From an uncultured Synechococcus sp. (GTDB lineage: Bacteria > Cyanobacteriota > Cyanobacteriia > PCC-6307 > Cyanobiaceae): 34,638 nucleotides of DNA. The notes below the pieces were generated by a model, which was not told where the DNA came from, searched no databases, and worked only from the letters and a program-made list of their open reading frames with translations. Numbering within the stretch: position 1 is the first letter of the stretch; every line of letters begins with the position of its first letter. This document shows, piece after piece, positions 1 through 34,638 of this stretch. Made by a program: the position numbers and the translations under genes. Where the stretch lies: assembly GCA_913042965.1 (NCBI GenBank), contig CAJWLE010000001.1, positions 1-34,638 of the forward strand, written 5' to 3'.

Positions 1-359
1 CGGCATGACTGGAAAACGTCGAAACCATGGAGATGTGCCGTGAACACAGGCCGACTGTATGGAACACAACATCCTTTTCAGGAAAAGAGGATGTGAACAT
101 CCAATTAAGAGTTGACTAAGATTCAATCAACGTGGAATTTGCTGTTTATTCACAGCAAAAAAGGGGGAGAAAAAGAATTCTGTCCACCTGTCCACGCAGA
201 ACCCCTCACTGACCGGCGAAGGCTTTTTTTTCCTCTCCTTTAGCCCCTCATGCAATTCCTCAGCCTTAGTGGGGATAGACGTGGACAGCAGCCTGGACAG
301 TCCGTGGACAACAGATGCTGTCAATGCCATCACGGTGCTATTCCATGTCCGAACTGACG

Positions 360-977
360 ATGGACCAACGGCTTTTTTTTCCCGCGACGGAACGCAATCG
401 CGGCCCTATCGAAGATCTGCTCAGCCAGCTGTTGCCTGCCTCAGGAGCCGTGCTGGAACTGGCCAGCGGCAGTGGTGAACATGCCGTCTGTTTTCAGCAG
501 CGATTCCCACACCTGATCTGGCAGGCCAGCGATCCGGATCCGGACCATCGCGCCAGCATCGACGCCTGGATCCGCCACCAAGGCCTCAACGATGTCATGC
601 CAGCAGCCCTCAATCTTGATGTTGAGGAACGCCCCTGGCCCCTCCCCCAAACCATCCGGGAGTCACTGAAGGCTGTGGTTTGCATCAACCTGCTGCACAT
701 CAGTCCCCCCGACTGCACCGCAGCACTGCTTGAGGAATCAGCGTTGCTGCTCCCCACCGGATCCCCCTTATTCATCTACGGCCCTTTCCTGCAGAACGGC
801 CACCACACCAGTGCCAGCAATGAAGCGTTCGATGCCAGCCTGCGGCAGCGCAATCCTGCCTGGGGAGTGCGGGATCTGGCCTGGATCGACGAGCTGTTGC
901 AGCCTCTGCCCTTGAAACGGGTTGGGTGCCACACCATGCCGGCCAACAACCTCACCCTGGTGATGGAGCGCTGCTGA
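360..977 (+). CDS. DUF938 family SAM-dependent methyltransferase
   Basis: MDQRLFFPATERNR...VLELASGSGEH (SAM motif I), WQASD, INLLHI, YGPF, SNEAFD, WGVRD, MPANN. ATG 360 chosen (345 possible). Confidence 0.9.
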   Translation: MDQRLFFPATERNRGPIEDLLSQLLPASGAVLELASGSGEHAVCFQQRFPHLIWQASDPDPDHRASIDAWIRHQGLNDVMPAALNLDVEERPWPLPQTIRESLKAVVCINLLHISPPDCTAALLEESALLLPTGSPLFIYGPFLQNGHHTSASNEAFDASLRQRNPAWGVRDLAWIDELLQPLPLKRVGCHTMPANNLTLVMERC

Positions 978-1033
978 CCATTGCCGTGGCTGGCGGTTGA
1001 TCGCACAATCGATCGACTGCAACAGGCGAAACA

Positions 1034-2056
1034 GTGAATGTTGACACCCTTTTGATCAAGCTGGTTGTTGGCTTGGGAATCACCCTGGCCGCCACGGTCG
1101 TACTCCGCAGATTTCTACCCCGTTTCAGCCGGAGAACATCGTGTGATTTCGACGATTTCGTGCTTCGGGCCCTGAGCGATGCGGTCCTTCCTTTCGGAAT
1201 CGTCGTCACGCTGCTGATCGTCAAGACCAATCTCGGTCTACCCAATGATGTGGCGAGGGCTTACGACGTCGTCCTGCGAATCGTGGGATCGATTGTCCTC
1301 ATCCGCTTCATCAACCGCATCGGCATCCGATTTCTTCAAAGTGTTGCCAGGCGAAGCGACAGCGACCTCGAACAACTGTTCAAAAACATTCAGCCCCTTG
1401 TAAGGGCCCTGATCTGGATTGTGGGTGCTCTGGTGTTGTTCCAGAGCCTGGGTGTGCAACTGGCAGCGATCTGGGCCCTCTTGAGCGCTGGTGGTATCGG
1501 CGTAGGCCTTGCGCTCAAAGAGCCTGCCCAGGAGCTGTTTGCCTATCTGATGATTCTGCTGGACAAGCCGTTCACTGTTGGCCAGTTCATCAATGTTGGT
1601 TCCACATTCGCCACGGTTGAAAAAATCGGGGTGCGCTCCACCCATCTGCGCAGCCTGCGAGGCGAGGCGGTGGTGATGAACAACTCCGCTCTCACACACA
1701 CCACTCTTCTGAACTTTGCCGACATGGAGAATCGGCGGATGATCTATTCACTCGGCGTCACTTACTCCACCAGCGTGGAACAGATGAAGGCGATTCCAGC
1801 ATGGGTGGAGCAGATTATTGAAGTCATCCCAAATACCAGTTTTGATCGCTGCCATTTCACAGAATTCGGCGATTCCAGCCTCAATCTCGAGCTCGTTTAT
1901 TACATCGACACCCGCGACTACACCACGGCTATGGACGCTCAGCAGGCGGTGAATCTCGGAATCATGGAGTGCTTTGCCAAGGAGGGAATTGAATTTGCCT
2001 TCCCCAGTCGCACTCTCTATCTAGAGAGTGATTCACTCGCGGGCAAGCTCTCCTGA
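1034..2056 (+). CDS. mscS: Small-conductance mechanosensitive channel (MscS family)
   Basis: TM helices then GAGGIGVGLALK, DKPFTVGQFI, VEKIGVRST, FGDSSLNLEL, GIEFAFPSRTL. Confidence 0.9.
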   Translation: MNVDTLLIKLVVGLGITLAATVVLRRFLPRFSRRTSCDFDDFVLRALSDAVLPFGIVVTLLIVKTNLGLPNDVARAYDVVLRIVGSIVLIRFINRIGIRFLQSVARRSDSDLEQLFKNIQPLVRALIWIVGALVLFQSLGVQLAAIWALLSAGGIGVGLALKEPAQELFAYLMILLDKPFTVGQFINVGSTFATVEKIGVRSTHLRSLRGEAVVMNNSALTHTTLLNFADMENRRMIYSLGVTYSTSVEQMKAIPAWVEQIIEVIPNTSFDRCHFTEFGDSSLNLELVYYIDTRDYTTAMDAQQAVNLGIMECFAKEGIEFAFPSRTLYLESDSLAGKLS

Positions 2057-2346
2057 GCCGAAGGCCCGCTGATTCGTTGCATCCACAGGCCACCGCACAC
2101 CAGCAGAAAACCAAGTCCGGCAGCAACCAATGGAATCGTCCGCTGGGACCAGCTCCCGGGCAGATCGCGGCGGTGATTCAACCAATCCTTTCGACGACAG
2201 CTGCTGCAGAGCATCGGAGCATCACCGCCCCCCTTGACTTTGAAGCCGATCCGACCGGGTAGCTCGATGAGAGCCCCACAGCTGTCGCACTTGAGTGAGA
2301 ACAGGCTCATGAACGCTTCGGCCCCCATTTCCAACGTGGTCGTCAT
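2017..2346 (-). CDS. Hypothetical protein with CxxC...CxxC (zinc-ribbon-like) and a C-terminal TM helix
   Basis: CDSC and CSSC pairs; hydrophobic IPLVAAGLGFLLVCGGLW; fills the mscS-purS gap; start could be ATG 2310. Confidence 0.6.
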   Translation of the reverse strand: MTTTLEMGAEAFMSLFSLKCDSCGALIELPGRIGFKVKGGGDAPMLCSSCRRKDWLNHRRDLPGSWSQRTIPLVAAGLGFLLVCGGLWMQRISGPSAQESLPASESLSR

Positions 2347-2428
2347 CCTCTCCTGATTTCCACACCAAGCATCTCGATCCGTGAGCTGAAATCGGTCTGG
2401 CAGGATCTGATCAGCCCTGCTGGTGACC

Positions 2429-2683
2429 GTGCCGCGTTTTCAAGCCCGCGTCCTCGTGCGCCTGCGCCCCTCCGTGCTTGATCCCGCTGGTGAGGCGGCC
2501 CGAGGTGCTGCAGCCCGTTTAGGGGTGGAGGGCATCAGCAAACTGCGAATCGGCAAAGCCGTTGAATTGGAAATCGAGGCCGCCGATGCGGCGGAGGCCA
2601 GAAGCCGGATCGAACTGCTCAGCGATCGCTTGTTCGCCAATCCAGTGATCGAGGACTGGTCTCTTGAACTGCTGGACTCATGA
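2429..2683 (+). CDS. purS: Phosphoribosylformylglycinamidine synthase subunit PurS
   Basis: [10 protein letters not shown]...LRIGK...[10 protein letters not shown]; GTG start; overlaps the purQ start (ATGA). Confidence 0.95.
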
Positions 2684-3333
2684 GCATTGGTGTCATCGTC
2701 TTTCCCGGCTCCAATTGCGATCGGGATGTGCTTTGGGCCACCCAGGGATGCCTAGGGCTTCCCACGCGCCGGATCTGGCATGAGGAAACCGATCTGAGCG
2801 GTTTAGACGCCGTCGTGTTGCCTGGAGGCTTCAGCTATGGCGACTATCTGCGCTGCGGCGCCATCGCCCGCTTCGCACCAGCTCTCCGCTCCCTGGTTGA
2901 GTTCACTGCACGGGGAGGTCGGGTTCTTGGGATTTGCAACGGTTTTCAGGTGCTCACGGAACTGGGACTGCTTCCTGGGGCTCTCACACGCAACCGCGAT
3001 CTGCATTTCATCTGTGAAGACGTGAATCTGACGGTGGTCAGCGCCCGTACCACCTGGTTGCAGAACTACAGCGCCAAGGGGCATCTGACCTTGCCGATCG
3101 CCCACGGGGAAGGCCGGTATCAATGCAGCGAAGACACTCTCAAGCAATTGCAGGACGACGATGCCATTGCCCTCCGTTACGGAAACAACCCCAACGGTTC
3201 AGTCGATGACATCGCCGGTATCACCAACCCCAAAGGCAATGTTCTTGGGCTGATGCCCCACCCGGAGCGGGCCTGCGATCCAGCGACCGGAGGCGTTGAA
3301 GGACGCGCCATGCTGCAGGCGCTGCTGAATTGA
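2680..3333 (+). CDS. purQ: Phosphoribosylformylglycinamidine synthase glutaminase subunit PurQ
   Basis: [27 protein letters not shown] (catalytic Cys), MPHPER. Confidence 0.97.
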
Positions 3334-3337
3334 ACCG

Positions 3338-4291
3338 ATGCTCCGTCGTCGCAAGCTGCTGATTTCAGGAGCAGCGGCGGCCCTGACGCCTCTGCTGAAC
3401 AGAAGGGCGCAGGCAGCAGCACCTCCCTTGGCGCCGCTGAGACCCGGGGCCCGTATCCGAGCGGTGAATCCAGGCACCTGGATCGAACCGGAGCTCGACC
3501 TCGACCCCCTGCTCACCCGCTGTGCAGCTGAGGGCTGGCGGCTTGAGATTCCAGACAGCGTGATGCAGCAGTGGCGCTACTTCTCGGCCACAGACCTCAA
3601 CAGGGCCGCCGATCTCACGACGGCCTGGCGCGATCCCACCGTGGATGCTGTGTTCTACCTCGGTGGAGGCTGGGGAGGTGCCCGGGTATTGGAGGCGGGG
3701 TTCCGCTTCCCAGCGCGGTCCAAATGGACGCTCGGTTTCTCCGACAGCAGCTCACTGTTGCTGGCCCAGTGGGCGGCTGGACGTCCTGGGGCGGTGCATG
3801 GCTCCTTGGGAGGGTCCAATGAGCATTGGCAGCGCACTGTGAATCTGCTCACTGGCCAACCGGTCAAGCCACTGCAAGGCAAGGGGCTGCGCCCCGGCAT
3901 CGGTCGCGGACCGCTGATCGTGACCAACCTCACCGTGGCAACGCACCTGATCGGCACGCCCTGGCTGCCGTCCCTCAAAGGAGCGGTTCTGGTTATCGAA
4001 GATGTAGGCGAAGCTCCTTATCGAATCGACCGGATGCTCACCCAGTGGCGCAGTGCTGGCCTGCTGCAGCAACTGGCGGGGGTGGCCTGCGGCCGTTTCA
4101 GCTGGGCGGAGGACGACATCCTTCCTGGGGATTTCAGCATGGAAGAGATCCTGGAAGAGCGCCTGGGAGATCTGGGCATTCCCTTGGTTCTGAACCTGCC
4201 CCTCGGCCACGGACATCCCAACAATGCACTGCCACTTGGTGCCATGGCGCAACTGGACGGCCGCCGGGGCAACCTCAGCCTGATCCGATGA
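3338..4291 (+). CDS. LD-carboxypeptidase (peptidase S66)
   Basis: GFSD (Ser), IEDVGEAPYRIDRML (Glu), PLGHG (His); N-terminal RRRKLL Tat-like signal. Confidence 0.9.
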   Translation: MLRRRKLLISGAAAALTPLLNRRAQAAAPPLAPLRPGARIRAVNPGTWIEPELDLDPLLTRCAAEGWRLEIPDSVMQQWRYFSATDLNRAADLTTAWRDPTVDAVFYLGGGWGGARVLEAGFRFPARSKWTLGFSDSSSLLLAQWAAGRPGAVHGSLGGSNEHWQRTVNLLTGQPVKPLQGKGLRPGIGRGPLIVTNLTVATHLIGTPWLPSLKGAVLVIEDVGEAPYRIDRMLTQWRSAGLLQQLAGVACGRFSWAEDDILPGDFSMEEILEERLGDLGIPLVLNLPLGHGHPNNALPLGAMAQLDGRRGNLSLIR

Positions 4292-6042
4292 TCCGCGCCC
4301 TTCTGCTGATCCTTGGAGTCTGGGGTGGCATCGCAACGGCCCGGCCGGTTCCTGTGAGCCGCCAAGACCCCGAAGCCCCCTCAAGTTCGGCCAAGCCGGT
4401 TTCGACTGCTTCTGGATCTGCCGTGGTGGTGACGGCCCATCCGCATGCCAGCGCTGCGGCACTGGCGGCTCTTCAGGCTGGTGGACATTCCATGGATGCT
4501 CTCGTTGCCGCTCAGGCGGTCCTGACGGTGGTGGAACCGCAGAGTTCCGGCCTTGGCGGTGGCGGATTCCTGCTCCACTGGAACGCCCAGCGGCGGCAGT
4601 TGGAGGTGCTCGACGGCCGTGAAACGGCACCGCAACGCAGTCGCCCCAGCGATTTTCTGAACGCCGAAGGGGAAGCACTGCCCTGGCATCAGGCCACCAG
4701 CAGCCTGCAGGCCATCGGCATTCCCGGAACAGTGGCTCTGCTCTGGGAGGCTCACCAGCAACACGGGCGACGGCCTTGGTCCGAGCTGCTGGATCACGCC
4801 ATCACACTGGCCCGCGATGGCTTCGAGCCCAGCCCTCGACTGCTTCGATCGATCGCCCTGGCACAGCGACTCGGAGTCGATCACAACCTGGCCTTTCAGA
4901 AGCTGTATCTACCAAACGGTGCAGCCATCCGGCCCGGGACACGGCTTCGCAACCCAGCCCTGGCCCGCACCCTGGAGCGGCTCGCCCACCACGGAGGCCT
5001 GGACTTCTACCGAGGGAAACTGGCGGATCAGATCCTGCGCGAGCTTTCAGCGCTCAACAGTGTCGAGCCTCGCTTCCGAGGCTGGTCAGCGGCCGATCTG
5101 GCGTCATACAGAGTGATTAGGCGGCAGCCGCTGTGCAGCCGATGGCGGGACCAGCTTCTCTGCTCCGTTCCAGCACCCAGCAGCGGTGGACTGGCGGTTC
5201 AGCAAAGCCTGGCGCTTTGGGATGCGATCAGCGGAGAGGACAGGATCACCCAGCCCTCCGGCTGGCAACGCCTGGCCCAGGCACTGGCCTGGGCCGATGC
5301 GGATCGTCTGTATTGGGTGCGTGATCCGGTCGATGGCACCCCCTGGGTTTCGGCATTGCTGGATCCGGCATACATCTCCGCGCGCGCGCGGCGGATGAAG
5401 AGCGATCTCTCCTTGCGGGCCGCTCCAGGCCTTCCCCCTGGACAACCCAGCTATCCATTTGCCAGGCCGGCCAATGGACGCGAAGACGGCACCAGTCAGA
5501 TCACCATCGTGGATCGTGATGGCAACCTGGTCAGCTACACCGCATCGGTGGAGACCGTGTTTGGCAGCCGGCATCTGGTGGCCGGCATGGTGATGAACAA
5601 TCAGCTCACCGACTTCTCCTTCCGTCCCAGCATCGGAGCAGAGCCGGTGGCCAACCAACGTCGACCGGGACGACGACCCATGTCATCCATGGCTCCGACC
5701 ATCGTGTTTCGCAACGGGCGGCCTGTGCTGGCAACCGGCAGTCCTGGAGGTCGAAGGATCCCCCACTTTCTGAGCCGAACGCTGCTGGCCTCACTGGTCT
5801 GGAAGGAGCCCCCCCACCGTGCCGTGGCGTTACCCCACGTCTCGGTAAGCGATGGTGCACTGGTGCTGGAACAGGAGGCGCCGCTCCCGTGGCCAGTGTC
5901 ACCGGAACGGCTGGCGATCAATGGGCAGGGCGTGCGGTTTCAACGCTTCGGCAGCGGTACAGCCCTGCTGCAACGGATCAACGGCCGCTGGCATGGCGCA
6001 GCAGACCCTCGGCGCGAGGGCAAGGCAATGGCACTCCCCTGA
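4288..6042 (+). CDS. ggt: Gamma-glutamyltransferase
   Basis: VVEPQSSGLGGGGF, DGRETAP, GTSQITIVD (nucleophile Thr), NNQLTDF, PMSSMAP, GSPGG, GAADPRREG; signal peptide begins at ATG 4288, which overlaps the upstream stop. Confidence 0.93.
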   Translation: MIRALLLILGVWGGIATARPVPVSRQDPEAPSSSAKPVSTASGSAVVVTAHPHASAAALAALQAGGHSMDALVAAQAVLTVVEPQSSGLGGGGFLLHWNAQRRQLEVLDGRETAPQRSRPSDFLNAEGEALPWHQATSSLQAIGIPGTVALLWEAHQQHGRRPWSELLDHAITLARDGFEPSPRLLRSIALAQRLGVDHNLAFQKLYLPNGAAIRPGTRLRNPALARTLERLAHHGGLDFYRGKLADQILRELSALNSVEPRFRGWSAADLASYRVIRRQPLCSRWRDQLLCSVPAPSSGGLAVQQSLALWDAISGEDRITQPSGWQRLAQALAWADADRLYWVRDPVDGTPWVSALLDPAYISARARRMKSDLSLRAAPGLPPGQPSYPFARPANGREDGTSQITIVDRDGNLVSYTASVETVFGSRHLVAGMVMNNQLTDFSFRPSIGAEPVANQRRPGRRPMSSMAPTIVFRNGRPVLATGSPGGRRIPHFLSRTLLASLVWKEPPHRAVALPHVSVSDGALVLEQEAPLPWPVSPERLAINGQGVRFQRFGSGTALLQRINGRWHGAADPRREGKAMALP

Positions 6043-6071
6043 GTGGGTCTCCTGCGGTTGTCCTGAGGCAG

Positions 6072-6094
6072 AAAAAAAGGGGCCAAAGGCCCCT
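6072..6094 (-). terminator. Rho-independent terminator of the class II aldolase gene
   Basis: AGGGGCC-aaa-GGCCCCT stem with an A7 run on + (U-tract on -), about 40 nt past the stop codon. Confidence 0.8.
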
Positions 6095-6131
6095 ATGGAT
6101 TGGTTGAAAGTGGATCGCTTGAAACCTGCTG

Positions 6132-7205
6132 TCAGACAGCAACAGCAGCCTTGGTATTCAAGGCACCCTTGGCGTAGAGGCCGGCGTAGTGGGTGATGCT
6201 CTGCTGCTTGATCTTGCTGGCGTTGCCAGCCGCCCAGAACTGCTGATAGCGATCGAGGCAGACCTGCTTCATGTACTTGCGGGCCGGCTTGTTGAAGTGG
6301 CGTGGATCAAAGTTGGCTGGGTCAGCCATGGCTGCTTCGCGCACCGCGGCAGTGAAGGCGAGTCGATTGTCGGTATCGATATTCACCTTGCGAACACCGT
6401 TGCGAATCCCTTCCTGGATCTCTTCCACGGGCACGCCGTAAGTCTCGGGGATTGCACCGCCATGCTTGTTGATCATCTCCAGCCACTCCTGGGGAACGGA
6501 GGAGGAACCATGCATCACCAGGTGGGTGTTGGGGATGGCTTTGTGGATCTCAGCAATACGGCTGATGGCCAGAACCTCACCGGTGGGCTTGCGGGTGAAC
6601 TTGTAGGCGCCGTGGCTGGTGCCGATAGCGATCGCCAACGCGTCGCATTTGGTTTTGGTGACGAAATCAGCGGCTTCAGCCGGATCGGTGAGGAGCATGT
6701 CCATGGACAGCTCACCTTCGAAACCATGGCCGTCCTCGGCCTCACCTTTGCCGGTCTCGAGTGAACCGAGGCAACCCAGTTCACCTTCAACGCTCACACC
6801 AACAGAGTGGGCGAAATCAACAACCTGTTTGGTGACGTTGACGTTGTACTCGTAACTGGCAGGGGTCTTGGCGTCGGCCTCCAGGGAGCCGTCCATCATC
6901 ACGGAGGTGAAACCGTTGATCGCTGCTGAATAACAGGTGTCCGGTGCATTGCCGTGGTCCTGATGCATCACCACGGGGATATGCGGATACGTTTCAGTCG
7001 CCGCGAGAATCAGGTGGCGAAGAAAGATCTCACCGGCATAGCTGCGTGCTCCACGCGAGGCCTGCAGAATCACCGGGCTGTCGGTCTCGTCAGCCGCTTC
7101 CATGATGGCCTGCACCTGCTCAAGGTTGTTCACATTGAAAGCAGGAATGCCATAGCCGTTTTCAGCGGCATGGTCGAGCAAAAGCCGAAGCGGAACGAGC
7201 GCCAT
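6132..7205 (-). CDS. fbaA: Fructose-bisphosphate aldolase class II (Calvin-cycle type)
   Basis: [55 protein letters not shown]. Confidence 0.97.
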
Positions 7206-7326
7206 AGGAAAAGTCCGATATAGAACCTGGACGGATGAGACTCCGCCGGGCGAAGACTTTACCTATTTGTGTTTAATTTGTCACCAAGCCCTGTCGCCCT
7301 CGCGACAAGGCCTGGTCAAAACGGAA

Positions 7327-8394
7327 TCAGTAGGTGTATCCAGCGACGAACAGCTGCTCATCAGATGATGGCTGGGAGCCAGGCACATACTGACCGAGTG
7401 AGGCTTCCGAATTGGCCTGAGCCCTTGCGAGAAGAGCCTTCTGACCAGCCTCAGTATTGGAACCAGCCCAGCCCTTGAGACATGAGTGCTGCAGAGCACG
7501 GCCATAGGAGAACCCGAGGTTCCACTTCGCTTTGCGCTCGATGCTGTTCATGTGGTTGAGGTACACCGAGGCGGCTTCCTCACTCAGGCCACCGGAGAGG
7601 AACACGATGCCAGGAACGCTGGCGGGAACGCTGCGCTCGAGAGTTCTCACCGTCATGGCTGCAACTTTGGCCGGGTCGGCCTTGTCGGCACAATCAGCGC
7701 CTTGAACAGTCATCGAAGGCTTCAACAGGGTGCCCTCAAGCAGAACACCGTTGGCATGGCAAGCGTGATACACCTCTTGAATCACATGCTCCTGAATACG
7801 AGCTGTGGTTTCGATGCTGTGGTTGCCATCCATCAGAATTTCGGGCTCCACGATGGGCACCAGGCCTGATTCCTGAACCGAACGTGCATAACGAGCCAGA
7901 CCCCAGGCATTTTCGCGAATCGAAAGCGCAGAGGGGCTGCCGTCAGAGGTGATTTGCAGAACAGCGCGCCACTTAGCGAAGCGTGCGCCTTGGGCGTAGT
8001 AATCGGCAGCGCGCTCAACCAATCCGTCCAGGCCGGTGCAGAGCGTTTCAACGGCATTGGCACCGCCCAGGGGCCTCAGACCCTTATCAACCTTGATGCC
8101 GGGAATGACGCCAAGCTTGCCCAGCTTGGTGACCATCGACTCACCGTCGGCATGGTTCTGAAACAGGGTCTCCTCATACAGGATGGCGCCACTGATGAAG
8201 TCACCTAAACCTGCTGCAGTGAACAGCATTCCTCTATAGGCTTGGCGGTTGGCCTCAGTGTTCTCAACGCCAATGGATCCGAGACGCTTGCCAATGGTCT
8301 TGGTCGATTCATCAACAGCGAGAATCCCTTTTCCAGGGGCCGCAAGCGCCTTCGCTGTGGCGATCAATTCTGAGCTGTAATCCGCCAAAGCCAT
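7327..8394 (-). CDS. Fructose-bisphosphate aldolase class I (eukaryote type)
   Basis: GKGILAVDES, GIKVDKG, FAKWR, VPIVEPEILMDG, LLKPSM (Schiff-base Lys), FLSGG, FSYGRALQ, C-terminal Tyr. Confidence 0.95.
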   Translation of the reverse strand: MALADYSSELIATAKALAAPGKGILAVDESTKTIGKRLGSIGVENTEANRQAYRGMLFTAAGLGDFISGAILYEETLFQNHADGESMVTKLGKLGVIPGIKVDKGLRPLGGANAVETLCTGLDGLVERAADYYAQGARFAKWRAVLQITSDGSPSALSIRENAWGLARYARSVQESGLVPIVEPEILMDGNHSIETTARIQEHVIQEVYHACHANGVLLEGTLLKPSMTVQGADCADKADPAKVAAMTVRTLERSVPASVPGIVFLSGGLSEEAASVYLNHMNSIERKAKWNLGFSYGRALQHSCLKGWAGSNTEAGQKALLARAQANSEASLGQYVPGSQPSSDEQLFVAGYTY

Positions 8395-8504
8395 TTTAAA
8401 GATTAAGAGAAACGCAATTCTTCAATCCAAGCTCGCGAACCGAGGCACTTTAGTTACAAGAAAAACGCATAATTAGAACAAAAGCGTTGCATCATTTGCT
8501 GCAA

Positions 8505-9584
8505 TCAAGCGTGAGCAAGTGGTCCTTCGGTCTGATCGCATGCATCACGACTCTGCACGCCCTCAGCAAGGCCGGGAATCATCGGCCTGCCGCTGCGGAT
8601 GCTTTGAGCCCACCACCCCAGCACTCTGGCAACAGGCGCGATCCGACCATCACTCCAGGTTTGATCAAAAGCGAGATCGTCATCCGCAGGGACCGATCGG
8701 AAGCTCTCACCTAAAGCAGCATGCTGAAGTTCAAAGCCATGGACATAGTCCTTCTGATTGCTGCTGCTGAGCATCAGGGAACCATCCGAACCCGTGATAT
8801 CCAGGCAAAAACCTCGACCATTCCGCGAAACCGAACTGAGACAGACCTGGGCAGGCACGGGCAACTCAGGTCGGCCCTGCCACTGCAGGCTGGCCTGAAC
8901 CAAGGACACATCGGACGCATCGACAGGGGCCAAGCCACCATCGGGATGGGGCCGCTGCTGAATCGACACGCTGTTCAAGGCATGCAGCGACGCCACGGGC
9001 CCAATCAACCAGGCGAGCATGTCGAAAGCATGGGTTCCAAGGGCACCGATCACACCACCCCCCTGATCCGCCTGGGAATACCAGTTCCAACCGCGCTCTG
9101 GATCAGAGCGACTGCCCATCAGCCAGTCGAGTTTCACCAGCCAGGGGATACCGACGGCCCCCGCTCTGAGCAGGCGATCAGCCTGCATGAACAGAGGGAC
9201 TGCCCTGTATTCGTAATCCACAGCCACCGAGAGGCCTCTCGCCATGGCCAGCCGTTGCAACTCCCTGGCCTGATCGGTATGCAAGGCGATCGGCTTCTCC
9301 AGCAGCAGATGTTTGCCGGCTTCCAGAGCACGGCGAGCCAACTCAAACCGTGGTGCCGGGGGGGTCGCAATCACCACAGCCTCCACAGCCGGGTCAGCCA
9401 GCAGAGCGTCCCAGTCGTCATAACCGGCGAGACCATGAGCTGAGCAGGCCTCATCCAACCGCTCGCGGCGAGGATGCCACAACGCCACGCTGCGCAGATC
9501 CGAGTTTGCCTTCACAGCCTGAAGGTGAACCTTCTCGCCGAAACCAAGTCCGGCGATGGCCACACCAATCGGTTGAACACTCAT
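8505..9584 (-). CDS. Gfo/Idh/MocA family oxidoreductase
   Basis: AGLGFG Rossmann motif, GKHLLLEKP, GGGVIGALGTH; ATG 9584 lies just after the upstream stop. Confidence 0.9.
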   Translation of the reverse strand: MSVQPIGVAIAGLGFGEKVHLQAVKANSDLRSVALWHPRRERLDEACSAHGLAGYDDWDALLADPAVEAVVIATPPAPRFELARRALEAGKHLLLEKPIALHTDQARELQRLAMARGLSVAVDYEYRAVPLFMQADRLLRAGAVGIPWLVKLDWLMGSRSDPERGWNWYSQADQGGGVIGALGTHAFDMLAWLIGPVASLHALNSVSIQQRPHPDGGLAPVDASDVSLVQASLQWQGRPELPVPAQVCLSSVSRNGRGFCLDITGSDGSLMLSSSNQKDYVHGFELQHAALGESFRSVPADDDLAFDQTWSDGRIAPVARVLGWWAQSIRSGRPMIPGLAEGVQSRDACDQTEGPLAHA

Positions 9585-9585
9585 C

Positions 9586-9957
9586 TCAGCTGGCCAGTGG
9601 TTCGTTGCAGACGGCGTCAATCACCGAGCCGATCAACCCGTCTTCGCCGGCAGCCTCCCAGCTGGCGCCAAAGCGGGGGATGCCGTTCACCTGCTTATCG
9701 CGGTAGAGCTGCTGAGCACAGTCGAGCTGCATCACATACAGCTCACCGGGAGCCTGCTCGCCCTCGGACGTTGGAGCGGGCGTGAACCGGCTCAGAACTG
9801 AGCGCAAACCCTGCCGATCCTCCCGGACGCTGCCTCGGTCCCACCACTGCTGTCCGGCCTCCGTTGCTGGAACCTCAATCCAGTCAACCTGTCCGGCCCA
9901 GACGGGCAGGACCCAGGCCAGAAGGCTCAGACCCAGCATCAACACAACCCTGATCAT
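9586..9957 (-). CDS. Conserved exported hypothetical protein
   Basis: Signal peptide; [18 protein letters not shown]; Cys pair; coupled to the accD stop. Confidence 0.75.
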
Positions 9958-10835
9958 GCGCTGGCGAGCTCCATCGGCCTTGAGCCATGCAAACGCAACA
10001 GGCTGGCCAGGGTGACGCGCATCTGATTACGCGGAACGATGGTGTCAACAAAGCCCTTGTCCTGCAGATATTCAGCCGTCTGGAAGTCATCCGGCAGCTT
10101 TTCACGCAGGGTCTGTTCAATCACGCGACGCCCAGCGAAGCCGATCAACGCCTTGGGTTCCGCCAGGATCAAATCCCCCAACATGGCGAAGCTCGCCGTG
10201 ACACCCCCGGTGGTGGGATGCGTCAGAAGAGGCATGTAAAGCAACTCTGATTCCCTGTGGCGCTCCAGCGCACCGGAAATCTTGGCCATCTGCATCAAGC
10301 TGAGCATCCCCTCCTGCATGCGGGCACCACCGGACGCACAGACAATCAGCAGAGGCAAGCGTTTCTCCGTGGCCACCTCAATGAGTCGCGTGATCTTTTC
10401 CCCGACAACTGAGCCCATGGAGCCGCCCATGAAGCGGAAATCCATCACCGCCAGAGCCATCGACAGACCCTCCACCCGGCAGAGGCCCGTCACAACACCA
10501 TCATTCAGACCAGTGGATGCCTGGCTTTCAAGAAGACGATCGGCGTAGGCGCGGCGATCCTTGAAACCAAGGGGATCGGTGGGAGTGAGCTCCTCGTTCA
10601 GAGCTTCAAAACTGCCTGGATCGGCAATCACGGCGATGCGTTCGCTGCTGTTGATCCGGTGATGGTGACTGCAGCCGGCGCAGACACTGGCGTTGGCCCT
10701 CAGGTCTTTGAGATAGACCACCAAGCCACATTCAGGGCATTTGCTCCAAAGGCCATCACCTTCATCAGGTTCCTGGATCACCTTGCCGGTGGACTGTTCC
10801 TTGCGGCGGTCCGCAAACCAGTCGAACAAACTCAT
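9954..10835 (-). CDS. accD: Acetyl-CoA carboxylase carboxyltransferase beta subunit
   Basis: [16 protein letters not shown]...CAGC zinc finger, [33 protein letters not shown]. Confidence 0.97.
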
Positions 10836-11389
10836 GCGGTTTCCGCTCGTTGGGACAGTTTCGTTCTTGGGTGGCTCAGTGGTTCCTGAAGCAAGGCCGC
10901 CAAAAGGCCTCTTCACCTCAAATCAGATTCTCTTAATGGTACTTGTGTGGTCCGCAGGGCGATTGCCAGAAAACCCTTTGGTGCTTAGGGCGGGCAACCT
11001 GAATGGGGCCGCTTTGAGGCCTGAACACAGAGCGCCCAAAGACAGAGGGTTCAGGAGTGCATTCGACGCGGCTCAGCTTGCAGCCGATGGCGTCCAGGGG
11101 GCATAACCCGTGAATGACATCGATTTGTCTGTGCCCTTGCAACCTCTTTCACCGTTCCGTGAGAGAATGCAATGACGCGAATGGGCCGAGAGACCACGAC
11201 GCGCGATCTAGATAAACGGCCAGACCAAATGAACAGAAGAGTGATTCAACCCCTTCTTTGGGGGATAGATCAGCCCATGAGAGTGCACGGTGATCAGCGC
11301 AACGTTGAAACCGGTCACGAGTCGGCCCAACGGAAACGTTTCCTGCGCTCTGAGGCAGAGGACTCCGAGACAAGCGGAATCGTCTGATC

Positions 11390-11421
11390 AAAAAGAAACC
11401 CCCGCCAAAGGCAGGGGTCTC
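11390..11421 (-). terminator. Strong Rho-independent terminator on the minus strand
   Basis: Minus RNA GAGACCCCUGCC-UUU-GGCGGGGGUUUC-UUUUU: 12-bp stem, fully paired only on - (two G-U pairs), followed directly by U5. Confidence 0.85.
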
Positions 11422-11467
11422 AAAAATTCAAAAGGTTGTGACCTTGTTTCCAGCCTTTGAATTTTTT
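11422..11467 (+). terminator. Long AT-rich hairpin, possible plus-strand terminator
   Basis: AAAAATTCAAAAGGTTG...CAGCCTTTGAATTTTTT with a U-G pair on + and a T6 end; weak GC stem. Confidence 0.4.
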
Positions 11468-11469
11468 CC

Positions 11470-12265
11470 TCACATTCAAAATATAGATGGATTGACTGGC
11501 AAAGTTCCAGTTAGCCGTGGACAGCTTGTTGCTCGTCTACAGCCCCCTCTGCAGGTGGGGCGAACATGCCGGCCACCTGGTCAGGGAAAGGACTACAGAA
11601 ACCGCGAGAAGAGCTTGCTCTTCCCGAGCGATGCGGTGCCTGCCAAATCAAGTTCGTCCCTACACAGAGAAATGTGGATAACACACCGATTCTTTTCGGA
11701 TTTCAAAATCGCAGAACAGTGTTTCCCACGATCGCTCTCGCGGGAAACAGGGTTCTGCCGGCCCTCGGGTCGCTCTCCCGAAACCGTCGCGTATGGAGGG
11801 GATCCCCATCTCCGCGCCGCATCAATATGAAGGCCAACCAAGAGATTTGCAACCGGTCTTTTGGGCATCTTTTGGAACCCAAAAAATCCCCGTAAAGGCT
11901 CGTGTCTTTGGTATGGGAGAGCACTGAAAGAACCTGTCTGACATGGGTGGAAACCAGTTCAGACCAGACTTTTCAGACACATCTGTCAGTGACGTGGACA
12001 ACACCACGACTGTCTACGGTCCACACACGGTGCTACAGCCGCACCGGTTCAGTCGGACCCACCAAGCGTTCCTTGATTGCCCTCGATTCAAGGGTCTCAG
12101 ACAGCAAGCATTGAGAATCCGATCCTCCTAGTCCAAGGAACGAGCAAGGAGGCAAAGACGCTGCCCTCGGGAAAGACAGTGATCTCAACACAATCCAAGA
12201 CTCGCAAGGTTTGACCGGAAGATGTTGCGTGGATCCAAGCGAAACCCAGACAACAACTCGCAGAA
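11470..12265. ncRNA. Candidate large structured non-coding RNA (right block), strand unresolved
   Basis: Near-continuous stems: 11492-11514, 11517-11540, 11542-11561, 11605-11626, 11711-11758, 11765-11781, 11859-11884, 11938-11989, 12018-12059, 12071-12093, 12095-12116, 12124-12152; no protein-like ORF in six frames. Confidence 0.45.
11516..12019 (+). repeat. Two copies of CGTGGACA-N11-GTCTAC-R-G (11516-11542 and 11993-12019)
   Basis: Read directly: GTGGAC-agcttgttgctc-GTCTAC and GTGGAC-aacaccacgact-GTCTAC, both with a 12-nt spacer, 477 bp apart. Confidence 0.7.
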
Positions 12266-12406
12266 ATGATTTAATAATATTTTGAACCAAGAAAAATCAG
12301 CGCGTTCAAGCTGCAAATCCTTGCAAAACAATTGCGTCTAGACCACCAACCCATCAGCGCCACAACACGACCATTTTCTGAATCTGCAGCGCGCCCAAGA
12401 TCACTC

Positions 12407-12436
12407 TGATAAAATAGATCAATAAAAAGATTATTG
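12407..12436 (+). promoter_or_regulatory. AT-rich operator-like site upstream of ferritin
   Basis: TGATAAAATAGATCA (partial match to the Fur 7-1-7 box) overlapping the perfect inverted repeat CAATAA-N5-TTATTG, ending 10 bp before the ATG. Confidence 0.35.
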
Positions 12437-12445
12437 CCTAAATCA

Positions 12446-13009
12446 ATGGCATCACACACTGCCGCTATTAACGATCATCTTGCTCTGGAATTTCAGGCCA
12501 GCCACACTTACCTGGCTATGTCGATATGGCTTCGCGAAAAAGACCTCATCGGCTTTTCAGGCTACATGCTCGAAAAGAGTATTGAAGAACGCGGACATGC
12601 ATCAAAGATGATTGCCTATCTTGTCGACAGCGAATGCGAGGTACAACTACCAACCATTCAATCTCCGGAACGTGAGTTTCAAACGGTCCAAAAACTGTTT
12701 GACACCGTTTACAGCATGGAAAAACAGGTAACGGAATCAATCAACAATATTTATTCACGATCAGAACAGGAGGGCGACCGTGCCGCAACTGCAATGCTGG
12801 ACTGGTTCATCGAAGAACAAGTTAAAGAGGAATCCGAGGCGCGCTTTGTTCTGAAGCGATTGCGTTTGGCCGATTCCAACACTGCAGCACTGATCCTTCT
12901 TGATCAACAATTCCTGGATGGAACACTCCTTGCCAATATCAAAGCTGGAGGCGCATTTAACCTTGGGACAAGTGGAGGAGGCCAAGGACTTGGAAACGGA
13001 GTAGCTTGA
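12446..13009 (+). CDS. ftn: Non-heme ferritin
   Basis: LEFQASHTYLAM, EERGHA (ExxH), MEKQVT, LDWFIEEQVKEE ferroxidase-centre motifs; lower GC than flanking genes and opposite strand. Confidence 0.92.
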   Translation: MASHTAAINDHLALEFQASHTYLAMSIWLREKDLIGFSGYMLEKSIEERGHASKMIAYLVDSECEVQLPTIQSPEREFQTVQKLFDTVYSMEKQVTESINNIYSRSEQEGDRAATAMLDWFIEEQVKEESEARFVLKRLRLADSNTAALILLDQQFLDGTLLANIKAGGAFNLGTSGGGQGLGNGVA

Positions 13010-13105
13010 GGGATCGACAGCAACCATGCGAGGGGAATATCAATTTCGTTCATACAAAGCTAGTTTATAACAACAAAAAAACAGAATCATCATGGGATAG
13101 ATTTT

Positions 13106-13900
13106 TCACAAAATGTTCAGCCATTGATCCCACCACCAAATCGGACCCTTCAGCCAGACCAGCCATATACCGAGTGCGATGAATGGCCCAAATGGAAAAG
13201 GTTGTCGCGGTTTCAGGCGGCCGCTTAATCGACCGATGCTTCCAACAATCGCACCGCTGAAAACTGAAATTGCCATGGCGATTGCAATACCAAACACACC
13301 AAGCCACGCACCACCCAAGGCGGCAAGTTTTGCATCTCCCAAACCCAGGGCTGGTTGCCCCAGAGCTTTTTCCGCAAGGGCACTGAGGGTCTCCAGTGCC
13401 ATCAGCGAAAGAGCGGCACCGATCATGTGATCAGCAAAAACCGTTGCACCGCCAGTGACACTGGCCATCAGGCCCAACAGAACGCCCCAGCGGCACAGGG
13501 ATTCCGGCAACCACATGTGATCGAGATCGATCAGCACCAGTGGCAGAAGAAGACCGACCAAAGGCAAACCGATCCAAGGCTGCAAACTCGGTTCGACACC
13601 ACCTCCTCCTCCACTGCTCACCAACATCGTGCTGAGCCACAGCAAGGCACTGAGACTTTCAACCACTGGATAGCGCCAGCTGATGGAGGCACTGCAGTCT
13701 CTGCAACGGCCGCCAAGCAGCAACCAACCCAGCAGTGGCATGTTGTCGTGCCAGCGCACTGCATGACCACACCTTGGGCAATGACTGCCGGGATACACCA
13801 CGGATTCCTGCCGGGGCAATCGCCAAACAACAACATTGGTGAAACTGCCAACGCAGGCACCAAACGTGATCAGCCAGACCGGCGCGATCAAGCCTTCCAT
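13106..13900 (-). CDS. pilD: Prepilin peptidase (A24A)
   Basis: GSFTNVVVWRLP, CPRC...CRDC, IDLDHMWLP, GLGDAKL, PFGPFIALG. Confidence 0.93.
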   Translation of the reverse strand: MEGLIAPVWLITFGACVGSFTNVVVWRLPRQESVVYPGSHCPRCGHAVRWHDNMPLLGWLLLGGRCRDCSASISWRYPVVESLSALLWLSTMLVSSGGGGGVEPSLQPWIGLPLVGLLLPLVLIDLDHMWLPESLCRWGVLLGLMASVTGGATVFADHMIGAALSLMALETLSALAEKALGQPALGLGDAKLAALGGAWLGVFGIAIAMAISVFSGAIVGSIGRLSGRLKPRQPFPFGPFIALGIWLVWLKGPIWWWDQWLNIL

Positions 13901-14193
13901 CGATTCCGGGAACGGGCATGGCGAGCTCGAATCAGCTCCAATCCCACAAAATTTTCTTCAGGCAAAAGCACAGGGGCATGAAAGACAACACGCCCCTCCT
14001 GATGATCAAGATCAACAACAACACCGATTGGCTCAGGTGAACTGACCGTGTCTGACAAATAATTGAAGTACACACGCCGTGCAAGACGGATCAGTTCTCT
14101 GCTGTCAACACGATCCCATCGTGGCGTGGTCGGTGAGCCGGCAGCACCACTGATCTCAAACGACGGTGTTGCAAAAGTAATCGGCTCACCCAC
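13888..14193 (-). CDS. Conserved hypothetical protein
   Basis: Fills the prk-pilD gap in operon orientation; GRVVFHAPVLLPEE; start uncertain. Confidence 0.7.
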   Translation of the reverse strand: MGEPITFATPSFEISGAAGSPTTPRWDRVDSRELIRLARRVYFNYLSDTVSSPEPIGVVVDLDHQEGRVVFHAPVLLPEENFVGLELIRARHARSRNRWKA

Positions 14194-14241
14194 AAACGTA
14201 GATGAGCCGATTGTAGAGATGAATTGCTGAGACGTTCCAGG

Positions 14242-15144
14242 TCAGCTGACCTTTTTCTTCTCCTCGATCATGCGATGAATGATCGGCGTGAGGATCAGTT
14301 CCATCGCAAAGCCCATCTTGCCTCCATTCACCACGATGCTGGTGGGGCTGGACATGAAGGAGTCGTGAATCATGTTCAACAGGTAGTTGAAATCGATTCC
14401 CCAATTTTCCCGGGCACCTTTACGGAAGTGGATGATGACGAAACTTTCATCCGGGGTGGGAATGTTCCGGCAAATGAACGGGTTGGAGGTGTCCACCGTG
14501 GGCACCCGCTGAAAGTTGATATCGGTGTTGCTGAATTGCGGGCAGATGTGATTGATGTAATCCGGCATCCGGCGAAGGATGGTGTCCACGATCGCCTCTG
14601 CGGAATAACCGCGCTCAGCGTTATCGCGGTGGATCTTCTGGATCCACTCCAAATTGACAATCGGCACCACACCAACGAGGAGATCGGCCAGATCCGCCAC
14701 GTCATACCCCTCACCCTTCACCCCACCGTGAAGGCCTTCGTAGAAGAGAACATCTGTGCCGGAAGGAATGTCTTCCCAAGGCGTGAACTGACCCGGGTCA
14801 AGGTTCACACCCAGGCGAGCATTGTGCTCAGCGGCTTCCTCAGGGCTGTGCAGGTAATACCGCTTCTGACCAGCACCGGTTTCGCCGTAGGTGCGAAACA
14901 GTTCATCGAGCTTGTCGAAAAGGTTGGCTTCCGGACCGAAGTGGGAGAAATTTTCACCCTTCGCCAGGGCATCAGCCATGGCCTTTTTCATCGACGTCCG
15001 CTCATAGCGGTGGTAGCTGTCGCCTTCCACAACGGCAGGCGTGATGCCTTCACGAGCGAAGATGTGTTCGAAGGCGCGCTTGACGGTGCTGGTTCCAGCA
15101 CCGGACGAACCGGTTACAGCGACGACCGGGTGACGCTTCGACAT
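14242..15144 (-). CDS. prkB: Phosphoribulokinase (proteobacterial type)
   Basis: MSKRHPVVAVTGSSGAGTS, EGDSYHRY, YEGLHG, FQRVPTVDTSNPF. Confidence 0.96.
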   Translation of the reverse strand: MSKRHPVVAVTGSSGAGTSTVKRAFEHIFAREGITPAVVEGDSYHRYERTSMKKAMADALAKGENFSHFGPEANLFDKLDELFRTYGETGAGQKRYYLHSPEEAAEHNARLGVNLDPGQFTPWEDIPSGTDVLFYEGLHGGVKGEGYDVADLADLLVGVVPIVNLEWIQKIHRDNAERGYSAEAIVDTILRRMPDYINHICPQFSNTDINFQRVPTVDTSNPFICRNIPTPDESFVIIHFRKGARENWGIDFNYLLNMIHDSFMSSPTSIVVNGGKMGFAMELILTPIIHRMIEEKKKVS

Positions 15145-15208
15145 CGACGCGGGGACAAGATGCCCGGCGAGTTTGCCAGATCAAGGCCCACTTTCACCAC
15201 TACGTTCG

Positions 15209-16282
15209 TTAAAGAGCTTTCAGCAGTTCCTGGCCCATCGCCTGACATCCCAGCTGTGTACAGCCTTCCGCCATCAAATCACCGGTGCGGAAGCCCGCAG
15301 CAAGAACCCGGTCCACAGCGGCCTCAAGCGCATCAGCTGCCGCTGACTGCTTCAAACCAATCCGCAACATCATCGCGGCGGAGAGCACCATCGCCATGGG
15401 ATTGGCCTTGTCTTGACCAGCGATATCGGGCGCTGATCCATGCACCGGCTCAAACAGACCTGGGCCATCACTGCCCAACGAAGCCGAAGGCAGCATGCCG
15501 ATCGAGCCGGTCAGCATCGCCGCTTCATCGCTGAGAATGTCGCCGAACAGGTTGCCGGTGAGCAGCACATCGAACTGGCGTGGATCACGCACCAGCTGCA
15601 TGGCGGCGTTGTCCACGTACATGTGACTCACTTCAACCCCGCTGTAGCCAGGGGCCATTGCATCGACGCGATCCCGCCAGAGCTGACTCACATCCAGCAC
15701 ATTGGCCTTGTCAACGGAACAGAGCCGACCCCGACGCTCCCGGGCGATGTCAAAGGCCACCTTGGCGATGCGATCAACCTCAGAGCCGGAATAGGTCATC
15801 GTGTTGAAGCCGCGCTCATCGCCATCGGCCTCGAGACGGCCCTTGGGCTGACCGAAATAAATCCCGCCTGTCAGTTCTCGCACCACCATCAAGTCCACAC
15901 CCTCGATCACCTCACGCTTGAGGCTGCTGGCATCGATCAGAGCCGGAACAATCTTGACCGGACGGAGGTTGGCGAAAAGATCCATACCGGCCCTGAGCCC
16001 AAGCAGGCCGGTTTCCGGCCGCTTCTCACGCGGAAGGCTGTCGAAACGTGGGCTGCCGATGGCGGCCAGCAGAACCGAATCAGAGGCTTTGCAGGCCGCC
16101 AGAGTGCTGGCAGGGAGAGGTTCACCCGTGGCATCGATGGCGCTGCCACCGATCGGTTGTTCCTCGAAGACCAGTTCAAAACCGTGCCGTTCGCTCACCG
16201 CCTCCAGCAACCGCCGCGCCACGGTGGTGATCTCCGGGCCGATGCCGTCGCCAGGGAGCAGAACGACGCGGTGCTGAGCCAT
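15209..16282 (-). CDS. leuB: 3-isopropylmalate dehydrogenase
   Basis: [50 protein letters not shown]. Confidence 0.97.
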
Positions 16283-16313
16283 GACGGACCGGAATGGCGA
16301 AGTGGTGGCGAGA

Positions 16314-17357
16314 CTACTGAGGGGCGTTCCGCTTCAGCTCCCGCAGAGTCTTGGTGATCTCGGGCAGCTTGCTGAAGGTGCTTGCACAGCGCAGCCAGAG
16401 TCGGTTGGGGATGGCGGGAAATCCACTCACTACCTGCCCCGCAGCCACATTGGAAGTCAAACCACTCTTGGAGCTGGCGATCACCCGATCACCAACGACC
16501 ACACGATTCGCCACGCCGACCTGACCGGCCAGGATGACGCCGTTGCCGATCTGAGCCCCACCGGCGATCCCCACCTGTGCGGCAAAGGCGCAGCCGCGAC
16601 CAACGCTGACCCCGTGGCCGATCTGCACCAGGTTGTCAATTTTGGTGCCAGCACCAATCCGGGTTTCACCCACAGAAGGTCGATCAATGGTGGTTCCGCT
16701 GCCCAGCTCAACCTGGTCTTCCAGCACAACCCGACCTGTCTGTGGCATTTTCCGCCACCCCTTGGCCGTTGGCACAAAACCAAACCCTTCCGAACCAACA
16801 ACAGCATTGGCACTGACCACACAACCGCGACCCAGATGACTGCCGGAATAAAGAACGGCATTGGCATGCAGCTCACAGCCATCCCCCACAAGGACGCCGT
16901 CGTAAATCACCACTCCGGGATGCACCACACAATTCGCCCCGACGCAGCTGCCAGCGCCGATGCAGACCCTGGCACCGATCGCCGTGCCTGCCCCAACCAC
17001 AGCCCGCTCATCGATCACAGCCGTTGGATGAATCTCGGCCGGTGGCCGGCGGCGTGGAACCAGTTGATCCAGAGCTTCCGCAAAGGCCAGGCGCGGGTCG
17101 GAGAACACCGCAAAGGGAATCTCACGTTGACTCGCACGATCAATCAGGTCCTGTTGGTCCGGGAGCAGAAGAGCCCCCACACAGCTTTGCCCCAGCTCTG
17201 AGGTGAGAGCGTTTCCTTTCTCCAAAAAGCTGAGCTGATCCGCCGCGGCCAGCTCAAGGGATGCGGCACCCGTCAACGGAGGATCAGCACCGGGGTTGCT
17301 CCAGAGCAATCCTGCATCCCCCGTTTGCAGGGCCTTGAGCAGGGAGCTGAAGCGCAT
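16314..17357 (-). CDS. lpxD: UDP-3-O-acylglucosamine N-acyltransferase
   Basis: Hexapeptide repeats, [30 protein letters not shown]. Confidence 0.95.
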
Positions 17358-17392
17358 GATCAAACGGCGCGGAGGCCGGATCGTAAGCGCGC

Positions 17393-18466
17393 TCAGCGTT
17401 GATGCAGCACCAGTGCATCCCGGTGGACCACCACTGGGGATGGCACGGTGGCGTCCACCTCCATCAAGGCCTCTCGCAACTGATCGCTGGCCATGGAACA
17501 GAGACCGCGACCCAGCTCATCTCCCCGGGAATCCACCAACCGAACAGCCTGGTTGGAGGAAAACTGCCCCTCCACTGCCGTGATCCCAACCATCAGCAGT
17601 GACGCGCCTTGATGCTGCAGGGCGACACAGGCTCCGGCATCCAGTTCCAGAGTGCCTTCAGGTTCCAAGACATGGGCCAGCCAACTGCGCCGATTGCCAA
17701 GGGGATCCGGATGTGGATGAAACACCGTGCCCCCGCGTCCACCGGCCAGAAGAGCCTCCAAGCGCCTGGGATCACGGCCGTCATCAAGCTGCATGGTGAC
17801 GCCGCTGGCGGTGGCGATACGCGCGGCCGCCAGTTTGGTGGTCATCCCCCCCGTTCCCCAGCGCCCACCATCACCGGCAACGGCCTGAAGCGCCTCCAGA
17901 TCCTTGGGGTGATGAACATCAGCAATCGGCAGGGCGCCGTCATCCCGGCGTGGATCGGCGGAATACAACCGATCCACATCGGTCAGCAAAAGAAGCTGAT
18001 CCGCTTTCACCGCTGCAGCAACGAGGGCGGAAAGGGTGTCGTTGTCGCCGAAGCGCAGCTCGACAGGGGAAACAGCGTCGTTTTCGTTCACGACAGGCAG
18101 CACCCCCCAATCGAGCAGTTGCAACAGGGTTCCGGAGGCTTTCTGGTAACGAAGTCGGTCCACCAGATCTGAACGGGTCAGCAAAACCTGGGCCACGCGG
18201 GATCCGTAACGCCCCATCGCGCTCTCGTACAAAGCCATCAGATGGCCCTGCCCCACGGCCGCTGCCGCCTGAAGCGCCACCACAGAGGTTGGACGCTGGC
18301 TCAAACCAAGCCGTTGACAACCCAGACCCACGGCACCACTGGTGACCAGTACGACCTGATCACCACGTTGCTGCGCAGCGGCGATTCCCCGGGCGTAACC
18401 CTCGATCGCGGCTGCTGTATCCCCCCGCAGCAGGCTTGTGCCCAGCTTGACCACCCACAGCGTCAT
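17393..18466 (-). CDS. proB: Glutamate 5-kinase
   Basis: [40 protein letters not shown]-terminal PUA domain. Confidence 0.96.
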
Positions 18467-18975
18467 GCCGCAGGGGCCCCCAACCATCGCGCGAGAGTCC
18501 GCTCCAGCCGCTGGATCCCATCACGGGAACAGGGCCCACCATCACTGGCAATCGGCCGAACCAAAACCGTGAACAAACCAAGGCGGTTGCCGCCGAGAAC
18601 ATCGGTGAACAAACGATCCCCCACCATGGCGATGCGCTCCGGCGGAAGGTTCAGTTCAGCCACAACACGGCGCAGCGCAGCACGATGGGGCTTGCGCGCA
18701 CCACAGGTGAAATCCACGTTCAGCTGATCCGCCACCGCGGAGATACGCCGCTGTGATGGGTTGTTGCTGAACAGGTGCAGGTGCAGGCTTTGACCCGCAT
18801 CAACCAACCAGGCCTTCACCGGCGCTGACAGCTGAACATCCCGGCCGGGAAGCAGGGTGCGATCGACATCGATCACCGCTGCCCGAATGCCATGGGACAG
18901 CAGATCGGACAGCGAAAGCTGAGCGATGGTCTGGCCTGGATCCCAGGAGGGTTGCAGGCAGTGGCGGCCACTCAC
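18463..18975 (-). CDS. YqeG family HAD IIIA phosphatase
   Basis: DVDRTL, FSNN, ARKP, VGDRLFTDVLGGN; GTG start overlapping the upstream TGA. Confidence 0.9.
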   Translation of the reverse strand: MSGRHCLQPSWDPGQTIAQLSLSDLLSHGIRAAVIDVDRTLLPGRDVQLSAPVKAWLVDAGQSLHLHLFSNNPSQRRISAVADQLNVDFTCGARKPHRAALRRVVAELNLPPERIAMVGDRLFTDVLGGNRLGLFTVLVRPIASDGGPCSRDGIQRLERTLARWLGAPAA

Positions 18976-19523
18976 TCCGGCCATTCCCGCTCCTCCAGTT
19001 CCGCCTCGATACGGGGCTGGATGCGATCAAAGGCCTCCCCTTCCACCAATTCGGCCTGGCCATCCACCATTCGAGCTACCACAAAAAAGGGATCCAGAGG
19101 GATGTAGAGGCCATAGTCCTGTTCCTTGACCATGAAGCTCACCAGAAGCTCATAGGTCTCCGCGTCCTCGTCTCCATCGTCCTCATCCTCTTCATCCAAC
19201 TCATCCGGGTCAGGCTCATCCAGTTCCCCGCTCACGGTGAGGGTCACAGCGGAACGCACCAGGATTAGCTCATGCTCCTGGAGAACAACGTCCGCCACCG
19301 AGAGGATCGGTTCACTGCTGTCAACACTGGAGATCGGCTCCGGATCACCCTCGTCCTGAAGCCGGAACAGGGACACCGGCGTATCCACAGGTGTGAGCAG
19401 CGCGTAATCCTGCCCATCGAGTGGGATCAGCTGCTCCAGGAAGCAGAGCAGGTCCTTTCCGTCACTGTCCCGCACGAGCACGGTGGGAACGTCACCGCTG
19501 CTGCCGGTGGCGGAGTCGCGCAT
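18972..19523 (-). CDS. DUF3727 domain protein
   Basis: YALLTPVDTPV, RSAVTLTVSG, acidic tract, LYIPLDPFFVVAR. Confidence 0.85.
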   Translation of the reverse strand: MRDSATGSSGDVPTVLVRDSDGKDLLCFLEQLIPLDGQDYALLTPVDTPVSLFRLQDEGDPEPISSVDSSEPILSVADVVLQEHELILVRSAVTLTVSGELDEPDPDELDEEDEDDGDEDAETYELLVSFMVKEQDYGLYIPLDPFFVVARMVDGQAELVEGEAFDRIQPRIEAELEEREWPE

Positions 19524-19543
19524 GAAATCGGAAGGCACTGAGC

Positions 19544-20017
19544 TCAGGATCCACCATCGCGTGGCGTGGTGCCCGCGGGACCTCCATCGGGCTGGGCCGG
19601 TTTTAACTCCGGCCCCTCCTGCAACCACTGCTCCAAGAGCAGGGCAGCAGCCGCACTATCCAGTCGACCACTGCGATCACCAGCGAGACCATGGCGTTCC
19701 GCGGCAGCCCAGGTACTGCTGTGTTCATTGACCCAGGCCAGGGGGAGCTCAAGGGCAGCAGCCAAGCGCAACCCATAGCGGCGGCAGTGCACCGCCTGTT
19801 CTGTGGGATCTCCGGCCGCATCGAGGGGCAGACCCACCACCAGGCCCTGCACATGGCGTTCACGGCAGTGGCGTCGCAACAACGTCAGGTCAGCTTCAAA
19901 GCGGCCGCGATGCAATGCAGGCAGAGGGGTCACCGTGATGCCGAGGCCATCGCAACCGGCCAGGCCGATACGACGACGGCCCACATCCAGGCTGAGGACT
20001 GAGCAGGGAACGGGCAC
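19544..20017 (-). CDS. ruvX: YqgF/RuvX pre-16S rRNA nuclease (Holliday junction resolvase-like)
   Basis: LSLDVGRRRIGLA, VVGLP, VNEHSST, DSAAAALLL; GTG 20017 follows the upstream stop. Confidence 0.92.
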   Translation of the reverse strand: MPVPCSVLSLDVGRRRIGLAGCDGLGITVTPLPALHRGRFEADLTLLRRHCRERHVQGLVVGLPLDAAGDPTEQAVHCRRYGLRLAAALELPLAWVNEHSSTWAAAERHGLAGDRSGRLDSAAAALLLEQWLQEGPELKPAQPDGGPAGTTPRDGGS

Positions 20018-20018
20018 C

Positions 20019-21014
20019 TCAGCGGCGACCGAGGCTGGGGGAGGGGAACGGTTGCCCCTGGGGGCGCAAGCGGCCGAAAACCTGATCCAGTGAGCGGCTG
20101 AGCTGAGCGTTGCGGGGCGTCGTCTGACGGCGCCAGAGACTGCGACCAAGCAACAACTGCTCCTCTCCGCGCGTCCAGCCCTGGTCCAGCAGACGTTCTG
20201 CCATCTGAGCATCATCCAGTGCAGTCACAAGGCTGGCGGAGGCCTGGGAGCCATGAATCCGCTGAAGCACATAAGGGAGAGCGTGATCGAGGCGTGGGTC
20301 CCAGGCCACATCGCGCATCAGTTCAAGCTGACGGGCTTGTCCTCGCTCATTCAACTGCAAACAACCGGCCAGAACCGTGTCGCCAGCGAGGAGAACACCG
20401 CAGCCGACACCACGACGATCCAGGAGATCAAGCCAATGGCGATCGGTGATCTGGCGCAGATGGCTGAAACAGCCGCCCTGCTCAAGCGGCCATAAACGCT
20501 GGGCGTTGCGACGATTGATCGGTTGCCATGCCAGACCCGGCTGTAAAGGAGCTGCGTCCTTGAACGGCCCCGAGGGAGGCAGCCAGACCTGGAATGGACG
20601 CAAGGGCTGAAAACCAAGCTCGCGCAGCAGAGCGATGGCGTCGGCATCGGCCGCTGGACAGCGAATCACCCAGCTGCGCACCTGGTGTTCTCCCCGCTGA
20701 ACAGCCGCTTGGAGAAGAGTGCGTTGAACGGTTCGGCGGCTGACCTGAGCACTGGTGCGCAGCTGCTGAGGCCAGTGCAGGGTCCAGCAGCTGCCGCGCC
20801 GATTGATCGGATGGGAGACCGCGGCTGCCAGGGGGCCATCCGCATCAACGCCAACGACACAACGGGGGGAGCGGCTGGGCAGAAGATCTGGAAAGCGCTG
20901 CTCGATCCGGGCGGCCAGATCACCCAACAACACACCTTGCAACTGGGGAAACCAGGCAAGGTGCGTTGGATTGAGTGGTTCAACCTTGAGGGTGGAGCAG
21001 GGGCCCTGAGTCAT
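20019..21014 (-). CDS. Conserved hypothetical protein, probable GNAT fold
   Basis: Fills the operon slot; ALLRELGFQPL resembles GNAT motif B; start uncertain. Confidence 0.7.
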   Translation of the reverse strand: MTQGPCSTLKVEPLNPTHLAWFPQLQGVLLGDLAARIEQRFPDLLPSRSPRCVVGVDADGPLAAAVSHPINRRGSCWTLHWPQQLRTSAQVSRRTVQRTLLQAAVQRGEHQVRSWVIRCPAADADAIALLRELGFQPLRPFQVWLPPSGPFKDAAPLQPGLAWQPINRRNAQRLWPLEQGGCFSHLRQITDRHWLDLLDRRGVGCGVLLAGDTVLAGCLQLNERGQARQLELMRDVAWDPRLDHALPYVLQRIHGSQASASLVTALDDAQMAERLLDQGWTRGEEQLLLGRSLWRRQTTPRNAQLSRSLDQVFGRLRPQGQPFPSPSLGRR

Positions 21015-21057
21015 CACATCCCCCCCCAGCCAATAACTCAACCCAATCTAGTGCTCA

Positions 21058-22227
21058 TCACAGGGTGGGACGCACGAGCACCAGAGGGGTGCGCTGGTTG
21101 GCGTTTCCTGCTGGATTCGGCTTGAGCGCTCGCGTCAGCAGATCTTCATCACAGCCAGGGCTGGAGGCCAGCACTTTGACGCGACCGAGATCGTTGACGT
21201 CAACGATGGCAACGGCGACACCCAGTGCTGATGCGGCCTCCTCGCAGAACGCCTGCGAACGGTCCGGCCCCAGAACAATCGTCTGGTCATAGGGAGGCGT
21301 TGTACCGGTGATGTCGTCGATCAACCGCGCCTGATCACCGGCCAACCGATAAAAGCCGCCGGGGACACCTGCCAATTTCAACAGCAAACCACCAATCCAT
21401 GCGCACACCACCCGTGTCGGCCCGACGAGATCGATCAGAGTCTGCATTCCGCAGGCCGTGGCCAGGCTGCTGGTGGGATGGAAAACGCGGCAGGCCAGAC
21501 GGGCCACCAGACCAGGATTCACTTCACTGGGGTGTCGATAACGGCCTTGGATGACCGCCAAAGGCGTTTCCCCAAGTGTGAGCACATCACCTGGCTGAAC
21601 AACGTTTTCGGCGTAGCGGCGCAAAACCTCGATCGGATCGTCCAGGGGGCCGAGCAGGTGGGTGCGCAGAGGAAGCACCTGGCAACGCTCTCCGGATTGG
21701 AATGAAGCGTCGGCTGCCGATATGGGGTTCGGGCGACGCAGTGGAACCAACACACCCTGGCGTCGAGGCAGCCGACCGAACGGTCCGTAATTGATCCAAT
21801 GAATCTCAACCCAGAGGCTGTCAACGACGCTCTGAGCCTCGGGGCCGCTGATCGTGATGCTGACCCGAGCGCGGGTGCTGCGCCGCCCTTTGACGATGTA
21901 AGCCGCCCAGTAGCCATCAGCGCGCGACTCCTCGTCGGGATGCTGGGCTTCGATCCGGGTGGTCACCTGCAGGCCAGAGGGATCGGCCTGCCCCAGCAAC
22001 ACCGGATCAACCCTCAGCTCGGGGACGAACACCTCCATGCGTCGGTGGGGATTACTGATCTCCAGCCAACCCGTCACGTGGATCGTGTCGCCGTCGTTCT
22101 GAACACTCCAATCTCTGGGACTGAGCCGCAAAGGGGACGCGGGACGAAGCCGATGACGCAGTTCGAGCCAGGTGACTCCGAGTCCCAGGGCCAACGGAGC
22201 GATCAGCACAGACAAAGCGTCTACCAA
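21058..22227 (-). CDS. F420-0:gamma-glutamyl ligase-like family protein
   Basis: N-terminal TM; ETPLAVIQG, HPTSSLATACG, IDDITGTTPPYD, IVDVNDLG, NPAGNANQRTP. Confidence 0.8.
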   Translation of the reverse strand: MVDALSVLIAPLALGLGVTWLELRHRLRPASPLRLSPRDWSVQNDGDTIHVTGWLEISNPHRRMEVFVPELRVDPVLLGQADPSGLQVTTRIEAQHPDEESRADGYWAAYIVKGRRSTRARVSITISGPEAQSVVDSLWVEIHWINYGPFGRLPRRQGVLVPLRRPNPISAADASFQSGERCQVLPLRTHLLGPLDDPIEVLRRYAENVVQPGDVLTLGETPLAVIQGRYRHPSEVNPGLVARLACRVFHPTSSLATACGMQTLIDLVGPTRVVCAWIGGLLLKLAGVPGGFYRLAGDQARLIDDITGTTPPYDQTIVLGPDRSQAFCEEAASALGVAVAIVDVNDLGRVKVLASSPGCDEDLLTRALKPNPAGNANQRTPLVLVRPTL

Positions 22228-22278
22228 AGTTCGCCGCAGCGTAAAGCTGCATCAGCGGTCCACACTCGATCCGATGCG

Positions 22279-22821
22279 TTATCCGGATGTGACCTCGATA
22301 TTCACCTCGTTGAAGCTGCCCTCCTGATCGAGTGACGGCAACTCCGGCGCCGGAAGACCTGTGGCCTCGCTGATCCCCGCATTGATCTCGTTCAGAGGAA
22401 CCTGCCCCTCCTGGTCAAACATCACACGCCCGTCGGGACCGATCACAACCACTTGCGGAATCAAACCGTGCCAGTAGCTGGCCGGATCAGAGGGGCCCGT
22501 CGCCTCGCGGCCCTGCAGAGGGTCAACGGTGAGCGGCAGAAGATCGATGTTGCGCCCCCACAGCCGTTGCAGCTCTGACACCACAGGAGCAAAACGTTTG
22601 CTCACGGCGCTGTCATCGAGGTAGTAAACAATCACGGCGGTGCGCCCCTGATCCAGGGCTTCCGACAGGGGATTGGCGGGGGGAACCAAGGAGCCATTGC
22701 CGGCATAGAGGGCATAGATATTGCCGTCGTAACGATCGTCGTTGAGAACGGCCTGAGCAGGGGTAACCACAAACAGCAGAGCAGCAAGAAGGCTCAGAGC
22801 GCGAACCAGTAGACAGCCCAT
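22279..22821 (-). CDS. Thioredoxin-like thylakoid protein (photosystem I accumulation factor family)
   Basis: Signal peptide, DRYDGNIYALYAGNGSLVPP, YLDDS, IPQVVV. Confidence 0.8.
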   Translation of the reverse strand: MGCLLVRALSLLAALLFVVTPAQAVLNDDRYDGNIYALYAGNGSLVPPANPLSEALDQGRTAVIVYYLDDSAVSKRFAPVVSELQRLWGRNIDLLPLTVDPLQGREATGPSDPASYWHGLIPQVVVIGPDGRVMFDQEGQVPLNEINAGISEATGLPAPELPSLDQEGSFNEVNIEVTSG

Positions 22822-22851
22822 CAAGCCGAGGTCGGAACGGCCATTGTGGCC

Positions 22852-24471
22852 TCAGCCACGCCCCAGGCCACGACCCATGCCCTGGGCGATGCCACGACCG
22901 ATCAGACCGATCGCCCGTCCGAGCACCTGGGTGAGCAGAACCACCGCCAGATCTCCCAGGCGTTGGATCACAGCCTGAACCTGGGGAGCCAGAGCGTCAC
23001 GGGTTTCCAGCAGCAGGGCCACCTGACGCTGCCACCAACCCAGCTGGTTGAGCTCTTCATCACGGGGCTCGGTGAGCAGGCGCGGTTGGATCCGACCGCC
23101 ACGCAGCTCAAACAGCAATCGTCTGCTCTCGTAAAGCTGAATGGGGCGCTCGATCCAGTCCGCCCAGCGAAGCTGACTGTTCAGCTGATTCCGCACACGA
23201 TCCAGTTCACGGGTTGCCAGCAACCGCTCCCCAAGCAAGTAGCGGCGCAACTCAGGCCAGCTTCCGCATGCCTCCAGCAGCTCGGCACCGATCAGCTCAG
23301 CGGTGCGCACCAACCAGTTGCTGACCAGCGTCTCCAACTGCAGCAGGGCACGGGGATCATCTGCCGGCAGCAGCTGACCATTCACCAACACGGGCTGATC
23401 AGCCAGAAGCGGCGCCAGCATCCCGATGGGATCCGGGAGGTCTTCGTCCTCATCAGTGAATTCGGCATCGTCCAGCAGTGCTGCCGCCACTGGCAGCAGC
23501 GCACCGTTCCGCGGGATCCGCACGTAGCTTCCAGCCATCGACGTCAGCGCCTGCCGCCGCAGTTCCGGCTGCAGATCATTCCAGCAATCGGGATCCAGCT
23601 CTTCCCGCCGCAAACGAGCCAGCAGCTGATCAAGTTGCTGCAGCAGGGCCAGCAGCAACTCCCGGCGCCGCTCCGGTTGAAGAGCTTCAATCGCCAAAAG
23701 CCTGCCGGTTGCATTGCTGAGGCCTGCCTGCACCGCATCAGCGAGACGGTCATGGATCGAGTCCCAGACCGCCGCGGCATTGCGCTGGCGCAACGTGATC
23801 GATGTGGAGTCGTGATCATCGGAGGACAGACGAGATGCCCCCTTGAGAGGAACGGCATCCACCAAACCCATCTGCAATGGTCCCCATAGCCACAACAACA
23901 GCGCACGAGCCTGGTGCAGCTCACGGCAGCGGCCCTCCAGAAGAAACCTCAGCAGGCCTTCCTTCGGTGGGGGCTTCAGCATCGCTTCGATCACCTGCAG
24001 ATCGTTGCTGATCTGTTGCAGGCCGCTCACCAGCAACCACTGGCCCAGGCCCATGGCCGGTGAGATGGTCTGGCTGGGCGGCGATGCAGACGCCTGAAGC
24101 TGAACCACACGACCACCGCTGAGCATGGTTTCGATGGCATCCGTCAATTGCTCCACACCGCCGCTCTGCAGCAGGCCCTCTGCCCCGAGAGCCAGTAGCT
24201 GATCCCTGCTTGCGGTGAACGATTCAGGCAGCAGTAACAACAGTGGTGCCGGCTGCCAACGCTCCTGCAACCGCCGCACCTCCTGCTGCAACGCCGGCAA
24301 AGACAGCAGGGCATCGATGGACCAGATCACCATCTTCGGTGCGCCCTTCAGCTGTTCCGCCTTCAGAACCACGTTCCAACCGGACATTCGGCTGGTCAGC
24401 TGCAGAGCAAGAGACTCTCCGAATGGCTCCGGAGCCAACAGCAACATCCGCACTGGAGAGGAGGCAGCCAA
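22852..24471 (-). CDS. DUF3685 / Ycf55-like protein with degenerate receiver domain
   Basis: GLGQWLLVSGLQQI, STREL-like ATRELDRVRNQLN, IQLYESRR, LETRDALAP, GRAIGLIGRGIAQGMG; start may be ATG 24447. Confidence 0.85.
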   Translation of the reverse strand: MAASSPVRMLLLAPEPFGESLALQLTSRMSGWNVVLKAEQLKGAPKMVIWSIDALLSLPALQQEVRRLQERWQPAPLLLLLPESFTASRDQLLALGAEGLLQSGGVEQLTDAIETMLSGGRVVQLQASASPPSQTISPAMGLGQWLLVSGLQQISNDLQVIEAMLKPPPKEGLLRFLLEGRCRELHQARALLLWLWGPLQMGLVDAVPLKGASRLSSDDHDSTSITLRQRNAAAVWDSIHDRLADAVQAGLSNATGRLLAIEALQPERRRELLLALLQQLDQLLARLRREELDPDCWNDLQPELRRQALTSMAGSYVRIPRNGALLPVAAALLDDAEFTDEDEDLPDPIGMLAPLLADQPVLVNGQLLPADDPRALLQLETLVSNWLVRTAELIGAELLEACGSWPELRRYLLGERLLATRELDRVRNQLNSQLRWADWIERPIQLYESRRLLFELRGGRIQPRLLTEPRDEELNQLGWWQRQVALLLETRDALAPQVQAVIQRLGDLAVVLLTQVLGRAIGLIGRGIAQGMGRGLGRG

Positions 24472-24513
24472 GCGGAAACAAGAGACGATGTCGTCAAGGT
24501 ACCGAGCCTTGGC

Positions 24514-24969
24514 TCAGTTCTCCAGGGTGCGGCGACCGTTCAGTTGAAGGGTGTACGACTCAATACGAAAGCCGGACGTCTGCTCAATTCGATCGAGAAG
24601 ATCGGCAGGTAGTTCGACGTCGATGTCCTCAATGGACCCGGTGTCCAGACAGGTGAGATGACTGTGGGGGTCACTGCGGTAGCCGTATAAGCGACCACTG
24701 GCTCGATCGAGACACTCAATCACTCCAGCGGACTGGAGCGCCTCCAGATTTTGATAGACAGATGTATGGCCGATGCTTCGACCTCTTGAGTTGAGCTTTT
24801 CGAAAATGTCGCGCGCGCTGAGGTGACTTTTTTCAGTCCAGAGCAGATCCAGCACCATGCGCCGCTGACGGCTCAGACGCATCCCCAGATCGCGGCACTG
24901 TTCGAAAACATCATTGAGACCTCGGGTGGAGGTGACGTTCACTTCGGAAGTGGCGTCGCGCCTTAACAC
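24514..24969 (-). CDS. furC: Fur-family regulator, FurC/PerR type
   Basis: GMRLSRQRR, HLSARDI, IGHTSVYQNLEAL, GRLYG, HSHLTCLDT match the cyanobacterial FurC pattern (no CxxC pairs). Confidence 0.85.
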   Translation of the reverse strand: MLRRDATSEVNVTSTRGLNDVFEQCRDLGMRLSRQRRMVLDLLWTEKSHLSARDIFEKLNSRGRSIGHTSVYQNLEALQSAGVIECLDRASGRLYGYRSDPHSHLTCLDTGSIEDIDVELPADLLDRIEQTSGFRIESYTLQLNGRRTLEN

Positions 24970-25018
24970 GTGGGGGTCGTCATTAAAGACACTTTAAGGC
25001 GCGTCGATCACCGATGCA

Positions 25019-25786
25019 TCAGGCCAGATCAGCCGAACAGTTCGTGACATCCTGCAGCCGAGATTCCGCCAGAGCCTGAATCGACTCCGCCAAATCGACT
25101 CGACCGTCATACAAGGCCCGACCAACAATCACGCCACTCACGCCAAGGGGCTCCAGAGGAAGAAGAGAGAGCAGATCAGCCATGCAGCCAATGCCACCGG
25201 ATGCGATCACAGGAACCGTGCTGGCCTGAGCCATGGCCCGCAAAGCGTCGAGGTTGGGGCCCGCCAGAGTTCCATCAGTGGCGATATCGGTGGTGATGAT
25301 CGCCGCGATTCCTGCATCGCTGAATTGCTGGGCCAGATCCGTTGCAAGAACGTCGCTTTGCTCAATCCAGCCGCGGGTCGCCACCCGACCATCCTTGGCG
25401 TCGATCCCCACCACGATCCGACCGGGATAGCGCTTGGCCAGATCCGTCACCAGGACGGGTTGCTCAATCGCCACCGTGCCGAGAATCACCCGGTCGAGCC
25501 CACAGGCCAGCAGATCTGCAGCCCGCTCCAGCGAACGCACCCCGCCCCCCAGCTGGACCGGAATATCCAGTGCCGAAGTGATGGCACGAACCGCTGCGTC
25601 GTTCACCGGTTCTCCACGTTTGGCACCGTCGAGGTCGACCAGATGCAAGCGACTGGCCCCCTGTTCCTGCCAGCTACGGGCCTGTGCAACGGGGTCATCG
25701 CTGAAGCGGGTCACCTGGTCGTAATCGCCCTGATGCAAGCGAACGCAGGCACCGTCCAGCAGATCGATAGCGGGAATGATCTCCAT
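25019..25786 (-). CDS. hisA: ProFAR isomerase
   Basis: IIPAIDL, VRLHQGDY, LHLVDLDGA, QLGGGVR, TDIATDGTL, ASGG, GRALY. Confidence 0.97.
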   Translation of the reverse strand: MEIIPAIDLLDGACVRLHQGDYDQVTRFSDDPVAQARSWQEQGASRLHLVDLDGAKRGEPVNDAAVRAITSALDIPVQLGGGVRSLERAADLLACGLDRVILGTVAIEQPVLVTDLAKRYPGRIVVGIDAKDGRVATRGWIEQSDVLATDLAQQFSDAGIAAIITTDIATDGTLAGPNLDALRAMAQASTVPVIASGGIGCMADLLSLLPLEPLGVSGVIVGRALYDGRVDLAESIQALAESRLQDVTNCSADLA

Positions 25787-25857
25787 CACAGGCAACCGTC
25801 GAACAACCATCCTGCAGCTCCACGCTTCAATGGATTGCTGTTGTGCAGTGGGCTGCT

Positions 25858-26778
25858 GTGAAGATCCTGGTGATGGGGGGAACCCGTTTTGTTGGCAAGC
25901 CCCTGGTGGCTCGTCTGCAGGCTCAGGGCCACGAGCTCACCCTGTTCACGCGCGGAAAGAATCCCGTTCCATCAGGGGTTGAGCACCTGAGCGGCGACCG
26001 AAGCAGCGTTGAAGGACTGACGGCTCTTCAAGGGCGCCGTTTCGACGTGATCATCGACAGTTCCGGAAGGACACTGGAGGACAGCCGCCGTGTGATCTCC
26101 CTCACCGGTGCACCAAGCCATCGCTTTGTTTATGTGAGTTCGGCAGGGGTGTACGCAGGATCTGATCAGTGGCCCCTTACAGAGGAAAGCCCCACTGATC
26201 CCAAAAGCCGCCACGCGGGCAAAGCCGACACCGAGCGCTGGTTGACGTCGGAGGGGATTCCTTTCACCAGTTTCCGACCGACGTACATCTACGGACCTGG
26301 CAATTACAACCCGATCGAGCGCTGGTTCTTTGATCGGATTCTGCACAACCGCCCTGTTCCTCTCCCGGGCACAGGCAGCACGATCACCCAGCTGGGGCAT
26401 GTGGATGATCTGGCGGAGGCTATGGCGCGCTGCATTGATGTGGAGGCAGCCACCAACAGGATTTACAACTGCTCCGGCAAGCAGGGCATCACCTTCAAGG
26501 GTTTGATCCGAGCCGCTGCGGTGGCCTGTGGTCGAGACCCCGCCAGCGTGGAGATGCGCAGTTTTGATCCTTCCAACCTCGACCCCAAGGCCCGCAAGGC
26601 CTTCCCTTTGCGGCTGGACCATTTCCTCACCGACATCACAAGGGTCGAACGGGAACTGGCCTGGCAACCGCGCTTCGACCTGGCAACCGGCCTGGCCAAC
26701 AGCTACAGCCAGGACATCGCGGTGAAACCCACGACTGAACCGGACTTCAGCTCTGATGCAACGCTGATCGGGGCCTGA
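25858..26778 (+). CDS. NAD-dependent epimerase/dehydratase family, CSP41-like RNA-binding protein
   Basis: KILVMGGTRFVG, YVSSAGVY, RPTYIYGPGNYNPIERWFFDR, TQLGHV, RKAFPLR. Confidence 0.88.
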   Translation: MKILVMGGTRFVGKPLVARLQAQGHELTLFTRGKNPVPSGVEHLSGDRSSVEGLTALQGRRFDVIIDSSGRTLEDSRRVISLTGAPSHRFVYVSSAGVYAGSDQWPLTEESPTDPKSRHAGKADTERWLTSEGIPFTSFRPTYIYGPGNYNPIERWFFDRILHNRPVPLPGTGSTITQLGHVDDLAEAMARCIDVEAATNRIYNCSGKQGITFKGLIRAAAVACGRDPASVEMRSFDPSNLDPKARKAFPLRLDHFLTDITRVERELAWQPRFDLATGLANSYSQDIAVKPTTEPDFSSDATLIGA

Positions 26779-27283
26779 GATAGGCCGTTGCCGAACCCAC
26801 AGCCAGCAGCAACGACGGCCAGAACAACCACCAACCCACAGCCACCGCCTGCCCATGGCCGACCCAGCCATCCGGCCATAGCAACAGCAGGAGACTGAGG
26901 AACTGAAGGATGGTTTTGGCCTTTCCGCTGTTCGAGGCCGGAGCTCCATCCTCCGCCTGCGAACGCCAGCCAGAGATCAACAGCTCACGTGCCAACAACA
27001 ACCAAACGGCCCACAGGGGCAGCTGGCCGCTACTGGCAAGCCATAGCAGCGGTGCTGCGATCAGAATCTTGTCCGTGAGGGGATCCAGGCGAGCCCCCCA
27101 GCTGCTGCCACCTCCAGCACGACGGGCCAACCAGCCATCGGCAGCATCACTGAACCCCGCCAGCAGAAGCAACCACCACGCCAACCCGCCGGCACCGGCT
27201 TGCAAAGCCAGGATCAGGGGGAAGCCGGCAATGGCCCTGCCGACAGTGAGGCCATTCGCCAGAGTGCGAAGCGATAACAACAT
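26747..27283 (-). CDS. CDP-alcohol phosphatidyltransferase (PgsA-like)
   Basis: ANGLTVGR, DAADGWLARR...GARLDPLTDK, RELLISGWR, GKAKT. Confidence 0.92.
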   Translation of the reverse strand: MLLSLRTLANGLTVGRAIAGFPLILALQAGAGGLAWWLLLLAGFSDAADGWLARRAGGGSSWGARLDPLTDKILIAAPLLWLASSGQLPLWAVWLLLARELLISGWRSQAEDGAPASNSGKAKTILQFLSLLLLLWPDGWVGHGQAVAVGWWLFWPSLLLAVGSATAYLRPRSALHQS

Positions 27284-27489
27284 CCCCAGAGCATTGATTC
27301 ACATTGAATTGAGGCTATGACTGCTCGATCCAGATGTTCAAAGAGAAGCTTGAGCGAGCTTTAAATCTTCAACAAGGGCATGAGCAGCAAGCCCACGCGA
27401 ATCTGAAACAGCAACATCAACAGCGCGAGTAAAGGGATCCCAAAAGCACCACACACCTTGAGCTAGCACACAATTAACAACACTATTTA

Positions 27490-27699
27490 TCAATTGATTT
27501 TCGTGAATCCTGAAACAGACCATTCAATAAACTTAGACAACAATGCGATTCCAAAAACCCCAAAAAACCATGGCCAAGGCCTTATATTGTAACCAGTTTT
27601 TGCAACCTTAACTTCATTCTTCAGAAGGTCAAACTTAACTTCACTCAAACGCTTTTGCTCTTCGGGAGGCAGGGGATATGGATCCTTAAAACTTGCCAT
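27490..27699 (-). CDS. Small hypothetical membrane protein (69 aa)
   Basis: MASFKDPYPLPPEEQKRL... with TM segment WPWFFGVFGIALLSKFI; AGG upstream of the ATG; AT-rich. Confidence 0.55.
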   Translation of the reverse strand: MASFKDPYPLPPEEQKRLSEVKFDLLKNEVKVAKTGYNIRPWPWFFGVFGIALLSKFIEWSVSGFTKIN

Positions 27700-27930
27700 C
27701 CTGCCCTGTAAAACTCTCAAACACTTTACTATTAATTAAAACAGGTATGGAACGAAAGGCACGAAACATGGCATTTACACTCTCCATACCGATCAATAGA
27801 TACAAGACACACTCCTGAACCGTCTGATGATGAAGCTTCGATGACGGCTTATAGCGTTATCTAAATCAGACCCAAGGCCGAAGAATACATCCATGAGACA
27901 ACAAGAAAAAACAAAACAGGTACAGCCTTT

Positions 27931-28053
27931 TCATCCAAATCGCTCTTGCAGTGCCTCTTCTATTTTCATAAGTGCAGCAATTAACAGGTCCAAAGCAGTC
28001 CATCCTGCAGTCACTGCTCAACCGCCCAAGGCAAGCAAAAGAAATCGTTGAAT
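27931..28053 (-). pseudogene. Possible decayed small-protein gene
   Basis: Frame reads IQRFLLLALGG*AVTAGWTALDLLIAALMKIEEALQERFG* with an internal TGA at 28018-28020 and no clear start. Confidence 0.25.
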
Positions 28054-28386
28054 TTAATTCAAAAGCAACCAAAGCCGACCGCCGACTCGATGAAGGCTCG
28101 AGCCCAGTCGAAGTTCCAACACACCACATCGACTCTCAAAACAAATGAATCAATTCAGAATTAACGCGTTTTTACCTTCATTCAGAATGGGATTCAAGAA
28201 GGATCCAAGGCGTTGAAGTCGTTGGCAACTGAATCATCGATGTGTCTTCTTCATCACCTGTTTGCACTTCAGGGTTTGAAAGGACGGTGCCGTTAACCGA
28301 TAGAGACGCCCAAAAATCTTACGTTTCAACACAGGCCACCACTGAGCTGGGAACATCTCCAGAATGCAATCAGTTCCCGTTCAATC

Positions 28387-28860
28387 ATGGTTCTGCAGCT
28401 TTCGGTGTCCGATGTGATGACCCAGCCTTTGCTGAGCGTCACCCCGGAAACACCCCTGCAGGAGGCCGTTCAATTGATCAACGACCACCACGTGAGCGGG
28501 CTGCCGGTGGTGGATGCTCAGGGGAGCCTGATCGGGGAGCTGAGCGAACAGGATTTGATGGTGCGGGAAAGCGGAGTGGATGCAGGCCCCTACGTGATGC
28601 TTCTCGACAGCGTGATTTACCTGCGCAATCCCTTGAACTGGGATCGCCAGGTGCATCAGGTGCTGGGAACAAGCGTGAACGACCTGATGCGTAAGGACGT
28701 GCACAGCTGCCAGGGAGATCTCCCGCTGCCCAAGGCCGCATCTCTTCTGCACGAACGTGGCACTCAGCGGCTGTTCGTGCTCGATACTGCAAAAAAACCG
28801 GTCGGCGTCGTCACCCGGGGCGACGTGGTGCGCGCCCTCGCTTCCCATGGGCAGGTGTGA
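28387..28860 (+). CDS. CBS domain pair protein
   Basis: VSDVMT, SGLPVVD, GELSEQDL, LDSVIYLRNP, GVVTRGDVVR. Confidence 0.92.
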   Translation: MVLQLSVSDVMTQPLLSVTPETPLQEAVQLINDHHVSGLPVVDAQGSLIGELSEQDLMVRESGVDAGPYVMLLDSVIYLRNPLNWDRQVHQVLGTSVNDLMRKDVHSCQGDLPLPKAASLLHERGTQRLFVLDTAKKPVGVVTRGDVVRALASHGQV

Positions 28861-30015
28861 TCAGGGGAGTCTGCGGATCGCAATGGCAATGGGCTGAATC
28901 ATTCGGAAGTCAACGAAATCCCCCAACGTCAGGTCCTGGAATGGATCACCGTTAATCCCATTGCGTACGTCGAGGTTGTGCACGCCACCAAATGGACCCC
29001 GCAGGCTGATCTCCTGATCCTCTTCCGAGATCTTCACAACCTCTGCTGTCCCCGTTGCCATTGACACCCTGGCGCCACGGCGAATCCGACCGAAATCATC
29101 CGACAGGATCACATCCTTCCGGTTCACACGAAGCTGCTGAACCGATGACTGGCTCAGGTCCACCACCAGTCCATCCAGGAGGTCCACCGTCAGTTTGTCT
29201 CCGGGCTTGAGAGCAGCCGTGTTGAGCCCACCGCTCATGGTGATCAGCATGGTGTGGCCATAGGGGCTACGAAGCTCCAGCACGGTTCCGTCCTGGAGGA
29301 TGCGGGTGAGGGTGCCCTGAATCTGTGTGAGTTCAAACGCGTTCAAAAGCTCCGCCTTAAGGCTGGCGCTGGTGTTCACCACGGGAGCCTGCAGGGGCTG
29401 GGCCGCAACGGACCGGTTCAGCGCGGTCTGACTGTCGTCGCGATCGATGGCAACAGCAACCGGCTGGATCAAGCGAAACGCCACCACATCACCGGGCTGG
29501 AGTTTCGGGAACAGGTCCTCACCGGGAACCGGGAGCACGTCCAGGTTGTGGATACCCCCGAGGGGGCCGATCAGGCTGATGCTGCGATCACGCTTCGACG
29601 CCTTGACCACACGCGCTGTGCCGGATGCCAAAGCAACGCGCATGCCCTTTTTCAAAGGGCCCATGTCTGAAGGCATATAAATGTCTTCGCGGTTGAAAGA
29701 CAACTCCTTGCTGGAGCTGCGCTGCAGATCCACCACAAGACCATCCAGCACGGAAACGTCCACCCCATCACCCGACTTGAGCTTCAGCGGCGCCATATCA
29801 ATGCCGACGGTGATGATCTCCTTATGTCCCTCCGGCCCAAGCACCTCAATCACCTTCTGCTTCGGCAATACAGCGGTCACCACGCCACGCATGTGGGTGA
29901 GCTCAAAGCCTTCAAGCTGTTCCGGGGTGAATCCCGCCTGAACAGGGACCATTCCAGCCCATAGGGCAGCGGCAGCTGCGAGGAGGCGGGAACGAACACC
30001 AAAGCGGCGGATCAT
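28861..30015 (-). CDS. Exported protein with internal duplication of small beta-barrel (OB-fold-like) units
   Basis: Signal peptide (VQA); two roughly 155-aa halves (FELT...LDGLVVDL...GTA.VVK...GP.GG.HNLDV...GD.V.FR.IQP.A.AI). Confidence 0.85.
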   Translation of the reverse strand: MIRRFGVRSRLLAAAAALWAGMVPVQAGFTPEQLEGFELTHMRGVVTAVLPKQKVIEVLGPEGHKEIITVGIDMAPLKLKSGDGVDVSVLDGLVVDLQRSSSKELSFNREDIYMPSDMGPLKKGMRVALASGTARVVKASKRDRSISLIGPLGGIHNLDVLPVPGEDLFPKLQPGDVVAFRLIQPVAVAIDRDDSQTALNRSVAAQPLQAPVVNTSASLKAELLNAFELTQIQGTLTRILQDGTVLELRSPYGHTMLITMSGGLNTAALKPGDKLTVDLLDGLVVDLSQSSVQQLRVNRKDVILSDDFGRIRRGARVSMATGTAEVVKISEEDQEISLRGPFGGVHNLDVRNGINGDPFQDLTLGDFVDFRMIQPIAIAIRRLP

Positions 30016-30097
30016 CACTGGAACATTCCGGACGTTTAATCGACGCTAGCCCGGTTAAAGGGGTCAGAATCGACACTTCTGTCTGATCTGGACCGCG

Positions 30098-30559
30098 ATG
30101 AAGTTCCGCTCAGCCCTTCTGACTGCTGCCGTGGTGCTGACGGGCTGGACAGCAGCCCCTGCGCAAGCGGAAACCCGCATCGAGATCAGCCTCAAGAACC
30201 GCTACCTCACCCTGCTTGACGATGGGCAGGTGATCGGAAAGTACCCCGTCGCCATTGGTGCGCCGGAGTCTCCAACCGTGGCCGGCAACTTCGCCGTCAC
30301 CAAGATGGATCCGGCACCCGTTTATCACAAGAAGGGCAAGGTGATTGCGCCAGGCCCGAGCAACCCGGTTGGCGTGCGTTATGTGGCTTATGTGCAGATC
30401 GGCACCGGGGAATACGCCATTCACGGCACGGCATGGCCCAACTGGGTGAATCTCCGCGCCGCCGTGAGCCTCGGCTGCATTCGCATGCTCAACAACGACG
30501 TGATTCAGGTTTACAACCGCATCAAGGTTGGGACGCCAGTGATCGTCACCAGCAACTAA
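30098..30559 (+). CDS. L,D-transpeptidase (YkuD family)
   Basis: Signal peptide, YPVAIG, NPVG, AIHGT...SLGCIRM. Confidence 0.93.
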   Translation: MKFRSALLTAAVVLTGWTAAPAQAETRIEISLKNRYLTLLDDGQVIGKYPVAIGAPESPTVAGNFAVTKMDPAPVYHKKGKVIAPGPSNPVGVRYVAYVQIGTGEYAIHGTAWPNWVNLRAAVSLGCIRMLNNDVIQVYNRIKVGTPVIVTSN

Positions 30560-30579
30560 TCCCTCATTTGCGCCGTCCC

Positions 30580-30849
30580 ATGTATCGCTCACTGTTGATC
30601 GCCGTTCTTGCTGCCATGGCTCCTGCTGTGGCTCTGGCGGACCCCCGTCAGGAAATTCAGGAGAATGCCTTCCTCGATCTGGTGGATGGTGCCGGCAATG
30701 CCCTGGTTCAAGGTCGCGGGGTTGATGAGGTCAACGCCAAGGCACGATCCCAGGGCCTCCAACTGCCTGCTCTGGGCTACTGGTCTCCCGAGGGGCACTG
30801 CTTTGTGAAGCCCGCCCCCGGCGACTGCAATGGCGTGTTTCGCAAGTAA
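30580..30849 (+). CDS. Small exported hypothetical protein
   Basis: Signal peptide MYRSLLIAVLAAMAPAVALA; PALGYWSPEGHC...GDCNGVF Cys pair. Confidence 0.75.
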   Translation: MYRSLLIAVLAAMAPAVALADPRQEIQENAFLDLVDGAGNALVQGRGVDEVNAKARSQGLQLPALGYWSPEGHCFVKPAPGDCNGVFRK

Positions 30850-30901
30850 TAATCGCCCTTTTGTTGCTGACCGCCCTGTTGTTGCATCGATCGCCACGCC
30901 A

Positions 30902-31150
30902 TCAGCAGCTGGGAACGATATGGGTCACCACATCGGCGCAGACCCAGCGGATCGTGCCGTCATCAACATCAGCCACCTGAAACAAGGTGGGGACCCTGGG
31001 GTCACGGGCCCCACCATCCACGTGGAGCACATCGGCCATCCACCAGTCATCACTGTTGTCATTGCCAATGATCACGGTCATGCCCGCACGCACACTCAGG
31101 AACAGTGGCTGAACCCCCTTGGGTCGCACCAGGGAATGATCGACAGACAT
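30902..31150 (-). CDS. DUF3104 domain protein
   Basis: FLSVRAGMTVI, WWMADV, GGARDP, LFQVADVDDGTIRWV.AD.V. Confidence 0.88.
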   Translation of the reverse strand: MSVDHSLVRPKGVQPLFLSVRAGMTVIIGNDNSDDWWMADVLHVDGGARDPRVPTLFQVADVDDGTIRWVCADVVTHIVPSC

Positions 31151-31215
31151 CCGCGCATCCATAGCAGTTCACCTGTACTACTCATGAATGGTCGGCATTG
31201 GCAAGGAAGAAAGCG

Positions 31216-31515
31216 TTAAGAGGGATTGTCGAAGTATGCCCCGCGCAATTGATCCAGGATTCGAAGCGACTCCAGAGCTTCCAGGCGCCTCTGAGCCTGA
31301 GCCAGCATGGGCTTGCCGTGGGGAACGCAGGATTCAATCAACGACGACGCTTCCGATGCTTCCGCCTTGACCCAGTCGATACAGCGATCCAGCTGCTGAG
31401 ACAATTCACCCTGTTGGAGCGCTCTCGAGTAGTTGGGGCCTGCAACCGCCGTCAATAAAATCTGAAGAGATTGCCGAACGTCGGCATGGTCGGGATCGGC
31501 ATGGTCGGGAGCCAT
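31216..31515 (-). CDS. Conserved hypothetical protein
   Basis: LLTAVAGPNY, CVPHGKPMLAQAQ; operon position after the DUF3288 gene. Confidence 0.7.
   Translation of the reverse strand: MAPDHADPDHADVRQSLQILLTAVAGPNYSRALQQGELSQQLDRCIDWVKAEASEASSLIESCVPHGKPMLAQAQRRLEALESLRILDQLRGAYFDNPS
31481..31510. repeat. Perfect 15-bp tandem duplication TCGGCATGGTCGGGA x2
   Basis: Read directly; encodes PDHAD-PDHAD in frame. Confidence 0.9.
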
Positions 31516-31547
31516 GGCAGGCGGGGAAAAGACATCGTCATGCTGAC

Positions 31548-31862
31548 TCAGCCATCCCGATCATCCACATCAGCCCCCGAACCGACCTCACCCTCCGCCT
31601 GCATCCCTGGGCGCCATCCACTGATCCAGATTTCGCGGCACTTGGCATTCAGGCCATCTCGATCGAGCCCCCAGGCAGAAACGGCCTTCTGGATGTCGGC
31701 TTTGATGTCGTCGGCGCCGGGAAAATCGCCGTATCGCATCACCAGTCGTGCCGCCGTGGTGAGCTGATCCGGCCCCGGGTCGCCCTGATGCGCCAGCAGG
31801 GCATCCACCTGATCTCGATCGGAGGCATAGAGCGGATGCGTCTGGGTGGTGTCGTCGCTCAT
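31548..31862 (-). CDS. DUF3288 family protein
   Basis: QTHPLYASDR, ARLVMRYGDFPGA.DI, WGL...LN...R.IW, GSGAD. Confidence 0.88.
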   Translation of the reverse strand: MSDDTTQTHPLYASDRDQVDALLAHQGDPGPDQLTTAARLVMRYGDFPGADDIKADIQKAVSAWGLDRDGLNAKCREIWISGWRPGMQAEGEVGSGADVDDRDG

Positions 31863-31863
31863 C

Positions 31864-33390
31864 TCAGGGGAGATTGGAAAAGGAAGGCTGAGGCTCGAAG
31901 GAATCGGGGACGTCGAACAACTGCGACTGGTCAGACCTCGAGGCCGGGGGCAAGGGTGGCAGCAGAGGTGGTGGCGGTGCTTGATCCAGACCGATCTGGT
32001 CCGGATCAGACGTCGGATCGAGCAGTGGATCGAGCAGCAAAGGCGGCGGCAGATCCGGTGGCAAAGGAATCACCGGCTCAAAGGCGCGCGGCAGGGGATC
32101 GTCAATATCCTGGGGGAGCACAGGATCATCGGGCTCTTCGGGAGCCATGCGAATCACCGGCTCCTGCAGCACGATTGGATCGGCGGTGATGGGCGGCTCA
32201 CGCAACGGGGCTCGGTCGCTGGTGGCTGGCTGTGTCCGATCTGGAGCCAGCGGCGACCCAGGCGTCTGAACCGGATCTGAAGTCTTCGATGGGGAGGGAG
32301 CCCAGATCAGTCGAGCCAGTGGTTCCACCCCCTGCTCCATCACCCGATTCAGCCCAGCCAGAGCCCGGTCCGCCAGGTGTTGACCGAAGGCGACCGAACA
32401 ATCCACCGGGCCATCACAGCTTTGATCACCGGTCAATTTCGGGGTCAATCCAGCCATGAGGTCGCCTCGCAGCGGACGTTTCCGCGGGCTGAGCCGAAGC
32501 ATGTACGGCACATGCACGAAGCTGGTGGCACCACCGCTGATCCAGTTGGCGTCCTCTTCCGTGAAACCCTTCACGCCGGGGATGATGAAGCGGCTTTTTG
32601 ATGCGTGATCTGGCATGTAAGCAGCCAGATAGCCACGACGTCGGGCCAGATCCTTGGTTTGCTCAAGGGTGAGGCCATCTCGACTCATCAACACCTCCAG
32701 ATGGCCGTCATTCCGGAGGCCCATCACCATGCGGATGCGGGGCAGGTAATAGCGAATCCGCTGCCCCATGCTGATGCTGTAAGCCCCCTTGTAGCTCTCT
32801 GGCGGATCCTCGAGATCGTTGTAAAGACTGTGGAGCCCGCCGATGAAGGTGTCGTAGCGACGGGTCTGTGCATCCGTCAGCTCGCCGTAGCCGAAATCGA
32901 TGCTGCCGTCGTGACGAACACCAATGAAAGCCCGTTGACGAGACGCCGTTCGGTTACGTCCTTTCCAGACGCGACGGCCGAATTTGAGATCTCCCAGAGG
33001 AACAGTGATTTCGCGTCCGGCACTGTCCACATGCCGCTCGTACATCGGACCGGACACATAGGCGAGGGCGGCACTGTCCTGATAAGCATCGAGTTCTCGA
33101 TCCCAACCCTCCAGCAGCCCGAAGCGCACCTGGCGCGGATCCAGATCAAGGGCGTACACCTCGTCATCGGGGATGTAGTGGAACGGTTCGCCATCCCGAC
33201 GGAAGGCGTTGTCCAACCGAGGGTCCGCCGTCTGCGGGGGTGGCGGCGGTGCGGGGGCAATCGCAATCAACCCTCCCACCACCACAAAGGGAGACAGCAG
33301 CAGCGCCCAGCGTTTCCGCATCAGACGCGTGATCCAAGGGCGTGGACGCCGGGCTCCGCGGCGGGTGGGGGCAGATGGCCGCCGTGTCAT
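31864..33390 (-). CDS. Membrane-anchored hypothetical protein with Pro-rich C-terminus
   Basis: Basic N-terminus, one TM helix, globular domain (SGPMYE, FIGGLH, MPDHASKS), Pro/Asp-rich tail; ATG overlaps the pdeM stop. Confidence 0.8.
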   Translation of the reverse strand: MTRRPSAPTRRGARRPRPWITRLMRKRWALLLSPFVVVGGLIAIAPAPPPPPQTADPRLDNAFRRDGEPFHYIPDDEVYALDLDPRQVRFGLLEGWDRELDAYQDSAALAYVSGPMYERHVDSAGREITVPLGDLKFGRRVWKGRNRTASRQRAFIGVRHDGSIDFGYGELTDAQTRRYDTFIGGLHSLYNDLEDPPESYKGAYSISMGQRIRYYLPRIRMVMGLRNDGHLEVLMSRDGLTLEQTKDLARRRGYLAAYMPDHASKSRFIIPGVKGFTEEDANWISGGATSFVHVPYMLRLSPRKRPLRGDLMAGLTPKLTGDQSCDGPVDCSVAFGQHLADRALAGLNRVMEQGVEPLARLIWAPSPSKTSDPVQTPGSPLAPDRTQPATSDRAPLREPPITADPIVLQEPVIRMAPEEPDDPVLPQDIDDPLPRAFEPVIPLPPDLPPPLLLDPLLDPTSDPDQIGLDQAPPPPLLPPLPPASRSDQSQLFDVPDSFEPQPSFSNLP

Positions 33391-34061
33391 GCCGCGCGAC
33401 GCTCCTGTTTTTGATCGCGGGGGTCGAACCAAGGAACGATGGCGCCGTCAGCCACAAGCCATTGCGCATAACCGTCGCCGCAGTCATGGCCTCCCGTCAA
33501 CTGCCCAAAGGCCGGCACGACCAGACGATCGGCAGCTGGATCAAAAGCAAAACAAGGCAACCGCAATCGATCCGCCCGGCTGCGCAGTCGCGTCATCGGA
33601 TGCAGATGACCACAGATGTTGAGAAGGCCTGGGAGCGGGGCGCGTTCCGGGATGTGACTCAACCAGAGGGAACCCAGCTGCCGCGACGGGTGCTGCGGAA
33701 GCCCTTCGATCCAGCTGTGCCGGTCGTGGTTGCCACCGATCAGCACCACCTCGCAATCGCAGAGCTCATGGAGATGAAGCAGGGTCTGACGCAATGCTGG
33801 GGATAGGCCCTCGCGGGCATGGATCAGATCACCCAGCAACAACAACTGGTCCGGAGCCCAGGCGTGGCAAAGGTCCAGCAGCGGGTTCAACGTGCCGCGA
33901 TCACCATCACTCGGCAGGGGGATGCCATGGGCCTGGAAGGCTTCGGCCTTGCCGAGGTGCAGATCAGCCAGCATGAGTTGGCGACCGGCCTCTCTCCACA
34001 CCGCGCGCTGGGGAAGAAAGCGCAGAGTTTCCTCACGCCAGATCCAGTCGACCCCATCCAT
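33387..34061 (-). CDS. pdeM: Ligase-associated DNA damage response metallophosphoesterase/endonuclease
   Basis: ADLHLGK, LGDLIH, GNHD, GHLHP, PAFGQLTGG. Confidence 0.9.
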   Translation of the reverse strand: MDGVDWIWREETLRFLPQRAVWREAGRQLMLADLHLGKAEAFQAHGIPLPSDGDRGTLNPLLDLCHAWAPDQLLLLGDLIHAREGLSPALRQTLLHLHELCDCEVVLIGGNHDRHSWIEGLPQHPSRQLGSLWLSHIPERAPLPGLLNICGHLHPMTRLRSRADRLRLPCFAFDPAADRLVVPAFGQLTGGHDCGDGYAQWLVADGAIVPWFDPRDQKQERRAA

Positions 34062-34149
34062 CAAGGCAGCAATTCCGGATTGTGTCGTCCTGGCTGCATC
34101 GCAACAGAGCGTCCAGAGATCACGCTGGCGTCATCCATCAGGGGGCATT

Positions 34150-34329
34150 GTGACGCGTTTTCAGCAAGCAAACCAGCTGCCGCAGGAAACACTGAGATGG
34201 CTGGAACAACGACTCAGCACCCTTGAGCAACAGCAGCGTTTCGAGTGCGCTTATGCCCTCCGCATGGAAGTGGCGGACTGGCTGCTTAAAGATTTGAATG
34301 CCAATCTGGCGGTACCGCACCGCCGATAG
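34150..34329 (+). CDS. Small hypothetical protein (59 aa)
   Basis: GTG start; helical L.WLEQRL...RFECAYALRMEVADWLL; divergent from pdeM. Confidence 0.65.
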   Translation: MTRFQQANQLPQETLRWLEQRLSTLEQQQRFECAYALRMEVADWLLKDLNANLAVPHRR

Positions 34330-34335
34330 GACCCC

Positions 34336-34416
34336 ATGACCCTTGCCCTGCTGATCGCCCTGGCAGGATCGCTCGTGGCAATGAGCGTGATCGTCAAACG
34401 ACTGGAGCAGCGTTGA
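34336..34416 (+). CDS. Putative 26-aa single-TM microprotein
   Basis: MTLALLIALAGSLVAMSVIVKRLEQR; AGGA upstream; exactly fills the gap between its neighbours. Confidence 0.6.
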   Translation: MTLALLIALAGSLVAMSVIVKRLEQR

Positions 34417-34638
34417 TCCGTCACTACCACTGGTTGATCAACCGACGGTCCCTGATCATCACCGGACTGATTGCCCTGGTTGCTTGCCTGGGAGAGCCGA
34501 CGGTGGCTCGCACCCTGCGGGTGGGTGTCAGTGGATCAGCGCCGTTTGTCATTCAAGATCCCGTTGGAGATGGCTTAAGCGGGATCAGCATCGACGTCTG
34601 GAGACGGGTCGCTGAAGCCAACGACCTGCCCTACGACT
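34413..34638 (+). CDS. Extracellular solute-binding family 3 / GluR0-like ligand-gated channel, 5' part (runs off the window)
   Basis: Open frame LIRHYH...signal peptide...TLRVGVSGSAPFVI...GISIDVWRRVAEAN; start uncertain. Confidence 0.8.
   Translation, partial: MIRHYHWLINRRSLIITGLIALVACLGEPTVARTLRVGVSGSAPFVIQDPVGDGLSGISIDVWRRVAEANDLPYD

Follow-up and report, generated by a model that had tools for sequence, protein, structure and literature searches.

The region between accD and the ferritin gene (10945-12265) very probably contains three small genes, which code for a 52-aa protein, a Yfr2-family sRNA and a Cyano-2 RNA, and not one large RNA. The window, that is, the whole stretch of 34,638 nucleotides that was analysed, comes from a marine Synechococcus-type genome, as judged from its gene content and two RNA families. 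An earlier note on this DNA had seen no protein-like ORF in the region and had proposed an undescribed structured ncRNA. The first statement is contradicted by the conserved 52-aa gene, and Rfam already covers 11418-11479 (Cyano-1/Yfr2) and 11588-11788 (Cyano-2); what stands of the structured ncRNA is two known families of approximately 80 and 285 nt, not one long RNA. The genes are new members of three families, to which we add predicted ends for the Cyano-2 RNA, an NtcA-type box upstream of it and a proposed loop-bulge contact within it. In one Synechococcus clade the islet separates accD from ferritin/pilD, and each of the three genes is likely transcribed from its own promoter.

Table 1. 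Features of the region and its neighbours. Positions are those of the window; a dot marks features given without strand.
Feature	Positions	Strand	Remarks
accD	9954..10835	-	left neighbour, core gene; TIGR00515 over cut-off
accD/small-gene spacer	10945..11150	.	between divergent starts; without conserved structure
5′ leader of small gene	11175..11228	+	predicted start 11175; 54 nt
52-aa protein gene (P0001)	11229..11387	+	Syn_n046 family; conserved frame
Yfr2-family sRNA	11390..11473	-	RF01701, 43.3 bits, cut-off 41
Yfr2 intrinsic terminator	11395-11421	-	within the sRNA unit
Yfr2 promoter (putative)	11480..11513	-	-10 TATATT 11480-11485; CGRE1-like palindrome 11493-11513
Cyano-2 RNA, predicted full unit	11535..11817	-	approximately 285 nt; 60-copy conservation profile
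P3 bulge AUCGCUC	11626..11632	-	near-invariant
Loop 2 GAGCGAU	11731..11737	-	present in most copies; like loop 1, complementary to P3 bulge
Loop 1 GAGCGA	11770..11775	-	invariant; complementary to P3 bulge
Cyano-2 promoter (putative)	11824..11852	-	-35 TTGCAA 11847-11852, 17 nt, -10 CATATT 11824-11829
Phased T/A tracts	11859..11884	.	upstream of -35; TTTTGGG/CCCAAAA arms of the earlier note
NtcA-type (CRP-family) box GTG-N8-TAC	11911..11924	.	95 nt upstream of -10
Cyano-2 promoter/ferritin spacer	11926..12445	.	without conserved structure
Ferritin	12446..13009	+	right neighbour; PF00210

Cyano-2 Is a Multi-Copy RNA With Covarying Helices

The Cyano-2 copy of the window matches RF01702 over the full model (1-204) with 174.7 bits against a cut-off of 40, on the same strand and with the same P1-P3 structure. 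Neighbourhoods of 70 loci were collected, of which 10 were dropped because the anchor pattern failed, leaving 60 copies. Relative to the 204 nt of the Rfam model, the conserved unit is longer by approximately 30 nt at the 5′ side and 50 nt at the 3′ side. The family is over cut-off in 27 of 51 genomes of the genus, with up to six such copies, and in none of the 140 other family genomes searched; viral contigs gave no exact match to one search pattern. A second copy in the same genome lies at G000:C54:279-479.

After 13 close copies had been left out by hand, 47 of the 60 were used for covariation. Two-sided changes were found in 29 of the 36 predicted pairs, and 94% of helix positions are paired compared with 40-49% in slid controls; helices P1-P3 are kept by compensatory change. 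The 3′ hairpin, which reaches approximately 11537, shows two-sided change in two of its five pairs. The two best hairpins of the earlier note (11711-11758 and 11605-11626) correspond to Cyano-2 helices P2 and P3, seen from the opposite strand. A peptide inside Cyano-2 is ruled out by the lack of a conserved frame: no start-stop pair is common to more than 7 of the 47 copies, and the frames from the conserved GUG run for 3-53 codons.

Identity with Yfr103 is likewise ruled out. Yfr103 is, like Cyano-2, a multi-copy ncRNA of marine Synechococcus (290-328 nt), but the two are separate entries in Table S2 of PMC5069720, where Yfr103 has other coordinates and far higher expression.

Complementary Loops and Bulge in Cyano-2

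Among 18 conserved hexamers, the two loops and the P3 bulge form the only complementary pairs. Loop 1 is 100% paired with UCGCUC of the bulge in 47/47 copies, with one G-C changed to G-U in three, and for loop 2 91.5% of the cells are paired. We consider a pairing of these segments somewhat favoured by the sequences: the GAGCGA loop would likely pair with the UCGCUC bulge, either as an intramolecular pseudoknot or as a kiss between two molecules. For comparison, 110 pattern matches in metagenomes were reduced to 48 distinct copies. The contact is put forward as a proposal, since neither the 47 genome copies nor the 48 metagenome copies contain a two-sided change in this helix, and 4 of the 48 break one pair without compensation.

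The same lack of compensation speaks for a different reading, in which loops and bulge are protein-binding or trans-pairing sites, as in a CsrB-like or base-pairing sRNA, and not partners of each other. That loop 2 repeats loop 1 also fits this reading; repeated loops are likewise a trait of protein-titrating RNAs. The complementarity is however exact over 6-7 nt and lies between the sole invariant unpaired segments, and the changes in genome copies retain a G-U pair, which leaves separate sites as a possibility to be taken seriously, though hardly an even one. A description of the motif reportedly mentions GCGA loops and finds the kilobase upstream empty. Neither the loop-bulge complementarity nor the upstream box described below appears in the accessible alignment parts and figure text of PMC2864571.

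Predicted Promoter of Cyano-2 and an NtcA-Type Box

A strict sigma-70 scan found no promoter in the region, and the promoters of both Cyano-2 and Yfr2 come from comparison. The -10 of Cyano-2 reads CATATT in 35/60 copies and CATCAT in 8, with a -35 of TGC type. By analogy with Yfr2 paralogues, several of which carry CATATT 6 nt before GUGAGG, the Cyano-2 start is predicted at 11817. In 40 dereplicated copies, from 56 with a recognised -10, the 130 nt on the upstream side show no folding (mean z -0.47), in contrast to the first 130 nt on the downstream side (-3.29). No U-tract terminator is present at Cyano-2. Cyano-2 is probably a stand-alone, multi-copy RNA of approximately 285 nt transcribed from a sigma-70-type promoter.

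T- and A-tracts are conserved at a fixed distance from the -10. The TTTTGGG/CCCAAAA arms, read as a hairpin before, are likely a DNA element; phased A-tracts would bend the DNA between the box and the promoter. A TGATCGACG-type motif occurs in 14/60 Cyano-2 loci (e.g., L031, L032, L037, and L113), often ahead of the P3 anchor by approximately 350-400 nt, and is absent at the locus of the window; it is possibly the site of a second factor.

Searching for GT(A/G)-N8-TAC at 75-110 nt from the -10 revealed a strict box in 28/60 copies and a relaxed one in 43/60, with chance expectations of 0.003 and 0.024 per copy, respectively; since the copies are kin, these counts overstate independence. The strict boxes lie at 92-95 nt in 26/60 copies and at 81 nt, about one helical turn closer, in two more. 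Metagenome copies with a -10 and enough flank show the same spacing, with the box at 94-95 nt in 18/38 and at 81 nt in 2. The ends of the box are kept and the spacer is variable in a profile that was anchored on the best box and is hence inflated. GTA-N8-TAC and GTG-N8-TAC are the commonest forms, the window carrying the GTG variant.

Marine NtcA sites have GTA-N8-TAC as their published consensus (PMC3037559), and in the genome of the window a site of this type is located just before ntcA (C2:7322-7335). We regard control of Cyano-2 by NtcA as fairly probable on this evidence. NtcA would likely activate Cyano-2 under nitrogen limitation from the box approximately 100 bp upstream. Should the box be that of NtcA, Cyano-2 would be a nitrogen-stress RNA maintained in up to six copies by an abundant marine phototroph. 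Among the titles listed on NtcA and on marine Synechococcus ncRNAs in the openly accessible literature, none concerns Cyano-2.

The three units could be right and the box be bound by another factor of the CRP family, responding for instance to phosphate or carbon status. The genome encodes a second CRP-family regulator besides ntcA (G000:C175:2095-2622), several copies read GTG-N8-CAC, and GTA-N8-GAC variants occur as well. At about -100, the box is distant for a class I activator working alone. The commonest forms nevertheless agree with the marine NtcA consensus, and we think another factor the less likely reading, though a realistic one.

Possible Action of Cyano-2

The genes downstream of Cyano-2 vary between subfamilies, which argues against Cyano-2 being the leader of a neighbour gene. 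Cyano-2 would instead likely be a trans-acting RNA that serves as a folded scaffold or binds protein. The family has been without assigned function since 2010 (PMC2864571, Weinberg et al., 2010), which in the openly accessible literature was the only description of Cyano-2/RF01702 found, and it is near-silent in one in-situ data set.

GOLLD, ROOL and OLE (PMC12286853) and manA (bioRxiv 10.64898/2026.07.01.735769) form, according to the accessible parts of these sources, RNA-only multimers via kissing loops. Since such multimers are known, we keep, at long odds, the idea that Cyano-2, as a genus-specific RNA of approximately 285 nt under induction by NtcA, would form RNA-only multimers, for which each molecule would provide a pair of GAGCGA loops and a single UCGCUC bulge. 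Copies of Cyano-2, including paralogues of one cell, could then form chains or rings during nitrogen starvation. The only principle possibly common to Cyano-2 and these RNAs is conserved loop-loop pairing that joins RNA copies; Cyano-2 differs from them in having no sequence or model match, in being far shorter and in that its proposed kiss shows no covariation.

RNA Library Contigs Across the Predicted Start

Contigs of eight RNA-library runs, out of 21 listed, were compared with the region; strand and ends are unreadable in these, and DNA may be present. In 5/8 runs contigs cross the predicted start at 11817, by 90-200 nt: X1 covers 11624-11957, X5 reaches 11909, X6 covers 11703-11998 and X14 11753-12022, and the crossing piece of X2 is paralogue-like. 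X1 has a further piece at 12012-12192. X7 covers only 11532-11825, which matches the predicted Cyano-2 unit. None of the contig pieces listed for the eight runs spans the whole region. Stretches that lacked contig cover in one or the other set of runs (10972-11105 and 12040-12700, respectively) carry no weight. For the two Cyano-2 copies listed in Red Sea data, the summed reads are 5 and 1, and neither copy has a TSS.

These contigs, extending to 11909-12022 and with the additional X1 piece, might reflect one minus-strand primary transcript of approximately 500-900 nt, which would run from upstream of 12000 through Cyano-2 and perhaps Yfr2 and be processed later. The missing U-tract terminator and the tandem arrangement of Cyano-2 and Yfr2 would agree with it. 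Yet contigs without strand or ends could not distinguish such a transcript, X7 stops close to the predicted start, the upstream sequence neither folds nor is conserved, and the tandem order with Yfr2 is confined to this clade; we consider a long precursor improbable and prefer separate transcription of Cyano-2 from its own predicted promoter.

The Yfr2-Family sRNA

The Cyano-1 match is on the minus strand, as is that of Cyano-2, and lies approximately 2 bits over the cut-off. The RNA has the signature of the known family, with a GUGAGGA 5′ end, a GGAAACAAGG loop (11442-11451) and a terminator. Its start is taken as the G of GUGAGGA, following the TSS of Yfr2c. The CGRE1-like site is a degenerate 21-nt palindrome that was matched to the text description of the motif alone (PMC6191309), and it lies at -20 to -40, whereas in the family it usually starts at -55.

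According to the available parts of two reports, in Prochlorococcus MED4 the family is induced under high light and when nitrogen is limiting (PMC6191309, PMC6778093), and it binds Yfr1/Yfr10, the latter shown for MED4 (PMC6778093). By analogy with MED4, the Yfr2 RNA described here likely sponges Yfr1/Yfr10, and it may respond to nitrogen via the CGRE1-like site (PMC6191309).

The 52-aa Protein Gene and Its Leader

For the small gene 25 of 30 loci were compared, leaving out two near-identical relatives and three 3′-only matches. The ATG is kept in 25/25 homologues and 24/25 have a length of 45-60 aa. All 26 gaps in the alignment are multiples of three, and differences amount to 0.30/0.32/0.57 by codon position. 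Frame, start, stop and motifs are conserved as in the Syn_n046 small proteins. The protein belongs to no Pfam or PHROG family and has no Atlas match above 0.84; only 15 close homologues were found. Longer ORFs at 11438-11830, 11566-11895 and 12033-12290 were rejected because of overlap with the RNAs or frameshifts in relatives.

With Syn_n046 of Synechococcus CC9605 the protein shares the N-terminal RR..PLL.G and ESAQRKRF.RSE motifs, a similar size (52 vs 54 aa) and the leader length. The two differ in a divergent central linker, and the gene of the window is convergent on Yfr2. Tables S2/S3 of PMC5069720 place the Syn_n046 TSS 53 nt ahead of its ATG, and in CC9605 this TSS is reported to rank with the most active ones in situ (PMC5069720). 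The leader is more conserved than the coding sequence (mean majority fraction 0.86 vs 0.74 in 25 loci). Rfam gives no match to the leader; it is possibly an unlisted cis-regulatory element. The same genome contains a second small-gene copy (G000:C150:2177-2267).

Folding Excess Is Confined to the Two Known RNAs

The minimum free energy of 10945-12265 was compared with 30 dinucleotide shuffles on each strand, a check that the earlier note had proposed. The whole region is more stable than the shuffles (z -3.9 on the plus and -5.5 on the minus strand), and it has 30 perfect stems of at least 5 bp compared with 20.3±4.1, a number reached by 1/100 shuffles. The excess is real, but it sits only in the two known RNAs: z is -3.5 for Yfr2 (minus) and -4.0 for Cyano-2, compared with -0.8/-1.2 for 10945-11174 and -0.3/-1.2 for 11931-12265. 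Windows of 120 nt show the same distribution. All hairpin arms quoted previously are present at their positions, and the count of more than 20 hairpins is correct, but it equals chance (29 on the plus and 32 on the minus strand vs 27.9±2.9 and 27.1±3.2 in shuffles). The other hairpins are promoter palindromes or chance.

The Rfam scan at E<=10 gave 15 matches, among which only Cyano-2 and Cyano-1/Yfr2 are over cut-off. The weak ones (SmY, mir-190, PyrR, leaders) do not reach it; they coincide with the terminator or arise by chance. The earlier note had placed the RNA in the size class of GOLLD/ROOL/OLE; none of these is among the matches, the structure of the flanks is not conserved and the modules are rearranged elsewhere. 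A tRNA/tmRNA search found none, in agreement with that note.

Flanks and Module Order

The left spacer differs by 13-19% and five indels in four close relatives, and the right one by 10-18% with indels that are not multiples of three. Divergence of the flanks is 10-19% in these relatives, compared with 5-11% at third codon positions and 1-3% in the Cyano-2 promoter; both flanks change at or above third-codon rates. The GGTCC/GGACC stem is broken in 4/4 relatives and the CGGTGC/GCACCG stem in 2/4, in each case without compensation, so that of the compensatory changes expected in homologues those in the Cyano-2 helices were found and those in these two right-flank stems were not. Against the flank being a spacer counts the CCTTGA/TCAAGG stem of the right flank, which is intact in 5/5 close relatives. 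No real homologue of the right spacer was found in the 401 family genomes searched. Matches to 12028-12080 in three genomes are chance matches inside a coding gene that, by our own reading of its translation, is Mur-ligase-like. A Fur box before ferritin was rejected: it agrees with a Fur consensus at 12/19 positions, yet 16 such sites occur in the window.

The whole region is present only in four close relatives, with 87-89% identity over the full length. By BLAST it falls into blocks that recur separately in 31/60 other genomes, all of the same genus. Of the 60 Cyano-2 copies, 11 have the small gene and 10 have Yfr2 within approximately 1.5 kb. With the four orthologues of this locus set aside, Yfr2 lies on the strand opposite to Cyano-2 in 6/6 and the small gene upstream of Cyano-2 in 7/7, both unlike the window; the tandem order of Cyano-2 and Yfr2 is found in this clade only. 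The modules are arranged independently of each other. The idea that a single undescribed large ornate RNA fills all 1.3 kb, as the whole-region z on the minus strand and the full-length identity in four close relatives might suggest, has next to no probability, given a protein gene inside on the opposite strand, two predicted promoters and a terminator within the region, flanks at neutral rate and a shuffled module order.

Locus Setting

The ferritin gene is followed 3′ by a prepilin peptidase gene and then prkB. Of 30 genus loci compared around accD, 17 have pilD immediately before accD; the gap between the two contains ferritin alone in 2, a small-gene islet in 6 and other or unseen content in 5. 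The gap between accD and pilD is a small insertion hotspot.

Elsewhere in the window, 27500-28500 has a low GC content (0.41-0.49) and few long ORFs, and genes for class II and class I fructose-bisphosphate aldolase adjoin at 6132-8394.
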